Of a stretch of 64,000 nucleotides of DNA, positions 1 through 64,000 are shown one piece after another. Numbering within the stretch: the first letter of the stretch is position 1; every line of letters starts with the position of its first letter. The notes below the pieces were generated by a model. It worked only from the letters and a program-made list of their open reading frames with translations, had not been told where the DNA came from and searched no databases. Position numbers and translations under genes: made by a program. The DNA is taken from NCBI GenBank assembly GCA_965267575.1, contig OZ254086.1, positions 2,240,001 to 2,304,000 of the forward strand. Reading direction: 5' to 3'. The DNA comes from Calditrichales bacterium (GTDB lineage Bacteria > Calditrichota > Calditrichia > Calditrichales > J004).

Positions 1-1
1 C

Positions 2-355
2 TGGGGCGCCCTGGTGCAAAAAGTGAGCGAAGCCAGCCGCCAGCTTGCGGCGGAGGGTATCAGTGTGGAGATTATCGATATCCGCACAATCAATCCGCTG
101 GACACGGAAACGATCATGGAATCGGTGAAGAAAACCAGCAAGGTGCTGGTAGCGCATGAAGATACGCGTTTCCAGGGTTTTGGCGGAGAGATCGCTTCGC
201 ATATTGCGGAGTTTGCCTTTGAATATCTCGATGGTCCTGTGCGCCGTCTGGCCGGCAGCGATACACCGGTGCCGTTTAGCGCGCCCATGGAAGAGGTGGC
301 TTTGCCGCAGACACCGGGCATCAAGCAGGCTATCATGGATTTGGCGGCATACTAG
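2..355 (+). CDS. 2-oxoacid dehydrogenase E1 beta (transketolase C-terminal domain), 5'-truncated by window edge
   Basis: Frame open from position 2 (WGALVQK...); EIIDIRTINPLD, HED..GFGGEIAS and DGPVRRLAGSDTPVPF motifs; followed by E2. Confidence 0.9.
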   Translation, partial: WGALVQKVSEASRQLAAEGISVEIIDIRTINPLDTETIMESVKKTSKVLVAHEDTRFQGFGGEIASHIAEFAFEYLDGPVRRLAGSDTPVPFSAPMEEVALPQTPGIKQAIMDLAAY

Positions 356-360
356 GGGAT

Positions 361-465
361 AAATTCCAAAAATTTAAAAATCAAATATCAAATAAAATCA
401 CAAAAAAACAATGGATTGTAGCCATTGAAATTGTTTGTTACTTGCAATTTGTCAATTGTGATTTC
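361..465. repeat. Degenerate inverted ~7-mer periodic repeat pair (aaattcc/aaatatc ... ttgaaat/atttgtc)
   Basis: AT-rich left arm 361-400 and complementary right arm 425-465 between E1 and E2. Confidence 0.5.
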
Positions 466-483
466 TAAAGCGTGAGGCTGACT

Positions 484-1758
484 ATGAAATTTGAAATGGT
501 GATGCCCAAAATGGGCGAATCGATTACCGACGGTACGATCTTGAAATGGCTGAAAAAAGAGGGCGATGAGGTTGAAAAGGACGAGATCATCCTCGAGATA
601 AGCACAGACAAGGTGGATTCCGAAATACCCGCGCCGGTAAAAGGCACGATCGCTTCTTTTGTGGCGCAGGAGGGTGACACCATTGAAGTGGGGCAGCCGA
701 TCGCCATTATTGAGACCGACGCCAAACAGGCTGCCAAAGCCGAACAGGCTCAGGAAGTAACCGAAGAGGCCCCTGAAGAAGCGCCGGCGCCCGAACCGCA
801 GCCGCAAAAAGCGCCCGCTCCACAGTCTGCTCAGCCGGAAAAGAAGGCCTCTGCCAAAGGACGCTTTTATTCGCCGGTGGTGATGAATATTGCACGGGAT
901 AATGATATTACCATGGATGAGCTGGACGATGTGCCCGGCAGCGGTTTGAACGGGCGCGTAACCAAAAAAGACATTCTGGCCTATATTGAAAAACGCGGCG
1001 AGAAAGCGGCGCCTTCCGTTGCCGCGGCCGCGCCCATGCAGCCGGCGGGCTTCAAAGCCGGTGAAGGCATCGAAGTGATCGAGATGGACCATGTGCGCAA
1101 ATCCATTGCCAGGCATATGGTGCAGTCCAAACAGACATCGGCGCACGTCAGCCTCTACGCGGAAGTGGATATGCGCAACATCAGCCTTATCCGCGATCGC
1201 CACAAGAAAGCGTTTAAGCAGCGCGAAGGATACAGCCTGACATACATGCCGTTTATCGCCGAAGCCACAATACGGGCCCTGAAAGAATTCCCCATGGTTA
1301 ACGCCTCCATAGACGGCGAAAAAATCCTGGTGAAGCATTTTGTTAACCTGGGCATCGCCGTGGCGGTGGATTACGGTCTGATCGTTCCTAATATTTTCAA
1401 TGCCGATGAGCGCAATCTCTTGGGTCTGGCACGCGCCATAAATGATATTGCCGTTCGGGCCCGTGACAAAAAACTCAAGCCGGACGAGATCAGCAACGGT
1501 ACATTTTCGATTTCTAATTTTGGCGTTTATGGCACCACCATCGGCTTCCCCATTATTAATCAGCCTCAGGTAGCTATTCTTGGCGTCGGCGCTATTAAGA
1601 AAAGGCCGGTTGTTATAGACGACGCTATCGCTATCCGGCCGATACTCTATTTGTCGCTGACCATCGATCACCGCCTGATAGACGGGGCCATGGGTGCGCG
1701 CTTCCTGCAACGGATCGGGCAGCTGCTGGAAGAATACGATCCGGAAATGTCGTTATAG
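484..1758 (+). CDS. Dihydrolipoamide acyltransferase (E2) of a 2-oxoacid dehydrogenase complex
   Basis: Lipoyl domain (ISTDKVDSEIP), Ala/Pro/Glu linker, E3-binding domain (GSGLNGRVTKKDI), catalytic DHRLIDG. Confidence 0.95.
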   Translation: MKFEMVMPKMGESITDGTILKWLKKEGDEVEKDEIILEISTDKVDSEIPAPVKGTIASFVAQEGDTIEVGQPIAIIETDAKQAAKAEQAQEVTEEAPEEAPAPEPQPQKAPAPQSAQPEKKASAKGRFYSPVVMNIARDNDITMDELDDVPGSGLNGRVTKKDILAYIEKRGEKAAPSVAAAAPMQPAGFKAGEGIEVIEMDHVRKSIARHMVQSKQTSAHVSLYAEVDMRNISLIRDRHKKAFKQREGYSLTYMPFIAEATIRALKEFPMVNASIDGEKILVKHFVNLGIAVAVDYGLIVPNIFNADERNLLGLARAINDIAVRARDKKLKPDEISNGTFSISNFGVYGTTIGFPIINQPQVAILGVGAIKKRPVVIDDAIAIRPILYLSLTIDHRLIDGAMGARFLQRIGQLLEEYDPEMSL

Positions 1759-1884
1759 AATGAAATCGGCCTGCGGCGAAAGAATGCGGCAGGCCCATAT
1801 ATCTCTTCTCCCGCTTAAAGCAAGACCTTATAACGCCGTGATATCAGGGATGTATGGCAAGAAAAAGCTTAAAGGAGCCGTGTT

Positions 1885-2976
1885 ATGAATAAGCTGGCGT
1901 TACACTCCATGCACGAACAATATGGAGCGCAGTTTACGGACATCCGCGGATGGCTGACACCCACGCAGTACCAGCCCGTCGGTGATGAATTACACGCCGT
2001 AAAGAATAATGTGGCTTTGCTGGACCGCAGCTATCTCGGCAAGGTGCTGGTCAAAGGCGTGGATGCCGTTGATCTGATCAACCGTATCTCCACCAATGAT
2101 ATGACACAGCTTATCATGGGCGTTATGTGCGATACGGTTTTCTGCACGCCAAAAGGTCGCATTTTTGACTACTGCCGTGTTATCCTAAGGGCCAAAGACG
2201 AGCTGCTCCTCGTATCTAGTTATATTGGCAACAAGCATCTGATGGATTGGATTAACCGCTTTATTATCCTCGAAGACGCCACTGTGTTGGACGTAAGCGC
2301 GGACTATGTCTGGTTGACGCTGATCGGACCGGAGGCGCTGGCCTTTTTGCGTAACATTGGCGGCAATGACGCCGTGGCCGAGGACGAGACGATCTGGCTG
2401 GAACACGGCGAAGAGCGTTTTGCAGCACTGCTTAACAAGAATTTTATGGTTCCCGCCTACAATTTTTACCTGCCCAAAGAATCAGCTTCTGCGATTGCGC
2501 AGTGGCTCACCGAAAACCTGCATGCTTTTGGCGGCAGCCTGCTGGGTGATCACGCCTTTCAGATTTTGCGCGTGGAAAGCGGCATGCCCGACTGGGGCAC
2601 GGAGCTGACCGAAGATTACAATCCGCACGAAGCGCGTTTGCTGCATGCCGTCAGTTTTACCAAGGGCTGCTATACCGGCCAGGAAGTAATCGCCCGCCTG
2701 GACACCTACGAGAAAGTGCAGAAGTACCTGATGATCTGTGACTTTGACGAGCAGCTGTTTTCGCAGCCGCCCATGACGCTTTATTTTGAAGATGAGAAAG
2801 TAGGAGTGCTGACAAGTTACGCTTACGATCCGTTGAGCGAACGCAGCATCGGTTTGGGCTATGTCAAAAAGAATTATGTGCTGGCCGGCCGTGATATAAA
2901 GCTTAACGTGATCGTAGACGGCAGGCCCGTTGCCTGTGGCTTGCGGCGCCCGGCAAACACCCAGGAGCCTTCCTGA
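1885..2976 (+). CDS. ygfZ: YgfZ/GcvT-family folate-binding aminomethyltransferase-like protein
   Basis: GcvT fold plus the KGCYTGQE signature of YgfZ/Iba57. Confidence 0.85.
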   Translation: MNKLALHSMHEQYGAQFTDIRGWLTPTQYQPVGDELHAVKNNVALLDRSYLGKVLVKGVDAVDLINRISTNDMTQLIMGVMCDTVFCTPKGRIFDYCRVILRAKDELLLVSSYIGNKHLMDWINRFIILEDATVLDVSADYVWLTLIGPEALAFLRNIGGNDAVAEDETIWLEHGEERFAALLNKNFMVPAYNFYLPKESASAIAQWLTENLHAFGGSLLGDHAFQILRVESGMPDWGTELTEDYNPHEARLLHAVSFTKGCYTGQEVIARLDTYEKVQKYLMICDFDEQLFSQPPMTLYFEDEKVGVLTSYAYDPLSERSIGLGYVKKNYVLAGRDIKLNVIVDGRPVACGLRRPANTQEPS

Positions 2977-2979
2977 AAT

Positions 2980-3369
2980 ATGTCCTTTTTTAAAAAACAT
3001 TTCTCCCTAAACGAAGCACGGCAGCTTTTGCCCGTCGTAAAGCCGCTTTTACAAAAAATCCGTGAAGATGCCATTGCCCTCGAAGAAATGGGCTTTGACC
3101 TGGCCCGCGGGAAATACAAACCCGGATTTCATCCCGATACCAGCGTGGAATTCCCCGCAGAATACCGCCGCCTGAGCCGTAATATCCGCAAAGTGACCGA
3201 TAAAGGGATTCAGATAAAAGGCCTCTTACACGGGCTGATAGATTTTCCCGCTTTGCGTGATAATGGTGAAGAAGTGTTGTTATGCTGGAAGCTTGACGAA
3301 GAGGATATCGAGTTTTGGCACGGCCTGGATGACGGTTTTCGCGGTCGACGCCATATTGATGAGTTTTAG
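2980..3369 (+). CDS. DUF2203 family protein
   Basis: FSLNEARQLLP N-terminus and GLIDFPA...LLCWKLDE..IEFWH..DGFRGRR C-terminus. Confidence 0.8.
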   Translation: MSFFKKHFSLNEARQLLPVVKPLLQKIREDAIALEEMGFDLARGKYKPGFHPDTSVEFPAEYRRLSRNIRKVTDKGIQIKGLLHGLIDFPALRDNGEEVLLCWKLDEEDIEFWHGLDDGFRGRRHIDEF

Positions 3370-4268
3370 CCTTTGCCGCCTCTTTCTTTCACGCGGATGG
3401 CTGAGTTTTCCATGATCGAAAGCGTGGAATAAGCCAGTTCCAGCTGAGGATCCTTTTTTATGCCTTCCAGAATCTGTGTTAGTAACTTGTCTTTTGTCGT
3501 CCGCCTCATCTTGTAATCCACCACGTAGCGCAGGGTTATTTCAACATAATTTTCATTTGCGTCGATTGTAACCATCGGTTCAACGCGGGCCTGCTCCACA
3601 CGGAATTTTGTGCTGATTGTTTTCCATTCAGTGCGCGCGTCCCGGGTGAAACCGGCACAGAGTTCCCCGGCCGTCGCCGCAAAAAGCTCCTTTGCCCTGG
3701 CTATATCGGAATCATGGGTGATGTGCAGTGTTATTTCGTCCCACAGGAAATGGAAATCACCCGAATAGTTGAGCACCGGCTCTTTGAAAACAAAACTGTT
3801 GGCGATGCGCACGACGCGGCCGTTGTAGAGATCGCCGCTAACCCAGCCGCCCGTCTCCATCAACGTTGTCCGCAAAACCCCGATATCGATCACGTCGCCT
3901 TTTATGCCGCCAAGCTGCACGCGATGGCCCACCTTGTAAAACCTGCCAAAAATAATTGCTATCCAGCCGGCAATGCTGACAATAACTTCCTGCAAGGCGA
4001 AAGCGATACCTGCGCCGGCCACGCCCAGCGCTACCGTGAGTCCCCCAAGTTTATCGCTGAAAATAATTGAAACTGCTACAACCGTAAGCAAAAAACCGGC
4101 AAAGTTGATAGCCTTGCGCATATAGTAGTGTGTGGCGGAATCTTCGCTAAAACGGCCAACCGCGCGGATAAGCAGGCGGCTGAATGCGAAAAGAAGGAGG
4201 ATTACAATCAGCGTTATAAGCAGTTTCTGAATGACCGGACTGGCCCAAAGATTTGTAAGGATTTCCAT
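3366..4268 (-). CDS. Small-conductance mechanosensitive channel (MscS family)
   Basis: Three TM segments, GAGIAFALQE, GDVIDIGVLRTTL, IANS motif; start moved to ATG 4268. Confidence 0.9.
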   Translation of the reverse strand: MEILTNLWASPVIQKLLITLIVILLLFAFSRLLIRAVGRFSEDSATHYYMRKAINFAGFLLTVVAVSIIFSDKLGGLTVALGVAGAGIAFALQEVIVSIAGWIAIIFGRFYKVGHRVQLGGIKGDVIDIGVLRTTLMETGGWVSGDLYNGRVVRIANSFVFKEPVLNYSGDFHFLWDEITLHITHDSDIARAKELFAATAGELCAGFTRDARTEWKTISTKFRVEQARVEPMVTIDANENYVEITLRYVVDYKMRRTTKDKLLTQILEGIKKDPQLELAYSTLSIMENSAIRVKERGGKG

Positions 4269-4275
4269 TTTGTTC

Positions 4276-5340
4276 CTATATCCACTCTTTGCGCCGGAAG
4301 TAATAGAGCATACCGCCGATCGCCACCAGGCAGATGCCCCAGAAGACAAAGTAGCCGTAATGCCATCTAAGTTCAGGCAGGTATTCGAAATTCATGCCGT
4401 AGATACCGGCCAAAAAAGTAAGAGGTATAAAGATCGTACCAATGATGGTAAGGACTTTCATGATTTCGTTCATGCGCAGGCTGACGATAGACAGGTATGA
4501 ATGCATCAGCGTTTCGAATTTTTCGCGTTCGCCGTCGACACCTTCCGCTACCTGCTGGATGTGATCTTCCAGGTCTTTCAGGAAAGGCAAAGTGGTTTCG
4601 GCGATGATTTCCGGTGATTCGGTCAGCAGCGTGGTTGTGGCAAAACGCAGCGGCCAGATCGCTTTGCGAAAGGATATGAGCTGGCCCTTGAGGATGTGAA
4701 TTTGCTCCAGCTTAGTCTTGTCCGGACTCAGGCGGATACTGTCATCCAGTTCATCGATCTCGTCGGTCAGGTTTTCCAGTACCTGCAGGTAATGATCGAC
4801 GATGAGGTCAAACAAGGCATAGAAGAGATAGTCGCTGCCGCTGGTACGCGGCCGGCTCTGCGGGCGGGCGATGCGCTCGCGGATGGGATCAAAAATATCA
4901 CCGGGCTTTTCCTGAAACGTGATAATGAGATTGCGCCGGCAGAAGATCGACATGTGCTCGAAGTCGAGTGTTTTTTCCGGTTCTTCCCAGGTTACCATTT
5001 TCAGAATCAGTGATACCCATTCGGCATGCGCCTCTATCTTGGGCCGCTGGTTAATATTAAGAACATCCTCAAGCTGCAGGTAAGGCACTTTCATCTTTTC
5101 GCCGATTTGGCGCAACAGTTCTTCGTTATGCAGCCCCTCAATATTTATCCAGGTGATGCAATCATCGCGGAATGGGATATCCTGCAGCGTTTCGGCTTTC
5201 CCGCGCTGCAACTCATTCTCACCGTACATAAAGTAGTCTATGGCCACGCTTTCGTCGGTTTTGTCTCCCGTGTAAACAAGCGTGCCCGGTGGCAGCCCCA
5301 GCTTTGATTTGCGCTGCCTTCTTCTTTTCTTTTTAGCCAT
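4276..5340 (-). CDS. corA: Magnesium/cobalt transporter CorA
   Basis: GLPPGTLVYTG N-terminus, GIYGMNF signature, two C-terminal TM helices. Confidence 0.95.
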   Translation of the reverse strand: MAKKKRRRQRKSKLGLPPGTLVYTGDKTDESVAIDYFMYGENELQRGKAETLQDIPFRDDCITWINIEGLHNEELLRQIGEKMKVPYLQLEDVLNINQRPKIEAHAEWVSLILKMVTWEEPEKTLDFEHMSIFCRRNLIITFQEKPGDIFDPIRERIARPQSRPRTSGSDYLFYALFDLIVDHYLQVLENLTDEIDELDDSIRLSPDKTKLEQIHILKGQLISFRKAIWPLRFATTTLLTESPEIIAETTLPFLKDLEDHIQQVAEGVDGEREKFETLMHSYLSIVSLRMNEIMKVLTIIGTIFIPLTFLAGIYGMNFEYLPELRWHYGYFVFWGICLVAIGGMLYYFRRKEWI

Positions 5341-5481
5341 CAGGTTTCCTGCTCTTGCTTTTTGCGTGCTTTAAACATCGGGAAAAGTATGCCGTCCGTC
5401 AGATTTGCTGGATACGCCGGGATTGAGAGCCGGCAGCAGAAAAATACAAGCATAGAAGCCAGACCAGAGCAGCAGCATAAA

Positions 5482-6333
5482 TCAGGACTGCCTTTCCTGC
5501 TCGACGATCTTAACCGGCATAGGCGCGGTGGCTGTGCCCGTATATAACGAAACGTGCGGGAAGGGGATCTCGATGCCTTCCGCATCAAAGCGTTTTTTAA
5601 CTTCAAGGGTAATGCCGTTTTTTACCTGCAGCCAGTCTTCCTTGGCGGCCCAGACCAGGTAGAGCAGATCAATGCCCGAGGCGCCGAAAGTGTTGAGGAT
5701 TATCAGCGGCGCGGGATCATTGAGGCAAAGAGGATTATCGCGGGCGATTTCCATCAAAACGCGTTGCACTTTTTCCAGGTCTTCCTTGTAGGCCACGCTG
5801 ATGGTCAGGTCTACGCGGCGGATGGGAAAACGGGTAATATTGATCACTTCGCTTTTCACCAGGGTTTCGTTGGGGATACGGACAAAGCGGTTGTCAAAGG
5901 TGCGCATTTTTACGGACATGGTATCTATGGAAAGCACAATACCGGTGAAATTACCCACGGTGATCACGTCGTTTACCTCAAAGGGTTTTTCGGCAATCAG
6001 GAACAAGCCGCTTATTACGTTGGACATGCTGGTCTGCGAGGCAAAACCGATGGCAATGCCGAGGATGCCCGCCGCGCCAAGCAGCGTTGAAAATTTAAAG
6101 CCGAACTCATTCAACACGGACATCAGTACGATGGCAAAAATGAGGTAGAATACAATCTTGCCAAAAACCATGCCCTGCTGTGCGCTGAATTTCTTGGTGC
6201 CATACGTGCGTATCCAGCGGCTGAAGGCGTAGGCAATAGGCAGGCCCACGGCCACAACGATTAATGAACGCAGGATGCTTCCCCACATCTCCGGGGAGAT
6301 CAGGTTTTTGAGATCAGGCAGAAAACCTTCCAT
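5482..6333 (-). CDS. MscS family mechanosensitive channel
   Basis: GIAIGFASQ, KPFEVND, RIPNE, GIEIPFP motifs. Confidence 0.92.
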   Translation of the reverse strand: MEGFLPDLKNLISPEMWGSILRSLIVVAVGLPIAYAFSRWIRTYGTKKFSAQQGMVFGKIVFYLIFAIVLMSVLNEFGFKFSTLLGAAGILGIAIGFASQTSMSNVISGLFLIAEKPFEVNDVITVGNFTGIVLSIDTMSVKMRTFDNRFVRIPNETLVKSEVINITRFPIRRVDLTISVAYKEDLEKVQRVLMEIARDNPLCLNDPAPLIILNTFGASGIDLLYLVWAAKEDWLQVKNGITLEVKKRFDAEGIEIPFPHVSLYTGTATAPMPVKIVEQERQS

Positions 6334-6345
6334 ACATACTCCTAA

Positions 6346-7119
6346 TTAAATAAGTCTTCCCGGCAAATCCAGCAGGCCCGAAAAGGAGATAGCGGCAATG
6401 CGCCGTTTCAGTTTTTCGCGCGGGCCGCTTATTAGTTTGGCCTGTTTGGCTTCCGCGGGCGGCTGGCCCTTCACGGTCAGTTCACTTACACTCTCCTTGC
6501 CGCTGTACTCGATGTTCATGCGGTCGCTCCATAGCTGTGTCCCGTCGTAAAAAAGCGAAAGGTAATAGACGCGGAAACAGATCTTTTCCACATGCAGGTC
6601 AATGCTGGAGCGGTTTTCCAGTTGCAGCGGGCAGATTGCGGCGTGGGCCAGGTAGTGTTCGCCGGTTATTTCGCGCAACGCCGTGGACGATTTCCAGTAG
6701 CATAACTCGCCCTCCATCGGTGTACCGAACCAGGTTTTGGATAGCGTGACAAACGGCTGATCGGTCAAGGTGGTCTCGTTTTTGGTTGTGCGTAATTGCA
6801 GCCACAGCGGTACGCGCACATAAAAGGAAGCCGTTGCGCCCGGGCGCAGAAAAAACGGATTTTCCGGCGAAACAATCAGTGCCAGATTTGGCATAGCCGG
6901 TTTGATGTCCAATGTGATCGAGCTGCCTTTTTCCGCCCAGCGCTGCCAGCCTTCTTCCGGCAGCAGCTCTTCGAAAGGCTGACCTTCCTGCTTCATGCGG
7001 CAAACCAGACGCAGCTCTCGTTCCTTGTAAACCGCGTTAATGCGGCAAATGTCATTCAGCGCCCATTCAAACGGGCTGTTTTCCTGCAGTTTAAATTCGC
7101 CCCAGATCTTGTCAGCCAT
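6346..7119 (-). CDS. DUF432-like protein
   Basis: LSKTWFGTPMEGELCYW motif; lies between MscS genes. Confidence 0.65.
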   Translation of the reverse strand: MADKIWGEFKLQENSPFEWALNDICRINAVYKERELRLVCRMKQEGQPFEELLPEEGWQRWAEKGSSITLDIKPAMPNLALIVSPENPFFLRPGATASFYVRVPLWLQLRTTKNETTLTDQPFVTLSKTWFGTPMEGELCYWKSSTALREITGEHYLAHAAICPLQLENRSSIDLHVEKICFRVYYLSLFYDGTQLWSDRMNIEYSGKESVSELTVKGQPPAEAKQAKLISGPREKLKRRIAAISFSGLLDLPGRLI

Positions 7120-8068
7120 TTACTGTTGCCTCGTGTATGCTTTTAAAATAGCCCATATCTTCTTTACTAACGATGTTTTTGCTTATGAATTCGCGCATCA
7201 CTGTCTCGGTCATTTCGCTCATAAAAGGAAATTCAAAGCGGATATCCAGCACATACGCCTTAAGACGCATTTTTAAAACCGAACGTCCCTGCGAAATCTC
7301 GTTTTTAAAGATCACCACTATCGGCTTGTTGAGATAGGCGTAGCGCGATACCGCCGCTGCCCGCAACGCGATCTTGCGCGCCCGCTGCGTGTCCACATCA
7401 GGCGGCAGGAAAAACTCGGCTACCACCTGGCAGTTGGATTCTCCGGCGTTGGCGTTGGAAACGGACTGGTTTACGATTTCGCCATTGGGAATGGAAACCA
7501 GCGAGTCGTCCGGCGTAACAATTCGCACCGTGCGCAAGCCGATACGCTGCACCTCCCCGTAATGGCCGCCCACATCGATCTTGTCGCCCACCTGAAAGGG
7601 ACGGTCCAGCAGGATCATGATGCCGCCGAAGATGTTTTTCAGGATATCCTGCGCGGCAAATCCGATGGCGATACCGGCCGACGCGGTAAAGGCCAGCAGC
7701 GTTTCAATCGGCGGAGCAAATATTTTTGTGATAATAAAAAATATGCTTGCCGTCCAGCCGCTGATGCGCAAAATGGGGATAATGCCCTTGATGGTAATGC
7801 GCAGGTTGGCCCACTTTTCCGACACCGCTTCCAAAACGCGCGACAAGTTGTGCAGCACAAACAGCGTTACGGCGATCGTGATTATGGCCCAGAACACCTT
7901 GCTGACCGTTACCGACCATTCCACGTCCGGGGTGCTGTCCTTCAGGGCGCTTACAATGTTTTCCCCCGTGCTTCCCGTGCCCGGCGGTACGGTTTCCTGT
8001 TGGGCGGATAAAATAGCCGGCCCGACAAATAACAGACTGTTGAATAGACTATAAAATGCGCGTTTCAT
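7112..8068 (-). CDS. MscS family mechanosensitive channel with N-terminal signal-like segment
   Basis: GIAIGFAAQD, RPFQVGDKI, IGLRTVRI, SIPNG motifs; start ATG 8068 (GTG 8074 possible). Confidence 0.9.
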   Translation of the reverse strand: MKRAFYSLFNSLLFVGPAILSAQQETVPPGTGSTGENIVSALKDSTPDVEWSVTVSKVFWAIITIAVTLFVLHNLSRVLEAVSEKWANLRITIKGIIPILRISGWTASIFFIITKIFAPPIETLLAFTASAGIAIGFAAQDILKNIFGGIMILLDRPFQVGDKIDVGGHYGEVQRIGLRTVRIVTPDDSLVSIPNGEIVNQSVSNANAGESNCQVVAEFFLPPDVDTQRARKIALRAAAVSRYAYLNKPIVVIFKNEISQGRSVLKMRLKAYVLDIRFEFPFMSEMTETVMREFISKNIVSKEDMGYFKSIHEATVNG

Positions 8069-8076
8069 AGGCACTC

Positions 8077-11000
8077 TTAATGGATAAAGTTTAGCGATTT
8101 TAACTGGCGCACCACATGGCGATAGAGGTAATGGTGCACATCGTAGCGTCCGTCCGCGCGGATCAGAATACCGTCATCGGCCATGCTTTTGAGCATCAGG
8201 GTGGAGCTTTGCAGGTTGCTGCGGAAAATGGCGGCATGCTGCTTTTCGGTGATGGCGCCGTGCTGCATAATGGCCGCCAGCGTAAACATTTTGTCCGCCG
8301 GCAGCTGCCCCAGGAAAGTATAGTCCAGGTCCAGGTCGGGATCGATGATCACTTCTTCATCGTCAAAACGTACAATGGAGCGCTGCCAGAGCATAAGCGC
8401 GATGGAGATGTTGCCTTCGGCTATGTCGCTGAGCTGATCAAAAAAATAATCGCGCAAATAGCTTTGTTTTTCTTCTTCGCTTTTCAGTTTTCTGAATTCC
8501 GATTTTCGCTCCATCTTTTCCGGCACCTCCAGCGTCAGCCTGTAGCCACTGGTTATGTGCCGTTTCATGATCATTTCCTCGATCTGACGGCGCGGCAGGT
8601 CGCCCAGATGCACGACATGACGGAAGTAATCCGAGATGTTGAGCAGTTTATCCAGGTACTGCCAGGCGTATTTGGAGCAGCTTGCTATCCAGAAAATATG
8701 CGGATTGGTGTTGGAAATAAACAACAGGAAGCGCTCAAGCAGATCAAAGCCGTCGGTGGTGCGCAGAAACAGGTGGTGAATGTTTTCCAGCAAAACGATG
8801 CGCGGCTGCTCCCAGCGCTCAATGATCTCTTCCAGTTGTTCCAGGGAATGGGCGCCTTTTTCCAGCTTAAGTTGTTTGCTAAGCCAGTCGCTGAACAGTT
8901 TTTCGTCAATCAGGCTTTCATCCAGAACCAGGTTGTAAAGTTTGTAGCCTTCAAAAACTTCCGCCACGCTGTTTTCCAGCAGTGATGTTTTCCCGCTTCC
9001 TTTTTCGCCCACGATGCTGATGCAGGCAAATTGTCCCTTCTCCCAGATTTCCAGTCCGCCGGCCAGCGCTCTTATCTCCTTTTCGCGCGCCGCAAAAAAG
9101 CGGCTATCAGCGGTTTGCTCCAGCCGGAAAAGGCGCTGGTAGACAAAAGGAAGCGAGCGGATCTTGTCTTCCGTGTCCAGCAGAAAGGCCGTTGCTTCTT
9201 CACTAACGCGGCGGGCATGTGTCTCCAGCCCGGCCAGCTTGCGAAACTCGGCGTACCGCCCGTAGAGCCATTTCCAGCCCTTGCGCACATAGCGCAGGCC
9301 CAAAGGCAGTAGCCTCTTGAAGTATGTCCAGCTGTTGCGGCTTATCTCGCGCACACGCTCACGGGCACGGGCACGCACCAGCCGCAATTTCAGATCAATG
9401 ATTTGGGCATTGTCCACCAGGTTAAGCAGACGGCTTATAATTTCACGGGCCGATTCCTTTCCTGCCGTGGCTGTTTCGCCGGCCGAGCGCTCCAGTAGTT
9501 GGGACAGGTCTTCCACTTTGCCGACAGCTCGTTCCAGCCCTTCAATGCAGATTTCCGCGGCTTTACCCACAGCATCGTCTTTGGCACGTGTTTTCTGCAG
9601 CATAGCCAGGGCCGATTCAAAGTTAAAATCGACCACCTGGTCCACTTCGGATATTTCGCGGCTCAGTTTTTGAGACAATTCAGAAACGCTTTTTTTCACC
9701 TGCGTCAACCTGCGCAGTGCCGGAATAAATACGTCGTTTTCAGTCAGGTCACGCAGGTTGATCGTTTCCGTCTCAAAGCGCGGCGGCACCATCGTCAGGT
9801 CTTCGGATTTAAGGATAATCTCCTTTTCCGGGATTTCTTCGGGGATGTGCTTCAGGATCTGTTCAAACTCTTCCAGCGGCTTTGCAGGATTGCTGTTGTT
9901 GATGGTATCCAGCAGGGGTGGCAGATGTTGCCGGCGCAGGTGGCGCGTTATCTCGCGGCCGCGGCGGACAATCTGCTGGCGCAGGTCTGTTTTACTTTGC
10001 GCCATATTCTCATTGAAATCATCCAGCGATTGCTGCAGGTCATTACGTACCGCTTCAAAAGGGGGATAAAGGTTTTTTGTGAAAATGCTGTCCAGGCTGT
10101 CTCTGAGGACGCACCACTGGGAGGCAACGTTACAGGTTACAAAACCAAGTCGCAGGTTGGTCTGCCAGTCACCGAGTATTGCCTGCCAGTATTCCTGCCA
10201 TTTTTGGGCGTAACGCGTGCGCATTTTTTGCAGCAGGATTTGGCGCCGGTAAACACGCCGCCGCCCGAAGCGCCGCCCGGGCCAGGCAAAGCTGGCAGCC
10301 TTTTGCCATTTTTCACGGGCCTCATCAAATACCTTTTCGATGTTTGCGCCCAGGTCTTCTTCAGCCTCCCGCAGCAGCTCCTCAAAACCCTGCACCTGCC
10401 GGCGCAGCGGCTCCAGGTCTGTGGCCATGTCGGCTTCACCACCGTTGCCGTTTTCATCCGGTAATAATCCGGAATGCGTTAAAGCCATGGCCCAGTCGTT
10501 CTCGACATGCTGCAGCAGTTGCGCCGTTTTTTGCAGCAGGTATTGGCGGTACTCCCACAGCGCTTCCAGCACCGGCCGCTGCAGATGAAACTTAATAAAA
10601 GGGGACGTTTCAAAAGAGCGCTGCAAAACAGCCTTTTTGTGCCACAGGGCGTGCCAGCCTATACGCCGGCGCAGCAAAAAACGGCGTAAACGCACATAGC
10701 TGTCATCATCCGGGCGGGCGGAAAAGAGAGCGGACGTGTAATCTTCGCTGTGTTGTGCCGGGATTTCTTCAAGAATACCGCCGAAGTGAATGTCCAGGAC
10801 ATCCGGAGGTTGCGGCGCCCCCTGTTCGATCAGCAGGCCGCAGGTTTCATGTATCGCTGCTTCAAGCTGCCGGAGCGCTTCCAGCCATATTTCACTTTGC
10901 CGCCGGGTGTCTTCGTTTTTGCCGGAAGCATGAAGTTCCGCCAGGGGAGCCAGCGCTTTATGAAATTTCTCCAGGTTTTGCCACAAAGCCGCTGCTCCGC

Positions 11001-11097
11001 CACGGACATGCTCCAGGCACAGTTCACGGATTTCGGCGCGAAAAGTCTCAAATAACCTGTTCTCAATCTGAGACATGGTTTTTATGCTCCGTCGCAA
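8077..11097 (-). CDS. Large helical protein with C-terminal P-loop NTPase (AAA+/STAND-like) and probable winged-helix domain
   Basis: ~620-aa helical N-terminus, Walker A GEKGSGKT, Walker B-like IVLLEN, SEGN-like AEGNISIAL, wHTH-like C-terminus. Confidence 0.75.
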   Translation of the reverse strand: MRRSIKTMSQIENRLFETFRAEIRELCLEHVRGGAAALWQNLEKFHKALAPLAELHASGKNEDTRRQSEIWLEALRQLEAAIHETCGLLIEQGAPQPPDVLDIHFGGILEEIPAQHSEDYTSALFSARPDDDSYVRLRRFLLRRRIGWHALWHKKAVLQRSFETSPFIKFHLQRPVLEALWEYRQYLLQKTAQLLQHVENDWAMALTHSGLLPDENGNGGEADMATDLEPLRRQVQGFEELLREAEEDLGANIEKVFDEAREKWQKAASFAWPGRRFGRRRVYRRQILLQKMRTRYAQKWQEYWQAILGDWQTNLRLGFVTCNVASQWCVLRDSLDSIFTKNLYPPFEAVRNDLQQSLDDFNENMAQSKTDLRQQIVRRGREITRHLRRQHLPPLLDTINNSNPAKPLEEFEQILKHIPEEIPEKEIILKSEDLTMVPPRFETETINLRDLTENDVFIPALRRLTQVKKSVSELSQKLSREISEVDQVVDFNFESALAMLQKTRAKDDAVGKAAEICIEGLERAVGKVEDLSQLLERSAGETATAGKESAREIISRLLNLVDNAQIIDLKLRLVRARARERVREISRNSWTYFKRLLPLGLRYVRKGWKWLYGRYAEFRKLAGLETHARRVSEEATAFLLDTEDKIRSLPFVYQRLFRLEQTADSRFFAAREKEIRALAGGLEIWEKGQFACISIVGEKGSGKTSLLENSVAEVFEGYKLYNLVLDESLIDEKLFSDWLSKQLKLEKGAHSLEQLEEIIERWEQPRIVLLENIHHLFLRTTDGFDLLERFLLFISNTNPHIFWIASCSKYAWQYLDKLLNISDYFRHVVHLGDLPRRQIEEMIMKRHITSGYRLTLEVPEKMERKSEFRKLKSEEEKQSYLRDYFFDQLSDIAEGNISIALMLWQRSIVRFDDEEVIIDPDLDLDYTFLGQLPADKMFTLAAIMQHGAITEKQHAAIFRSNLQSSTLMLKSMADDGILIRADGRYDVHHYLYRHVVRQLKSLNFIH

Positions 11098-11195
11098 TTC
11101 AGATCATGTTTATAGTGTTGTGAAGGACAAAATTTAGCCAAAAAAGTAGTTTTGTACACTATTAATCTTTTGACTTAAAAGCAAAGGTCGACGGA

Positions 11196-12266
11196 TTACG
11201 CGTCTGAGGGCTGCAGCTCCAGGTCTTCCTTGCGCGCCCAGCTTGCCAGGGCTTCAATCCAGGCCTCGTGCTCGTTCATGCAGGGAATCATGCGGAATTC
11301 CTCACCGCCGTGTTCAAGGAACGTTTCTTTGCCGCCCATGCCGATCTCTTCCAGGGTTTCCAGGCAATCGGAAACAAAGGCCGGGCAGATTACAAGAAGT
11401 TTTTTAATACCTTCTTTTGCAAGCCTGGCGATCGTTTCATCGGTAAAGGGCGTTAGCCAGGGATCCTTGCCCAGGCGCGATTGAAAGGCGACGGAATATT
11501 TGGATTTATCCAGCTTAAAATGCTCGGCGAAGAGCTGCGTGGTGCGGAAGCACTGGTGTCGGTAACACACCTCATGGGCCGGGGATGGCGTGAAGCAGCA
11601 ATTTTCCACTTTAAGGCAGTGGGCGCCGGTGGGGTCGCTTTTACGCAAATGGCGCTCCGGCAGGCCGTGGTAGCTGAACAGCAAATAATCATAATCACTT
11701 TCCAGCCACGGCTTGGCACTTTCGGTTAATGCCTTCATATAAAGCGGGTGCTGGTAGTAGGGTTTAATAATATTTAGCGCGATTGTTTTTTTGCGACCGC
11801 GCAGATCATTTTTAACTGCTTCCACAACAGATTCAAAGGTCGACATGGCGTAATGCGGGTACATGGGAATCAACAAAATTTCTTCAATATCCGGCTTTTG
11901 TTGCAGGATTTCGTCGATGCCTGCTTTTATGGACGGTTTGCGATAGCTCATGCCCAGTCCCACCGGTACATCAACTTTTTTCTGCAAAAGCTCTTTTACA
12001 GCGTAACTTGTCACAATCAACGGGGAACCTTCTTTGGTCCAGATCTTTTCATAAGCTTCCGCCGATTGTTTTGGGCGAAAAGGCAGAATAAAGGCGCCGA
12101 CAATAAAGCGCCTGAGTAAATAAGGATAGTCGAAAACGCGTTTATCCATTAAGAACTCGTCAAGATACCGTCGAACATCTTTGACTTTCGTGGAATCCGG
12201 TGAGCCGAGATTGACCAATAAAACACCATATGACTTTTGCACAATATTCTCCGATCCGTATTTCAT
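11196..12266 (-). CDS. hemH: Protoporphyrin ferrochelatase
   Basis: LLVNLGSP, FSYHGLP, FQSRLG..WLTP, FVSDCLETLEEI. Confidence 0.95.
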   Translation of the reverse strand: MKYGSENIVQKSYGVLLVNLGSPDSTKVKDVRRYLDEFLMDKRVFDYPYLLRRFIVGAFILPFRPKQSAEAYEKIWTKEGSPLIVTSYAVKELLQKKVDVPVGLGMSYRKPSIKAGIDEILQQKPDIEEILLIPMYPHYAMSTFESVVEAVKNDLRGRKKTIALNIIKPYYQHPLYMKALTESAKPWLESDYDYLLFSYHGLPERHLRKSDPTGAHCLKVENCCFTPSPAHEVCYRHQCFRTTQLFAEHFKLDKSKYSVAFQSRLGKDPWLTPFTDETIARLAKEGIKKLLVICPAFVSDCLETLEEIGMGGKETFLEHGGEEFRMIPCMNEHEAWIEALASWARKEDLELQPSDA

Positions 12267-12392
12267 GTTTTCAAACGAACATTTAAGGTAAATTGCGAAT
12301 TATAAAGATTCAAAAAAACGTTTTAAAAGTGGTTTGGATGAAGCATTTTACTTTGTATATTGTGTACTAATTTTGATATCTTGTGAGGCATA

Positions 12393-13217
12393 ATGATATA
12401 CCTGATCAGCCTGGGAAATGTATTGCTGCCGCTGCTGTATTTGCTGGCCTTGATTTTATACGGATTGTACTTCTTCCGCAACGACAAATCCCTGGAACCC
12501 TACCTGTCGCCCTTGTTGCGCATTACCGTTCTGATCCACTTTGCCGAGGTGGTTTTCAGGGGCATCTACTTCAGCCATTTCCCGATGGCCGGCATTTTTG
12601 AAGCGGCCACCGTTATGGCCCTGGCCATTGCCGTCATCTATCTCTATATCGAAACGCGCATCAAGGAAAAATCGACGGGCTATTTTATTTTACTTCTGGT
12701 CTTTTCGCTGCAACTTATCTCGTCCGCATTCATCGATTTTGTTGATGATATACCGGAGATTCTGAACAATCCCCTTTTTATTTTTCATACCAGCGCGGCG
12801 ATACTGGGTTATACCGGCCTGGCTATTTCGGCGCTATACAGCGTAATGTATCTTTTGCTTTTTAAGGAGATTAAAAAGAAACGTTTTGGATTGATTTATT
12901 CCCGTATGCCCTCTCTTGCCGTGCTCGAGGAAATGATGATGAAAGCGGCGTGGCTTGGTATCGGCTTTTTAACGCTGGCAATCCTGCTTGGTATCTACTG
13001 GAGTTTTGAGATTTTCGGAACATTTGTCTACAGCGATAGCAAGATTATCATCGCGCTGATTACGTGGGTTTTTTATATGGTGGGTATGCTGGTAAAAAAA
13101 TACCGCAGCATTTCGGGTAAAAAGGTCGCCATGATTTCACTCTCCGGTTTTTCGTTGATTGTGGTCTCATTGCTGGCCGTTAACCTGTTTTTTCAATCGT
13201 TCCATAAATTCTATTAA
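12393..13217 (+). CDS. CcsA/HemX-family membrane protein (cytochrome c assembly domain)
   Basis: About 8 TM helices, FHT, PSL.LE, G..W, D.K motifs; directly upstream of hemA. Confidence 0.85.
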   Translation: MIYLISLGNVLLPLLYLLALILYGLYFFRNDKSLEPYLSPLLRITVLIHFAEVVFRGIYFSHFPMAGIFEAATVMALAIAVIYLYIETRIKEKSTGYFILLLVFSLQLISSAFIDFVDDIPEILNNPLFIFHTSAAILGYTGLAISALYSVMYLLLFKEIKKKRFGLIYSRMPSLAVLEEMMMKAAWLGIGFLTLAILLGIYWSFEIFGTFVYSDSKIIIALITWVFYMVGMLVKKYRSISGKKVAMISLSGFSLIVVSLLAVNLFFQSFHKFY

Positions 13218-13221
13218 TACC

Positions 13222-14508
13222 ATGAGCGAGAAACTTTTCGAAACTTATATGTTCGGCATCAGCCATAAGGTGGCCGCGGTAGATCTGCGCGATAAAGCCT
13301 CCTTTACGCCCGCCGATATTCCGGCCGCGCTGGAGCTGCTGAACGGACGTTTCCATTTTGCGGAAAGCCTGATCCTCTCCACCTGCAACCGCACGGAAAT
13401 CTATGCCATTGCCGAGGCCGGACGCATTACACGCAGGGAATTTGAGACATTCTTCAGGGAGCAGAAGCCGCAGATCAGCGAAGACGAGTTGCAGAAATTC
13501 TACTTCGAGAACGGGCCCGACGCCATCCGCCATCTGTTCCGCGTCGTGTCAGGCGTGGAGTCGATGATATTGGGTGAACCGCAGATCCAGGGACAGGTAA
13601 AGGATGCACACAAGATTGCCTTTAATGCCCACGCCAGCGGTAATTTTCTGAACAAGCTTTTTAATATGGCTGTGGTGGTCGGCAAACGCGTCCGTACGGA
13701 AACCGACCTGTGCAAAGGCGCGGTAAGCGTGGCCTTTGCCGCCGTGGAGCTGGCAGAAAAGATTTTCAAAGATCTCTCTAACAAGCGTGTACTGTTGATC
13801 GGCAGCGGGGAAACGGGCACGCTGGTGGCCCGCAACCTGCAGGACAAAGGCGTCAGCCAGATCACCATCACGAACCGCACGGCATCCAAGGCGCAGAACC
13901 TGGCGCGTGAGCTTAACGGGCTCTCCATGGATTTTGCGGCATTCAAAAAAGCGCTGCCTTTGTTCGATGTGATCATCGGTTCCACAGGCGCGCCGCACAC
14001 GGTTCTTAACGCCAAGGACCTGGCCGAAACACAGCATATGCGTCGTTCCCGTCCGCTGATATTGATTGACATTGCCGCCCCTCGTGACTTTGACCCGGAC
14101 ATCAACGAACTGGAAAATCTTTTTCTGTACAACATCGACGATCTGCAAAATATCATCTCGCTTAATCTGGAAATGCGCCGCAAGGAACTGCCCCAGGTGG
14201 AAAAAATTATCAAGGAAGAGATCGCCCATTATTTTGAATGGAAAACGCAATTGCGCGTTACCCCGACCATTGTGGCCTTGCGTGAAAAACTGGAAGATAT
14301 TCGCCATGCCGAACTGGAAAAAATGCTATCTAAGCTGAGCGATGATGAAAAAGAACATGTAGAACGCATTACGCGTGGTATTGTAAATAAAATATTGCAT
14401 GAGCCCATGATCCACCTGCGCGCCTTTACCAACGGTAACACGGATGGCTATATGAAGGTGGACGTGGTGCGCGAATTATTTGGATTGGACAAGGATGAAA
14501 AAAGTTAA
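13222..14508 (+). CDS. hemA: Glutamyl-tRNA reductase
   Basis: LSTCNRTE, GEPQIQGQVK, IGSGE, DIAAPRD. Confidence 0.96.
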   Translation: MSEKLFETYMFGISHKVAAVDLRDKASFTPADIPAALELLNGRFHFAESLILSTCNRTEIYAIAEAGRITRREFETFFREQKPQISEDELQKFYFENGPDAIRHLFRVVSGVESMILGEPQIQGQVKDAHKIAFNAHASGNFLNKLFNMAVVVGKRVRTETDLCKGAVSVAFAAVELAEKIFKDLSNKRVLLIGSGETGTLVARNLQDKGVSQITITNRTASKAQNLARELNGLSMDFAAFKKALPLFDVIIGSTGAPHTVLNAKDLAETQHMRRSRPLILIDIAAPRDFDPDINELENLFLYNIDDLQNIISLNLEMRRKELPQVEKIIKEEIAHYFEWKTQLRVTPTIVALREKLEDIRHAELEKMLSKLSDDEKEHVERITRGIVNKILHEPMIHLRAFTNGNTDGYMKVDVVRELFGLDKDEKS

Positions 14509-15424
14509 AATCGGAACCCGCCGCAGCGAGCTGGCCCTGTGGCAAAGCCATTGGGTAGAACGCGAACTCAAGAAAGCTTACCCTGAACTGACCATTGAAT
14601 TAAAAAAAATACAAACCATGGGTGACAAGATACTTGACACGCCACTTGCCAAAATCGGCTCCAAGGGTTTGTTTACTAAAGAACTGGACCGTGCGTTGCT
14701 GAACCGCGATGTGGATTTGGCGGTGCACAGCATGAAAGACGTGCCCACCGAGCTGCCGGAAGGATTGGTGATTACAGCCGTGACGGAACGCTGGGACACG
14801 CACGATGTGTTGATTCCACGCAACGGCGGCGGCGAAGAACTTTTTAACGGTAAACGCACCATCGCCACCGGCAGCCTCAGGCGTCGCGCGCAGCTTTTAC
14901 ATCACAACCCCGAGTTCAACATTATTGATATCCGCGGCAACCTGAACACGCGTTTGAAGAAACTGCAGGAATCGGATTGGGACGGTATGATTCTGGCCAA
15001 GGCCGGTGTGGAACGTTTAGGCTGGGATGATGTGCCCAAGGTGGAAATCCCGTTTGATATTATGCTTCCGGCGGTGGGACAGGGCAGTTTTGCCATTGTT
15101 TGCCGCGAGGATAACGCAGAAGTTCGCGAGCTGCTGGCACGTCTGGATGATGAGGCGTCGCGGATTGGCATTGAGGCCGAGCGCGCCTTATTGCGTGCTT
15201 TTGGCGGTGGCTGCCAGATGCCTTTGGGCGCGCGCGGTACAGTTGAAGGTGACATGTTAAAATTGGAGGGTTGTATCGCCCATCCCGATGGCAGCACGTT
15301 GTTGCGTGATACGGTGACGGTTAAAAAGAGTGACGCGGCGCAGGCCGGGCAAAAGCTGGCGGAAATGTTAATGGGCCGTGGCGGCGACGCCATCATGCGC
15401 TACGTGGACAGTTTAGCGGATTGA
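14495..15424 (+). CDS. hemC: Porphobilinogen deaminase
   Basis: GTRRSELALWQ, KGLFTKEL, VHSMKDVP, GGCQMPLG. Confidence 0.96.
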   Translation: MKKVKIGTRRSELALWQSHWVERELKKAYPELTIELKKIQTMGDKILDTPLAKIGSKGLFTKELDRALLNRDVDLAVHSMKDVPTELPEGLVITAVTERWDTHDVLIPRNGGGEELFNGKRTIATGSLRRRAQLLHHNPEFNIIDIRGNLNTRLKKLQESDWDGMILAKAGVERLGWDDVPKVEIPFDIMLPAVGQGSFAIVCREDNAEVRELLARLDDEASRIGIEAERALLRAFGGGCQMPLGARGTVEGDMLKLEGCIAHPDGSTLLRDTVTVKKSDAAQAGQKLAEMLMGRGGDAIMRYVDSLAD

Positions 15425-15436
15425 TTTTTTCCGTGG

Positions 15437-15786
15437 GCTGTAGTTTCACCCCTTCGGGGTTGGATAAGGTTTATGGGTGGCAAATGCTATAATCCTTTCA
15501 CGCCTTCGGCGTTTGGTATAAGCGTAAGCAAAGATACATAAATGATCGTGCAAGTGTGTCGGGCTTTTAAAGATACTCCGGAGCTTTGGGTGGGGTCTAA
15601 TTTAAACCCTTTTAGGGTTGGGAGAAGTTAAAAACTATATTCATTTCACTGCTTTGGCTTTTTGGTGTACGGACTTATAAGAATTATGCTCAACCGAGAC
15701 GGCTATTGAATCCCGAAGGGATGAGATGATTATAGCAAAGCGAACCAAACAATAGATGAAACCCCGAAGGGGTGTCATTATTTAGC
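15437..15786. repeat. REP-like palindrome cluster (consensus ~gctataatcatntcaCCCCTTCGGGGttt)
   Basis: Plus-strand copies at 15437-15461 and 15486-15514, degenerate copies near 15597-15620 and 15635-15662, inverted copies at 15708-15736 and 15758-15786. Confidence 0.85.
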
Positions 15787-15806
15787 ATACTCTTAAGGAG
15801 ATGACG

Positions 15807-16268
15807 GTGGCGGGCACCTATTCCAGGATTTATATCCAGGCGGTATTTTGCGTTCAGGACAGAAGCTGCCTTTTACGCCACGAGTGGAGAACGGAAATCT
15901 TTAAATACATGAGCGGCATCATAACCAACAAAGGCCACAAGGCGATCATTGTAAATGGCGTTGAAGACCACGTTCATGCCTTCTTTGGCTTAAAGCCATC
16001 GGCGGCCGTTTCGGACCTGGTGCGTGATATCAAAAACAACTCATCGCGATTTATCAATGAAAATCAGTGGCTTAGGGGCAAGTTTAGCTGGCAGCAAGGA
16101 TACGGCGCGTTCTCTTATGCGCATTCGCAACTGGACGCGGTTTATAATTACGTTTTAAATCAGGAAGCGCATCATAAAAAGCGCAGCTTTCGCGAAGAGT
16201 ATCAGGAGTTGCTAAAAAAATTTGATGTTGAATATGAACCGGAACATCTATTTAATTGGATTAATTGA
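15807..16268 (+). mobile_element. tnpA: IS200/IS605-family Y1 HUH transposase, REP-associated (RAYT-like); no tnpB
   Basis: HUH motif DHVH, WQQGY, catalytic Y..NQ (YVLNQ); GTG 15807 fits RBS AAGGAG spacing (ATG 15801 alternative). Confidence 0.88.
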
Positions 16269-16271
16269 TCA

Positions 16272-16994
16272 TTGAAAATTTTGATTTTGCGTGGCGAAGA
16301 AGAATCGCCTGGATGGCGGGAGCATCTCACAAAGGCCGGCATACACTCTACCTTTTTGCAGACTTTAAAAACAGAACCGCTCGCGGATGAGTCAATTCAA
16401 AAAATTGCCGCGCGTTTACAAACCACGCCCGAGGCCTGGCTGGTCTTAAGCAGCAGCCGCGGCGTAGAAGCGTGGAAGAAATGGCACCCGGGCAAAGGGC
16501 AGTTACCGCACAAACTGGCCGCTGTAGGGCAAAAAACGGCGGAAGCCTGCAAAAGCCGGCTGGCAGTACAGCCACGTATCCAAAGTGATACACTGCAGGA
16601 TTGCCTGATAGCTATTGCCGCTAATGATGCCGGCGCCCGCGTCATCAGTTTGACCAGTGACAAGGGTGTAAAAACGATCCAACCTGATGTACCGCCGGGA
16701 ATGTACTTTGAACGCCACGCCATTTATACGACATCTTTTGTTGAGCATGATCCGCTGCACGTAAAAAAACTCGCTTCAGAGAATTTTGACTTTTGTCTTT
16801 TTACAAGTCCCAGTACATTTGGGGCTCTCAAAAAACGGCCTGAACTGATGCGGCATATCGAAAGCGGCCGTTGGAAAATAGCCGCCTGGGGTGATACCAC
16901 GGCAGATTATATTAAAGAACAGGGAGTGCCGGTGGCTCTTGTGCCTCCGCGCCCGGAGTTGGATACACTGATTAAAGCATTGTTGAATTATTGA
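16272..16994 (+). CDS. hemD: Uroporphyrinogen-III synthase
   Basis: LSSSRGV, AAVGQKTA, FTSPS, GDTTA motifs; TTG start; operon position. Confidence 0.8.
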   Translation: MKILILRGEEESPGWREHLTKAGIHSTFLQTLKTEPLADESIQKIAARLQTTPEAWLVLSSSRGVEAWKKWHPGKGQLPHKLAAVGQKTAEACKSRLAVQPRIQSDTLQDCLIAIAANDAGARVISLTSDKGVKTIQPDVPPGMYFERHAIYTTSFVEHDPLHVKKLASENFDFCLFTSPSTFGALKKRPELMRHIESGRWKIAAWGDTTADYIKEQGVPVALVPPRPELDTLIKALLNY

Positions 16995-17064
16995 GTGGGT
17001 GAATGGATGTGGCCTAGTGTCTCATTGACCCATTTAATAATTCAAAAAAAGAAAGAGGACTACA

Positions 17065-18111
17065 TTGAAAAATCATTTGTTTATTGATGCCTGTTTTGGC
17101 CGGCCCGTGGATCGTGCGCCTGTATGGATGATGCGCCAGGCCGGACGCTACCTGCCGGAATACCGCGCTATCCGCAAAAAGCATAGCTTTATAGAAATGT
17201 ATAAATCGCCGGAGTTGGCGACCGAAGTAACGCTGCAGCCGATCGATATCGTTGGTGCCGATGCCGCTATCTTGTTTTCGGACATTTTAGTGATACCGGA
17301 AGCGATGGGTATGGCGCTGGAATTTCATGAAGGGCGCGGACCCGTATTGCCGCAGCCGTTGCGTGATGAAAAAGCCATCGACGGATTGGAAACGAGCGAT
17401 GTCGCAGGTAATCTCACTTTTGTCTACGATGCTATCAAAATGTTGCGTCGCGAGCTCAACGAGCGGGTGCCGTTAATCGGTTTCAGCGGGGCCCCGTGGA
17501 CGCTGGCTACCTACATGGTAGAAGGCGGTGGTTCCAAAAATTACAAAAACGTAAAAGGCATGCGTTTCGCCCGCCCGGACCTCCTGGAAAAGCTTTTAGA
17601 CAAACTGGGTGACGCAGTTGTGGCCTATTGCAAGGCGCAGATTGAGGCCGGCGCGCAGGCCATCCAGCTGTTTGATTCATGGGCCGGCAACCTGGATGCC
17701 GAGGGCTACCTGACCTACATCCTGCCGCGCATCAAAAAAACAATCGCCGGGATAAAAACTGACAACGTGCCCGTTATATACTTTGCCCGTGGCGCAATGC
17801 ACTTGCTGGATGAAGTGTCACAATGTGGTGCGGACGTGGTTGGCATTGACTGGTCGATCACATCTTCGGCGGCGAAAGAGGCCGTCGCAGGCCGCTGTGC
17901 TGTGCAGGGTAACCTGGACCCAACAGCACTTTACGCCGGGCCGGATGTGATCCGCAAAAACGTGCGCACGATGATCGAAGGCTTTAAAGGCAGCAAAGGT
18001 TATGTGGCCAACCTGGGACACGGGATTCTGCCGGATATCCCGGTGGAACACGCCAAAGCGTTTATTGCTTCGGTAAAAGAAGAGAGTGCGAAAATTTATA
18101 AGAATGTCTGA
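17065..18111 (+). CDS. hemE: Uroporphyrinogen decarboxylase
   Basis: PVWMMRQAGRYLPEY, FSDIL, QGNLDP, NLGHGI. Confidence 0.96.
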   Translation: MKNHLFIDACFGRPVDRAPVWMMRQAGRYLPEYRAIRKKHSFIEMYKSPELATEVTLQPIDIVGADAAILFSDILVIPEAMGMALEFHEGRGPVLPQPLRDEKAIDGLETSDVAGNLTFVYDAIKMLRRELNERVPLIGFSGAPWTLATYMVEGGGSKNYKNVKGMRFARPDLLEKLLDKLGDAVVAYCKAQIEAGAQAIQLFDSWAGNLDAEGYLTYILPRIKKTIAGIKTDNVPVIYFARGAMHLLDEVSQCGADVVGIDWSITSSAAKEAVAGRCAVQGNLDPTALYAGPDVIRKNVRTMIEGFKGSKGYVANLGHGILPDIPVEHAKAFIASVKEESAKIYKNV

Positions 18112-18144
18112 CATTCAAAATCCCAATCCGTGAGGACCCCCGCT

Positions 18145-19536
18145 ATGAGTTTAAAGTTTAATGTTGATACCGACCTGCTTAAAAAATATGACAGGCCCGG
18201 GCCGCGCTATACCAGCTATCCGACGGCGCCGCAGTTTCACCAGAATTTTAGCGCTTCCACCTATGAAGAGGAGCTGAAACGTTCTAACGCGGAAAAGCCC
18301 GGCGAGCCGATTTCGCTCTATTTCCACCTGCCGTTTTGCGACACGCTGTGCTACTTTTGTGGCTGCACCATGATCATCACGCGCAGCCGCGAGCGCATCG
18401 CCCATTATGTGGAGGTGCTCAAAAAAGAGATCGAGATGGTCAGCAGCCGCATCGACTCTTCGCGCAAGGTGGTGCAGTTGCACTGGGGCGGCGGCACACC
18501 CACCTACCTCAACCCGGATGAGATTGCCGACCTCATGGGCCACATCCACAACCATTTTAGCTTTGATGAAAAAGCCGAGATCAGTGTGGAAATTGATCCG
18601 CGTGGTTTGAGCGATGAACACCTGCCGGTCATGCGGGAGGCAGGCTTCAACCGTATGAGTATGGGCGTGCAGGACTTTAATGAAAAAGTGCAGAAGACCA
18701 TCAACCGCCTGCAGCCGGAGGCACTGACGCGGCGCATTTTGGAGCAGGGCCGCAAACTGGGCTATGAATCGATCAACCTGGATTTTATTTATGGCCTGCC
18801 TTACCAGACGCCGCAGACATTTGAATCGACGCTGGATACCATCCTGGACATCAATCCCGACCGCCTGGCGATGTTTAATTACGCCCATGTGCCGTGGTTG
18901 AAAAAACACCAGAATGTGATTCCAGAAAACGAACTGCCATCGGCGGATAACAAGCTGGCCATGCTCAAGATGATCATCGAGCGGCTGACCGAGAGCGGCT
19001 ACGTTTTTATCGGCATGGATCACTTTGCCAAGCCCGATGACCTGCTGAGCGTGGCTATGAACAATCATACCCTGCACAGAAACTTCCAGGGTTACACCAC
19101 CTACGCCGGCGCCGAAGTATTTGCCATGGGCATGTCATCAATCAGCCAGTTGTATAATTCGTTTGCCCAAAACCACAAGGATATAAAAACCTACGAAAAG
19201 GACGTGCAGGAAGGGCGTCTGCCAGTGCATGCCGGTTACCAGCTGGATGACGATGATAAGCTGCGCCGTTTTGTGATTATGGACCTGATGTGCAACAACA
19301 GGCTGATAAAAGAGGATGTGAACAAACGCTTTGGAATCGATTTTGACAGCTATTTTGCCGATGCGCTGGAAAAGCTGAAACCTTTTACCGAAGACAACCT
19401 GCTTGTTCTGGAAAAAGACCGCATTATTGTGAATAAGACCGGGCGGCTGGTTATCCGTAACATGGCGATGGCCTTTGACCGCTACCTGGAAAAAGACATG
19501 CAAAAGAATAAACCGCTTTACTCACGGACGGTGTAA
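18145..19536 (+). CDS. hemN: Oxygen-independent coproporphyrinogen III dehydrogenase (radical SAM)
   Basis: GPRYTSYPTA, CDTLCYFCGC, HWGGGTP, RNFQGY. Confidence 0.96.
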   Translation: MSLKFNVDTDLLKKYDRPGPRYTSYPTAPQFHQNFSASTYEEELKRSNAEKPGEPISLYFHLPFCDTLCYFCGCTMIITRSRERIAHYVEVLKKEIEMVSSRIDSSRKVVQLHWGGGTPTYLNPDEIADLMGHIHNHFSFDEKAEISVEIDPRGLSDEHLPVMREAGFNRMSMGVQDFNEKVQKTINRLQPEALTRRILEQGRKLGYESINLDFIYGLPYQTPQTFESTLDTILDINPDRLAMFNYAHVPWLKKHQNVIPENELPSADNKLAMLKMIIERLTESGYVFIGMDHFAKPDDLLSVAMNNHTLHRNFQGYTTYAGAEVFAMGMSSISQLYNSFAQNHKDIKTYEKDVQEGRLPVHAGYQLDDDDKLRRFVIMDLMCNNRLIKEDVNKRFGIDFDSYFADALEKLKPFTEDNLLVLEKDRIIVNKTGRLVIRNMAMAFDRYLEKDMQKNKPLYSRTV

Positions 19537-20915
19537 TGGCCCAAAAGGAGTATGATGTCGTTATTGTCGGGGCCGGCATTTCCGGGCTGGCCGCGGCACA
19601 CTTTCTGAAAAAGGCCGGAAAAAGCGTGGCCGTTATCGAAAAAGAAGATCGTGCCGGTGGCGTGATTGAAAGTGAGCAGAGCGACGGCTTTTTGATTGAA
19701 CACGGACCTAACAGCACCATGGGTGGCAAGGAGCCGGTGCAGCGTCTGATTGAGCAGGCCGGTCTTGCTGACAAGCAGCAGTTTGCCGCCGAAGAAGCCA
19801 AGTATCGCTACATTGTAAAAAAGGGCCGCCTGGTGGCCATACCGACAAGCCCGCAATCGTTTTTAAAAACACCGCTGTTTTCACTTTCCACAAAACTGGG
19901 GCTGCTTAAAGAGCCGTTTATTAAACCCGCGGGGCCGGACAAAAAAGAGACATTGGCCGAATTCGTTGAAAGACGCCTGGGGCGTGAATTCCTCGACTAC
20001 GCCATTGACCCGTTTGTAGCCGGGGTGTATGCCGGGAAGCCGCAAACGCTGATCGTAAAGAACGCTTTTAAACGGCTGTACGATCTGGAGCAGGAGCATG
20101 GCAGCCTGATTCGCGGGGCCATCAAACTGGCCAAAAAGCGCAAAAGCCAGGTTTCCGCCGGTCCCAGCGGACGCATTTTCTCCTTTGAAGGGGGCATGCA
20201 GACGATGACCGACCGGCTGGCGCACAACCTGGGCGACGATCTTTTTACGTCCGCCGCTATCTCCACCATTGATGAGGAAAACAATACTTTTACGATTGCT
20301 TTTAAGCGTGATGGGAAAGTGACGCGGCTTTCCGCAAAGGCCGTGCTTAGCACAGTGCCTTCCTACGATTTGCCACAACTGACGCTTGAAGTAAACAGAC
20401 GCCTGCTACAGCCCGTGGAGGAAATCCCCTACGCCAAGGTGGCCATGGTTTATTTTGGCTACAACAAAAAGCCGGACAACGTGCAGGCCAACGGTTTCGG
20501 CTTTCTGGTGCCTTCACTGGAGAAGCGCGAGATTTTGGGCACGCTGTGGAACTCGACGCTGTTTGCGGGTAGGGCGCCGCAGGGTGGTTTGGCGCTGAGC
20601 ACGTTTGTGGGTGGCAGTCGTCAGCCCGGGTTGACAGAAAAGGATGATGATGCCCTGAAGGAAATCGTGCAGCGTGAACTGGCCGACCTGATGGGGATTA
20701 AGGTTACGCCGGATTTTGTGCGCATTGTGCGCTGGCAAAAAGCAATACCGCAGTACACGGAGAAACAGGATGTGGCACTGCCGGCCATGGCTGCGATTGA
20801 GGAGAATAACCCGGGGCTGTTTATCGGCGGTAATTTCCGTGATGGCATCTCGGTTTCCGATTGCATTGTAAACGCGGAGAAACACGCGGAGAGGGTGGTT
20901 GCCTGGCTGAAATAG
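19536..20915 (+). CDS. hemG: FAD-dependent protoporphyrinogen oxidase (HemY type)
   Basis: VGAGISGL, EHGPNS, GVYAG, WQKAIPQY, GISVSDCI. Confidence 0.92.
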   Translation: MAQKEYDVVIVGAGISGLAAAHFLKKAGKSVAVIEKEDRAGGVIESEQSDGFLIEHGPNSTMGGKEPVQRLIEQAGLADKQQFAAEEAKYRYIVKKGRLVAIPTSPQSFLKTPLFSLSTKLGLLKEPFIKPAGPDKKETLAEFVERRLGREFLDYAIDPFVAGVYAGKPQTLIVKNAFKRLYDLEQEHGSLIRGAIKLAKKRKSQVSAGPSGRIFSFEGGMQTMTDRLAHNLGDDLFTSAAISTIDEENNTFTIAFKRDGKVTRLSAKAVLSTVPSYDLPQLTLEVNRRLLQPVEEIPYAKVAMVYFGYNKKPDNVQANGFGFLVPSLEKREILGTLWNSTLFAGRAPQGGLALSTFVGGSRQPGLTEKDDDALKEIVQRELADLMGIKVTPDFVRIVRWQKAIPQYTEKQDVALPAMAAIEENNPGLFIGGNFRDGISVSDCIVNAEKHAERVVAWLK

Positions 20916-20937
20916 CCTTTCCTTACGAGTTGAATTA

Positions 20938-21530
20938 TTTACCATGAAGAGCATGAAGGACATGAAGTGTTTAGAGATTGAAGAGCAAAAAGTGTCAATT
21001 ATTCTTCTGCTCCTTAATCCTTCAAGGTGAGTAAATATGAAAAGAGAATTTAGTGCTTTATCAAATAAGGTAATTGGCTGCGCAATTGAGGTGCATCGTA
21101 ATTTGGGGCCGGGCTTATTGGAGAGCACGTATCATCAGTGTTTGGCGCATGAGCTAAGAAATAGCAAAATAGAATATAAGTCTGAATACCAGCTGCCGGT
21201 TTTATACAAGGGACAGAAAATTGATTGCGGCTATCGCGTTGATCTGCTTATAGAAAGTGAATTGATTATTGAAATTAAGAGCGTAGAAAAGATTTTGCCC
21301 ATTCACGAGGCGCAACTTTTAACTTACATGAAGCTGGCAAAAATAAAACAGGGATTCTTAGTAAACTTCAACGTAAAACGTCTTACGAACGGCCTAAGAA
21401 GTTTCGTCCTATAAAAACCTTAAATATGAAGAGCATAAAGAACCCAAAGGTTTAACTAAGTGGAGAAGCAAGGAAGCCAAGGTGATAAAAACTTCCTATT
21501 CTTCATGCCCTTCATGTCCTTCATGGTGAA
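20938..21530. repeat. 30-bp inverted arms of 9-mer (CATGAAGnn) repeats flanking the GxxExxY gene
   Basis: 20938-20967 matches the reverse complement of 21501-21530 at 26/30 positions; degenerate inner arms at 21004-21030 and 21424-21449. Confidence 0.9.
21037..21414 (+). CDS. GxxExxY protein (PD-(D/E)xK nuclease-like fold)
   Basis: LGPGLLESTY, YRVDLLIE, IEIKS, QLLTYMKL, GFLVNFN; lower GC than the hem genes. Confidence 0.93.
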   Translation: MKREFSALSNKVIGCAIEVHRNLGPGLLESTYHQCLAHELRNSKIEYKSEYQLPVLYKGQKIDCGYRVDLLIESELIIEIKSVEKILPIHEAQLLTYMKLAKIKQGFLVNFNVKRLTNGLRSFVL

Positions 21531-21550
21531 TAAAAAGAAAGAAGACGCAA

Positions 21551-22525
21551 ATGGAATTTAAACCTTATTACAGGCCGCGGCGGCTGCGCAAAAACGCACT
21601 GATCCGTGGGATGGTGCGTGAAACCACGCTTACGATGGATGACCTTATTTTGCCGCTGTTTGTTACGGCGGGCAAGGAGTCCAAGCCTATTAGTAGCATG
21701 CCGGGGCATTCCCAGTTGACGCTGGATGATTTGAAAAAGGAAGTCAAAGAGCTGGAAAAGATGGGCGTGAAAGCGATCATCCTGTTTGGCATACCGGCGC
21801 TGAAGGATGCCGATGGCAGCGATGTGCGCAGCAGCGACGGTATCATCGCCCAGGCGTTGCGGGTGATCAAAGATATCAATCCCAACCTGTATGTGATTAC
21901 CGATGTCTGTTTTTGCGAGTACACCGACCACGGGCACTGTGGGCACCTGACCCCGGACGGCGATGTGGACAACGACGCCACGCTGGAGATGCTGCAGGAG
22001 CAGGTGATCGTGCAGGCGCAGAACGGCGTGGACATGGTGGCGCCATCGGGGATGATGGACGGTATGATTGCCGCCATCCGTGAAGGGCTGGATGAAAACG
22101 GTTTTGAAGATATCCCGATTATGAGCTATGCCGCCAAGTACGCTTCCGGTTTTTACGGTCCCTTCCGCGAAGCGGCGGAATCGACACCGGCTTTTGGCGA
22201 CCGTGCCAGCTACCAGATGGACCCGGCCAACGCCATGGAAGCGGTGCGTGAGATGGAGCTGGACGTGGAAGAGGGCGCCGATATTTTGATGGTAAAACCG
22301 GCCATGCCTTACCTGGACATCATCCGCGTGGCCCGCGAGCGTTTTGAACTGCCCGTGGCCGCTTACCAGGTTTCGGGTGAGTTTGCCATGATCAAGGCCG
22401 CCGCCGAAAAGGGTTGGCTGGACCATGACCGTGTGGCCCTGGAATCACTGATGGCCATTAAACGCGCCGGCGCTGATTTGATTTTGAGCTATTTTACAAA
22501 GGAAGCCGTGCGCTGGATTGGGTGA
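21551..22525 (+). CDS. hemB: Porphobilinogen synthase (Zn-type)
   Basis: [38 protein letters not shown]. Confidence 0.97.
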
Positions 22526-22530
22526 TTCAT

Positions 22531-22940
22531 TGCACCATGAAGGACAGGAAGAGTATGGAGCCGGATGCGTTGTCATCCCGGCCTTCGCGCCGGGATCTTT
22601 GGTGGTTTGAGTCTTGATTGTCATCTCTAATCCGCGTAGCGGTGAGAGATCCAGGGTTTAGCATACTCCCGGATTTCTTAACATTTACAGAAATGACAGG
22701 GTGGGCGTGTGAACCCATCCCCCGGCCCCTTCCCTTGTTCCAAAGGAAGGGGAGAAAAACGCCTTTGGTAAATATCGGGTGTAACGGGATGTGATTCCGG
22801 TTGAGCATGATCCCGGATTTCTCACGTTCGTTCGAAATGACATAAAGATGCTGAAATGAATTCAGCATGACGTTCCTGGCGTCATCCCGAACTTGTTTCG
22901 GGATCTAATGCTTCATGACCTTCATGCTCTTCATGGTGAA
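22531..22940. repeat. Gene-less copy of the 9-mer inverted arms enclosing a GTCA-type REP/REPIN cluster
   Basis: Arms at 22531-22560 and 22911-22940; internal palindromes at 22571-22598, 22619-22698, 22714-22753, 22815-22842, 22846-22871 and 22881-22906. Confidence 0.88.
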
Positions 22941-22961
22941 CAAAAAATTTAAGGAGTAAAA

Positions 22962-24254
<1,293 letters not shown>

Positions 24255-24300
24255 GACTTAAGATTAAAGATGAAAGATTAAAAGCGAAGAGTTTGGAAGG

Positions 24301-24324
24301 GCCCGCCGGTTGGCGGGCTTTTTT
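24301..24324 (+). terminator. Rho-independent terminator of the hem operon
   Basis: GCCCGCC-GGTT-GGCGGGC hairpin followed by TTTTTT. Confidence 0.85.
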
Positions 24325-24351
24325 ATTAAGGAATTATTCTAGTTGGTTCGG

Positions 24352-25050
24352 CTAACAAATAACATCAGGCCAGCTTATTATGCCGGCAAGATATTCATTA
24401 ATTACTATTCTAATTTCAACACCAGAATTCTGTGATGCCAAATACCTATATACGCCAGGTTGAACGACAATCCATCCGTGATCATTAATATCAATTCCGG
24501 TAAATAATCGGGTCATAGCTCTGCTTCCTACTTCAGGAAACAAGCTTGATTCGGGCTGCGCTTCAAATTCAAATCTTGTTTTTTCATCTAAAGCACACAA
24601 TGGAAAAAGCGAAACGGAATCAGGTTTTATATAAACCGGTAAATGCAACTCGAACAAAGAATGGCCCTTTGCAAGTTTCGTTATGACGTTTTGTATTCGT
24701 TCCGTTTCAGGTGTGAAAATTATTTCGTTGTTTTCTTTTATTATAGAATTCTGAATCCTTGCACGAAGGGATCCTTTCTTTCTCAGAATCCTTGCTATCC
24801 TTTTTCTCATTATCAAATCTGGATCAGTGGAACCTGATAAAACGCATGCCATTAAACAAGCCATATACTCTTCATCAGCCGAAAAACTGTTATTGCATTC
24901 TACGCATGCAGGCACCACCGGCAAATTGTCCGGGTAGGGTTGGTCAAGCAAAATCTTAGACGGACAATGATCTCTTGTTCCCGTCTTTCCGCCGCAAAAA
25001 GCGCAGAAGCCGATTTCTCTTTGATCACCGTAACTTCTAATTTGCTTCAT
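24352..25050 (-). CDS. HNH endonuclease-domain protein
   Basis: CAFCG..TRDHCPSK...VVPACVECNN (CxxC / DH / CxxCN). Confidence 0.8.
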   Translation of the reverse strand: MKQIRSYGDQREIGFCAFCGGKTGTRDHCPSKILLDQPYPDNLPVVPACVECNNSFSADEEYMACLMACVLSGSTDPDLIMRKRIARILRKKGSLRARIQNSIIKENNEIIFTPETERIQNVITKLAKGHSLFELHLPVYIKPDSVSLFPLCALDEKTRFEFEAQPESSLFPEVGSRAMTRLFTGIDINDHGWIVVQPGVYRYLASQNSGVEIRIVINEYLAGIISWPDVIC

Positions 25051-25486
25051 TTTTGTTCAGCAAAAATTTGGCTACAATAAGGCTGGATAAGGTTGACAGT
25101 GTGCGTTTTCTAATAGTCTCGTTTTTTAATTCGCATTGCCACACGGTTAATACCTTCCAACCGGCTTTTTTCAGTTCGGTTGATTTAACCTTGTCTCGCT
25201 CAACGGTTTTGGAGATTTTCTCTTTCCAGAATTTTGTGTTTGTGGCGGGCAATGAGGCCTGAGGACATCCTCTATGTCCATGCCAGAAACAACCGTGTAC
25301 AAAAATTACTGTTTTATATTTGGGCAAAACAATATCCGGTTTACCGGGTAGCTCCTTAACGTTTTTTCTAAATCTGAAGCCTTCCGCAAACAAGTAAGAA
25401 CGAACCAATATTTCAGGCGTTGTTTCCTGCCCATTAATATTTGACATAATTTTAGATCGCTTATGCTTAGAATATATATCTGTCAT
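25037..25486 (-). CDS. vsr: Very short patch repair endonuclease
   Basis: D..SKHKRSKIMS, LPGKPDIV, FVHGCFWHGH, VWQCE. Confidence 0.95.
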   Translation of the reverse strand: MTDIYSKHKRSKIMSNINGQETTPEILVRSYLFAEGFRFRKNVKELPGKPDIVLPKYKTVIFVHGCFWHGHRGCPQASLPATNTKFWKEKISKTVERDKVKSTELKKAGWKVLTVWQCELKNETIRKRTLSTLSSLIVAKFLLNKNEAN

Positions 25487-26742
25487 CTAATAATTGACAA
25501 TCCTAATCTAGCAGTATGAGATGCCATTTTTTGTAATACATCGGCAAAAAGCTTTTCTTTAACCCTAAATAGTAATTTATACTTGTTTTCATCATTTAGT
25601 TCTTCTTTAGAAATAAATCCCAGTATTCTAAAATCGAAAACTATTATTTGAGGTTCGTTTTTGCCCTCTAAGAAAATAGGCCACAATTCTTTATAGAAGC
25701 TATCTGGCAACTGTCTTTTTGAATTGCAAGTATGATAATACCCTGCAAGGACTCTAGGACTTTTAGATTTATTGTTCGCATAATCGCAAGGCGGTGTCAT
25801 CTCAATTATAATAGGTGAGGCGCCCTCGGGAAGCTCACCATATCTAAAAGAGTTCTCTTTTTGCATTACTTCATATACGTTTCCAGGAATAACTTTATTT
25901 TGCGATATATGCACTTGATCAACTAATAAACTTGAATTTATTTTTGCATAAATCTTATATAATTCTGCAGAAACCGTTTTTTTTGTCTCTGCTTTTATTG
26001 ATTTATTTTCGTTGTCTAAATACTCTATTTCACTCGTTTTTGTAAATAAAGTGAAATTTTCCGAGATGGAATTAATATTATATACTAACATGTCATTGAA
26101 TGCTTTTATTGCATCAATACTTAAAGGATAATCGTCAAGCTCTTGCAAACTAATTCCAGTATAATTCTGAGCCAACTTAAATAACAAAAACTCTAAATTC
26201 TTATCCTGTTTTGTGTAATCAGGAACTAGGTCAAATATCGAAGAAATAGCATTGTCACGACCTTGATTTACTAACCTACTCCAGCTAATAAAAAAATGTG
26301 CTGCGATACTCTCTCTTAATTCATTATCTAGATCATTTAACAGATTATCGTAGCCATCCCTTAAGTATTTTTGCTTATCTAAACCACAAATAAAGAGCGG
26401 TAGCGAATAGGTATCTTTATCAAGTTGAAGTTTTTCTTTAATTGTATCAATATGATGCTGGTGGTTAGTCCAAACAACAAGGCCATATGTGCCAAAGTTT
26501 TTCCCAACAATATTTTTAAAAATTTTTCTTATTTCTGCAATATGACCTTTCAATTCCGTTGCAGTATTACTCAGATATATATCCAAAAAAATAATTTTAC
26601 GATTTTTCAGCTCCTTTACGCAATCTTCAGGCAGCTTATGCTTTACCCAAATGTCATTTTCTTCAAGCAGTTCTTTTAACTTCTGAATTTCTTCAGGCTT
26701 ATCATCAATAATTAAAGCGCTATCAATAAATTCTAATACCAT
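25483..26742 (-). CDS. Receiver (REC)-domain protein with uncharacterised C-terminal domain
   Basis: ALIIDD, IIFLDIYL (Asp acceptor), VVWT, DK; C-terminal EMTPPCDY motif. Confidence 0.75.
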   Translation of the reverse strand: MVLEFIDSALIIDDKPEEIQKLKELLEENDIWVKHKLPEDCVKELKNRKIIFLDIYLSNTATELKGHIAEIRKIFKNIVGKNFGTYGLVVWTNHQHHIDTIKEKLQLDKDTYSLPLFICGLDKQKYLRDGYDNLLNDLDNELRESIAAHFFISWSRLVNQGRDNAISSIFDLVPDYTKQDKNLEFLLFKLAQNYTGISLQELDDYPLSIDAIKAFNDMLVYNINSISENFTLFTKTSEIEYLDNENKSIKAETKKTVSAELYKIYAKINSSLLVDQVHISQNKVIPGNVYEVMQKENSFRYGELPEGASPIIIEMTPPCDYANNKSKSPRVLAGYYHTCNSKRQLPDSFYKELWPIFLEGKNEPQIIVFDFRILGFISKEELNDENKYKLLFRVKEKLFADVLQKMASHTARLGLSIIR

Positions 26743-26751
26743 ATCTTTTTC

Positions 26752-28830
26752 TTATTTTGGAAAACACAAAGCAATAATTGCTTGAGTTATTTTTTTACTT
26801 TTTACGAGTTCAGAAAACTCAATATCGTATTCGTCAATAAAAAGTAGATTACCCTTCATACTTTTCATCATTTCATTGGCTATATGTAAGCCTAGACCCG
26901 AGCCTATATTGTGAGGCTTGCCCGTGATAAAGGGATTAATTGCTATCTCGATAGGAATAGTAAAGCCCGGTCCGTTGTCTGAGACGACAATAGAATTATA
27001 TCCTTTTATTTGGTCTGTAATAAATACGGAGATCCTTTTGTTCATCGTCTGTGAATAGCTTAGCCAATATATTGAATTATCTAAGAGATTTGTTAAAACT
27101 GATATTGATTCAGATTCAGCAAACATCGCAAAAAGCTTGTTTTCTTGGTAGTTGGTGACGATTTCAATTTCGTGGTCTTTGAATCGAAATTCATAATTTT
27201 CAAGCGCGATTTTGACTACCTTGGACAATTGGCCTTTTTGAATGTGAGATTTTTTTATCATTGCTGAATAACCGCGTATTATTTTTTCCAACATTAAAGA
27301 AATGCTGATAGCCTTATTTAAATCGCGGTTATTAATACTACCGGTTAATTGCGATATTAGTTTTTCTATTTCATGAATAACAACACTTAGGTTCAAACCA
27401 GCATTTGCACTTTTTATTAAAATCTCTTTTACATCTTTATATTGAGAATTGATATTTGCTAAGTATTTTAATAATTGATTTTTTATTTCTATATCTTCTA
27501 TTTTTGTTTCAACTATTTCGATAGCTTCGTTTAAGTCTGATAAGACCGGCTCCGATACCTTATGCTTTTTATAAAGAATCGTTAAGCGTTCTTTATCATA
27601 ATTTCGTTCTCTTACGAATAAGTGTAATGCGTATCTTACTGCAGTTGCAAAAGCCGTATAGGCAATATCTTCGACAAAACCTTCCCTATTAGTTTTTTCT
27701 TTGAGGTCAGTGCTTTTTTCTCGTTTTAATTTAACTGCTCCAATAATAATATTATTACTTACATTTCCACCTAGTTTTCCAACTCTTTTTATGTCAATTT
27801 CTAGCCAATCATTGTCCGGCTCACCATAGTTATAGACTCTTACTCCATCTCTATAAACCCTTATACCGCCGTTTTCTCGTAAATATGTATTTATGGTCTT
27901 TTTTTCACCAGTGACATAGTTGAAAATTTCCGGTGCTCTATCAAAAATCATAATATTAAATTCAACAGGACCAATCTTAAATTTATTAAGGTTAATGCGT
28001 TTGCCTTCTTCATCAACGATCTCTAAATCGATGTCCTTAAAATCCTCAAGATTTTTTATTCTTCCTGATTCTATTTTAGATAATGAAGTCCAGGGTCGAA
28101 ATTCATATTTGATATTAATTATTTGATTGCCGTCAAGTGTACACTTACCAAAATATAATGCTGCGCTTTTTATTTCTTCGAAAGCAGGTAATCCTTCAAA
28201 TAAATCGTCTCTATTACTATTAATAATAACCTTAAAATTATCGTTGCTTTCATCAAAAGGACTATTTAATGAAGTTAAAGCTCTATATGTATTTCTTAAT
28301 TGTCTCTTATCCCAAACAGTTTTTAAATCTTCTATTATTATTTTTGTACCTGTATTATTGGCAAATTCTACATCATCATTCTTCTCAATGTTAATTTTAA
28401 AATCGTTTATATCTTTTATATAATCGAGCATTTTCCAGTCTATGTCTAATTGAACTCCCGGTGAGTCCTGCATTTTGCTAACTAGTTTTATCTTATTTCC
28501 GAGCTTATGAACCCCTAAACGTCCAATACCCTTTTCCCCTAGCGGTATTCTCTTGCAAGTATTCGGCCTAATGTTTTTGTATTTATTATCAGTTCCAATG
28601 GTTAACCAGTGCTCTTCAATAATATTACTGTTCATTCCCAAGCCATTGTCTTTTACAATTATTTTATTAAGAATGCCATTATCACCTACTATGAAGTTAA
28701 CCTTACACTCATTAGCACAAGCATCATATGCGTTTTTAACAAGTTCCAGCAATGCGATGCTTTCACTCTTTATTAAATCTTCGCCCAAATGAGATAATAT
28801 TCTAGGAGATATGGAAAATGGTTTTTTCAT
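26752..28830 (-). CDS. MORC/MutL-like GHKL ATPase fused to a histidine kinase module
   Basis: N-terminal ELVKNAYDA, DNGLGM, GEKGIGRLG, GTKI, TNREGF; C-terminal VIHEI (H-box), NLLDNS, DNGPG, PFITGK, GSGLGL. Confidence 0.88.
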   Translation of the reverse strand: MKKPFSISPRILSHLGEDLIKSESIALLELVKNAYDACANECKVNFIVGDNGILNKIIVKDNGLGMNSNIIEEHWLTIGTDNKYKNIRPNTCKRIPLGEKGIGRLGVHKLGNKIKLVSKMQDSPGVQLDIDWKMLDYIKDINDFKINIEKNDDVEFANNTGTKIIIEDLKTVWDKRQLRNTYRALTSLNSPFDESNDNFKVIINSNRDDLFEGLPAFEEIKSAALYFGKCTLDGNQIINIKYEFRPWTSLSKIESGRIKNLEDFKDIDLEIVDEEGKRINLNKFKIGPVEFNIMIFDRAPEIFNYVTGEKKTINTYLRENGGIRVYRDGVRVYNYGEPDNDWLEIDIKRVGKLGGNVSNNIIIGAVKLKREKSTDLKEKTNREGFVEDIAYTAFATAVRYALHLFVRERNYDKERLTILYKKHKVSEPVLSDLNEAIEIVETKIEDIEIKNQLLKYLANINSQYKDVKEILIKSANAGLNLSVVIHEIEKLISQLTGSINNRDLNKAISISLMLEKIIRGYSAMIKKSHIQKGQLSKVVKIALENYEFRFKDHEIEIVTNYQENKLFAMFAESESISVLTNLLDNSIYWLSYSQTMNKRISVFITDQIKGYNSIVVSDNGPGFTIPIEIAINPFITGKPHNIGSGLGLHIANEMMKSMKGNLLFIDEYDIEFSELVKSKKITQAIIALCFPK

Positions 28831-29897
28831 CACGTTTCCGTTTGATCTATTATCGCTTTGCCAACTCTCTTGGCATATTCGGGAGGAACCGCATTGCCAA
28901 TTATCTTAGCCGTTATCGCAATGCTTTTTGCTTTAAAAATATAGCTTTTAGGAAAAGTCTGAAGCGTTGCTCCCTCGCGTAATGATAATGCTCTGTTTTC
29001 TTCTGGATGACCGAAACGCCCGTTTGACAAACTGTGAAACTTAGTCGTTATTGTTGGGGCGGGCTTGTCCCAATATATTCTTCCATATGTATCTACAAAA
29101 GAATTAGAATCTCTATTCTTATATGTTTCTAACTGTAAGTCAGTGTTTGCCCAATCTGATCTTGTACCGCCATCTTTTTTTGTAGAACAAATTCTCTTCA
29201 GGTTTTTTTCGCTTAAGCCCGATGCAGTGTGCATAAAGTTAGTATAATCTTTGTGACCGCAAGATATTTTGGGGAATCCATTTCTTAAACCTATAAAATC
29301 TCTTACAACAGGAGGGTGGCCAATATCCTCTTTAGGAAAAATTCCTTTTTTAATAACTCTTGATGCTATTAATGTAAATCTTTTTCTAATCTGAGGTACG
29401 CCAAACTTATTTAGATTGACTATTTTATGTTCTACTTTAAAATCCATATTTTTAAGCGCTTTAATAAATAGTTCAATGCCGCTTTCGGATCGCCTAGTCC
29501 AGATTCCTGGAACGTTTTCAACAACCACATAGCCTGGTTTATAATGGCTTATAAAACGCAGAAAATCAAATAGCAGATTTTTGGATTTGCTTGAATTATC
29601 TTTGTTGGTATTTAATTTTGTCCAAAATTGACAAGGACTACAGCCAACAAAAATCATACTATCATCATTAATACTAATTTCGACGTAATCAGTTAAACTT
29701 TTTTCGCTTAGTCTTGTAATGTCGGCGTGAATAAATTTTGCCTGTTTTAGGTTTGCCTCATATGTATCTCTGCATGTTATATCAATATCAAGTCCAGCAA
29801 TTACATCAACACCGGCCTGCTGTAATCCAAAACTCATTCCGCCACCTGAACAGAAGAAGTCGATTGCCTTGATTTTATTACTGCGATTCAAAAACAT
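28830..29897 (-). CDS. dcm: DNA (cytosine-5)-methyltransferase
   Basis: DFFCSGGG (motif I), SPCQ (IV), ENVP (VI), PQIRKR (VIII), IGNAVPP (X). Confidence 0.95.
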   Translation of the reverse strand: MFLNRSNKIKAIDFFCSGGGMSFGLQQAGVDVIAGLDIDITCRDTYEANLKQAKFIHADITRLSEKSLTDYVEISINDDSMIFVGCSPCQFWTKLNTNKDNSSKSKNLLFDFLRFISHYKPGYVVVENVPGIWTRRSESGIELFIKALKNMDFKVEHKIVNLNKFGVPQIRKRFTLIASRVIKKGIFPKEDIGHPPVVRDFIGLRNGFPKISCGHKDYTNFMHTASGLSEKNLKRICSTKKDGGTRSDWANTDLQLETYKNRDSNSFVDTYGRIYWDKPAPTITTKFHSLSNGRFGHPEENRALSLREGATLQTFPKSYIFKAKSIAITAKIIGNAVPPEYAKRVGKAIIDQTET

Positions 29898-30059
29898 ATT
29901 TTTAACTGGTAAGAGTTTGCGTAAATCTTAATGGGCAAATGATAGATGAATTTAGTATTCAGCGCAATACTGTTGTAAGCTTTTTCCTTTGACAAAATAA
30001 TATTTCTTAAAGTAACACTTATCTTTTTAACCCTATTAAAGCACTGCCCAAATCAGCTA

Positions 30060-30551
30060 TCATTCTCCCTTCTTCTCCACCGAGCTGGCGTGGTCTTTTA
30101 TCACGTACCAGGTGCCGTTTTCCTTGCGCAGGGCGTAGCTCACGCTCATGCGGTTGAAATAGGGTTTGCCGTGGCGCTCGGGCTCGCGGTACAAAATTTC
30201 CGTGGTGGCCAGGGCCAGCTCCTGCCCGACTTCCAGTTTCAGTATCTGCCAGTCAAAACTCCAGCCCGTTTCTTTGAACCAGACTTCGTGCATCTCCACA
30301 AAACTTTGCACGTCGCCGCTGATTTCTTGTCCGGGCAAAATAAGCTCCATCTCGCCGCTGGGGGAAAGGGTATTTTTCAGCGTGGGCAAATCCTTACTGG
30401 CGATGGCGCGCAGGTGTGTTTCCAGCACCAGCCGGGCTTCGGTGGTAGCGCGTTCCTTGTTGGGCGGGGCCGTGCAGGCGCAAAGCAGAAGCGTGGCGGC
30501 AAAAAGAAAGGCCAAAGCTGTAGGTTGAAGCCGGGGATATGTCATTGTCAT
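30060..30551 (-). CDS. NTF2/SnoaL-like (DUF4440-type) lipoprotein
   Basis: Signal peptide with LCAC lipobox; C-terminal RKENGTWYVIKDHAS. Confidence 0.7.
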   Translation of the reverse strand: MTMTYPRLQPTALAFLFAATLLLCACTAPPNKERATTEARLVLETHLRAIASKDLPTLKNTLSPSGEMELILPGQEISGDVQSFVEMHEVWFKETGWSFDWQILKLEVGQELALATTEILYREPERHGKPYFNRMSVSYALRKENGTWYVIKDHASSVEKKGE

Positions 30552-30712
30552 TACTCGCGTTAGTAAGCATCAATAATAGGAGATATTTCAATAACGGGCA
30601 ATGGTGGATTTTTGAACGGTCTAAAAATATTTAAGAGAATACAACCTGGATAGTATTCGATCGGATGGTATACGACGAAGCTAACCTATGGCGTTGGCCC
30701 CGTTTTGAAATT

Positions 30713-30883
30713 TTACTTTTCAGCTTTTCTGCTTTTATGCATTGAGGGGTGTAGAGGCTTTTTCTTTTTAAGATACTCAGAGAGCTCTTTGTAAGACATA
30801 TTCTTTATATCGTCACTGATTTTTTCCCTGATGTCTCGAAGCTGCCGGATGACAGATTGTTTAGCTTTTGGCTTAGTCTTCAT
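30713..30883 (-). CDS. Putative antitoxin, 56 aa (absent from ORF track)
   Basis: Translates to MKTKPKAKQSVIRQLRDIREKISDDIKNMSYKELSEYLKKKKPLHPSMHKSRKAEK; start overlaps the PIN gene end. Confidence 0.65.
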   Translation of the reverse strand: MKTKPKAKQSVIRQLRDIREKISDDIKNMSYKELSEYLKKKKPLHPSMHKSRKAEK

Positions 30884-31337
30884 ATTCCAGTATTTCCCTT
30901 GGTGTTCTTATTTCAAGTATTTGATGTCCATGCCGGTAATTAACAGAATTGTATCCTCTGATTCGATTTATGTTCACAATGTGTTTAAAATTCCAGCTCA
31001 CAAGAATATCCGCATTATTCAATGTCGCCAACGCAATGTGAAGACAATCCGCACGGCTCGCTTTCCCCACAACCTTTTCGTTAATATAGCTGTCAGCTAA
31101 TTCGATCGCGTCTTTTGTTAGCTCGACCACTTCTACATATTTCGCGGGAATTTCGAGTACCAGTTCTTTTACTTGCTCTGGTGCCCGGTTTAGTTCATCA
31201 TCTGTTAACCGCGAATAAAGTAGTCGATATTGCCCCTTCTTAATTCGGTCAAATAATAACCTGGTCCATAATTCAAATTCCGGATCAAATTGTCCTCCGA
31301 ATACTGATGTGTCGAGATATAAAAGATCCATTTTCAC
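30873..31337 (-). CDS. PIN-domain (VapC-like) toxin
   Basis: LYLDTSV, E, DCLHIALA, VSWNFKHIVN. Confidence 0.85.
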   Translation of the reverse strand: MKMDLLYLDTSVFGGQFDPEFELWTRLLFDRIKKGQYRLLYSRLTDDELNRAPEQVKELVLEIPAKYVEVVELTKDAIELADSYINEKVVGKASRADCLHIALATLNNADILVSWNFKHIVNINRIRGYNSVNYRHGHQILEIRTPREILEYED

Positions 31338-31606
31338 GTTAGCTCAAATTGGGACACATAGATTTCAATCCAGCGAGATATTAGTTAATTCATAACGCAA
31401 AACCCGGGCAAAAGCAATCACAAAATAGAATATACTTCTCCGATTCACAAGAGCTGATCATAGCATTTGTCATTTAAATAGATTTGATCGTTGGACTGAA
31501 TTGTTCACAGAATGCGTTACGTTTTCAACATATATAATATCATTTTGCAAAAATTAGTAAATCCTATAATTTGTCCTCCAAACATGATTATACGGAAGAT
31601 GCTAAT

Positions 31607-32890
31607 ATGGACCCGATTTCCCTGACTGAACTACAGAATGCCATAGGCCGCAAGAACACACGGCTAATCGATACCCGCCCGGTGGATGCCTACAACGGCT
31701 GGCGCGAGCGCGGCGAAAAACGCGGCGGACACATCGCGGGCGCTAAAAGCCTGCCCGCCAAATGGGCCAATTATATCGACTGGATCGAGATTGTCCGCTC
31801 CAAGGGTCTGGCACCCGAACATGAACTGATTTTATACGGCTACGACCGCGCGGAGACCGAAAAGGTAGCCCGTGTTTTTCAGCGGGCCGGTTATGAAAAC
31901 GTAAAGCTGTATCACGGTTTTGTGAAAGAATACAGCGCCGATGAAAGCCTACCCATGCAGCGATTGCAGCGCTACCGTCAGCTGGTTTCCGCCCACTGGC
32001 TGAAGCAACTGCTGGACAGCGGCACAGCCCCGGAATACGATAACGACAGATTTGTGGTCTGTCACGGCCACTACCGCAACCGCGGAGATTACGAAAAAGG
32101 CCACATCCCCGGCGCCATCGAGCTGGACAGCCTGGCGCTGGAGAGTCCCGAAACCTGGAACCGCCGCACGCCCGAAGAGTTGAAGGCCGCGCTGGAAGCC
32201 CACGGCATCACCCACGATACGACGGTGGTTCTGTATGGCCGCTTTTCCGCCCCCAACAACGATGATCCTTTTCCCGGCAGCGCCGCCGGCCACCTGGGCT
32301 CGATACGCTGCGCCTTTATCATGCTTTACGCCGGGGTCAAAGATGTGCGCATCCTGAACGGCGGGCTGCAATCGTGGGAGGACGCCGGTTTTGAAATTAC
32401 CACGAAGGAGACGGCCAAAAAGCCGGTGCCAGATTTTGGTGTTTCGATTCCGCAGCAGCCGGATTTGGCTGTGGACCTGGAAGAAGCAAAACAGATCACC
32501 AAAGATCCCGACCGCAACTTGGTCAGTATGCGCAGCTGGCGCGAAATCATCGGTGAGGTGAGCGGGTATAATTACATAGAGAAGAAGGGCCGCATACCCG
32601 GGTCGGTCTGGGGCGACAACGGCAGCGACGCCTACCACATGGAGAACTACCGCAACCTGGACCACACCATGCGCGAGTTTCATGAGACCGAGGAGAAGTG
32701 GAAGAAGCTGGGCATCACACCGGACAAGCACAACGCCTTTTACTGCGGCACCGGCTGGCGGGGCAGCGAAGCCTTTTTCAACGCCTGGTTGATGGGCTGG
32801 CCGCGCGTCTCCGTCTTCGACGGCGGCTGGTTCGAGTGGAGCAACAACAACCTGCCTTTTGAAACAGGCATCCCACCGGGACGTGAATAA
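31607..32890 (+). CDS. Three-domain rhodanese sulfurtransferase (YnjE-like)
   Basis: Three GHIxGA-type repeats; active loop CGTGWR; FDGGWFEW. Confidence 0.88.
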   Translation: MDPISLTELQNAIGRKNTRLIDTRPVDAYNGWRERGEKRGGHIAGAKSLPAKWANYIDWIEIVRSKGLAPEHELILYGYDRAETEKVARVFQRAGYENVKLYHGFVKEYSADESLPMQRLQRYRQLVSAHWLKQLLDSGTAPEYDNDRFVVCHGHYRNRGDYEKGHIPGAIELDSLALESPETWNRRTPEELKAALEAHGITHDTTVVLYGRFSAPNNDDPFPGSAAGHLGSIRCAFIMLYAGVKDVRILNGGLQSWEDAGFEITTKETAKKPVPDFGVSIPQQPDLAVDLEEAKQITKDPDRNLVSMRSWREIIGEVSGYNYIEKKGRIPGSVWGDNGSDAYHMENYRNLDHTMREFHETEEKWKKLGITPDKHNAFYCGTGWRGSEAFFNAWLMGWPRVSVFDGGWFEWSNNNLPFETGIPPGRE

Positions 32891-33140
32891 ATTACGAATT
32901 AAGAATTACGAATTAGGAATTAAAGACTGTCATCTCGAATCCGCGAAGCGGTGAGAGATCCGGGGTTCGGATAGCTCCCGGATTTCTCATCCGGCCGCCG
33001 CCGAATTCGAAATGACATTTTCTGGGTCTGTCATCCCGGCCTGTGCGCCGGGATCTCCCAATGCGACCACGATCACGGTCATGATCAAGAAAACATCAAG
33101 ACTTCAGGACGTCAAGACATCAAGACCACAAGACTTTAAA
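32890..33140. repeat. Composite intergenic repeats: 7-mer array, GTCA-REPIN, REP, 6-mer and 8-mer arrays
   Basis: (AATTAvG)x5 at 32890-32924; REPIN 32928-33017; REP 33029-33056; CAAGACnn array 33097-33137. Confidence 0.85.
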
Positions 33141-33149
33141 AGAGAAAAA

Positions 33150-34364
33150 ATGCTAGACATACAAAAAATAAGAAACGACTTCCCCATCCTGAGCAGGGAG
33201 GTGTACGGCAAGCCGCTGGTTTACCTGGACAACACGGCCACCACGCAGAAGCCGCGCCAGGTTATTGAGCGTGTGAACGCCTTTTACAGCGAAATCAACA
33301 GCAACATCCACCGCGGTGTGCACCATCTCAGCGAACAGTCCAGCCATGAATATGAAATGGCACGGGAAAAAGTACGAGGCTTCATCAACGCCGCCGATGT
33401 TTCGGAAATAATCTTCACAAAAGGCACCACGGAATCGATCAACCTGGTGGCGCATTCGTTTGGTGAGATGATGCTGCAGGCCGGCGACGAAGTGATTGTC
33501 AGTGAAATGGAGCACCACTCCAACATTGTGCCCTGGCAGCTGGTCTGTGAACGAAAACAGGCCACACTCAAAGTGCTGCCAATGGACGATGAAGGTACGT
33601 TGCAACTGGACGCGCTCAAAGAGCTGATCACGCCCAAAACAAAACTGCTGGCCGTCACCTGGGTTTCAAACACGCTGGGCTGTATCAACCCGGTAAAGGA
33701 GATCATAAAAATCGCCCACGGACGCAACGTGCCCGTGTTGCTCGACGCGGCGCAGGCCGTGCAGCATATCCCCGTAGATGTACAGGATTTGGATTGCGAC
33801 TTCCTCGCCTTTTCGGGGCACAAAATGTATGCCCATGCCGGCATCGGCGTGCTCTACGGCAATAAGCAGTTGCTGGAAGAGATGCCACCCTACCAGGGCG
33901 GCGGCGGCATGATCGATGAAGTGACGTTTGAAAAAACGACCTGGGCAAAACCACCGCTAAAGTTCGAAGCGGGGACAGTCAATTACCCGGGTGCCGTCAG
34001 TTTGGGCGCGGCCATCGACTACATCGGTGAGGCGGGCCTTGAAAATATTATGACGCACGAAACGCAGGTCTACGATTATGCCCGCGAACAATTGGCCAAA
34101 ATAGAGGGGCTGCGGCTTTACGGAAGCACAAAGGCCATGACCGGCGCCATCTCCTTTACACTGGACGGTGTGCATCATTATGACGCCGGCGTAGTGCTGG
34201 ACAAACTGGGCATTGCCGTACGCACCGGGCATCATTGCGCCCAGCCGCTGATGCGCCATTACGGCATCCAGGGGACGATGCGGGCCAGCTTTGGCATGTA
34301 CAATACAAAGCAGGAAGTGGACCGCCTGATCGAAGGAATCAACAAAGTGAGGCAGATGTTTTAG
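33150..34364 (+). CDS. sufS: Group II cysteine desulfurase (SufS/CsdA)
   Basis: YLDNTATTQKP, EHHSN, FSGHKM, RTGHHCAQP; true start ATG 33150. Confidence 0.93.
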   Translation: MLDIQKIRNDFPILSREVYGKPLVYLDNTATTQKPRQVIERVNAFYSEINSNIHRGVHHLSEQSSHEYEMAREKVRGFINAADVSEIIFTKGTTESINLVAHSFGEMMLQAGDEVIVSEMEHHSNIVPWQLVCERKQATLKVLPMDDEGTLQLDALKELITPKTKLLAVTWVSNTLGCINPVKEIIKIAHGRNVPVLLDAAQAVQHIPVDVQDLDCDFLAFSGHKMYAHAGIGVLYGNKQLLEEMPPYQGGGGMIDEVTFEKTTWAKPPLKFEAGTVNYPGAVSLGAAIDYIGEAGLENIMTHETQVYDYAREQLAKIEGLRLYGSTKAMTGAISFTLDGVHHYDAGVVLDKLGIAVRTGHHCAQPLMRHYGIQGTMRASFGMYNTKQEVDRLIEGINKVRQMF

Positions 34365-34366
34365 CC

Positions 34367-34783
34367 ATGACCATAAATGAAATCCAGGACAAAATTATTG
34401 AGGACTTTTCCAGGTTTGACGATTGGTTTGATACTTACGAAGAACTGATCCGACACGCCAAAGAGCTGGAGCAAATGGATGACGCCTTGAAAAATGATGA
34501 GCACTCAATAGCCGGCTGCCAGTCGCAGTTGTGGCTTTGCGGAAAGCTGCAGGAAGGCGGCATGAAGTATTGGGCCGACAGTGACACGATGATCACCAAG
34601 GGCATTGTGGCCCTGATCGTAAAAGCGCTGGAAAACCAATCCCCGACGGATATCGTTGAGGCCGATCTCTATTTTATTGACAAAATCGGCCTGGGCTCAA
34701 ACCTCTCTCCGGCGCGCTCCAACGGCATCACCGCCATGGTCAAAAAAGCCAAGGATGACGCCCGAAAAGCCCTGGCGCAGTAA
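34367..34783 (+). CDS. sufE: SufE/CsdE sulfur acceptor
   Basis: GCQSQLW, ADSD..ITKG, LSPARSNG. Confidence 0.92.
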   Translation: MTINEIQDKIIEDFSRFDDWFDTYEELIRHAKELEQMDDALKNDEHSIAGCQSQLWLCGKLQEGGMKYWADSDTMITKGIVALIVKALENQSPTDIVEADLYFIDKIGLGSNLSPARSNGITAMVKKAKDDARKALAQ

Positions 34784-34785
34784 GA

Positions 34786-35148
34786 CTATTCTCCCGGCGG
34801 CGACAGTTTTCTGTCCTCGCGGATTTCTCCGATGTGGTAGTAGGCCACGATCTCCGTGATCATATTATCCCGCACATAGTGCCATTCGCTCACATCAAGT
34901 TTAAAATCCCCCTGTATCGCCGTATAGCGCACACAGGCCCGGTTTGATTCATATAAAGCATCATGTATTTCAAAGCGGTGACCCAGGAATTTATCCTTGT
35001 TGGCTTTCACAAGATCGAGATAGGCCTTTTTACCGTTTATCGTGCCAAAGGGGCTGGTATGTTTAAAATCCTCCGCGATGGACAGATTTAAGAAATCGCC
35101 CTCTTCCCACTTTTCAAACCAACCGGAAACAACGTTTTTTGTATCCAT
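34786..35148 (-). CDS. SnoaL-like/NTF2 family protein
   Basis: AEDFKHTSPFG.I.GK..Y pattern. Confidence 0.7.
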   Translation of the reverse strand: MDTKNVVSGWFEKWEEGDFLNLSIAEDFKHTSPFGTINGKKAYLDLVKANKDKFLGHRFEIHDALYESNRACVRYTAIQGDFKLDVSEWHYVRDNMITEIVAYYHIGEIREDRKLSPPGE

Positions 35149-35159
35149 TATCCGCGCCT

Positions 35160-35957
35160 TTAATTGAGGGTAACAGTTAAGGCAAAATTGAAACTGACCG
35201 AGCGTACGGCGTTTTTACCATAAAGGTCAACCGGCGCGGCCAACACGATGATGTAGTTTGAGCCCGTTTCAATGGTTACCCCCGGGTAGGCCGTAAGCAA
35301 AAAACTATCCGCGCCGCTATAGCTATGATGCTGATAGCCCAGACCGGCAACCGCCTGCAGCATGTGATCCAAAAAATAATATCCGGCATCCACGTTAAAA
35401 AACGTTGCCCCGTCATGGAGACTTTGTGGACGCTCCACGAAGCGCAGATGCTGCAGATTCACATCAATCGAAAATTTCTCATTCAGCGCGACAGAACCCA
35501 CAATACCCAGTCCGGCCTGGCCGGTGTTGTCTTCGGTCGCTGTTTCGGTGGAGCGTACACCGTTGCCCAGGGGGGTATTATAACCGGCCATTAGCGCAAA
35601 ACCATATGGCCCCTGCTCGAACACGATGTAACGCATACCAAAGCTGATGGCGGACATATTTGTTGGGGCGGCCAGCCCGATTTCCATTTGGTCAAAAAGG
35701 CCATAGGTAAAGCGAAAATACTTTTCCGACTCGACACTTACACTATCGCCATTGGCGTAAAGGTCGGTCAACTCGTTATCGCCGTTCCAGTATTTGCTTT
35801 GGTAGCAAAATGCGAAGCCCGGCTCAAACTCCAGTTTGTGGTGTCCCACCACGCCAACGCTCACAGCGCTCAACTTGGAGCCGGAAATGCCGCCAATTTG
35901 CGCGTTGGCAAAGGTGAAGAAGAAAAAACATAACAGAACTTTGAAAGAAGATTTCAT
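35160..35957 (-). CDS. Putative outer-membrane beta-barrel protein
   Basis: Signal peptide, alternating amphipathic strands, FTYGL..MEIG. Confidence 0.55.
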   Translation of the reverse strand: MKSSFKVLLCFFFFTFANAQIGGISGSKLSAVSVGVVGHHKLEFEPGFAFCYQSKYWNGDNELTDLYANGDSVSVESEKYFRFTYGLFDQMEIGLAAPTNMSAISFGMRYIVFEQGPYGFALMAGYNTPLGNGVRSTETATEDNTGQAGLGIVGSVALNEKFSIDVNLQHLRFVERPQSLHDGATFFNVDAGYYFLDHMLQAVAGLGYQHHSYSGADSFLLTAYPGVTIETGSNYIIVLAAPVDLYGKNAVRSVSFNFALTVTLN

Positions 35958-36101
35958 TGCGGGGATCTCCTTAAGTTTATGAATTATACTTTTGAGTTTG
36001 ATTCTGCAAAAACCGGGGTAGATGAAACATCCCGGTATCAGTAAGCAAAATAAACCAGAAAATTATATATGTCTAATAAAATAGTAGGAGAGTATAATAA
36101 A

Positions 36102-36797
36102 TTATTTCTGTGTACTCAAGATTTCATAAACTTTTTGTGCGGTGGCTTTGGCCGAAAAGGGATTCTGGCCTGTAATAAGATTGCCATCTACCTGTACGTA
36201 AGGCATAAACGGCAGCAGCGCTTTGCGGTAGTCGGCGCCGCGCTCTTTGATCAGCTTTTCGATGTTGTAGGGTACGTGTTTGGCCACGCCCGCGGCAATC
36301 TCCTCCAGCCAGGAGTAGCCGGTCAGCCGTTTGCCCTGCACCAGGTGGCTGCCGTCGGAGAGACGCACATTGGGCAGCGCGCAATAACCGTGACACACCG
36401 CGGAAACAATCTTGCCGGACTCGTAAAACGTGCGGGTAAGCTGTTGCAGCTTTTCATCGTCAGGGAAATCCCACATCACGCCGTGGCCGCCGCAAAAATA
36501 GATGGCGTCGTACGCGGCAGGATCCACATCATCAATCGTCCTGGTATCCTGCAGCAGGGACATAAAGCTATTGTCTTCAAAACGCGCGCGGGTACTTTTA
36601 TCCATGGCAAAAAGGCCTAGCGAGCGCGGGTCCGGAGGCGAAGGTCCGCCTTTGGGACTGGCGATATCCTGCTCAAAGCCGTGTTTTTCAAACAGATCGT
36701 AAAAGTGGGTCAGCTCGCTCAACCAATAGCCGGTGGGTTTGTCCGTCTTGTCGTACGAATCCACGTTGGTTACGATGATCAAAAGACGGTTTTTCAT
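36102..36797 (-). CDS. DJ-1/PfpI (class I glutamine amidotransferase-like) protein
   Basis: GYWLSEL, GGHG, AVCHG, TGQNP. Confidence 0.9.
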   Translation of the reverse strand: MKNRLLIIVTNVDSYDKTDKPTGYWLSELTHFYDLFEKHGFEQDIASPKGGPSPPDPRSLGLFAMDKSTRARFEDNSFMSLLQDTRTIDDVDPAAYDAIYFCGGHGVMWDFPDDEKLQQLTRTFYESGKIVSAVCHGYCALPNVRLSDGSHLVQGKRLTGYSWLEEIAAGVAKHVPYNIEKLIKERGADYRKALLPFMPYVQVDGNLITGQNPFSAKATAQKVYEILSTQK

Positions 36798-37768
36798 CCA
36801 TGCCTCTTTTCAGACAGGTCCAGTATGACGTTGCCGATTTTTTGCTCCGTCAGCACATATTCGTAGGCGTCCTGAACCTCTTCCAACGGGTAGTGTCTGT
36901 CGATAAGCGGTTTGAACCGGCCCTCCTCAAACAGCTCTTTTACAAACAGCAGGCTGCGTATGATATTGTTGGGAAAGGGAAAAACAACGCGCTTGCCACC
37001 GCCGAGTTTTGTCGTCAAAGGGCGCCAGGTGTTCTCGCCACGCGGCCCCAGCTCGGACGACATGTAAATGCCGTTTTCTTTCAGCAAACCTTTGCAGGCG
37101 CCAAAACTGCTTTTGCCCACAGCATCAAAAACAAAATCGTAACGCTCGGGATCTTTTGTGAAGTCGTCTTTCTCATAATCTATTGTTCTGTCCGCGCCGA
37201 GAGCTTCTACCTTTTTCGCATGCTCGCCTTTGCAGGTGGCGTTTACATACAGGCCGTGGTATTTAAGCATCTGGATAAGCGCCGAGCCGATGGCTGACGT
37301 GCCTCCGTTTACCAGCGCCGTTTGTCCGGGCTTGAGTGTCACTTTATTGATAAAATTGTAGGCGTAATGGGCGGCCTCGGCGCAGGCGGCGGCTTTGGGA
37401 AAGGTGGCTCTTTTGGGCCACTCTACAGCTTTGTCCGTTGCGATGGTCAGGTATTCGGCGTGTGAGGCCAGGCCGTTGTCATTAAAGCCCCACACCCTGT
37501 CGCCCACCTGCCAGGTCGTGACGTTTTTGCCGATCACCTCGACTACACCGGCGAAGTCTGTTCCCAGGACCGGCTGCCGGGGTTTTGTCAAACCATGCAT
37601 CAGGCGCATCACAGCCGGTTTGCCCTGCAGAATGGCGCAATCGGTGCGGTTGACGGTGGCCGCATGTACGCGTACTAAAATTTCTTTGGATCGTGGAACA
37701 GGTACATTGATCTCTTTTATGGTAATAACTTCTGGTGAACCGTATTGGGTTCTGCTTGCGGTTTTCAT
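36794..37768 (-). CDS. Zn-independent medium-chain NAD(P)-dependent oxidoreductase
   Basis: YGSPEV, GTDFAG, NGGTSAIG, FDAVGK, GNVIL. Confidence 0.88.
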   Translation of the reverse strand: MKTASRTQYGSPEVITIKEINVPVPRSKEILVRVHAATVNRTDCAILQGKPAVMRLMHGLTKPRQPVLGTDFAGVVEVIGKNVTTWQVGDRVWGFNDNGLASHAEYLTIATDKAVEWPKRATFPKAAACAEAAHYAYNFINKVTLKPGQTALVNGGTSAIGSALIQMLKYHGLYVNATCKGEHAKKVEALGADRTIDYEKDDFTKDPERYDFVFDAVGKSSFGACKGLLKENGIYMSSELGPRGENTWRPLTTKLGGGKRVVFPFPNNIIRSLLFVKELFEEGRFKPLIDRHYPLEEVQDAYEYVLTEQKIGNVILDLSEKRHG

Positions 37769-37880
37769 GCTTTCCTCGTAAAAATGTGAGTTACCAGTTA
37801 TTTACAAGTAAGCGCAATGAGAAGCAAAAGTTATCGCTTTGACCGGGGAGGTCATCGGCGGGTAAATGCAATCGCCAAAC

Positions 37881-37908
37881 AAAAAAGGCCTGACAAGCAG
37901 GCCCTTTT
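37881..37908 (-). terminator. Rho-independent terminator (possibly bidirectional)
   Basis: GGCCTG-N5-CAGGCC flanked by an A6 tract and a T4 tract. Confidence 0.7.
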
Positions 37909-37929
37909 ATATACATGTGATAGATGCCG

Positions 37930-38274
37930 TTATTCCGCGCGCGAAACAATGTACAGGTAGCGCAGCGGCTCCTCATTCATGTTGTGGACGTTGTGTTGCG
38001 TCTGCGGTGGAATATAGGCAACGCAGCCTTTATGTATTTTTTGCCGGCCCTGTCCTTCAATCTCCACCTCGCCATGTCCCTGCAGGACAACCAGCATTTC
38101 TTCGTGATCGTGCGTGCTGTGTTCTCCCACTTCTGCGCCAGATTCCAGTGTTACGAAACCCGAACGCATACGCGCGCTTTGCGGCGGCTTTATAATCGGG
38201 TGATAGGAGAGATCTTCCGTTGGCAGCTCTTTAATAAAAGGCAGCAATTCAACTTTTTCCAGATCATCAAGCAT
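37930..38274 (-). CDS. Cupin domain protein
   Basis: HST...EEML.VLQG...IPP...H. Confidence 0.85.
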   Translation of the reverse strand: MLDDLEKVELLPFIKELPTEDLSYHPIIKPPQSARMRSGFVTLESGAEVGEHSTHDHEEMLVVLQGHGEVEIEGQGRQKIHKGCVAYIPPQTQHNVHNMNEEPLRYLYIVSRAE

Positions 38275-38827
38275 CCGTGCCGCCTTTCACGTTTTCGTTG
38301 CCACGCTCGCGGTCAATCCACCAGCGGGCGACAAACGGCAACAAAGCGATCTGCAGAAGGCCGGCTATGATGCCCGGTGTTAATGCGCTCAGCAAATAGC
38401 CCGCGTCAGACAGCCACAAAGCGCCCGCAAAAAGCAACCTTCCAGCCAGCAAAGCTATGGCAATGGAAACAAAAGGATTCAGCCTAAACACTTCACGCAG
38501 CAGACCGGTCAGCAGGCCATAGGCGATCAGCTCCATGGTCATGGCCGGCAAAATGGCCGGCAGCGGCAATCCCGAAAGCAGGTAGCTGACAACCGGGGCC
38601 AGAGCGCCGGTGATAAGCCCCGAACGCCATCCGTAAACCAGGCCGGCAAGAATAACCGGCCAGTGCATCGGCAAAAGCACACGCACGGAGGCACCGGACA
38701 AATGCGCGACAAGAGGCAGAATAACCGCAGCTGCAATCAGGCTAAGTTGAAAAATAAACGCCCGTGAACCCGTTAGCGACAGGGTGGGCCTGTTCAGAGT
38801 AATGGCAGATCTGTTGAGGGTAGACAT
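38267..38827 (-). CDS. ECF transporter S component
   Basis: LLPMHWPVILAGLVYG, MTMELIAYG, PGIIAGLLQ; about 6 TM helices. Confidence 0.75.
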   Translation of the reverse strand: MSTLNRSAITLNRPTLSLTGSRAFIFQLSLIAAAVILPLVAHLSGASVRVLLPMHWPVILAGLVYGWRSGLITGALAPVVSYLLSGLPLPAILPAMTMELIAYGLLTGLLREVFRLNPFVSIAIALLAGRLLFAGALWLSDAGYLLSALTPGIIAGLLQIALLPFVARWWIDRERGNENVKGGTDA

Positions 38828-39015
38828 CGTAATGCTCCTTACTGTTGGCGGCAGAATATATGCCTTGGCTATAAACGATCGTTTTGCGCGCTGGCGTGGG
38901 CAGGTCGCATACAACAATCGTAGGTTTTCTATGCTAATTATAGCAATAGTTTATAACAGCAGGCAACAGAATAATACGTCTTTTTAGGCCTTGATTACGT
39001 TTTTTTAACCTCTAT

Positions 39016-39971
39016 TTATCTCCGAGTACTAATTACAAAAGCGGGAGCCTGGTTATATTGGTATGTTGTGTCAGTCAGCATTTGCATCTCCTTTGTCTGC
39101 CAGTTCATAAGCGCGATGTCATAGCGTTTGGGTTCGTCCGGGCTAGAAACACCAATAGCCAGCCATTTGCCGTCCGGGCTCCAGTCGTGCCAGCTTTCGC
39201 TCAGGGGAGTGTCGGTCAGCTTCCATTGCCTGGTGCCATCGGGTGTTACCGCGTAAAGACTGTATTTGTCGTTCTGAAAACTCTGGTAGCTGATGAAGTT
39301 TTAGTGGGGTGCCAGCGCGGTGGCCCCGCGTGGTAGGCATACCACGCGGCAGTTGTGTCATCGGCCGGGTACTGGGTCAGCTGTCGCAGTTCACTGCCAT
39401 CGGCGTTCATGATGTACAGCTCATCGATGTAGCCCGTGTCTTTTTTGAACGGTTTACTTGCCCCGCGAAAAACAATCTGCTTTCCATCGGGTGAAAAAAC
39501 CGGGTCGTTAAAATAAGCCAGCCCGGGATTGATCTTGTCCAATAAGGTGCCTTTGCGGTCTATAATATAAAAAGCCGTATCCACGCTGCCATGGACGTTT
39601 ACAATAATTTCACTTCCGCCATAACGGCTGCCCATCCAACTGTCCCGCAGACGTACATCACTTATTTTGCGGATGTTACTACCGTCGGTCTCCATTTCAT
39701 ATAGGAAGTAATTGCGGTGGCTCGTATCGCGGTCACTGATAAAAAGCACCTTGTCGTTCACGCAGAGGTACGTCCAGGCCACATCCTGATGGTTGGTAAT
39801 GTTGCTTGCAGACGTGCCATCAAGATGTTTCACAAACACATCGTAGTCGTCCTTTTCCGCGTCAACGAGTACGTTGTAGGCAATTGCGTATTCGAGCGCA
39901 GGTTGCTGCGTGCAAAACAAAATGGTGACAGCTATAAAAAGGCCAATAATGGTATAAAGAGTTTTATTCAT
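39016..39971 (-). pseudogene. TolB-like (PD40) beta-propeller gene with a 1-nt frameshift near 39300
   Basis: Frame 1 ends after PPRWHPT; another frame continues NFISYQSFQ...WHDWSPDGKWLA...QAPAFV to a stop at 39016. Confidence 0.75.
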
Positions 39972-40029
39972 GTGTACCCCTCCTTCGTGTTTTCTCGCGG
40001 GTTAGGCCCAAATAGCATCAGCTGCCGGC

Positions 40030-40437
40030 TTAGCGCCAAACACCCAGGACAAAGCCAATAACGGAAAAATAAATAACGATGTAGCCGCCGTTGATAAAAA
40101 TGTACTTCCAGCTTTTTTGCTCAAACAACGCGATGATAGTGAAAACCGCCGCGGCCCATCCAAAGCCGGCCAAAAATCCTGCTGCCAGACCCCACTGCCA
40201 GTTCGTGTTGGCGTCCCCTAGAAAAAAGGCCAGGTTGTAAGAGATAAGCAGCGAGAGTATAACTGAGATACCATAAGTCTTTGCCGGATTCGATTGCTGA
40301 ACCTGTTCATCTGTTAGCTTGTTCTCCGTTTTCCAGGCGTTATAAAAAAGAGCGGGGGAGTACCAGAGCGCGCCCAGTACCAGGTTAAAGATCGCGCAAA
40401 CAAAAACCGCCCAATGGTTGAGATAGATGTTCTCCAT
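40030..40437 (-). CDS. DUF1761 membrane protein
   Basis: LGALWYSP.LF..W, LFEQKSW..IFINGGY. Confidence 0.8.
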   Translation of the reverse strand: MENIYLNHWAVFVCAIFNLVLGALWYSPALFYNAWKTENKLTDEQVQQSNPAKTYGISVILSLLISYNLAFFLGDANTNWQWGLAAGFLAGFGWAAAVFTIIALFEQKSWKYIFINGGYIVIYFSVIGFVLGVWR

Positions 40438-40506
40438 AGCTTCTCCTTTCGCGTGATGTGAACGGTCCAAATTGCCTAAAGGAGAAAACTATTTATAGGA
40501 AAAAAT

Positions 40507-41334
40507 TTACCTACCGACCGCCTGCGGGATATAGTTTATGATTGGGCCTTTTTGTTGCACATACAGTTTGGGTGTGTAGCCGGAAAAAGTTTTAAAGTCG
40601 GCAATAAAATGGGATTGATCGTAGTAGCCGCAGTCAAGGGCCACCGAGGCCCAGTCAATGGCAGGCTGCCGTTCAATATGTTCTACAGCTTTTTGAAAAC
40701 GCATCACCTTCAGGAATTCCTTGGGGGTAACGCCGATGTGCTTTTTAAACAATGCGATGATGTGTTTGTGCGAATAGCCGGTTTGCCTCGTTACCGCGGC
40801 GATAGTTGTTGTGTTGGGGAGGGCCGCGATATTCGAAACAGCAAAGTCGATAAAGGGGTTTTCGCGCAGACGGTTTTGGTAGAACTTTCGCAATTTTTCT
40901 TCAAGGACACACAGTTTGGCCGTGGGTGTGTCTGCCTCCTGCAGAGCATACCTTATCTCCATAATCTCCGCTTTTACAACCAGTTCCGCGTCAACTACGG
41001 TATTTGTTAGGGCATGCATGGGCGCGTTAAGAAAGGGCAGCGCTTTGCCTTTTTTAAACTGCACAACCACCATTTCGCTTTCGCGCCCGGATGGTATTGT
41101 TATAGGTTCGGTACGGAAACCGGCAAACCAGACGCTTTTACATGTCTGCTTTTCTTTGAGCGTTTCGTTATCGTAAATGTGTTTTGGCCTTTCAGTGAGT
41201 TCAAAAATGATCTGCACATCGCCATCGGGCAGCAGCCGTTCTACTTCGTGTTCAGGATGGTAGCCGGTGTAGTAAAAAAAATGGCTGATAAAGCCGTTCA
41301 GCGGAAAGTCCGGGATGTGAATTTTGCTGATCAA
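40507..41334 (-). CDS. AraC family transcriptional regulator
   Basis: LLPDG N-terminal domain; FKKHIGVTPK, GYYDQSHFIADFK.FSG.TP. Confidence 0.92.
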   Translation of the reverse strand: MISKIHIPDFPLNGFISHFFYYTGYHPEHEVERLLPDGDVQIIFELTERPKHIYDNETLKEKQTCKSVWFAGFRTEPITIPSGRESEMVVVQFKKGKALPFLNAPMHALTNTVVDAELVVKAEIMEIRYALQEADTPTAKLCVLEEKLRKFYQNRLRENPFIDFAVSNIAALPNTTTIAAVTRQTGYSHKHIIALFKKHIGVTPKEFLKVMRFQKAVEHIERQPAIDWASVALDCGYYDQSHFIADFKTFSGYTPKLYVQQKGPIINYIPQAVGR

Positions 41335-41365
41335 ACGAGGCGCCTCTTAAAGGTACATGTTGGTT

Positions 41366-41809
41366 TTATTTTTGGCGTACCAACGTCAGCCGGAAACCGC
41401 TGTCATTTTCTCCAAGCACTGTTACAAGCAAGGTATCCTGAGCCAGGAGTTTATACTGAATTTTCTTTGGAAAATCATGGTCTGGGTTTTCAAAGGAGTA
41501 GATTTCCTTGTGGGCGGGATTTAACGTAAAGCCAATGGTGCGGCCTTCATTCTGATCGGGCACCGTGGCTTCGTAAACAAGCTGCCCGTCGACTTCCCGA
41601 ATGACCAGCGTTTCGAAAACGCGCTGGCTGTCGCCCTGAACTTTATAGCCGTATCCCTCCAGGCGCTTCGGCCCCGTTTTCTTCCATTCTTCATAGGTGT
41701 CGCGGCCATCGACCTTCCAGGTACCGGCCAGGAAATCCATTTTAAAAGAAGGGCTGTCCGAACAACTCAACAGCAGCAATATCAACAAAAAGCCAACTAA
41801 TGTTTTCAT
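41366..41809 (-). CDS. DUF6265-like lipoprotein
   Basis: LLSC lipobox, LAGTW, E.W, FENPDHDFPKKI.Y. Confidence 0.7.
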   Translation of the reverse strand: MKTLVGFLLILLLLSCSDSPSFKMDFLAGTWKVDGRDTYEEWKKTGPKRLEGYGYKVQGDSQRVFETLVIREVDGQLVYEATVPDQNEGRTIGFTLNPAHKEIYSFENPDHDFPKKIQYKLLAQDTLLVTVLGENDSGFRLTLVRQK

Positions 41810-41820
41810 CCGCCTGCTCC

Positions 41821-42285
41821 TTATTTTAGTGACAATAAGATATCTACTTCTGCGTTGCTCCAATCATAGCTGCGCTGATCGTAGACCTCAAAGTCAAACG
41901 CATACCCACGGACGCTATCGTCTTTTGACCAGATTTCGCGCCAGGCATTCATAATGCAATAAGGCATTTTGCCGCGTGCGACGATTTTTTTATACGTGCC
42001 TGACGGAATCGTTAATTTCTCCAGACCATCGGGTTGGACCGCTTTGGGATCTACCCGGCAGCCAATGAAATAGGAGAAGGGCTGCGTGTGGTCGCCGTCG
42101 TAATCAAAGTACACGGCACGAACGGCGTTATCCAGTTTTCCCGCAATTTTGTTGGCTATTTTTTCCTGCTCAAAGCGTTGCCATAAAGCGCCGCAATCCC
42201 GGCTCGATTGCTCGTTTGAGTTAGTTGTTTTGCCCGGCAGCCTTATTCCGGCCAGGGTAAACGTATCAATACTTATGTGATCCAT
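41821..42285 (-). CDS. GyrI-like small-molecule-binding protein
   Basis: ALWQRF, YFIGC.V, IPSGTY, AWREIW, DFEVYD. Confidence 0.85.
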   Translation of the reverse strand: MDHISIDTFTLAGIRLPGKTTNSNEQSSRDCGALWQRFEQEKIANKIAGKLDNAVRAVYFDYDGDHTQPFSYFIGCRVDPKAVQPDGLEKLTIPSGTYKKIVARGKMPYCIMNAWREIWSKDDSVRGYAFDFEVYDQRSYDWSNAEVDILLSLK

Positions 42286-42293
42286 TCTTCTCC

Positions 42294-43151
42294 TTATTTA
42301 CCGTAGCGGTAATTTTGCAGCAGATGCCAGCTCGATTCAAGTTCAAAATCGGGAGTGTGCTCAAAAAGCATGTCCAGAGTCCACTTGTGATTGTCTCCAA
42401 CAATAATAAGAATGCGATCGCCTTCTTCGGCAAGCTTCAGCACGTTGCTCATCATGCGCACATTCCGTCGGTACCAGCGACCAAGCCAATCCGGTCCCAT
42501 CCAGTTTTTTTGTATGCCAACCCGTACTTCGTAAAGGTGCATTCTCTGAGCATTTATTTTTGCTGCCTGCGGTGAATTCATCAGCATTAAACGGTCATAC
42601 AGACTATGGCTGTCCAAAAGACTCTGATTGTGCTCCCAGGTTTCGATCAGCTCATTTTCGTACTTATTGTAAAACCCGTCATCGTTTTGCCTGGCGTAGG
42701 TGTTGAACGATCTAAAGGAAAAATTATCCAGCGAACCGATGTATTCGGTTTGGTCATCGAACAGATAGACGCTGTCATGCTCCAAGGCTTTGGCTACTTT
42801 GAAGCCAATCTGGTAAATCTCGTTGGGTTTGTCCGAAATATCAAAAGAATCTCTCAGAAAAAGTCGGTACTGGCGGTTGGTTTCCGTAAGGCGTGATGGT
42901 TCCCATTCCAAGACTACTTTTGTCGGATGAAAAGCGGCAAGAGCGGACACTACCCGCGAAAGCTGAGATTGATGGTTTTGGGCCAGCATAGTCGAGTCAA
43001 AGTGAAACGTGCCCAATATCATAACCGTTGAATGGGCCAGGCTGTCGAAATTTTTGAGCAGGTCTGCTTGCGGTTCCTTAGTCTGTCCATGCATGCCCGC
43101 ACAAAAGATCAATATTATAAAGAATGTTGTAATCGCTTTTGCTTCTTTCAT
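42294..43151 (-). CDS. DUF5694-like secreted protein
   Basis: VMILGTFHF, PTKVVLE, NEIYQIGF, WYRRN..M, G.NH. Confidence 0.65.
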   Translation of the reverse strand: MKEAKAITTFFIILIFCAGMHGQTKEPQADLLKNFDSLAHSTVMILGTFHFDSTMLAQNHQSQLSRVVSALAAFHPTKVVLEWEPSRLTETNRQYRLFLRDSFDISDKPNEIYQIGFKVAKALEHDSVYLFDDQTEYIGSLDNFSFRSFNTYARQNDDGFYNKYENELIETWEHNQSLLDSHSLYDRLMLMNSPQAAKINAQRMHLYEVRVGIQKNWMGPDWLGRWYRRNVRMMSNVLKLAEEGDRILIIVGDNHKWTLDMLFEHTPDFELESSWHLLQNYRYGK

Positions 43152-43240
43152 GGCTGTCCATTTGTTTTTGCGTTGCTAATTGTGCCGTCGCTAGATCTCT
43201 CTCGAGATGAAGGTATTGCTTTCGTCGCCCTGCACAGGAA

Positions 43241-43399
43241 ACCCATCTCCAACCCCTTCCCAAAATTTAGGGAAGGGGCTTATTATGCCAGCGGCTCCTG
43301 ATCTGTCATACCCGTGAAAACGGGAATCCAGGAAATACGGCTTTTTGCAGCGCCATAGCTAATTCCTGGGCATAGATTCCTGCCTTCGCAGGAATGACA
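43241..43399. repeat. CCCCTTCCC/GGGAAGGGG palindrome plus GTCA-REPIN
   Basis: 43241-43280; tgtcatacccgtgaaaacgggaatcc ... gattcctgccttcgcaggaatgaca at 43304-43399. Confidence 0.8.
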
Positions 43400-43483
43400 A
43401 ACGCCCGCTTTGTCTTGAAGGAGTTGAGGGATGCGTTGACATGAAAATATCGTATTACGCATTTATTCACCAATTCAATCCAT

Positions 43484-44146
43484 TCAGCGTTTGCGTGCCA
43501 GCGTCAGGCCATCGGCGATGGGCACCAGGCTGAGGTCAATGCGCAGATCGTCTTTCAGCTTCTCATTCAATTGGCGGATAGCGACGGTCTCCGCGTCTTG
43601 CTCACTGTCATCTGCCACGCGCCCGCTGTACAAAACATTGTCTATAGTGATCAGGCCGCCGGGACGGATGAGTTTGAAGCAGGCCTCGTAATAATAGTCA
43701 TAGCGTTCCTTGTCCGCGTCGATAAAGGCAAAGTCAAAGGTCCCCTCATGACCGTCCTGCAATAGCTGCTTCAGGGTCTCTTGCGCGTTACGCAGCTGCA
43801 GGTCGATTTTATGGTCCACGCCGGTTTTCTCCCAGTAGCGTCTGGCAACCGCTGTCCACTCTTCGTTGATGTCACAGCAAATTAGCTTGCCGTCATCGGG
43901 CAGGGCCTGCGCCATGCAGATGGAACTGTAGCCGGTAAAAGTGCCGATCTCGATGGCCTTTTTTGCGCCCATCAAACGGACCAGTAGCGCCATAAACTGG
44001 CCCTGCTCCGGGGCAATCTGCATGCGCGACATTTCATCTTTGGCGGTTTCGGCGCGCAGCTGTTTTAAGGTGTCCGGTTCACGTACGGAGATCCGCGCCA
44101 TGTAATCGTAAATTTCGGCCAGGTTCAATGTGCTGGCGTTTGACAT
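43484..44146 (-). CDS. Class I SAM-dependent O-methyltransferase (caffeoyl-CoA OMT-like)
   Basis: EIGTFTGYS, FIDADK, IDNVL, ADGLTL. Confidence 0.92.
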   Translation of the reverse strand: MSNASTLNLAEIYDYMARISVREPDTLKQLRAETAKDEMSRMQIAPEQGQFMALLVRLMGAKKAIEIGTFTGYSSICMAQALPDDGKLICCDINEEWTAVARRYWEKTGVDHKIDLQLRNAQETLKQLLQDGHEGTFDFAFIDADKERYDYYYEACFKLIRPGGLITIDNVLYSGRVADDSEQDAETVAIRQLNEKLKDDLRIDLSLVPIADGLTLARKR

Positions 44147-44156
44147 AAAAAACTCC

Positions 44157-45140
44157 TTACCCTGCCGGTGCTATATTTACAACCACATTGCCTTTTTTGT
44201 GTCCGGCATCTACGTAGCGGTGCGCTTCGGCAATCTGCTCCAGCGGGAACTGCCTGTCAATGGTCACTTTCAGTTTATTCTGTTCAATCATTTCTTTGAT
44301 CAGCTGCAGGTCTTTCACTTTGTCCGGCAGGCTCCGCAGACCTGTAAAAGCAATCGCCGCCTTTTTATTGCCGATGATCGAAGTGCGCAGCATTTGCAGC
44401 AAAATGGGAAAACCGACCACGGTCGTCAGGAAAATGCCGCCCGGCTTCAGCGCTTTTTTGCTTTGAGAAAACGATGTTTTACCCACCGCGTCAAAAACCA
44501 CGTCGTAGGTTGCGGCTTTCCGGGTAAAATCTTCTTTTTTGTAATCGATGACTGTATCGGCGCCCAGTTCTTTTACCATGTTTACGTTGGCCGTGCTGCA
44601 AACGGCCGTTACGTCTGCGCCATAGTGTTTGGCAAACTGCACGGCAAACGATCCTACCGCGCCGGAGGCCCCGTTGATCAGCACCTTGTCGCCGCTTTTC
44701 ACTTTGCCGTTGTCGCGGATAAAGGGCAGGGCGGTCAGCGCGCCGTAAGCCACGCCGGCAGCTTCCTGCGCGGAGATGTTGGCCGGTTTGTGAATAAACG
44801 CCCCATCCTGCGTCAGGCAAATGTATTCGGCGTGCGTACCGGAGCCGTTGGTGCTGTCGCCAAAAACAACATCACCCGGCTTGAAATTTTTTACGCTCTT
44901 GCCTACGGCCTCCACTTCACCGCAAAACTCCGTGCCCAATACGGGTTGTTTAGGTTTCATCGGGCCGGTGGCCATGCGCGCGAAAAACTGGTCTCCACGA
45001 CGAAAAATGCTATCCACCATGGTGACAGTAGTTGCAGAAATTTTGACAAGAACTTCGTTGTCTCCGGGCGTGGGTTTTTCCAGTTCGCCCAATTCCAGCA
45101 CATCGGGGGAGCCGTATTTTTTGTAGAGGACTGCTTTCAT
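44157..45140 (-). CDS. Zn-independent medium-chain NAD(P)-dependent oxidoreductase
   Basis: YGSPDVL, NGASGAVG, FDAVGK, GHKKGNVV; paralog of 36794-37768. Confidence 0.88.
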   Translation of the reverse strand: MKAVLYKKYGSPDVLELGELEKPTPGDNEVLVKISATTVTMVDSIFRRGDQFFARMATGPMKPKQPVLGTEFCGEVEAVGKSVKNFKPGDVVFGDSTNGSGTHAEYICLTQDGAFIHKPANISAQEAAGVAYGALTALPFIRDNGKVKSGDKVLINGASGAVGSFAVQFAKHYGADVTAVCSTANVNMVKELGADTVIDYKKEDFTRKAATYDVVFDAVGKTSFSQSKKALKPGGIFLTTVVGFPILLQMLRTSIIGNKKAAIAFTGLRSLPDKVKDLQLIKEMIEQNKLKVTIDRQFPLEQIAEAHRYVDAGHKKGNVVVNIAPAG

Positions 45141-45168
45141 GATTTCCTTTTTGTTTATGCTTCTTGTT

Positions 45169-45891
45169 TCAAGCCACCCGGGCGGCGCGGAATTGCTTTT
45201 TCACACCCCAGCCCAACAGCCAGATCGTTAACGTCACTTCGCCGATGGCTGCGGTCATGCCGACAACCCAGGCCAGTAGCTGTTCGTTGCCGGGCAGCAA
45301 AAAGTTGCCAAAACTTTCCGCCAGGTAGCCCAGGGCGGCAATGGCCATCAATACGCCCAGGAAGGCCGGGAAATATTCTGATTTATAAAGCAGGTAGCCC
45401 AGCAGCAAACAATGCAATCCAAAAAAAGCGCCGGCGATCAGGTAGCCGACGGTATGTGCTTCCATCAGCACTAAAGCCAGCGCCTGCAGTTGCTCCGCTG
45501 AAAAGACGCTGAGGTAATCGGCACCGCCCAAAAGCTGCAGCGCCATGTAGTGGTTCAACAGGTTGATGCCGGCGATGGCCGGGTGGGCCAGCAGACGCAG
45601 CGCTGCCGTAATAAGTGCCAGGGTTTTGCTGACCGGCCTGAGCAACACATAAAACAGAACCGAGACAATCGCATCGAGGATAAAGGCAATCAAATCGCCG
45701 GCAAAGCCAAACCGGAAAAGGCCCGGGGCAGCCATGATATTTTGTGCCGTGGCCACCGCATCGCCGGGGACGACCAGTTCAGCGCGCACATAGCCCTGGC
45801 TGAATCCGGCGAAGATAATGATAAGCAGGTACAAGACACCGGTAACACGGGCATAAACCTGCGGGGATGTTTGGACGGCTGATTTCGCCAT
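45169..45891 (-). CDS. DUF4386 membrane protein
   Basis: ARVTGVLYL, FFGLH..LLGYL.YKS..P..LG, GE....WLL. Confidence 0.8.
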   Translation of the reverse strand: MAKSAVQTSPQVYARVTGVLYLLIIIFAGFSQGYVRAELVVPGDAVATAQNIMAAPGLFRFGFAGDLIAFILDAIVSVLFYVLLRPVSKTLALITAALRLLAHPAIAGINLLNHYMALQLLGGADYLSVFSAEQLQALALVLMEAHTVGYLIAGAFFGLHCLLLGYLLYKSEYFPAFLGVLMAIAALGYLAESFGNFLLPGNEQLLAWVVGMTAAIGEVTLTIWLLGWGVKKQFRAARVA

Positions 45892-46044
45892 GTACTGTTC
45901 TCCATTGGTGAAGGGTGATTAAACATTACGCCGGGAATGAATGGCGGGGTATTGCAGGGAGTTTTGGGCTAAAAATAATCAGGTAATGGGCTGCGGCAAG
46001 TTTAGAAAGTTTTGTGTTGCAACGCAACCGCTGAGGGAGCCGGC

Positions 46045-46368
46045 TTAATTTTTCTTTTTCTTTTTGGGCGCTGGCAATTCTTTAACCGTAAGCCGGACCA
46101 GTTCGCTGAGCCAGGCGCGGTCATCCAGTTTCTCTTCAATCAAAAAACTGTTTTTGGCCCCGGGGTAGGGCGGTGCTTCCAGCACATCGCCAATGTAGTC
46201 GCGGCCTGTTTGCGTGGGCTTGATGAACAATTTATTGTTGCAAATCAGTGCAAAGATTTTACCATCGGCCCAGATACCATATTCACCAAACATCTTTTTC
46301 CAGGTGAGTTCGCCATCGTAATCAATCTGGTCAACAACATATTTTACAAAAGATTCATCTGTTGCCAT
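46045..46368 (-). CDS. TfoX N-terminal domain protein
   Basis: KKMFGEYG, LFIKPT, PPYPGAK. Confidence 0.85.
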   Translation of the reverse strand: MATDESFVKYVVDQIDYDGELTWKKMFGEYGIWADGKIFALICNNKLFIKPTQTGRDYIGDVLEAPPYPGAKNSFLIEEKLDDRAWLSELVRLTVKELPAPKKKKKN

Positions 46369-46385
46369 TGGTGTTCTCCTTTAGT

Positions 46386-46721
46386 TTACCAGCGCAGCGT
46401 TGCGCCGTTTTCGCACACGTGCCCGGATTGGATGATGCTTGTTAAAACAAAAATATCCGCCTCGTTTAGTTGCAGTTTTGCGGACAAAATTTTCACCAGG
46501 CTCTCCTGTATGCGGGCGACGTCAGCTTCCGGCCATAGTGACGGCAGGTAAAGGTTCACCATGAGCGTGTAGTTTTTGCCACACTGTGCCGCCAGCGGGA
46601 TGGCGTTTAGGGTGACATCAGAGAGGTCCACGCCAATATCGGCGGCCCATTGCAAGGCGATTTCAGCCCAGCTGTTTTTGGAAACTGAAATGTCTTTGCA
46701 AAAGCAGTGCGCGATGGGCAT
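46386..46721 (-). CDS. Hypothetical protein, tautomerase/MIF-like (N-terminal Pro)
   Basis: MP start and two-repeat beta-alpha-beta pattern; weak. Confidence 0.45.
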   Translation of the reverse strand: MPIAHCFCKDISVSKNSWAEIALQWAADIGVDLSDVTLNAIPLAAQCGKNYTLMVNLYLPSLWPEADVARIQESLVKILSAKLQLNEADIFVLTSIIQSGHVCENGATLRW

Positions 46722-46766
46722 TCTTTTTATCCACGGTTGTTTAGGCCCTAAAACGGGCCGGTTTTA

Positions 46767-47819
46767 TTATTGCTCCAGGAAATCAGCGATCGCAGCGATG
46801 TACGCCTCCCGCTGTTCCCACCAAATGATATGCCCGGCATTTTCAATAAAACGGTAGCGGGCGTTCGGGTAGTAATCTACATATTCCATGGCCGCGCCAA
46901 AAGGGATGTATTCACATTGACCCTGCAGCACCAGCACCGGTGCCTGAACGCGGGCCAGTTGATCCCTTACTTTGGGCATATCGTTATTGTTGGTGGCCAG
47001 GTAGGCGTAAAGCCCGCCGCCGCCTTCTTCGGGCAAGACGTTGGCCGGATCGCAGACCATGCCGCGGGTAAAGGTGGCCGCCAGCGCGTTAAGCATGCGG
47101 TCCATCTGCGTGTCGGAAATCAGCTTAACGTCCAGGAGCAGTGCACCCAGCGTGGCGACGATCGCTTTGGGTTTGGCCGCGGTCAGGTTTACGTCGTCCA
47201 CAAAGTTGTAGGGTTCTGTAAAGTCCAGCGAATCCGGTGTGAGGTAAAGCGAGTCGAGATCGGCGTATCGTCCTTTGATTTGGCGGTGTGGCAACATCAC
47301 GCCGGGGGAGCTGAAAACCAGCTTGTCCACCAGCGCCGGATGCCTGGCCGCGTAGTGGTTGACGATATTGGCGCCAAAGGAGTGCCCGATGAGTATCACT
47401 TTTTCAGTTTTGATTTTTTGAGTAATGATTTCATGCAGGTCCTGCAAATGCTTTTCGAAGCTGACATCGGAGTAGGCTGGCAGACGGTCGGAGAGACCGG
47501 AGCCGCGCTGGTCGTAGAGGTAGACGTCGTGGCCGCGGGATGTAAACGCGGTCATTGTTTCGATTATGCTGGAGTGGATGTAGCCGCCCGGGCCGCCGTG
47601 GACGAAAATAATAGGACTCTTAGTGCTGTCTGCCGCTGCCGCTAGATGTGTGTAGGCAATGCGAAAGCTCCCGCTCATCTCCCAATATTGTGTGCTTTCG
47701 CGGGGTTGTATCTTTGCTACCGTTTCCTTCTCCGGGATGATAAGCAAAAGCAGAAAAAAAATAGCCAGCAGCGCGGCAAAAGCAGAAATCCATTTAAAAA
47801 GCTTTTTAACAAGGCGCAA
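46767..47819 (-). CDS. Membrane-anchored alpha/beta hydrolase (proline iminopeptidase-like)
   Basis: HGGPG, YDQRGSG, GHSFG nucleophile elbow, AGH. Confidence 0.85.
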   Translation of the reverse strand: MRLVKKLFKWISAFAALLAIFFLLLLIIPEKETVAKIQPRESTQYWEMSGSFRIAYTHLAAAADSTKSPIIFVHGGPGGYIHSSIIETMTAFTSRGHDVYLYDQRGSGLSDRLPAYSDVSFEKHLQDLHEIITQKIKTEKVILIGHSFGANIVNHYAARHPALVDKLVFSSPGVMLPHRQIKGRYADLDSLYLTPDSLDFTEPYNFVDDVNLTAAKPKAIVATLGALLLDVKLISDTQMDRMLNALAATFTRGMVCDPANVLPEEGGGGLYAYLATNNNDMPKVRDQLARVQAPVLVLQGQCEYIPFGAAMEYVDYYPNARYRFIENAGHIIWWEQREAYIAAIADFLEQ

Positions 47820-47909
47820 AAGAGGTTCCTTACGGGGATGATATGTGTCGGATAATTTTAGGCACTATACGTTTATACTGAAAAAAGTTTGGCGCAAAAG
47901 GCTAAATAT

Positions 47910-48350
47910 TTAAAGCGTATAGTAAAAGTGCAGCACATCTTCTTCATTACTCGGCGCCGTGGCGCGGTAAAAATCCAACGCGTGCTTATCCGGGCGGTCG
48001 GCCTGCACAAACACTTCCTCGTAGCCCAGTTGGGTGCAATGTTCTTTAATGAAAGCGATCAATTTTTTGCCAACGCCTTTTCTCTGGTAAGCCTGCAAAA
48101 CAGCCAGGTCATAAATATAGGCCAACGGTTTTGTGGAATAATATTGGTCCAGCGTATAAACCGTCATTGCGCCGATTGTCTTATTGCCGTCTTTTGCTGC
48201 AACGGCCATAAAGCCCGGTTTTTGCAAAAGTGCTTCCAGGTGCCGCTTTTCGGGCATGACAAAATTTTCCATCTCGAAGACATCCTCAAACAGACGGATC
48301 ATCGTGATGAATTCGTCCGGTTCTTGATGTGAAAGCAGCTTAATTTCCAT
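47910..48350 (-). CDS. GNAT acetyltransferase (AAC(3)-I-like)
   Basis: YIYDLAV..YQRKGVG, FVQAD..D..A..FY. Confidence 0.8.
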   Translation of the reverse strand: MEIKLLSHQEPDEFITMIRLFEDVFEMENFVMPEKRHLEALLQKPGFMAVAAKDGNKTIGAMTVYTLDQYYSTKPLAYIYDLAVLQAYQRKGVGKKLIAFIKEHCTQLGYEEVFVQADRPDKHALDFYRATAPSNEEDVLHFYYTL

Positions 48351-49386
48351 TGCTATCTCCAAGGGTTGGCTGTTTTTCCGTAATGCGAACATCATCTTTG
48401 GGCAGGCGCGATATGAGCTTTAGGGTTTCACTCGAGAAACCGGCCCGTGCCAGCAGAACAGCGCCATATTCTCCGGCATTGTAAAGTGGGTAATCGCTCC
48501 CAAAAACTATCCTGTGTACTCCGATTTTCGCCATATACCTTTTTAACTCCCTGAACTCATTATCACTCAGGGCGTCGGCCCCTTCGGCATCTTTGTTCAG
48601 GCCTACGCCGGAAATATCAAAACGGATATTGTGCTTTCGGACGTGCTCTTTTTCCAGCGCTCCGGCAAACGCATCGATGACTGCCTTTGTCTTTTTTGTA
48701 AATCCGCCGGACGTGCCCCAATGGGCGATCGTTAAGCTAAGCGCCGGCATCTCAGGCAAAAGCGAATCCGCCAGGATTTCCACATCGCCACGCCCGAACG
48801 CTGCCGAGCCGTTATCGAAATGCAGCAGAACGGGAATGCCGTTTATCGCGGCCCTTAACAATAACGCTCCGACTTTTTGGCGATGGTCCCGTAGCTTTAA
48901 ATTTACGTTTGATGTATAAAAATGCAGCTTAATGCCGCATTCCGGGTTGATCGCGAAGCAGCGCTCAAGCTCCTCCAACGCGTAATCCTGAAGCGGATCA
49001 ATGGCAAAAAAGGGCCTGACGCGGGCGGAGTACTTTTTTGCCGCTTCGGCCAGCCAGTTGTTTTCGGCCTTAAGCCTGGCCCATGCGTCTGCGGCACGAT
49101 AATATTCACGGTTTTCAAAGACATAACCCATTCCAATGAGGTCAATAAACCGCGCGCCATTCTTGTGCAGAATCGTGTCGATGTTGGAATAGCTGGCCTC
49201 TGATCTTGAAAAGGGGATACCGGCATCTTTCCACCGGCTGATCAGGTAGGGGCTCATAATATGGACATGGCTGTCGTAATCGATCTGCGGCGCCGGAATG
49301 TTGTAGGTGGCGGGTTGAGAGTTGTTGCAGGTCCACAATAATGCGCCTGCGAAAAATAACGGGAGTGTTGCTATAAGCTGCTTCAA
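48340..49386 (-). CDS. Amidohydrolase_2 family metallo-hydrolase, lipoprotein
   Basis: DSHVH, KLH, LLH, AHWG, FGSDYP. Confidence 0.8.
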   Translation of the reverse strand: MKQLIATLPLFFAGALLWTCNNSQPATYNIPAPQIDYDSHVHIMSPYLISRWKDAGIPFSRSEASYSNIDTILHKNGARFIDLIGMGYVFENREYYRAADAWARLKAENNWLAEAAKKYSARVRPFFAIDPLQDYALEELERCFAINPECGIKLHFYTSNVNLKLRDHRQKVGALLLRAAINGIPVLLHFDNGSAAFGRGDVEILADSLLPEMPALSLTIAHWGTSGGFTKKTKAVIDAFAGALEKEHVRKHNIRFDISGVGLNKDAEGADALSDNEFRELKRYMAKIGVHRIVFGSDYPLYNAGEYGAVLLARAGFSSETLKLISRLPKDDVRITEKQPTLGDSNGN

Positions 49387-49877
49387 AGCCGGCTGCTTTC
49401 GTCTTCCATCAGCGTTTTTTTAATCAGCACAATCTGGCCCAAATGATAGTGCGTGTGCTCGATGACGCCCTGCAGGTTGCGGTAGCAGCTGCCGTACTTT
49501 TTCTCCGTGAAATCATCCCACAGCTTTTCTTCGGGCAGCTTTTCGATCAGCTCGGCAAAACGTTCGCCATCGTGCCACAGCTTGTCCAGAAGCGCCTGCC
49601 ACTCTTCGGCGGATTGTATCGGCGGGTGGTTAAAGCTGTGGGCATCTTTTGCCTCCAGCCTGCCGCCGTCAAGCACCCGTGAAACCGCTTCCACGTAGTA
49701 GTTTATGTGATACACCAGCGCGGCGATCGTATTATAAGAATGCAGCTTTGTTGTGGCCTGCCGCCAGGTGACGCCTGCCAGTTGGCCCTTTAAGTTGGAG
49801 TCCGTCCAGTTACCGCCAAAATAGACCTCACGGAGGTGGCCGGCGATTTGGGCGGGCAGGGAGTTTTTGATTTCCAT
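49383..49877 (-). CDS. DinB/DUF1572-like protein
   Basis: NTIAALVYH, EHTHYHLGQI. Confidence 0.82.
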   Translation of the reverse strand: MEIKNSLPAQIAGHLREVYFGGNWTDSNLKGQLAGVTWRQATTKLHSYNTIAALVYHINYYVEAVSRVLDGGRLEAKDAHSFNHPPIQSAEEWQALLDKLWHDGERFAELIEKLPEEKLWDDFTEKKYGSCYRNLQGVIEHTHYHLGQIVLIKKTLMEDESSRL

Positions 49878-49878
49878 G

Positions 49879-50451
49879 CTATTTCCAGTTATTCAATTTT
49901 TTAACAGTGTCCCAATCACCTCTAAGCACGCTGTAGAAGATGGTATCGCGGCGGCGGCCGTGGGCCATAAGCGTGTGGCTGCGCAGAACGCCTTCTTCCA
50001 CAAAATGCATTTTTTCCATGGCCCGCCGGGCATATGTGTTCAGCACATCGGTTTTAAACTCAACCCGCTCAAAGCCCTGTTTGAAACAGTAGTCCAGCAG
50101 CAGGAACTTGCTTTGCTGGTTGATGCCTTTGCCCTGGAACGGTTTGCCAATCCAGGTCCAGCCTATTTCGACGCGTTTATCACGCAGGACAATATTACCC
50201 AGGCTGGTGGAGCCGGCAAGTTGTCCGGAGGTTTTTTCGACTACGGTAAAAGCCAGGCGCTTTTGTTGGCGCATCTCTTTCAGCGCGGCGTTAAACCACT
50301 GCGTCAGTTCATCATCATTGGATAAATTGTAGGTGAACCATTTCCACATTTCGGCATCCCGCGTGAGGGGACGCATTTTATCCAGGTCGCTTTCCGCCAC
50401 CGGCCGCAAAAGGATATCTGCCGTTTCAAGCTGCAGGTCAAAATCAATCAT
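49879..50451 (-). CDS. GNAT N-acetyltransferase (RimJ/RimL-like)
   Basis: EIGWTW, RVEFKTD.LN, EGVLRSH, RDT..YS. Confidence 0.88.
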   Translation of the reverse strand: MIDFDLQLETADILLRPVAESDLDKMRPLTRDAEMWKWFTYNLSNDDELTQWFNAALKEMRQQKRLAFTVVEKTSGQLAGSTSLGNIVLRDKRVEIGWTWIGKPFQGKGINQQSKFLLLDYCFKQGFERVEFKTDVLNTYARRAMEKMHFVEEGVLRSHTLMAHGRRRDTIFYSVLRGDWDTVKKLNNWK

Positions 50452-50631
50452 ATTTTCTTTCCGGGATGAAGTGAAGAGTGGGGCAATATATTCAGGCAGG
50501 CCGGAAGAGACAAAGTTTAATTCACCGGGATAAAAAAATACCCGGCTCCTGGAAAGAAACCGGGTAACTGATTTTGCATACCGGTGGTATTATTCATAAA
50601 AAATGAATCCGGCTGTTTTTTTCGCGCGCCG

Positions 50632-51204
50632 TTATTCAGGCTTAAGCGGAGGACCAACAACCTGCATATCATGTTCGGCGAAGACTTGTGCAATCTCTTC
50701 CTTAGATGGCGGTGATACCCATCCGTCGGTAACGGCGAAGAATGATTCCATTTTCCCCGCGGGCAAATAGGATACAATCATTTTGCCTGTTTCGCTAAGC
50801 TGGATGAAAGCATGCGGGATATTACGCGGCAGAAAGATCGTGTCGCCGGGCTTCATGCGGTATTTCTGGTCACCAACCCGGAACAGGTATTCGCCTTCAA
50901 TGACGTAGAACCATTCATCCTGGTTTGGATGGATATGCAGGGGCGGACCACCGTTGGGCGTTAAGCCGGTTTGCTCAAAAACAGCAAGGTCATTCCCGGT
51001 ATCTTTGCCTGATATTTTTATATCCAGCCTGTTTAGGGTAACGCCCTTCATCGTGTAGGGAATGCCAAACCTGGCTGTGCCGGATTCAACCTTAAAACCC
51101 TGATTGGTTCTGGTGCCAAAAGCGGGCCTAATTCTGGCAAAGGCCATAACCGGCAAGGCGCTGAAGGTGGCGAGCATAAAATTTCTGCGTTTCATTGCTT
51201 TCAT
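50632..51204 (-). CDS. Cupin protein with twin-arginine signal peptide
   Basis: MKRRNF signal; PPLHIHPNQDEWFYV.EG, PRNIPH. Confidence 0.8.
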   Translation of the reverse strand: MKAMKRRNFMLATFSALPVMAFARIRPAFGTRTNQGFKVESGTARFGIPYTMKGVTLNRLDIKISGKDTGNDLAVFEQTGLTPNGGPPLHIHPNQDEWFYVIEGEYLFRVGDQKYRMKPGDTIFLPRNIPHAFIQLSETGKMIVSYLPAGKMESFFAVTDGWVSPPSKEEIAQVFAEHDMQVVGPPLKPE

Positions 51205-51391
51205 AAACTCCAGGGTTGACCATTTTGGCGCCAAATTTATTCTGAGTTCCGGGCAAAACAAAGCGATATTTTATTTTACGCTTGTTGAAGGCAACACCGT
51301 GTGGTGCGATTACGTTCATCTGATCATTAAAAAAATCAAACGCGTGCAGCGCTTATTCAAACTGCCCGCGATGATCGTAAGGGCAAATGTC

Positions 51392-52270
51392 TTATTCCTC
51401 CAAATAGCCGAATTTTCCTTCATTGAAATCTTTAAATGCTTCCATTAATTCTTGTCTGGTGTTCATTACAAAAGGGCCGTGCGCTGCAATCGGCTCCCTG
51501 ATAGGCTCGCCGCTCAAGACCAGCACTACAGAATCAGCGGCTGCTTCAACATCGAAGACTTCGCCATCGTTTGCCATCAACGCCAGGTGATCCGTTGGAG
51601 CGTTTTCATTACCGTTGATTACAATGCTTCCTTCCACAACGAGAAGCGCGGTGTTGAAGTGTGCAGAAAATTGGAAATCTGCTTTGCCACCTTTATTCAG
51701 TTTGGCGTTAAACATATGTATCGGCGTGAAAGTGGAGGCGACGCCTTTTGTATCGTTGTATTCACCTGCTACCACTTCAATATGTCCGGCGTTTGCGGGC
51801 AGTTCGGCGCGCGCAATGTTTTCATGTTTGATGGCCTGGTATTTGGGCGGACTCATTTTGTCCTTTTTGGGCAGGTTGACCCAAAGCTGCACCATTTGAA
51901 ATTCGCCGCCCTTTTTGCTCCATTCCTCTTCATGATATTCTTTATGCAGGACACCGCTCGCGGCCGTCATCCACTGCACATCACCTTCCGCGATTACCCC
52001 GCCGCCACCGCTGCTGTCATGGTGCGCGACTTTGCCCTTGTAGGCAATCGTGACCGTTTCAAAACCACGGTGCGGATGGACCCCGACGCCACGCGGCTTG
52101 TCGGCTGGAGGAAAGGTGTACTTTGAATTGTAATCCAAAAAGATGAACGGGTCCATTCTCTGCATATCCATGCGAAACTTTCCGGGGATGAAATTGTGCA
52201 CCCTGAAACCATCACCGACGAAGTGCGGATCGCCCGGGCTTGCTACCAGCTCTACTGTTTTTGTCTTCAT
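51392..52270 (-). CDS. Pirin family protein
   Basis: DPFIFLD, HPHRGFETVT, WMTAASGVLHKE, QLWVNLP, GPFVMNT. Confidence 0.95.
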   Translation of the reverse strand: MKTKTVELVASPGDPHFVGDGFRVHNFIPGKFRMDMQRMDPFIFLDYNSKYTFPPADKPRGVGVHPHRGFETVTIAYKGKVAHHDSSGGGGVIAEGDVQWMTAASGVLHKEYHEEEWSKKGGEFQMVQLWVNLPKKDKMSPPKYQAIKHENIARAELPANAGHIEVVAGEYNDTKGVASTFTPIHMFNAKLNKGGKADFQFSAHFNTALLVVEGSIVINGNENAPTDHLALMANDGEVFDVEAAADSVVLVLSGEPIREPIAAHGPFVMNTRQELMEAFKDFNEGKFGYLEE

Positions 52271-52309
52271 GATATACCTCTCTTTATATGGAAATTTTCT
52301 TGTTGCAGA

Positions 52310-52353
52310 CAAATGTAGCGCGGCCGGACAGCCTTCTCATTGATGTATGGTAA
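52310..52353 (-). promoter_or_regulatory. Putative Crp/Fnr box plus TAnnTTTG promoter element upstream of pirin
   Basis: TTGAT-N4-GGTAA at 52340-52353 (one perfect FNR half-site); TACATTTG on the minus strand at 52310-52317. Confidence 0.45.
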
Positions 52354-52357
52354 GAAC

Positions 52358-52951
52358 CTATTTTCTGAAATTCTGTTGCGCCAGATCCCTGCGGACACGA
52401 CTGAGGCTTTCGGGTGTGATGCCCAGGTAGGAAGCAACCATGGTTTGAGGAACGCGCAGGAGCAGGTCGGGGTACATTTTTACAAATGCCAGGTATCTTT
52501 CTTTGGCCAGAGCGCTTAAAAGGTGGTTAATCCTGTTTTGCAGGTGACGGATGTGGTTGTGCAGCAGCCTGTTATTAAAATCCCTGAACGACGGGATCTT
52601 ATCTTCCAGAAACCTGATAAAGTCCTCGTCTATTAAAACGACCTGCGTCTCTTCCAGGGCCTGTATAAAGTATTGAGACGGTTTATTGAAATAGACGCTT
52701 TCTCTGTCCGAAATAAACCAGTTTTCCGGCGCAAACTGTAAAATGTGTTCTTTGCCTTTGGCGTCAATGGTGTACTCTCTCAGTAGTCCTTTTTCCACAA
52801 AGAAGGTGTGTTTGCAAAATTCATCGCGGCGCAGCAAAAACTCGTCTTTGCCAAAGCGCTTGCGTGTGCAGCTTTCCGTAAGAGAAGCTATCTCATCTTC
52901 ATCAATATTCAGGTTGGAAGTCAGGTAGCCGGTTAAGCTAAAGTTTTTCAT
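52358..52951 (-). CDS. Crp/Fnr family transcriptional regulator
   Basis: cNMP-binding domain; ASYLGITPESLSRVR helix-turn-helix. Confidence 0.92.
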   Translation of the reverse strand: MKNFSLTGYLTSNLNIDEDEIASLTESCTRKRFGKDEFLLRRDEFCKHTFFVEKGLLREYTIDAKGKEHILQFAPENWFISDRESVYFNKPSQYFIQALEETQVVLIDEDFIRFLEDKIPSFRDFNNRLLHNHIRHLQNRINHLLSALAKERYLAFVKMYPDLLLRVPQTMVASYLGITPESLSRVRRDLAQQNFRK

Positions 52952-53153
52952 AGGAAACTATATTACTTAGTCTAAGCGCAATATATGAAAATTTGAGGAT
53001 GGTGAGGATGTATAAGCCGACAATAGGTAGTGGCGTTTACCGGCCGTGCTTGACATGCTGGCCGTTAAGCGCCCGATGATCTTGGGCCGCTAACTTTTCA
53101 TTGAGGTTTATTTTGGTGATGGGCGTTGGGAGGAATAATTACCAGAGGGCTAG

Positions 53154-53768
53154 TTATGGTTCGATGCCTAAAATTAATAGAGGCACAGGGGGGCTGTTTC
53201 TTCCTTGTCGCATTACATTATAAACTTCCCCTTCATAGTATGCGATACCGCTACTCATTTGTTTTTGCATTGTTTTTGTTGGAAGTATTTCTATTCCAAG
53301 GTTTACAACACCACCTGAATAAAACAGCATATGTTTTACAAACAAATCAAAAGCTACAAATGCGTATTTCCCAAATTGTACCTCCACTGCAATTTTCTGT
53401 TTAACAAAATCTGTTTGATTATAGCTATAGATTGGCTCTTTCTCTCCATTTGCAATTAAAAACTCCTTTTGCTCCTTTGCCGACATAGGGATACTTTTTT
53501 CCATTAATTCTCTATTTAAAGTTATATAATAATTGTATCTGCTTTCCGACCACCCGCGTTTATTGAACCCCTCATTAAATGCTTTGTTTAGGTCAACTGG
53601 AGAAAGTAAAGCGTCACCCTTCTTTCTAATTTCTTTACTTATTTTAGTACGAAAATCTTCAGCGTTTATTGACGATATAACTTCTTTTATTTCGTCATAA
53701 AGGCTTTTGTGATGTACAATTAAATATTCCTCGCCATTCAAATGCGAATATTTTTTGGCGATTTTCAT
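53154..53768 (-). CDS. BglII/BstYI-family type II restriction endonuclease
   Basis: YSHLNG, TDFVK..IAVEVQFG (E-x-Q catalytic motif), LGIEILP. Confidence 0.85.
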   Translation of the reverse strand: MKIAKKYSHLNGEEYLIVHHKSLYDEIKEVISSINAEDFRTKISKEIRKKGDALLSPVDLNKAFNEGFNKRGWSESRYNYYITLNRELMEKSIPMSAKEQKEFLIANGEKEPIYSYNQTDFVKQKIAVEVQFGKYAFVAFDLFVKHMLFYSGGVVNLGIEILPTKTMQKQMSSGIAYYEGEVYNVMRQGRNSPPVPLLILGIEP

Positions 53769-54733
53769 TTTCTATTTACGCTTTTGTTATCTTGTAAAAG
53801 GCTAAGTTGTTTCCATTCATCGGGTATTTGGGAAACTTTGTCTTTCTTAGAAGGTCTATGAATGGGCTTGTTTATGGGTCTAATTTTTAAGGTTCCATCT
53901 TTAAAACTTTTAATTCTTCGTTTTGCAATTGAACAATACTCTTTTTCCTTTTCGATTCCCAGTGCACTTCGCCCATTTTTTATAGCTGCAATAACCGTAG
54001 ATCCAACACCAGCGTATGGATCAAGTACGAAGCTTCCCTCGTTTGTTAATGCTAGGACACAACGTTCAACTAATTCAATTGGAAATTGGCATGGATGCTC
54101 AGTTTTTTCCGGGTGGTTGGATTTTACGTTTGGAATATTCCATAGCTCTTTTTCCCAATCGTTCGCAATAATTTCCCAAATATCACTAGGGTTTTTTCCT
54201 TTTGGATTTCCAGATAATTGACCTTTTTTTGGACCTTTGAAATGGCGTTTTCCCGGATATTTTGCTGGAACCCGAACGCTGTCAAGATTAAAAATATAGT
54301 CATCACTTTTAGTGAACCAAAGTATCGTTTCGTACCTTCCGCTAAACCTATTACTAGCGTGTAACCCATGACCGAAATGCCAAATTATTCGATTACGCAA
54401 TTTTAGCTTATGCTTTTTAAAAATTTGATAATAATAAATATCAAGTGGAAATATTTCTCCTTTATTCACATAATTTCCAACTTGCCAACATAAACTGCCT
54501 TTATCAGATAATACTCTTACGAGCTCATTAATAACTTCTTCCTGAGTCTCTAGGTAGTTCTCAATACTAGTTTTAATTTCGTACGTTTTGCCGACATTAT
54601 AGGGTGGTGATGTTATAATTAAATCGAACTTTGAATTTGCTATTTTTTTTAGAATTTCCAATGAATCACCGTGAGCAATATTAAATTCAATTGATGAGTT
54701 AACGTAGTTGAATAAGGGCTCTTTTATTTTCAT
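53765..54733 (-). CDS. Beta-class N4-cytosine/N6-adenine DNA methyltransferase
   Basis: TSPPYN (motif IV) precedes HPCQFP and LDPYAGVGST (motif I); ATGA overlap with the endonuclease. Confidence 0.93.
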   Translation of the reverse strand: MKIKEPLFNYVNSSIEFNIAHGDSLEILKKIANSKFDLIITSPPYNVGKTYEIKTSIENYLETQEEVINELVRVLSDKGSLCWQVGNYVNKGEIFPLDIYYYQIFKKHKLKLRNRIIWHFGHGLHASNRFSGRYETILWFTKSDDYIFNLDSVRVPAKYPGKRHFKGPKKGQLSGNPKGKNPSDIWEIIANDWEKELWNIPNVKSNHPEKTEHPCQFPIELVERCVLALTNEGSFVLDPYAGVGSTVIAAIKNGRSALGIEKEKEYCSIAKRRIKSFKDGTLKIRPINKPIHRPSKKDKVSQIPDEWKQLSLLQDNKSVNRK

Positions 54734-54854
54734 TTCAAGTTCTTATAAAGTGATTAATTAATTTTCGATATTTTAAAACTCGGCTAGGTAGGAAGCAAAA
54801 AAGTGTGCCGTTTTAATTTTGAAAAAGCAGAAACATAAAATCTAAATTAAAAAG

Positions 54855-54927
54855 AGCCATCTGGCGGATTCGAACCGCCGACCTGCTCATTACGAGTGAG
54901 CTGCTCTACCAGCTGAGCTAAGATGGC
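54855..54927 (-). tRNA. tRNA-Thr(CGT), CCA not encoded
   Basis: GCCATCTTAGCTCAGCTGGTAGAGCAGCTCACT-CGT-AATGAGCAGGTCGGCGGTTCGAATCCGCCAGATGGCT folds as a cloverleaf. Confidence 0.95.
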
Positions 54928-54990
54928 TTAAAAAACGAGGTTTTAAATTTAAAGGCTTAAATCGATTGGTGCAAGAGCGGCTTTTCTTTT

Positions 54991-55386
54991 TTACCCCTTA
55001 TCCCCATTCTTGCGCTCGTCGATCAGGCGGTCGGCCAGGTGACGGGCCTTTTCGCGCTGCGCCGGGTCAATATTGCTTTTGATGTGGGCGCGCCGTTTCT
55101 GCTGCTCCATCAGGCGCCGGGCCAGCTCCTCTTCGTGGGGAAAATAGTAAACCGTGTTGCCGGGACGCGGAGCCAGGTTGCGCTCCATCCAGTCGTAGAA
55201 AATATCCAGGTCCAGCTCGTCGAAATGGCTCTCCTCGTCAATTTGCTCCAGACGCCGCACCAGCATCTCCTCCTGGGGAAACACAAAGCGCGCGCCGCCA
55301 AACCGTCCGGCTTTATCCTGCAGGTTGTCGTACCACAAAAGCAGTACACGGGCATCTTCGCGGGAGAGTTTAAAATCTATCAACAT
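54991..55386 (-). CDS. Hypothetical protein with internal tandem duplication
   Basis: Two W...FPxEExLxRRL units. Confidence 0.6.
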   Translation of the reverse strand: MLIDFKLSREDARVLLLWYDNLQDKAGRFGGARFVFPQEEMLVRRLEQIDEESHFDELDLDIFYDWMERNLAPRPGNTVYYFPHEEELARRLMEQQKRRAHIKSNIDPAQREKARHLADRLIDERKNGDKG

Positions 55387-55461
55387 AGCGGACCCCTCTG
55401 GTCAAATAAAACGCTTATTCCGCAAAGTATTATCTGCACCTTGTCCCATCATTGACGCAGG

Positions 55462-55776
55462 TCAACCTTCCTCGCGCTCGCCGATTTCACGCAGGTAGTC
55501 GTAGGTGTAAATGCCCGTCGTATGGCGATCACTGAATGTGAAGCGGATGGCGTAACGCCCGATCGGTTCATGGCCGGTAAAGATCACGTTGGTGGGATCG
55601 CTTTTCAGCACCCTGAAGGGGTTTTTGTTGCTCTCCTGTTTTTCGCGCTCCTCGCGGCAGGTGGCACAGGGACAGGCGGCACGGGTTTTGTCGGCAAAAT
55701 AGAGCATGTTCACGCCATCATCCCAGCGGATGGCAAAAACAAAATCGCTTATGTGTTGAATATCGATTGGTTTCAT
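55462..55776 (-). CDS. DUF971 / GBBH-like N-terminal domain protein
   Basis: RAACPCATC, GRYAI...FSDRH.TGIY. Confidence 0.88.
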   Translation of the reverse strand: MKPIDIQHISDFVFAIRWDDGVNMLYFADKTRAACPCATCREEREKQESNKNPFRVLKSDPTNVIFTGHEPIGRYAIRFTFSDRHTTGIYTYDYLREIGEREEG

Positions 55777-55780
55777 TTAT

Positions 55781-56121
55781 TGTCCTTAAAGTCTCGTAGT
55801 CTTGTGGTCCTGAAGTCTTGATGTCTTAAGTCTTGCCCCAAACCCTGTCATTTCGAATCCGGCGGCTGCCGGATGAGAAATCTGGGATCGTGCTAACTCC
55901 CGGATCTCTCACCGCTTCGCGGATTCGAGATGACAACAACCAGCAAGATCTCGTTGTGGCAAGACGATGCCAACCGGGATGACAACCCCAGAAACTGTCA
56001 TTTCGAACGAACGTGAGAAATCCGGGAGCCAACCGCTGCCCGGGACTCTCCGGCGGTTCGTCGTGTTAAGGGTAGTGCTCACGCCCAGATCTCTCACCGC
56101 TAACGCGGATTCGAGATGACA
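55781..56121. repeat. 8-mer array plus GTCA-REPIN cluster
   Basis: GTCTTGnn array 55781-55835; REPIN 55846-55935 is nearly the reverse complement of 32928-33017; further arms 55966-55984, 55996-56023 and 56087-56121. Confidence 0.88.
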
Positions 56122-56133
56122 AACTCTTGGTTT

Positions 56134-57384
56134 TTAACTCTTACTCTCCGCCCAGATCTGCACCAAGTGTACGATGGTGGCCACGGCCTTTTCCATGTGC
56201 TGCACGCAGATCCACTCCTTCTTGCTGTGGAAATTCTGGCCGCCGGTAAAAATATTGGGCGTGGGCAGACCCATGTAGGAGAGACGCGCGCCGTCCGTTC
56301 CGCCGCGTACCAGCCCCTTGTGCGGTTTTAGCCCGCTGCGCTCGATTGCTTGCAGGGCGTATTCCACTACTTCGGGATGCGGGTCAATTTTGTACTTCAT
56401 GTTGCGGTACGATTCGCTGATTGCCATCTCCACCACACCGGGCTTGTATTCGCGGTTCAGGTCGGCGCAGATGCGTTGCAGCATCTCTTCCTTCTTTTTC
56501 AAACCATCGATCTCAAAATCGCGCACGATAAAATCGATGACCACTTTTTCCACGTTGCCGTTAATGGTGTTGGGATGCAGGTAGCCCTCGCGGCCTTCGG
56601 TTGTTTCCGGCGACATACTCTCTTTGGGCAGACGCTCCAGCAGGGCAGCGGCAATCTTCAGCGCGTTGACCATTTTACCCTTCGAGTAACCGGGATGCAC
56701 GTTCACGCCGCGGATTGTCACCGTGGCCGAATCGGCGTTAAAGGTTTCATCTTCGACCTCACCGGCGGTGCTGCCATCGATGGTGTAGGCGAAGCGCGCG
56801 CCGAACTGCTCCACGTCAAAATGGGTTACGCCGTTGCCGACTTCCTCATCCACCGTAAAGGCAATACGGATCTTACCGTGCTTAATTTCCGGGTTTTGCT
56901 TCAGGTATTGCAGCGCGCCCATAATCTCGGCCACGCCGGCTTTGTTGTCCGCACCCAGCAGCGTCGTTCCGTCCGATGTGATGATGTCCTTGCCGATGCA
57001 CTTTTTCAGTTCGGGGTTATCTTTGGGAGAAATGACCACAGAACTATCGCCCGGCAGGACAATATCGCCGCCCTGGTAATTCTTATGAATCTGCGGCTTT
57101 ACATCCTTGCCCGATACATCCGGCGAAGTATCCACATGCGCGATCAAGCCGATCACAGGCACACCGTGGTCTACGTTGGAAGGCAGCGTGGCAAAAACAT
57201 AGCCGTGTTCGACCATCTCCACATCTTCCAGCCCCAGTTCTTTTAATTCACCCAGCAGTTTCCGCGACAGATCAAGCTGCTTGGCCGTGCTGGGGTAGCT
57301 GTCAGAATTGGGGTCGGATTGCGTGTCTATTTTTACATAACTGAGAAAGCGTTCCAGGAACAGGTCAGGGGTAATGTCTTTCAT
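56134..57384 (-). CDS. pepT: Peptidase T
   Basis: AHVDTS, LLGADNKAG, DEEVG, HPG..KG.M.NA, RGGTDG. Confidence 0.95.
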   Translation of the reverse strand: MKDITPDLFLERFLSYVKIDTQSDPNSDSYPSTAKQLDLSRKLLGELKELGLEDVEMVEHGYVFATLPSNVDHGVPVIGLIAHVDTSPDVSGKDVKPQIHKNYQGGDIVLPGDSSVVISPKDNPELKKCIGKDIITSDGTTLLGADNKAGVAEIMGALQYLKQNPEIKHGKIRIAFTVDEEVGNGVTHFDVEQFGARFAYTIDGSTAGEVEDETFNADSATVTIRGVNVHPGYSKGKMVNALKIAAALLERLPKESMSPETTEGREGYLHPNTINGNVEKVVIDFIVRDFEIDGLKKKEEMLQRICADLNREYKPGVVEMAISESYRNMKYKIDPHPEVVEYALQAIERSGLKPHKGLVRGGTDGARLSYMGLPTPNIFTGGQNFHSKKEWICVQHMEKAVATIVHLVQIWAESKS

Positions 57385-57398
57385 TGTGGTTCCTTTTT

Positions 57399-57579
57399 TT
57401 GAGGTCGTGAAGTCGTTGGTCTTGGAGTCATGACGTCTTCATCTTTTTGATCATAATCGTACTAGCGCTACCAAATTGTCATTCACGCGCAGGCGGGAAT
57501 CCAGGAAAAGCGAATCTGACAATGTCGCCTATAATCCCCGGCTAAAGCGCCATGGATCCCCGTTTTCGCGAGGATGACA
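57399..57579. repeat. 8-mer array plus GTCA-REPIN upstream of pepT
   Basis: gaggtcgtgaagtcgttggtcttggagtcatgacgtcttc; tgtcattcacgcgcaggcgggaatcc ... ggatccccgttttcgcgaggatgaca. Confidence 0.8.
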
Positions 57580-57593
57580 ACGGCAGAGTCTTC

Positions 57594-58658
57594 TCACCCG
57601 CAGGCGCTGATGTCACTTTCGCAGGTCAGGTCGCTTTTGCCGGTGATGGCAATTTCTTTCAGGCGCTGTTCTTCAATCATGTCACGGATATTATCGGCGG
57701 TGCGCAGTTCTTCCAGCATCTCGAAAACCGGCCCGAGTTCCGTGTGCTGCATCAAATCCGCGCGGAACTTGCTGATGTGCGGCAGGCCCTTCAGGTAGCC
57801 GCTCACATGCTTGCGCATTTCGATGGTGCCTTTGCGTACGCCCTTGTAATCGATGCTGTGCAGATAGTGCTCCTTGCACAGGTCGATGCGTTCATCCAGT
57901 GAAGGGCGGGGCGGTACCACGCCGGTTTCGCGGTAAGTCTTGGCGTCGCGAAAAATCCACGGATTGTGTATCGCCCCGCGACCAATCATCACCGCGTCCA
58001 CTCCATATTTACCAAAGCGCTCAATGGCATCGATCGGGTCTACCACATCGCCGTTGCCGATAACCGGCATGTTGACAGCCTCTTTTGTCCGGGCGATCCA
58101 CTCCCAGTCGGCGTCGCCTTTGTAGCGTTGTGCCCGTGTACGGCCGTGGATGGCCAGCGCTTCAATACCCACGCCTTCCATCATTTTGGCGATTTCCACG
58201 ATTTCGATACTGTTTTCATCCCAGCCCAGGCGCGTCTTGGCCGTTACCGGTATGCCCGTTGAGCGCACCACGGCTTCGCACATTTTGATCATTTTGGGCA
58301 CTTCGCGCAGCAGGCCGGAGCCGGCGCCCTTAAGGGCCACCTTCTTTACCGGGCAGCCAAAATTGATGTCGATGAAGTCGGGCTTCTTTTCCTCGGCGAT
58401 CTGTGCGGCGTCGACCATCGCTTCGATACGGTTGCCGTAGATTTGTATGCCCACGGGACGCTCTTCCTCGCGGATGGTCATCTTTTTAAAGGCCTTTTCG
58501 GCATCACGGATCAGCGCCTCCGAGCTGATGAATTCCGAGTAAACCACATCGGCGCCCAGCTTTTTGCAGATCATGCGGAAGGGGTAATCGCTCACATCTT
58601 CCATAGGCGCCAAAAACAGCCCGTTTTCAATTTCCCATGCGTCGTACTTAATTTTCAA
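57594..58658 (-). CDS. dusB: tRNA-dihydrouridine synthase B
   Basis: LAPM, DINFGCP, K.RLGWD, IHGRT, GNGD, MIGRGA. Confidence 0.93.
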   Translation of the reverse strand: MKIKYDAWEIENGLFLAPMEDVSDYPFRMICKKLGADVVYSEFISSEALIRDAEKAFKKMTIREEERPVGIQIYGNRIEAMVDAAQIAEEKKPDFIDINFGCPVKKVALKGAGSGLLREVPKMIKMCEAVVRSTGIPVTAKTRLGWDENSIEIVEIAKMMEGVGIEALAIHGRTRAQRYKGDADWEWIARTKEAVNMPVIGNGDVVDPIDAIERFGKYGVDAVMIGRGAIHNPWIFRDAKTYRETGVVPPRPSLDERIDLCKEHYLHSIDYKGVRKGTIEMRKHVSGYLKGLPHISKFRADLMQHTELGPVFEMLEELRTADNIRDMIEEQRLKEIAITGKSDLTCESDISACG

Positions 58659-58737
58659 ATTGCATATACCTTATAAATTTTCACACTATTTTTGAAGAGC
58701 CTTCAATTTACAAAAATTCCCGGGCAATCACACAAAC

Positions 58738-59177
58738 AAAGTCTTGTAGTCCGGAAGTCCTGAGGTCAGGAAGTCTTGAAGTTCCCGGGCTCATTATACT
58801 CGTAACGGCGTTTAGCGAATGCGGTCTCCGTTACGCCGTAACACCAACCACGATAAAAGCATCGGGACAGGCCGGGATGAAATAAAGGCCCTGTCACCCG
58901 GGCCGCGTTGCCAAGCCGGCTGATTTGTCATTCCCGCGGATGCGGGAATCCACCGGAGGGGGCTTTTGGGTCGGATGGTTGCTATTCCCGGCAAAGGGCG
59001 TGATGGATTCCCACTTTCGTGGGAATGACACCTAGGTGCCGCATCGGCAGATCGCGGTGTGGAAAAAACACCAACCGGGATGACGCAAAGGCCCTGTCAC
59101 CCCGGCCTTAGCGCCGGGGTCCCTGCCCGCGAAGGCACGCTCACCCTGAATGTCATTCCCGTGAAAAGGGGAATCCA
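58738..59177. repeat. 8-mer array plus GTCA-REP/REPIN cluster
   Basis: 8-mer array 58738-58783; REPIN 58926-59030; REPs 59095-59122 and 59151-59177; direct repeat ccgggatga..aaaggccctgtcaccc near 58873 and 59075. Confidence 0.82.
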
Positions 59178-59184
59178 TTAAGTT

Positions 59185-60183
59185 TTACTGAAACGAAACC
59201 TGCAAATTAAACAACACCCGGTGATGATCTATCTCGGTGTTGTCCAGATCCAGCACGTAGTTGGCCTGGAATTCGGTTACCGCGGTGGGCCACAGGTTAT
59301 AGCCCAGCACGACCCAGTTTGTTTCCGAGCCGCGGTCATTATCGTAGGTTTCATAGCGCAGCAGAAGCTGGTTTTGCGGGTTGAGCATGTATCCGCCCGT
59401 AACATAAAATCCTGACGGCTGCGGACTGAAATCGCCCGGGCCCAGCAATGAGCCGCGCAGGTATTCGGCAGCAAAAAGCCAGTTGATACCCTGGTAGCGT
59501 ATATCCGCGCCAAACAGCTCGCGCTCGCCGTTAAAGGTCAGTCCGTCCACCGCTGCGGCATTATCGTCGCTGAAGCCGAAGTTAATGCCGGCCTCAACAT
59601 TGTTGCCGTCTTCACGCACGGGCAGCCAGGTAAGCCGGCCCACATAAAGATAGGCATTATTGTCGTTGCCGTTGGCCGCCGTTCGGTTGCCGTTAAAGGC
59701 GCCGACGCGCAATTGCAATTCTTCCGCCGCAGGCCAGAACTCAAGCATCACACCGGTTTGAAAGCCCGGCCGGAGTGCGTTTACAATATTGGAGCGGTTA
59801 ACAAAGTCGATGGCATCGGCCCGAATAAGAAATTCCTTGCTGAACGGCGCTTTAAAAACGCCGGCATGTACCCGAAAACGGTTGCGCTTAAGCCAATACA
59901 TGATGCGTGCTTCCTGCAGAGTGCTTGCGCCTACGGCGTTGGCCTGCAGGCGGTAGGCAAAATCCCCCGGCAGGCTGCCATGAACGATAAGCCGCGCGTT
60001 GCCCAGGCTAAAACCATTCACGCCCGGCACAATACGTTCATTCTGAAAATCACCCACGGCCTGGATCATCACGCCCACGTTAACGGTGGCGGCACTTTGA
60101 ATTTTGGGCACTTCCTGGCCGTACAACCCGAAAAACAGCGCAAGCAGCCAGACAATCGAAAACAGTTGTTTATTTTTTAACAT
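59185..60183 (-). CDS. Outer-membrane porin (OprO/OprP-like)
   Basis: Signal peptide, NARL...G, G.FKAPFS.E, GAFNGN, amphipathic strands, terminal ..QVSFQ. Confidence 0.75.
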   Translation of the reverse strand: MLKNKQLFSIVWLLALFFGLYGQEVPKIQSAATVNVGVMIQAVGDFQNERIVPGVNGFSLGNARLIVHGSLPGDFAYRLQANAVGASTLQEARIMYWLKRNRFRVHAGVFKAPFSKEFLIRADAIDFVNRSNIVNALRPGFQTGVMLEFWPAAEELQLRVGAFNGNRTAANGNDNNAYLYVGRLTWLPVREDGNNVEAGINFGFSDDNAAAVDGLTFNGERELFGADIRYQGINWLFAAEYLRGSLLGPGDFSPQPSGFYVTGGYMLNPQNQLLLRYETYDNDRGSETNWVVLGYNLWPTAVTEFQANYVLDLDNTEIDHHRVLFNLQVSFQ

Positions 60184-60291
60184 TTTACCAACCTTCCCGG
60201 GATTACCCTTTGTTTTTAAAAATAACTATTTTTTAAGGTGCGTTTGCTTGTTAATATTTCCCACGTTTTTAATGAAGGAGTACCATCCCCG

Positions 60292-61389
60292 ATGGAAAAT
60301 AACGAAAATCTGAATGGCGATAAAATTCTTGATATGCTGGATAGCGCGCAGGGCCTGTACGACCTTACGCGGGAAATGAATAAACTGAAACGCGTGGCCG
60401 CGGATCGCAGCGCCGATCCCGTGGAGCGCCAGGAAGCGTATGAAGATATCATCGATTCCGAAGTGGGCGATACAAGTTTTGTGCGGGCCCGCAATATCGA
60501 ACGTGAAAGCAGCCTGCGCCAGATCTTTTTCAAATTTGAAGGAAACAATCCCACCGGCACACAAAAAGACAGGATTGCTTTTGCCCAGGCTTTGGACGCG
60601 CTGCGCCGCGATTACGATTGCCTCACTATGGCCACCTGCGGCAATTATGGCGCCGCCTGCGCTTTCGCCGTTTCCCTCGCCGGTTTGCGCTGCCAGATAT
60701 TTATTCCGGAGCAGTTTCACACCCGCCGCGTGAAGGAGATGGAGCAGTTTGGCGCCGAGATCATTCGCGTGCAGGGCGATTACGAAACGGCCGTGCGGAT
60801 GTCGCAGGAGCATGCCGCCAAAAACGAGGTGTATGATGCCAACCCCGGCGGCGCAAATACCATGCTGCAACTGCGCGCCTATGGTGAGATAGCCTACGAA
60901 ATCTACGACGAATTGCGCGACGCTCCTGCGGCCGTGGCCGTCCCCGTTTCCAACGGCACTACGCTGGCCGGGGTGTACAAGGGCTTTCTCAGCTTGTACC
61001 GCCGCGGAAAGACCAGCCGCATGCCGCGCTTTATCGCCGGTTCCAGCTGGAACAAGAATCCCATTGTGCAGGCCGTGCTGAAAAACCTGGATACCTGTGA
61101 AGATCTGGTGCCCGAACGCATCCGCGAAACCGAGGTGAACGAACCGCTGATAAACTGGCACAGCATCGACGGCGACCAGGCTTTATGGGCCGTGCGCGAA
61201 AGTAACGGCTGGGCCGGGCATGCCAGTGATAAAAACCTGCTGGCCTGGGCCCGTAAGCTGCGCGAAAAAGAAGGGCTGCACGTTTTGCCGGCGTCAACAG
61301 CGGGGCTGCACGCCCTGCTGGCGCAGCATCAAAAAGAACCGCTGAATAACGACCGCTACGTGGTTGTGCTAACCGGAAGGAGGGACTGA
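60292..61389 (+). CDS. Fold-type II PLP-dependent enzyme (threonine synthase-like)
   Basis: KFEGNNPTGTQKDR (PLP Lys), TCGNYG, VPVSNGTT, VVVLTG. Confidence 0.85.
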   Translation: MENNENLNGDKILDMLDSAQGLYDLTREMNKLKRVAADRSADPVERQEAYEDIIDSEVGDTSFVRARNIERESSLRQIFFKFEGNNPTGTQKDRIAFAQALDALRRDYDCLTMATCGNYGAACAFAVSLAGLRCQIFIPEQFHTRRVKEMEQFGAEIIRVQGDYETAVRMSQEHAAKNEVYDANPGGANTMLQLRAYGEIAYEIYDELRDAPAAVAVPVSNGTTLAGVYKGFLSLYRRGKTSRMPRFIAGSSWNKNPIVQAVLKNLDTCEDLVPERIRETEVNEPLINWHSIDGDQALWAVRESNGWAGHASDKNLLAWARKLREKEGLHVLPASTAGLHALLAQHQKEPLNNDRYVVVLTGRRD

Positions 61390-61390
61390 T

Positions 61391-62458
61391 ATGGCCCTGG
61401 ATGGAAAGGCCATTGTTTATTGTGACGCAGCGTTTAACACACCCAACGGAAAAACCGCCCACGGCCTGGTGCGCTTTACCGAGCGCTACGATGTTCTGGC
61501 CGTGATTGACCAGCGCTATGCCGGGCAGGACGCGGGTGAGGTGTTGGATGGCAAAAGTCGCGACATTCCGGTGGTGGACAACCTGGAGGCCGCACTGAAA
61601 GGACCGGGCAAAGGCGCCAAATTTTTTGTGATCGGTATAGCGCCGGATGGCGGGCGTCTGAGCGTAGCGGCGCGTGAAACGGTTAAAGAGGCCATCGGCA
61701 TCGGGTTGAATATCGATTGCGGTCTGCATGATTTTCTGACCGAAGACCCTGTGATAAGCACCCTGGCCCGGGAAAAGAAAATCCAGATCCGCGATGTGCG
61801 CAAGCCGCCGGAAAGATCGGAGCTGCACTTTTTTACCGGACGCATCGAAGAGGTGAAAGCGCTCAAAATTGCCATGCTGGGCACCGATTCCGCCGTGGGT
61901 AAACGCACCAGCGCCTGGATTCTGGTGCACGCGCTACGCAAGCTGGACATCAAAACAGAGTTGATTGGCACCGGGCAGACCGCCTGGATGCAGGGCGCCA
62001 AATACGGCGTGGTGATGGACAGCCTGATAAATGATTTTGTAAGCGGAGAGATTGAGCATGCCGTGGTCAGTGCCTGGGACAATGAAAAGCCGCAGGTGAT
62101 CGTCATCGAAGGGCAGGGCAGCATCATGAACCCGGCTTATCCGGGCGGCTTTGAGATACTTGCCGCCGGCCGGCCCGATCTGATCTTTCTGCAGCACGCG
62201 CCCATGCGTGAAGATTATGACGGTTTCCCCGGCTACAGGCTGCATCCCCTGCCGCAGCAAATCGCCGTGCTGGAAATGCTTTCCGGTAAAAAAGTAGCGG
62301 CGATTACATTGAACCATGAAGAGATGAAAAAGACGGAGATAGACAGCTATTGCAGCGCGATGAGCCGCACCCTGGGTCTGCCGGTGTACGATCCGCTGTT
62401 TCACGGAGGCGGCGAGCTGGCCCGGCTGATCAAGGAGGAATATCTTTTGACAGAATAG
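61391..62458 (+). CDS. DUF1611 (DgcN-like) P-loop protein
   Basis: GKTAHGLVR, GIAPDGG, GLH.FL, GTDSAVGKRT, TGQT, EGQGS. Confidence 0.85.
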   Translation: MALDGKAIVYCDAAFNTPNGKTAHGLVRFTERYDVLAVIDQRYAGQDAGEVLDGKSRDIPVVDNLEAALKGPGKGAKFFVIGIAPDGGRLSVAARETVKEAIGIGLNIDCGLHDFLTEDPVISTLAREKKIQIRDVRKPPERSELHFFTGRIEEVKALKIAMLGTDSAVGKRTSAWILVHALRKLDIKTELIGTGQTAWMQGAKYGVVMDSLINDFVSGEIEHAVVSAWDNEKPQVIVIEGQGSIMNPAYPGGFEILAAGRPDLIFLQHAPMREDYDGFPGYRLHPLPQQIAVLEMLSGKKVAAITLNHEEMKKTEIDSYCSAMSRTLGLPVYDPLFHGGGELARLIKEEYLLTE

Positions 62459-62607
62459 ACAGAGCGTACGGGATAGAAGAGGAAAAAAAGTTCATTCGGC
62501 CAGCTTAACAGGCCGGTTCAATGAATCTGTAGATTTTTATAATTCAATCCGGGCAATCCTGTAATCCTGTCCAATTTTTCTGGAACCCGGACAAAACGGA
62601 GAAGATA

Positions 62608-64000
62608 ATGGCACAATTGGAGCAGAACGCGCTGGTCTGGCAGCGTCTGGATGTCGGCCCGGTTACAATCGAAAAAAAGCGGATAAAGGCGCGCTATGCC
62701 GTCACCACGGAGAAAGGCACGGAAGAGACGTTTCTCTCCTTCAGCTACGAAGAAGAGGTGTTTGACCCGGCAACTCCGGCGGACTCCAACCTGGCGATGA
62801 TGATTGCTGTGCAGCCTGCGCTCAACTATGGTCTGTTTGCAAAAGAAATCGTTTTTCATGGGTTGTTTGATGCCCAGGACCGGCGCTTTATCCGCGATAT
62901 GACCGAGAATACCTCGCGTGAGATTTATGTAAACAAATTGCTGGCGCCGAATGTTTTTCTTACCGGTGAAATGGCAAAGCTGAAACCGGAAAAACGTGAT
63001 CGCTACACGCTTGCCAACCTGCGCTTTGAAAAAGATCCCAAAACCAACCGCGCGCCATGGAAAATGTGGAACGGCGATCCGTCGCGCTACGCGGTGCTCT
63101 CCAGTGGCGGTAAGGACAGCCTGCTGACATACGGCCTGCTCAACGAGGCCGGGCTGGAAACACACCCGCTTTTTGTCAACGAGTCCGGGCGGCACTGGTT
63201 TACAGCGCTCAATTCCTACCGCCATTTCAGCGAATCCATCGCCCACACCGGCCGCGTCTGGACCGATTGCGACCGGCTGTTCAATTTTATGCTGCGCCAG
63301 ATGCCCTTTATCCGCAAAGACTACGCCGATGTGCGCGCCGATATGTACCCGATCCGTTTGTGGACGGTGGCTGTGTTCCTTTTTGCCGTGTTGCCTGTGG
63401 TGCGTCGCCGCGGCATCGGGCGCCTGCTCATCGGAGATGAATACGACACCACCCTGCGCGAAACCACCCACGGCATCCGCCATTACGCCGGCTTGTTTGA
63501 CCAAAGCCGCTTTTTTGACGAGCAGTTGTCGCGCTATTTTTTGGCGAAAGGCTGGGCCATTGCCCAGTTTTCGGTGTTGCGGCCTCTTTCCGAACTGCTG
63601 ATAATGAAGATTCTCTCCAACCGCTACCCGCAGCTTCAGGCCCAACAGGTCTCCTGCCATGCCGCGCACAAAGGCGAAGACGGCCGCATCTATCCTTGCG
63701 GCAAATGTGAAAAGTGCCGGCGCATTGTCGGAATGCTGCAGGCCATCGGCGGCGATCCCAAAAACTGCGGCTACAATGACCGCCAGATAGAAGAGTGCCT
63801 GGAGGCGCTGATGAAGGGCGGCATCCACCAGGAAGAAGAAGGCTATTTGCAGATGATGCACATGTTGCAGCAGAAGAAAAAAATTCCGCTGCAGCCGGCG
63901 TTTCGCAGCCACCCGGAGGTGCTTATGCTGCGTTTCGATCGTGAACACGCCATGCCGGAATATATCCCGGCCGACCTGCGCCATCAGATCTACCCGCTCT
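62608..64000 (+). CDS. PP-loop ATPase with Zn-binding Cys cluster (MurL/QueC-like), 3'-truncated; absent from ORF track
   Basis: Open frame from ATG 62608 (MAQLEQNALVWQRLDVGP...) to the window end; LSSGGKDS and QVSCH...CGKCEKC. Confidence 0.8.
   Translation, partial: MAQLEQNALVWQRLDVGPVTIEKKRIKARYAVTTEKGTEETFLSFSYEEEVFDPATPADSNLAMMIAVQPALNYGLFAKEIVFHGLFDAQDRRFIRDMTENTSREIYVNKLLAPNVFLTGEMAKLKPEKRDRYTLANLRFEKDPKTNRAPWKMWNGDPSRYAVLSSGGKDSLLTYGLLNEAGLETHPLFVNESGRHWFTALNSYRHFSESIAHTGRVWTDCDRLFNFMLRQMPFIRKDYADVRADMYPIRLWTVAVFLFAVLPVVRRRGIGRLLIGDEYDTTLRETTHGIRHYAGLFDQSRFFDEQLSRYFLAKGWAIAQFSVLRPLSELLIMKILSNRYPQLQAQQVSCHAAHKGEDGRIYPCGKCEKCRRIVGMLQAIGGDPKNCGYNDRQIEECLEALMKGGIHQEEEGYLQMMHMLQQKKKIPLQPAFRSHPEVLMLRFDREHAMPEYIPADLRHQIYPL

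Follow-up and report, generated by a model that had tools for sequence, protein, structure and literature searches.

A GxxExxY nuclease gene between periodic inverted arms in a bacterial heme operon: probably a selfish DNA insert of a so far undescribed kind

REP-associated tyrosine transposases (RAYTs) are HUH/Y1 enzymes (IS200/IS605-like) that are associated with palindromic REPs and leave no target duplication. Nucleases of the RecB/Cas4 type carry a fourth motif, QxxxY, after the ExK motif, and Cas4 in addition has a four-cysteine iron-sulfur cluster. No PD-(D/E)xK hydrolase is known to join strands on its own. The intervening sequence (IVS) of 23S rRNA is described as an element of about 430 nt long suspected to be mobile (PMC4990558); the Coxiella IVS measures 428 nt and is cut by RNase III, its terminal inverted repeats forming a 28-bp stem and its small ORF being preceded by tandem heptamers (PMC4990558). 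The PF13366/TIGR04256 family is listed as 'Unknown' in a table of a PD-(D/E)xK survey (PMC3424549), and no functional study of it was found in the literature searched.

A gene of this family lies in the window, i.e. the whole 64,000-nt stretch of Calditrichales DNA that was analysed. Together with its flanking arms it forms a cassette that has been inserted between hemG and hemB of a conserved heme operon, starting 22 nt after the hemG stop codon and ending about 23 nt 5' of the hemB start; the hemB-hemL spacer is taken up by another pair of these arms, which encloses no such gene (Table 1). Of 21 relatives, 20 have hemG directly 5' of hemB, and in 14 of these the spacer is at most 50 nt, compared to 635 nt here; most relatives have short junctions both at hemG-hemB and at hemB-hemL. 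In an empty-site comparison for a copy in another genome (G009) the flanks were not found in its genus-mates G008, G006 and G002.

Table 1. Parts of the cassette, the gene-less arm pair and the neighbouring heme genes in the window
Feature	Position	Strand	Evidence or remark
hemG/hemY-type protoporphyrinogen oxidase	19536..20915	+	TIGR00562, E 1.3e-97; host gene upstream of cassette
Left outer arm, TTTACC and three CATGAAG units, 9-nt spacing	20938..20967	+	0 mismatches to triple-unit pattern
Degenerate inner arm	21000..21035	-	21018-21035 89% and 21000-21018 74% like right outer arm
GxxExxY mini-nuclease ORF, 125 aa	21037..21414	+	TIGR04256, PF13366
Degenerate inner arm, forward orientation, ATGAAGAGCATAAAGAACCCAAAG	21424..21449	+	21427-21440 93% like left arm 20945-20958
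Right outer arm, CTTCATG units (one degenerate, three perfect) followed by GGTGAA	21492..21530	-	Repeat search, pattern match
hemB, porphobilinogen synthase	21551..22525	+	NF006762, E 7.1e-148
Degenerate left arm of gene-less pair, CACCATGAAGGACAGGAAGAGTATGGAG	22531..22560	+	3 mismatches to pattern
Interior of gene-less pair	22561..22910		Other short interspersed hairpin repeats
Right arm of gene-less pair, three perfect CTTCATG units	22911..22940	-	0 mismatches to pattern
hemL, glutamate-1-semialdehyde 2,1-aminomutase	22962..24254	+	NF000818, E 1e-205

The arms had been recognized in a preliminary description of the locus, and recounting on the sequence reproduces its figures: 20938-20967 matches the reverse complement of 21501-21530 at 26/30 positions and that of 22911-22940 at 28/30. 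In a repeat search the arms extend to 33 nt, 20935-20967 being the inverted partner of 21501-21533 (88%) and of 22911-22943 (91%). The reported recurrence of the arms without the gene holds as well, with 22533-22560 matching 21501-21528 in inverted orientation at 86% and a further inverted match of the same arm at 76%. The inner arms described there are real but weak, with 74-93% likeness to the outer arms; the one downstream of the ORF is also 93% complementary to 22920-22934. Scanning the window with the pattern CATGAAGNNCATGAAGNNCATGAAG, at most three mismatches being allowed, returned five matches (20943+, 21492-, 21501-, 22536+, 22911-) where 0.01 are expected. A chance origin of these arms was rejected, as five matches were reached in none of 100 shuffles. 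Between the two arms of the gene-less pair lie hairpin motifs with 10 to 50 occurrences genome-wide, counting both strands, and no GxxExxY remnant was detected there in a whole-genome TIGR04256 search.

The left outer arm and the adjacent inner arm together form a 98-nt hairpin, 20935-21036 folding at -27.1 kcal/mol (z -3.36), and the right-side doublet (21420-21535) also folds better than shuffles (z -2.11). The upstream inner arm ends in AAGGTGA, 8 nt 5' of the ORF start. As noted before, the right arms stop 20 and 21 nt before the ATGs of hemB (21551) and hemL (22962), their GGT ends lying 23 and 24 nt before these start codons. An outward ORF start within 45 nt is found at 10 of the 34 arm arrays in this genome. 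In a crude test with naive ORF calls at 43 homologue loci, Shine-Dalgarno gene starts were found 16 times on the right side versus three times on the left.

The folding of the doublets, the position of the cassette within an operon and close to the next start codon, the frequency of nearby ORF starts and the likeness to the Coxiella IVS (PMC4990558) would all fit a process at the RNA level, in which the paired arms of the operon transcript are cut by RNase III, as for the 23S rRNA IVS, so that the small ORF is excised or insulated and downstream expression is set; the arms would then be kept for RNA processing or translation control and not for mobility of the DNA. The IVS, whose ORF is of the S23p/four-helix-bundle type (PF05635, TIGR02436), shares with the cassette inverted ends around one small ORF and short tandem repeats in front of it. 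However, the cassette sits in an mRNA spacer and the IVS in an rRNA helix, their ORFs encode a nuclease and a helical bundle, respectively, and their cores differ. Comparing left arms with the reverse complement of right arms, core positions are identical in 760 of 791 cases and spacer positions in 62 of 143, the mismatches comprising 28 G.U, 27 A.C and 57 others. On these alignments arm conservation is at the level of the motif rather than of the stem. The lack of co-variation in the spacers, with G.U not favoured over A.C, argues against this model, as do the predominance of solo arms elsewhere in this genome and the absence of an Rfam match, while spread across phyla and clustering by protein clade are left unexplained. 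We therefore regard the RNA-level explanation as improbable.

The sole ORF of the cassette belongs to PF13366, and no HUH/Y1 transposase gene is present between the arms. It scores 148.9 bits with TIGR04256 (GxxExxY, E 6.9e-44, curated cut-off 35) and 144.8 bits with PF13366 (PDDEXK_3, E 1.8e-42, cut-off 22), no other Pfam match being found for 21037-21414. These scores and the intact E..D..ExK..QxxxY set bear out the family and PD-(D/E)xK-type assignment made previously. All motif residues are present (G26-E29-Y32, D69, E79, K81, Q93, Y97); in an alignment of 41 sequences all of them are invariant except Y32, whose conservation is 90% or higher. The AF2 model of the 125-aa protein has a pLDDT of 95.9. 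Its best Foldseek matches are the Cas4 structures 4ic1 (E 2.7e-3, TM 0.57) and 4r5q, lambda exonuclease and the AddAB nuclease, and the weak ones include the homing endonuclease catalytic domain 3r3p; none of these reaches the 0.001 line. No sequence match was found among solved structures, and searches of Rfam, PADLOC and PHROG returned zero matches. Between GxxExxY copies of two genera pN/pS is 0.046/0.374. The invariant catalytic residues together with this ratio suggest that the protein is an active enzyme.

Fold and motif set are thus shared with Cas4/RecB nuclease domains. Unlike Cas4, the GxxExxY protein is half the size, has no CRISPR context and contains three scattered cysteines in its sequence in place of a C-terminal iron-sulfur cysteine cluster. 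Free-standing homing endonuclease genes are comparable in that a small nuclease gene would depend for its spread on cutting a cognate sequence; in contrast to these, the cassette is found at many insertion sites and not at one allele, and homing sites are not framed by inverted arms.

Neither the arms nor their pairing with the gene is confined to this site. Five of the six GxxExxY genes of this genome are framed by periodic inverted flanks with cores of their own: CATGAAG and CACAGAG at one gene each, CGCAAAG at two, and hairpins of the TGATT type at the fifth. Neither the arms nor an ExK motif is present in the remaining case. Among 78 homologue loci with usable flanks, from many phyla, there are 54 at which one and the same 7-mer stands upstream in two or more copies and, as its reverse complement, downstream in two or more. 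Over 86 loci, CRYRRAG units occur 399 times in arm orientation versus 120 times in the opposite one. Core type within the CRYRRAG family clusters on the protein tree, with 14 changes compared to a shuffled mean of 31.5, a value matched in none of 200 shuffles; such clustering can arise from linkage alone. The CATGAAG clade (SH-aLRT 97) unites the window gene with loci titled Methylococcaceae, Verrucomicrobiota, Desulfobacterales and Planctomycetota, and across phyla the gene retains 51-73% identity. Within 86 genomes of the phylum, 65 have arms and gene, six arms without gene, 13 the gene without arms and two neither; since arms and gene are both nearly universal there, this table does not discriminate between explanations.

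The layout resembles that of RAYT/REPIN systems, to which the locus had been likened, in that one small gene stands between inverted short repeats of its own, gene-less copies or hairpin doublets occur in intergenic spacers in far greater number, paralogues have different cognate repeats and target duplications are absent. This is a fair analogy of layout, not membership: the cassette protein has a PD-(D/E)xK (RecB/Cas4-like) fold where RAYTs have HUH/Y1, the repeats are arrays of a 7-nt core at 8-9-nt spacing whereas REPs are single palindromes, and the gene spreads across phyla at the identities given above.

At copies that end in periodic arms no target duplication was found, be it in the window (AATTATTT versus GAATAAAA, in agreement with the preliminary description), in the locus scan, apart from one ambiguous case, or at hairpins of the relative G060. 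A scan of 118 loci for a terminal repeat plus 8-bp duplication matched only L125, L126 and L142, which are GGTAGTGT-ended copies, and one ambiguous locus, compared to one match in the control. In genome G040 the outer repeat GGTAGTGTCAAAAG is carried by two full copies, 556-557 bp in length, and by 12 or more shorter ones. Across 15 copies of the family in G040 and G047 the 8-bp duplications are exact in 11, with one mismatch in three and two in one, and internally deleted copies without the nuclease have spread as well. Transposase searches in these two genomes found no IS1595, IS1, IS6/IS240 or ISL3 member, and IS256 in G047 only. When metagenomes were scanned for the family's 32-nt left end, 79 ends were obtained, ten of them with right end and duplication; these elements are 160-584 nt long with unrelated contents, apart from two of 1838 and 1844 nt, which encode an IS6-like DDE transposase (NF033587, E 9.9e-21; PF13610, E 9.4e-9). 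As long GGTAGTGT-ended elements encode the IS6-like protein, the duplications belong to that insertion sequence and the cassette is a rider. GxxExxY as the transposase of this family was rejected, ends and duplications being common to IS6-like elements. No copy of the IS6-like protein was detected with the query used in G040, G047, G041 or the present genome.

By analogy the window arms might be the ends of a miniature derivative (MITE) of an ordinary DDE insertion sequence, as in the G040/G047 family, whose 32-nt end is also that of the 1838- and 1844-nt elements. The cassette shares with MITEs and their parent elements the terminal inverted repeats (33 nt, 88-91% complementary), the intergenic location and an excess of gene-less over gene-bearing copies. 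In contrast, periodic-arm copies have neither a target duplication nor a transposase of a known family between the arms, and in the sole MITE-like family with duplications the cassette lies inside outer ends of the IS6-like type. The window copy itself lacks both the GGTAGTGT end and a duplication, and the scan matched only the few loci named, making a conventional MITE a very improbable explanation.

Arms also occur apart from the gene. Elsewhere in this genome there are seven solo CATGAAG arms, most arms there being without a partner, and CACAGAG hairpins occupy about ten sites. G060 has 193+193 CACAGAG arm matches, corresponding to about 190 hairpins, with none for the reversed control pattern. 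The only two intact GxxExxY genes of this 83%-complete assembly carry CGCAGAG/CGCAAAG arms, and an intact gene cognate to its CACAGAG hairpins was not found in it. In viral contigs, exact CACGAAG arms were accompanied by a GxxExxY gene at 0 of 80 loci (positive controls 3/3); such arms frame a 99-aa ORF and a DUF6527 ORF in a similarly tight layout. Of 90 viral-contig arms 43 are partnered, 41 at a spacing of 0-520 nt and two at more than 2 kb, and no larger transposase-bearing element bounded by periodic arms was seen among them. CACAGAG arms also flank a gene pair that by eye resembles nucleotidyltransferase/HEPN. The four-helix-bundle (23S rRNA IVS protein) genes of this genome all lie (4/4) between their own, different periodic inverted arms; within the phylum, CRYRRAG arms are found at 0 of 29 four-helix-bundle loci compared to 7 of 29 GxxExxY loci.

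Such observations would be expected if the arms were a generic vehicle or boundary module moved or copied by machinery encoded elsewhere, with GxxExxY as its commonest cargo, an accessory nuclease that benefits element or host. The unrelated small ORFs within CACGAAG arms, the nucleotidyltransferase/HEPN-like pair, the non-nuclease four-helix-bundle genes with the same architecture, the G060 hairpins and gene-free viral loci, and the ride of the cassette in an IS6-like derivative whose deleted forms spread without it all point in this direction. However, the larger element with a transposase was not seen among the viral-contig arms, protein clade and core type go together, GxxExxY and four-helix-bundle genes share no arm types within the same genomes, and the catalytic residues are invariant. 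We consider a passenger role of the nuclease rather unlikely.

We tentatively prefer, at somewhat less than an even chance, to read 20938-21530 as one copy of a widespread, horizontally spreading selfish cassette of nuclease plus arms with gene-less derivatives; that it is a selfish DNA insert of some undescribed kind is probable. Such a cassette would comprise a RecB/Cas4-like GxxExxY gene closely flanked by inverted arrays, with two to four units of 8-9 nt and a 7-nt core from the CRYRRAG family. Conserved cores, unconstrained spacers and the agreement of core type with protein clade suggest that the arms may be recognition arrays for the encoded nuclease. Cleavage at or near cognate arms would make gene-bearing copies the autonomous form, and the non-autonomous forms would comprise hairpins, arms that stand alone and arms enclosing other small ORFs. 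Spread would proceed without target duplication, in a REP/RAYT-type or homing-type manner.

The only proven transposition events, those with 8-bp duplications, belong to the IS6-like outer repeat, and this was counted against mobility driven by the nuclease, together with the absence of target duplications at periodic-arm copies, the G060 hairpins, the gene-free viral-contig loci, the unrelated ORFs in arms and the fact that no PD-(D/E)xK hydrolase is known to join strands alone. Of the selfish element originally proposed, the coexistence of gene-bearing copies with gene-less or hairpin copies has stood, but propagation of the arms by the nuclease is not borne out.

In a broader and more doubtful reading, GxxExxY proteins would be the nucleases that mobilize a new class of miniature elements, which cause no duplications and are bounded by arrays of 7-nt cores specific to each clade. 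Its non-autonomous members would be the hairpins, which in some lineages number hundreds per genome, the solo arms and the other small genes framed by arms; the four-helix-bundle 'IVS protein' genes would form a second, parallel family with the same architecture. If this is true, 23S rRNA intervening sequences would be a special case of wider arm-framed small-gene cassettes that settle just 5' of ribosome-binding sites.

As the gene is nearly always found between clade-specific 7-mer arrays, and both cross phyla jointly, sequence-specific action on its own arms is a testable hypothesis, which gives the large and widely distributed PF13366/TIGR04256 family a concrete functional proposal. Since the arms lie directly 5' of ribosome-binding sites within operons, they may also matter for operon expression. 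The cassettes thereby link three topics that have been treated apart, i.e. REP-like intergenic repeats, small 'orphan' genes and rRNA intervening sequences.

All four outer arms that the preliminary description placed around the GxxExxY gene and in the neighbouring spacer were recovered, and the triple-unit pattern has five matches in the window against 0.01 expected. The degenerate inner arms that it also claimed exist, albeit weak in a repeat search, and each doublet of an outer and an inner arm folds into a hairpin better than shuffled sequences do (z of -3.36 and -2.11). Within the gene-less arms of the hemB-hemL spacer, positions 22561-22910 are crowded with other short hairpin repeats, e.g. 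GTCATCCCG...CGGGATC, TGTCATCTC...GAGAGATC, TCCCGGATTTCT and CCCTTCCC...GGGAAGGG, which have 10 to 50 occurrences genome-wide on the two strands together; nested insertions seem to collect in arm-bounded spacers. On the minus strand 3' of hemL (24352-26742), an ORF resembling a Vsr very-short-patch endonuclease (25037-25486) and two more without a clear function, all judged by eye, may constitute a small restriction or defence islet.

Features of the window, the source genome (G000, contig C1) and the loci compared
Feature	Location	Assignment or remark
Coproporphyrinogen-oxidase-like ORF	window 18130-19536	putative, function by eye
Protoporphyrinogen oxidase (hemG)	window 19536-20915	NCBIfam
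Left arm, 3 CATGAAG units	window 20938-20967	9-nt spacing
GxxExxY ORF, 125 aa	window 21037-21414	TIGR04256, E 6.9e-44 (NCBIfam); also PF13366
Reverse-complement arms	window 21492-21530 and 22911-22940	
Porphobilinogen synthase (hemB)	window 21551-22525	NCBIfam
Decayed forward arm copy	window 22531-22560	
Glutamate-1-semialdehyde aminomutase (hemL)	window 22962-24254	NCBIfam
GxxExxY gene	window	CATGAAG arms
GxxExxY gene	source genome, 804 kb	CACAGAG arms
GxxExxY gene	source genome, 1.40 Mb	long TGATT-type hairpins
Two tandem GxxExxY genes	source genome, 4.49 Mb	CGCAAAG arms
Four-helix-bundle genes	G000:C1:4661383-4661703, 663360-663683, 665720-666040, 1528531-1528845	
IS6-like family loci	metagenome L299, L344; G040 L125, L142, L150-L175; G047 L126	
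Arm-framed ORFs in phage-like contigs	L349:764-1136 and L392:2001-2408	99-aa ORF beside cold-shock-like gene; DUF6527 ORF

Across 41 GxxExxY sequences the residues G24, G26, E29, E39, D69, E79, K81, Q93, Y97, G106, N110 and F111 are invariant, and the structure model is confident (pLDDT 95.9). A Foldseek search against solved structures gave nothing past the 0.001 line; the nearest matches, all weaker than this, are Cas4 4ic1 (E 2.7e-3, TM 0.57) and 4r5q, with lambda exonuclease, AddAB nuclease domains, Hjc, the R2 endonuclease domain and a homing endonuclease also near. The protein is probably a minimal RecB/Cas4-type nuclease, with activity predicted from the conserved residues. The available text of PMC8934634 mentions GxxExxY only as an annotation remark, and that of PMC3424549 has a table row for PDDEXK_3/PF13366 with the function 'Unknown'. 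The architecture of GxxExxY between arms is not described in the accessible literature combining the topics of IVS protein, MITE and TIGR accession, which leaves out most subscription journals.

Comparison of the heme operon with relatives supports the proposed insertion. hemG lies directly 5' of hemB in 20 of 21 same-order relatives, and the spacer, which is 635 nt here, measures approximately 50 nt or less in 14 of them, 87-98 nt in three and 244-310 nt in three. Similarly, the hemB-hemL spacer is at most 70 nt in 10 of 19 relatives and 436 nt here. Spacers are short in most relatives. Their hemB is at most 72% identical, and none is close enough for an exact empty site to be visible. The relatives' longer spacers contain other periodic inverted arms (L093, L088, L089 and, of TGATT type, L096), indicating that these junctions have been invaded repeatedly.

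The source genome is a single contig of 4.73 Mb with 49.6% G+C, in which a whole-genome search finds six GxxExxY genes. Five are framed by periodic inverted arms, every gene having its own core; the sixth is without arms and has F-I-R in place of E-x-K. As the preliminary description had anticipated, CATGAAG-type arms recur: triple arms are found at seven sites outside the window locus, every one solo and gene-less. CACAGAG arms occur at about ten further sites, several of them 110-130-nt hairpins with the ends AACCACAGAG...CTCTGTGGTT. Typically an arm lies directly past a stop codon or directly ahead of a ribosome-binding site; at 10 of 34 arm arrays an outward-reading ORF begins no more than 45 nt away (12-43 nt, counted from the first core base), compared to six on the inner side. 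At G000:C1:1110551-1111440, CACAGAG arms flank a minus-strand two-gene unit, by eye a putative nucleotidyltransferase/HEPN-like pair. At G000:C1:2664950-2665010 an ORF that by eye resembles an efflux pump seems to run through a CATGAAG arm (C-terminus ...HHEGHEELEGGIK), suggesting that coding sequence can absorb arms.

Scanning a single genome for each species yielded 196 confirmed homologues, the best 80 of which were fetched; these are 51-73% identical and, by record title, belong to Desulfobacterota, Planctomycetota, Verrucomicrobiota, Nitrospirota, Bacteroidota, Chloroflexota, Gammaproteobacteria, cyanobacteria, Acidobacteriota and further groups. The cognate periodic flanks expected elsewhere are present: of 78 loci whose flanks were usable, 54 have one 7-mer two or more times in the 150 nt upstream and its reverse complement two or more times downstream. 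The usual cassette is about 430 bp long, with ACCACGAAGnnCACGAAGnnCACGAAG leading into the start codon and CTTCGTGnnCTTCGTGnnCTTCGTGGT coming after the stop, and the cores CACGAAG, CATGAAG, CACAGAG, CGCAGAG, CACAAAG, CACGGAG, CGCGGAG and CGCAAAG conform to CRYRRAG. A quick maximum-likelihood tree built from 84 proteins requires 14 changes of core type against a shuffled mean of 31.5 (0/200 shuffles as low), and the CATGAAG loci, comprising the window gene and loci of four other phyla, form one clade (SH-aLRT 97). The suspected match between GxxExxY clade and repeat therefore holds, and shows that the gene is inherited and transferred along with its arms. Since linkage alone yields the identical picture, this clustering is by itself no demonstration of recognition.

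Comparing left arms with the reverse complement of right arms at 43 loci, we find 760/791 core positions identical, a figure inflated because cores are pattern-defined and the register was picked for best match, and 62/143 spacer positions. This argues against a selected RNA stem, as would be required if the arms paired in the transcript: the spacers do not covary, and the mismatches (28 G.U, 27 A.C and 57 other) hold no G.U excess. We consider such an RNA-level role improbable; the pattern favours recognition of the arms motif by motif.

Arms also occur without the nuclease. The related genome G060 (assembly 83% complete) has 193+193 arm hits against none in the reversed control, mostly 57-176-nt hairpins of the form TTGC-(CACAGAG)x3-loop-(CTCTGTG)x3-GCAA. 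The arms of its two intact GxxExxY genes are of CGCAGAG/CGCAAAG rather than CACAGAG type, and no arms accompany its gene fragments. No duplications are found at these hairpins. As seen in L214-L243, the roughly 190 CACAGAG hairpins have loops made up of 7-nt periodic (CAGTTGT)n runs or of a second arm family, GCCACGGATTTACACGGAT...ATCCGTGGC; arm families are thus nested within one another. Viral contigs contain 90 distinct exact CACGAAG arms, 43 of them partnered at spacings of 0-30 nt (4), 30-150 nt (23), 150-330 nt (11), 330-520 nt (3) and more than 2 kb (2). A GxxExxY gene is present in none of 80 fetched viral-contig arm loci (positive controls 3/3), and in two with gene-sized spacing the arms frame, in an equally tight layout, a 99-aa ORF outside any known family in one case and a DUF6527 ORF in the other. 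The G060 hairpins and the viral arms are among several facts against a strict dependence of arms on the nuclease.

G040, a genome of the same class (20 contigs, 93% complete), has two 556-557-bp copies of an element whose sole ORF is GxxExxY, and no fewer than 12 shorter ones, among them 11 (382-393 bp) that lack the middle of the gene; the same element is found in G047. All copies end in GGTAGTGTCAAAAG...TTTTTTACACTACC, with 8-bp duplications that are exact in 11 of 15 and have one mismatch in three and two in one, and 14 of 15 have a start codon 22-24 nt past the right end. Purifying selection acts on the encoded protein (pN/pS 0.046/0.374 between genera). In a search of G040 for five families, IS1595, IS1, IS6/IS240, ISL3 and IS256 transposases were not found. 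When metagenomes were scanned for the 32-nt left end, it turned up on short elements of unrelated content and on 1838- and 1844-nt elements encoding a 404-aa IS6-like DDE protein (NF033587, E 9.9e-21, below the curated cut-off; PF13610, E 9.4e-9, above it). We therefore reject nuclease-driven transposition for this family; the duplications and the targeting beside ribosome-binding sites are properties of the insertion sequence. This insertion sequence (1838-1844 nt) and its miniature derivatives (160-584 nt) insert in one orientation and make 8-bp duplications. Their targeting is unusually precise: 14/15 G040/G047 copies and 9/10 complete metagenome copies have, 19-25 nt past the right end, a start codon with a GGAG-like motif ahead of it. 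Some 383-bp derivatives (L155, L158, L164, L167) carry extra inserts, 17 to about 50 nt long, e.g. TCCCGATAGAATCGGGA or a CCCGTACCAGCC...GGGACAGGCAGAATCC block, as tiny nested hairpin elements. The GxxExxY cassette, with its own internal CACAGAG arms, is a rider in this family, and cassettes can hitch-hike. This ride inside IS6-like derivatives speaks for GxxExxY being cargo of arms moved by other machinery, which we regard as rather unlikely overall.

A parallel family is formed by the four-helix-bundle genes (TIGR02436, PF05635 '23S rRNA IVS protein'). All four in the source genome lie between periodic inverted arms in mRNA spacers, with the cores GGGAATTG, GTCTTGRA, GTGTTANN and GATCAYGATC. 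Across the phylum, a 6-mer is common to both sides at 14/29 four-helix-bundle and 11/29 GxxExxY loci; CRYRRAG arms are present at 0/29 and 7/29, respectively, and the remaining GxxExxY loci have CACGAAT, TGATT, CAGGATAA or ATCTGC types. TCAAGAC/GTCTTGA arrays, the core type that flanks one of the four-helix-bundle genes outside the window, also occur in the window at 33091-33137 and 55790-55836, where they stop 14-17 nt ahead of start codons (33151 on the plus, 55776 on the minus strand) with no small gene attached. According to the available text of PMC4990558, the Coxiella IVS likewise has inverted ends and tandem heptamers 5' of its ORF, with excision by RNase III, and its authors cite an old idea that the IVS ORF serves mobility.

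Taken together, the gene-plus-arms unit is very probably real, general and inserted. That it is an ordinary MITE appears very improbable to us. This much of the selfish element suggested in the preliminary description stands; propagation by the nuclease is a hypothesis, and arms occur apart from GxxExxY. The most economical account, which we put forward tentatively, explains why the gene is nearly always flanked, why the cores are specific to a clade and why the active site is conserved: the GxxExxY nuclease would act on its own arms and so spread them.

Follow-up and report, generated by a model that had tools for sequence, protein, structure and literature searches.

A proposed restriction-modification-like island in a Calditrichales genome combines a C5 methylase and Vsr with a predicted His-Asp relay and a MazF-fold domain

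What stands in for a restriction endonuclease in an island that carries a C5 methylase and Vsr is the question raised by five coupled minus-strand genes in the ORF list at 24352-29897 of the window (the whole 64,000-nt stretch of Calditrichales DNA analyzed here), which encode, in order, a C5 methylase, a GHKL ATPase/histidine kinase fusion, a receiver protein, Vsr, and an HNH-like protein. Known restriction-endonuclease families are absent from the five proteins in Pfam, PADLOC, and NCBIfam, in agreement with the original prediction that no classical type II restriction enzyme is present. Our best reading, at a probability of roughly 0.45, is that the island was acquired horizontally and works as a restriction-modification-like module, with a soluble two-component phosphorelay replacing the restriction endonuclease; the "R" would be a His-Asp relay that gates a toxin-like output, and the HNH-like protein would be an accessory. 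The features concerned are the following.

29898..30059, minus strand: 162-nt AT-rich intergenic region 5' of the methylase gene, the presumed promoter region (from the sequence)
28830..29897, minus strand: C5 cytosine DNA methyltransferase, 355 aa, encoded by the module's first gene (PF00145, TIGR00675, PADLOC MTase_II)
26752..28833, minus strand: fusion of a GHKL (MutL/MORC-type) ATPase, middle domain, DHp, and kinase ATPase, 693 aa (PF13589 and PF02518)
28423..28761, minus strand: its N-terminal GHKL ATPase domain, residues 25-137, a proposed DNA-facing sensor engine (PF13589, 1.9e-18)
27373..27375, minus strand: codon of H487, the predicted autophosphorylation site (VIHEIEKL; alignment conservation)
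26839..27102, minus strand: its C-terminal kinase-type HATPase_c domain, residues 578-665 (PF02518, 7.6e-14)
25483..26742, minus strand: 419-aa receiver-domain protein carrying a C-terminal domain of MazF/CcdB fold (AlphaFold model, pLDDT 88.4)
26344..26742, minus strand: its CheY-like receiver domain, residues 1-133, with the D54 codon at 26581-26583 (model, Foldseek, conserved residues)
25486..25896, minus strand: its C-terminal "TPPCD" domain, about residues 283-419, with motif codons at 25783-25797, the proposed output or effector (model, Foldseek)
25037..25486, minus strand: Vsr very-short-patch repair endonuclease, 149 aa (PF03852, 2.8e-34; TIGR00632, 5.8e-43)
24352..25050, minus strand: HNH-like protein, 232 aa, accessory and outside the conserved core (CxxC...DH...CxxCN pattern)
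about 24300-24325, no strand: GC-rich hairpin and T-run after hemL, at the convergent end of the island (sequence read directly)

The ORF coordinates bear out the tight coupling described at the outset, with a TGA and ATG sharing one base (TGATG) at the methylase/kinase junction, a 4-nt overlap (ATGA) between the receiver and vsr genes, and a 14-nt overlap between vsr and the HNH-like gene, while the kinase and receiver genes are separated by a 9-nt gap. Read from the GTG at 28833, the fusion protein has 693 aa; the database form (P0121) starts at the ATG at 28830 and has 692 aa. The G+C content of the island is 0.29-0.40 over 24500-29999, whereas the hem genes that flank one side have 0.47-0.61 and the interval 30000-30499 on the opposite side has 0.55. 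This drop, together with the hairpin and T-run after hemL, agrees with the AT-rich island past a hem terminator that had been predicted; the hairpin is missing from the output of the terminator scan. Sigma-70-like matches across the island are at chance (25 vs. 22.5 ± 4.4), and a promoter is not established by them. Kinase homologues were found in 96 plasmid records, of which 58 represent predicted conjugative plasmids, and the AT-rich composition and these plasmid-borne homologues both suggest that the module is mobile.

The methylase matches its families strongly (PF00145, 1.6e-53; TIGR00675, 2.7e-41; PADLOC MTase_II, 1.7e-84) and shares 43% identity over its full length with its counterpart in the E. 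coli UTI89 kinase/receiver module, and 24-26% with two other plasmid Dcm enzymes. To our knowledge, the repair of deaminated 5-methylcytosine is the sole role of Vsr, and because Vsr is co-conserved with the module, the C5 methylase probably methylates host DNA constantly.

In the fusion protein, the two GHKL domains and the H-box of the original prediction are both recovered. Among the 22 rows of the kinase alignment (A4; 21 full-length rows and one fragment), the N-terminal GHKL residues E30, N34, D37, D62, G64, G66, G99, G102, and G104 are kept in all 22, as are R328, E338, D342, E379, K380, R383, and E384 of the middle domain (about residues 208-430), and the 21 full-length rows all retain H487-E488 of the H-box and the N, G1, F, and G2 boxes, including the HATPase_c residues N582, N586, D619, G621, F635, G644, G646, and G648. 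A PDB profile search aligned residues 508-664 with HK853-type kinases (1e-9) and residues 21-81 with MutL/PMS2 (5e-4 to 5e-3), and H487 lies just upstream of the region that aligns with solved histidine kinases. More than 4,541 relatives were found, and the 986-aa protein of E. coli UTI89 is homologous over residues 9-469 (hhalign probability 99.7, E 1.2e-26).

The 419-aa protein as a whole matches no Pfam family (PF19192 included), PADLOC family, or NCBIfam family, none of its 450 homologues is named, and at E≤1e-3 its relatives fall into 1,452 representative clusters. In sequence comparison, PF00072 is reached at E≤1 by no more than 5 of 37 relatives (best E 0.019, sub-threshold). The receiver fold is confirmed at the level of the AlphaFold model, where the domain has a (β/α)5 layout and Foldseek matches include the receivers of AmiR, EutV, NarL, StyR, ComE, and PorX (E 4e-4 to 5e-3), flavodoxins and some unrelated large proteins falling in the same range. 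The predicted acidic pair and acceptor aspartate are present, with D13, D54, K123, and T/S92 kept in 37/37 rows and D14 in 34/37. Together with the invariant kinase boxes, these residues support the view that the two proteins bear all sequence features required for a His-Asp phosphorelay.

Behind the receiver, the model contains a four-helix region (134-226), a β-hairpin (240-250), and the C-terminal domain named for its TPPCD motif, of which P318-C319-D320 is kept in 37/37 rows. This domain, and not the helical region, is the most conserved part of the protein, and the thirteen residues N269, P286, G287, Y290, P318, C319, D320, G334, D401, Q404, K405, R412, and G414 are invariant (37/37). The Foldseek comparison suggested earlier for this domain was run with the model of residues 228-419 (pLDDT 86.9), and MazF/PemK toxins ranked on top in two independent structure libraries: the PDB matches listed at the top are nearly all MazF/Kid/PemK toxins (E from 3.9e-3, target TM 0.55-0.65), and the best BFVD match is a PemK/MazF toxin (TM 0.72, E 1.7e-3). 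None of the 37 relatives matches Pfam PemK at E≤1, and an hhalign comparison with E. coli MazF gave a probability of 0.14 with no sequence similarity to MazF; the modeled resemblance is consequently one of fold only, with modest Foldseek E-values of about 2e-3 to 4e-3. An HMM of the domain scored 21.2 bits on a plasmid-encoded partner in Campylobacter and 13.4 bits on one in Hymenobacter, against maxima of 7.1 bits in 1,000 shuffles and 5.5 bits in 244 unrelated ORFs; the domain thus recurs behind other receiver subtypes on these plasmids. The MazF/PemK-like fold and this recurrence are what is new here.

The comparison covered 46 related loci, whose hosts include Bacteroidota, Melioribacteraceae, Campylobacter, Treponema, and Aggregatibacter. 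In 39 of the loci (39/40 assessable), the receiver gene comes immediately after the kinase gene, an arrangement far beyond chance; of the other seven, six are cut by a contig end and one carries a remnant of the receiver gene. Dcm homologues occur in 30/46 loci, in 28 of which they immediately precede the kinase gene (28/35 assessable), and Vsr homologues occur in 31/46, adjoining the module in 23. The kinase/receiver pair is thus tightly linked with a C5 methylase and Vsr in different phyla. In five of the 35 assessable loci (L007, L018, L019, L035, and L038), the pair has no adjacent Dcm homologue and is therefore not strictly dependent on its own methylase. In several loci, the four genes are bordered only by housekeeping genes, and any effector must therefore be within the module. 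The five-gene unit originally proposed stands as five coupled genes in the window but not as a conserved unit: the HNH family of the window is absent from all 46 loci, and the conserved core is therefore three to four genes, only methylase-kinase-receiver(-Vsr).

The idea of such a module is not new. GHKL-plus-kinase proteins beside methylases were listed in REBASE as putative restriction enzymes in 2008 (PMC2441816), and kinases with HATPase_c_3, HEF_HK, and HATPase_c domains near receiver-like proteins, C5 methylases, and Vsr were described in 2021 (PMC8011034). R.HgiDII and R.EcoUTORF4938P were both described as enzymes with a GHKL N-terminus, to which R.EcoUTORF4938P adds a kinase-like C-terminus (PMC2441816), and the R.EcoUTORF4938P family (putative in REBASE) has both its ATPase and middle domains in common with the window kinase. 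The five-gene methylase/HATPase/REC/HNH cluster Ambrosia resembles the island in its described gene content and is experimentally anti-phage, with all genes required and defence abolished by REC D60A (bioRxiv 10.1101/2025.09.30.679545, 2025). The island is no exact match to a characterized system, which would have counted against the original prediction, as the described systems differ from it in receiver protein and methylase type.

From the gene order and its conservation, the catalytic and phospho-acceptor motifs, the folds, and the homologies set out above, we infer what the proteins do, what signal they respond to, and which way control runs, as follows. Host DNA would be marked constantly by the C5 methylase, and the 693-aa protein would face DNA via its N-terminal half, comprising the MutL/MORC-type ATPase, a relative of the N-terminal domain in the GHKL-type restriction enzymes BbrUII/HgiDII, and the conserved middle domain. 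On encountering unmodified or foreign DNA, or another infection cue, this sensor would set off autophosphorylation of the kinase half at H487 and transfer of the phosphoryl group to D54 of the receiver protein, which may release or assemble the MazF/CcdB-fold domain as the output, most likely a toxin-like one causing growth arrest or attacking nucleic acid. Methylation-based self/non-self discrimination, as in the original prediction, stays a hypothesis; in Ambrosia, phage raised on methylase alone remained sensitive (bioRxiv 10.1101/2025.09.30.679545).

The authors of Ambrosia favor transcriptional control over methylation-based discrimination, as its genes are induced on infection and reporters at the methylase and HNH positions are silent until then; their working model has a kinase that responds to infection and a receiver that, once phosphorylated, acts as a DNA-binding regulator (a winged helix is attributed to AbrC) and induces the methylase, HNH, or a neighboring nuclease, which does the damage (bioRxiv 10.1101/2025.09.30.679545). 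For the island we consider this unlikely. The four-helix region and hairpin are consistent with such a regulator, whole-protein Foldseek matches include the receiver-HTH regulators NarL, StyR, and EvgA, and nine loci (L003, L030, L027, L037, L023, L024, L025, L033, and L036) have HNH-family or McrBC-like genes after the receiver gene, but many loci have no adjoining nuclease to regulate, superpositions are poor beyond the receiver domain (rmsd 12-15 Å), and neither the window protein, nor its 37 relatives, nor the PDB profile search yielded an HTH or winged-helix family. The concentration of conservation in the MazF-fold domain and the co-conservation of Vsr, which speaks for standing rather than induced methylation, also argue against it. 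Distinctly unlikely is that the 693-aa protein is itself a restriction enzyme, as the putative assignment of such proteins in REBASE implies, or works as the ATPase for a separate nuclease (here HNH; compare MutL with MutH or Vsr), with the kinase half and receiver only tuning it. Its residues 7-207 match the BbrUII/HgiDII model NF050001 (1.6e-25), the middle domain with its invariant charged residues is also present in the E. coli UTI89 protein, no part of R.HgiDII had been assigned as its nuclease domain (PMC2441816), and a GHKL-plus-standalone-nuclease logic was laid out by Iyer et al. (2008; PMC2292703). The match ends at model position 201 of 659 with 89.7 bits against a cut-off of 550, however, which leaves the unassigned part of BbrUII/HgiDII outside it; a nuclease fold was not recognized in the fusion protein in Pfam, PADLOC, NCBIfam, or the PDB profile search, the HNH type of the island occurs in none of the 46 related loci, and the strong conservation of the receiver protein's C-terminal domain would be left unexplained.

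An addiction or housekeeping role, in which the relay would monitor host methylation and lead to post-segregational killing or adjust repair and methylation, is very unlikely: the toxin-like fold, the frequent plasmid-borne kinase homologues, and nearby TA and Abi genes in some loci are consistent with it, but the neighbors of the related loci are typical of defence islands (McrBC-like, AbiV, AbiH, AIPR, and type II/III restriction genes), and the sole tested analogue, Ambrosia, protects from phage without visible host toxicity (bioRxiv 10.1101/2025.09.30.679545).

The HNH assignment of the last gene holds in part. Pfam gave nothing at E≤0.1 for the protein itself, and only 1 of 22 relatives reached HNH_5 (E 0.031), whereas C16, C19, D27, H28, C49, C52, and N53 of the CxxC...DH...CxxCN pattern are invariant in 22/22 rows, and one of 243 homologues, a 56%-identical relative, bears the UniRef name "HNH endonuclease 5 domain-containing protein." Homologues on alphaproteobacterial plasmids adjoin Dcm, Vsr, or GHKL-ATPase genes (Dcm and GHKL-ATPase on Paracoccus and Celeribacter plasmids), a point in favor of a nuclease partner for the ATPase, and we propose that the gene encodes an accessory nuclease specific to this lineage, of a kind that tends to accompany Dcm/Vsr/GHKL islands.

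The island comprises five minus-strand genes, here listed in their 5' to 3' order with window coordinates:

29897..28830, minus strand: C5 methylase of 355 aa (PF00145, 1.6e-53)
28833..26752, minus strand: GHKL/histidine kinase fusion of 693 aa (692 aa if read from the ATG at 28830, as in database record P0121)
26742..25483, minus strand: receiver protein of 419 aa, without a Pfam, PADLOC or NCBIfam family
25486..25037, minus strand: Vsr (Pfam, 2.8e-34)
25050..24352, minus strand: HNH-like protein of 232 aa

All five ORFs and their coordinates, as given in the original prediction, were borne out by the ORF listing, and apart from these genes there is no ORF of at least 60 aa on the module's strand within the island, nor any ORF of XRE size. 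The methylase and kinase genes have one base in common (TGATG), 9 nt separate the kinase gene from the receiver gene, which in turn runs 4 nt into vsr, and vsr runs 14 nt into the HNH-like gene. The G+C content falls to 0.29–0.40 within the island, as compared with 0.47–0.61 in the adjacent hem genes, and a hairpin followed by a T-run lies 3' of hemL at approximately 24300–24325. A G+C-rich SnoaL-like gene (30060–30551) is the upstream neighbour of the module. Promoter-like sites in the scan were at chance level (25 vs 22.5 ± 4.4), as were terminators (2 vs 3.9), and a search of the island borders for flanking repeats returned none that was convincing.

The kinase fusion had been described as carrying two GHKL domains, one of the MutL/MORC type and one of the kinase type, with which both Pfam and a profile search of the PDB agree. 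HATPase_c_3 was matched at residues 25–137 and HATPase_c (PF02518, 7.6e-14) at residues 578–665, and the kinase profile aligned with MutL/PMS2 structures at its N-terminus and with HK853-type kinases over residues 508–664 (∼1e-9). Among 22 aligned kinase relatives, E30, N34, D37 and the DxGxG and GxxGxG motifs of the first Bergerat fold do not vary, and each of the 21 full-length rows retains H487-E488 as well as the N, G1, F and G2 boxes of the second. The DHp family models in Pfam (HisKA and HEF_HK) did not match the window kinase, and PADLOC returned for it one weak match to a candidate model (PDC-S26, E 1.6e-4). In three of the 39 related loci with a kinase gene (L011, L020, and L021), this gene is split into two ORFs or matches the query partly, possibly due to a frameshift, a stop codon, an assembly error or decay of the module.

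The receiver protein retains the residues expected of a phospho-acceptor domain, with D13, D54, K123 and T/S92 kept in 37/37 relatives and D14 in 34/37. Its AlphaFold model (pLDDT 88.4) contains a (beta/alpha)5 domain that places these signature residues at the ends of beta1, beta3, beta4 and beta5, and many of the best Foldseek matches of the model are response-regulator receivers at modest E-values (4e-4 to 5e-3), together with flavodoxins and some unrelated large proteins. The canonical receiver family PF00072 did not match the window protein at E ≤ 0.1; five of the 37 relatives touch it at E ≤ 1 (best 0.019), below the gathering score, and the partner of the kinase homologue on a Campylobacter plasmid scores 24.7 bits, the cut-off being 30.2. 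When solved structures were searched by sequence, neither the receiver protein nor its profile returned anything above chance level. As far as sequence and fold show, the kinase and the receiver protein are predicted to be competent for His-Asp transfer, because the conserved motifs and the receiver fold are both present. A complex prediction for kinase residues 430–693 and receiver residues 1–133 (score 0.00, mark 0.32) was counted neither way.

In the representative search the receiver protein returned 1,452 clusters, among which short hits of 122–196 aa resembled gene fragments and were left out as stand-alone output domains. A group of longer relatives of the receiver protein (P0433, P0435–P0437 and similar, 530–556 aa) combines a receiver-like N-terminus and a TPxCD domain with a far longer middle region, and matches the family profile solely from about position 127 on. 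In the Burkholderia glumae plasmid locus L047, the annotated start of the receiver-like protein (7031–8224) coincides with the acceptor-Asp strand, and the true start probably lies further upstream, within the 168 nt that separate this gene from the kinase gene.

A separate model of the C-terminal part of the receiver protein (residues 228–419, pLDDT 86.9) was compared with the PDB, where MazF, Kid and PemK toxins make up nearly all of the best-ranked matches listed (best E 3.9e-3; target-normalised TM 0.55–0.65), and with viral predicted structures (BFVD), where a PemK/MazF toxin ranks first (TM 0.72, E 1.7e-3) and several PemK-like proteins rank next. Both Foldseek searches thus describe an SH3-like barrel with a C-terminal helix, as in MazF/PemK. 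The structural comparison proposed for this domain with the original prediction therefore gave it a MazF/PemK-type fold, and PADLOC, proposed alongside, contained no model matching the receiver protein. None of the 37 receiver-protein relatives matches the PemK family (PF02452) at E ≤ 1, and the hhalign probability of the C-terminal profile with E. coli MazF was 0.14; the predicted likeness to MazF is one of fold and not of family, since similarity to MazF/PemK is absent at the sequence level. The acidic and lysine residues of the C-terminal part were also considered as a PD-(D/E)xK site, an idea that was dropped because the two structure searches returned the MazF-type barrel only. Thirteen residues of the output domain are invariant, including P318-C319-D320, D401, Q404, K405, R412 and G414.

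An HMM of the output domain also recognises the kinase partners encoded on a Campylobacter (21.2 bits) and a Hymenobacter (13.4 bits) plasmid, the null maxima being 7.1 bits in 1,000 shuffles and 5.5 bits in 244 unrelated ORFs of the same loci. The receiver HMM of the window family detects the N-terminus of neither partner, that of the Campylobacter protein being nearer to the canonical Response_reg (2.8e-5). Judged by these profile scores, the output domain is common to different receiver subtypes, as would be expected of the functional end of the relay.

The wider conservation of the module was assessed in a locus scan with one genome per species, in which tblastn with the five window proteins was applied to the 46 loci found to contain a gene related to that of the 419-aa protein. 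The kinase gene lies directly upstream of the receiver gene in 39 of these loci, six of the other seven being cut by contig ends and one (L042) holding a remnant. A Dcm homologue is present in 30/46 loci (directly upstream in 28) and Vsr in 31/46 (abutting the module in 23). Five assessable loci (L007, L018, L019, L035, and L038) contain the kinase/receiver pair without an adjacent Dcm homologue. Such loci were found in Bacteroidota, Melioribacteraceae, Campylobacter, Treponema and Aggregatibacter, among others, and relatives in another gene order occur on Burkholderia, Agrobacterium, Hymenobacter and Campylobacter plasmids; for example, a C. armoricus plasmid has the order kinase, "response regulator" and convergent Dcm. 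In the plasmid collection, kinase homologues were found on 96 records (H19–H48 and 66 more), of which 58 are plasmids predicted to be conjugative and 43 are Campylobacter plasmids of about 50–75 kb. The phage collection contained no homologue of the receiver protein or of the HNH-like protein.

The genes flanking these loci vary in content. A Pfam scan of 88 of the 186 ORFs within 3.3 kb, picked for same strand or direct adjacency, identified McrB/McrC-like pairs in five loci, HNH_2 in two, HNH+DUF3427 in two, and also AbiV, AbiH, MutH, AIPR, MvaI/BcnI, HpaII and a type III res gene, and several loci have housekeeping neighbours only. No nuclease accompanies the module as a rule, and with the locus counts this defines the conserved unit as methylase–kinase–receiver (–Vsr). 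The five McrB-like (MrcB_N + AAA_5) and McrC-like (DUF2357 + PDDEXK_7) pairs lie directly downstream of the receiver gene (L023, L024, L025, L033, and L036), so that a methylcytosine-dependent restriction system adjoins a cytosine methylase. In addition, error-prone DNA polymerase genes of the DnaE2 type adjoin the kinase/receiver pair in the B. glumae plasmid locus L047 and in L018, two unrelated loci, the latter of which also has an ImuB-like gene beside the polymerase gene.

The HNH gene had been proposed as a part of the five-gene unit, which the related loci do not bear out, the 232-aa protein of the window type being found in 0/46 of them. This protein has an invariant CxxC...D27-H28...CxxC-N53 pattern and 243 relatives, one of which is named "HNH endonuclease 5 domain-containing protein". 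The window protein itself had no match in Pfam, PADLOC or NCBIfam, one of 22 relatives touches HNH_5 weakly (E 0.031), and solved structures, searched with the protein and with its profile, yielded chance-level rows only. The G+C content of the gene (0.40–0.48) is above that of the rest of the island. On plasmids, four of seven contexts of its homologues have Dcm and Vsr genes within 6 kb, and on Paracoccus and Celeribacter plasmids, which share one element, Dcm is followed by a GHKL ATPase with an N-terminus homologous to that of the window kinase. The gene therefore reads as a putative accessory nuclease of 5-methylcytosine-related islands rather than as a core component.

Modules of related composition have been described previously. 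The families HEF_HK (PF19191) and Response_reg_2 (PF19192) were defined by Bellieny-Rabelo et al. (2021; PMC8011034), and the available portion of that paper reports 91.6% linkage of the two genes, a kinase architecture of HATPase_c_3+HEF_HK+HATPase_c, C5 methylases upstream, Vsr directly downstream, and HNH_2 as the commonest nearby nuclease; within the same portion, no known domain besides the receiver-like one is reported for the Response_reg_2 protein. The published member in E. coli UTI89 (NC_007946.1, 4836000–4841692), with a kinase of the REBASE R.EcoUTORF4938P family, served as the example for comparison. PF19191 recognises its kinase at 1.5e-25 and PF19192 its receiver-like protein at 1.8e-29, and both models were thus contained in the library applied to the window. 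The UTI89 and window modules are alike in the order methylase, GHKL/kinase fusion and receiver-like protein and in the HATPase_c_3 ... HATPase_c architecture of the kinase, and in window-type as in HEF_HK modules the layout seen most often is the one with Vsr immediately after the receiver-like gene. Homology of the two kinases is evident from hhalign (probability 99.7, residues 9–469) and from phmmer (5.6e-31 in three segments), and the methylases are 43% identical. The proteins differ in length, the kinases being 693 aa in the window and 986 aa in UTI89, and the receiver-like proteins 419 aa and 555 aa, respectively.

At the family level, PF19191 did not match the window kinase at E ≤ 0.1, and precomputed Pfam assignments among the 120 kinase homologues listed were PF02518 and PF13589 only. 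Similarly, PF19192 matched neither the window receiver protein nor any of 37 relatives at E ≤ 1 and, at E ≤ 1e-3, was absent from 63 distant representatives. Between the receiver protein of the window and its UTI89 counterpart, hhalign gave a probability of 0.28, phmmer found no match among 500 proteins and the domain HMMs returned negative bit scores, and the two are alike by eye only, in PxCD and a terminal SR[IL]GL. Because the kinases and methylases are related, yet PF19191 and PF19192 are unmatched and the receiver proteins are without similarity, sequence comparison makes the window module a sister family of the published HEF_HK/Response_reg_2 modules. The kind of system has been known since 2008 and 2021, with one tested analogue in 2025; what is new is that the receiver protein is a distinct family and that the fold of its output domain was previously unnoted, full-text literature searches having found no paper on a receiver–MazF-fold protein in such modules.

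These observations confirm the gene arrangement from which methylation-based self/non-self discrimination wired to a phosphorelay was originally proposed, and they support that interpretation in part. The best-supported though tentative reading, to which we assign a probability of roughly 45%, is a restriction-modification-like module with a phosphorelay in the place of the endonuclease, ending in a MazF-fold output. The C5 methylase would maintain a standing methylation of the host, as Vsr suggests, the N-terminal GHKL part of the kinase would be the DNA-facing sensor, the phosphoryl group would pass from H487 to D54, and the MazF-fold domain would be the output. The ATPase domain of the sensor is related to that of BbrUII/HgiDII, and its ATPase and middle domains are common to the REBASE R.EcoUTORF4938P family. 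Counted against this reading are the fold-only MazF call, the five loci without a methylase and the published finding for the Ambrosia system that methylation does not protect phage. A stronger version, which we consider somewhat unlikely, has a MORC/MutL-like ATPase clamp that would read the methylation state of DNA and trigger His-to-Asp transfer to a hitherto undescribed output domain (MazF/CcdB fold, invariant TPxCD ... DxxQK ... RxG) acting as a phosphorylation-gated toxin, so that unmethylated DNA would trigger abortive infection; the swapping of this domain behind Campylobacter and Hymenobacter plasmid receivers would make it the defining effector of a large family, with its 1,452 receiver-protein clusters and its kinases on 96 plasmids.

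Three rival readings were weighed: a transcriptional switch, as proposed for Ambrosia, which in our view is unlikely; a kinase protein that is itself a nuclease or the ATPase partner of one, which appears distinctly improbable; and an addiction or housekeeping role, which we regard as very improbable.

HgiDII is paired with a C5 methylase, as is the window kinase, and the N-terminal GHKL ATPase domain of BbrUII/HgiDII (NF050001) is homologous to that of the window kinase (1.6e-25). This match covers model positions 4–201 of 659 only, at 89.7 bits against a cut-off of 550, and is not full-length, the window kinase having a histidine kinase in place of the unassigned C-terminal domain of BbrUII/HgiDII. 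Save for this partial match, comparison of the five proteins with Pfam, NCBIfam and PADLOC revealed no restriction-endonuclease family, in line with the earlier statement that a classical type II enzyme is missing. In the literature, an N-terminal GHKL domain is described for R.HgiDII, and a GHKL N-terminus with a kinase-like C-terminus for the REBASE putative R.EcoUTORF4938P, in the available part of Orlowski and Bujnicki (2008; PMC2441816). MORC/paraMORC operons place GHKL ATPase genes near cytosine methylases and Vsr, as in the window, but, unlike it, they centre on helicases and restriction-fold nucleases, and in the available text of that survey "histidine kinase" occurs solely within the GHKL name, with no kinase fusion or receiver partner (Iyer, Abhiman and Aravind, 2008; PMC2292703).

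Ambrosia is the sole experimentally tested system of this logic found in the literature search. According to the accessible part of its description, this anti-phage system of Pseudomonas combines an XRE regulator and an N6 methylase with a HATPase/kinase, a REC protein and an HNH of type IV; every gene is needed, the genes are induced upon infection, the aspartate of the REC protein is essential (D60A is inactive), and phage that had been propagated on the methylase alone continued to be restricted (bioRxiv 10.1101/2025.09.30.679545). By description, Ambrosia and the window have the same domain types, namely a methylase, a kinase/HSP90-type HATPase (AbrB in Ambrosia), a REC and an HNH-like protein. 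They differ in that the described Ambrosia has the N6-adenine methylase AbrA and the XRE regulator AbrR and no Vsr, whereas the island has a C5 methylase and Vsr and no XRE-sized ORF, and in that the REC protein AbrC is described with a winged helix and the HNH protein AbrD as type IV, whereas the output domain in the window has the MazF fold. MazF/PemK/Kid toxins of the CcdB/MazF superfamily have the fold of the C-terminal domain, but in the window this domain is fused behind a receiver and, unlike those toxins, is without an antitoxin gene. Detocs reportedly comprises three proteins, namely a hybrid kinase, a buffer receiver and a receiver-domain protein whose effector is an ATP nucleosidase, and is said to be without a methylase, Vsr or a GHKL/MORC sensor. 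As a defensive two-component system, Detocs is described as using a His-Asp relay in phage defence, as proposed for the window (bioRxiv 10.1101/2023.01.24.525353).

How the GHKL/MORC-type ATPases of restriction-modification operons convert DNA sensing into restriction has been a question since 2008. MORC ATPases also function in eukaryotic silencing. The present family would serve as a clean test bed: its kinase is soluble and probably takes DNA as input, there is only one phospho-acceptor, and the output domain is compact, thirteen of its residues being invariant. Should the output prove to be a phosphorylation-gated toxin, epigenetic self-marking would be tied to abortive infection by a hitherto undemonstrated route, and defence-system catalogues would gain a new effector domain, because the receiver protein is recognised by neither PADLOC 2.0.0 nor Pfam. 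If the relay merely regulates transcription, the family would be an ordinary relative of Ambrosia.

Elsewhere in the 64-kb window, the sole RNA gene found is a tRNA-Thr (CGT; 54854–54927, minus strand), with no rRNA genes found. A 125-aa PD-(D/E)XK_3 protein (PF13366, 1.8e-42) is encoded at 21037–21414 on the plus strand in a patch of G+C 0.38, between the protoporphyrinogen oxidase and hemB genes, and resembles a small insertion. Just past the island, beyond the SnoaL-like gene, a 154-aa PIN-domain protein (PF01850, 1.5e-4), which may be a VapC-type toxin, is encoded at 30873–31337 on the minus strand within the low-G+C stretch 30500–31500.
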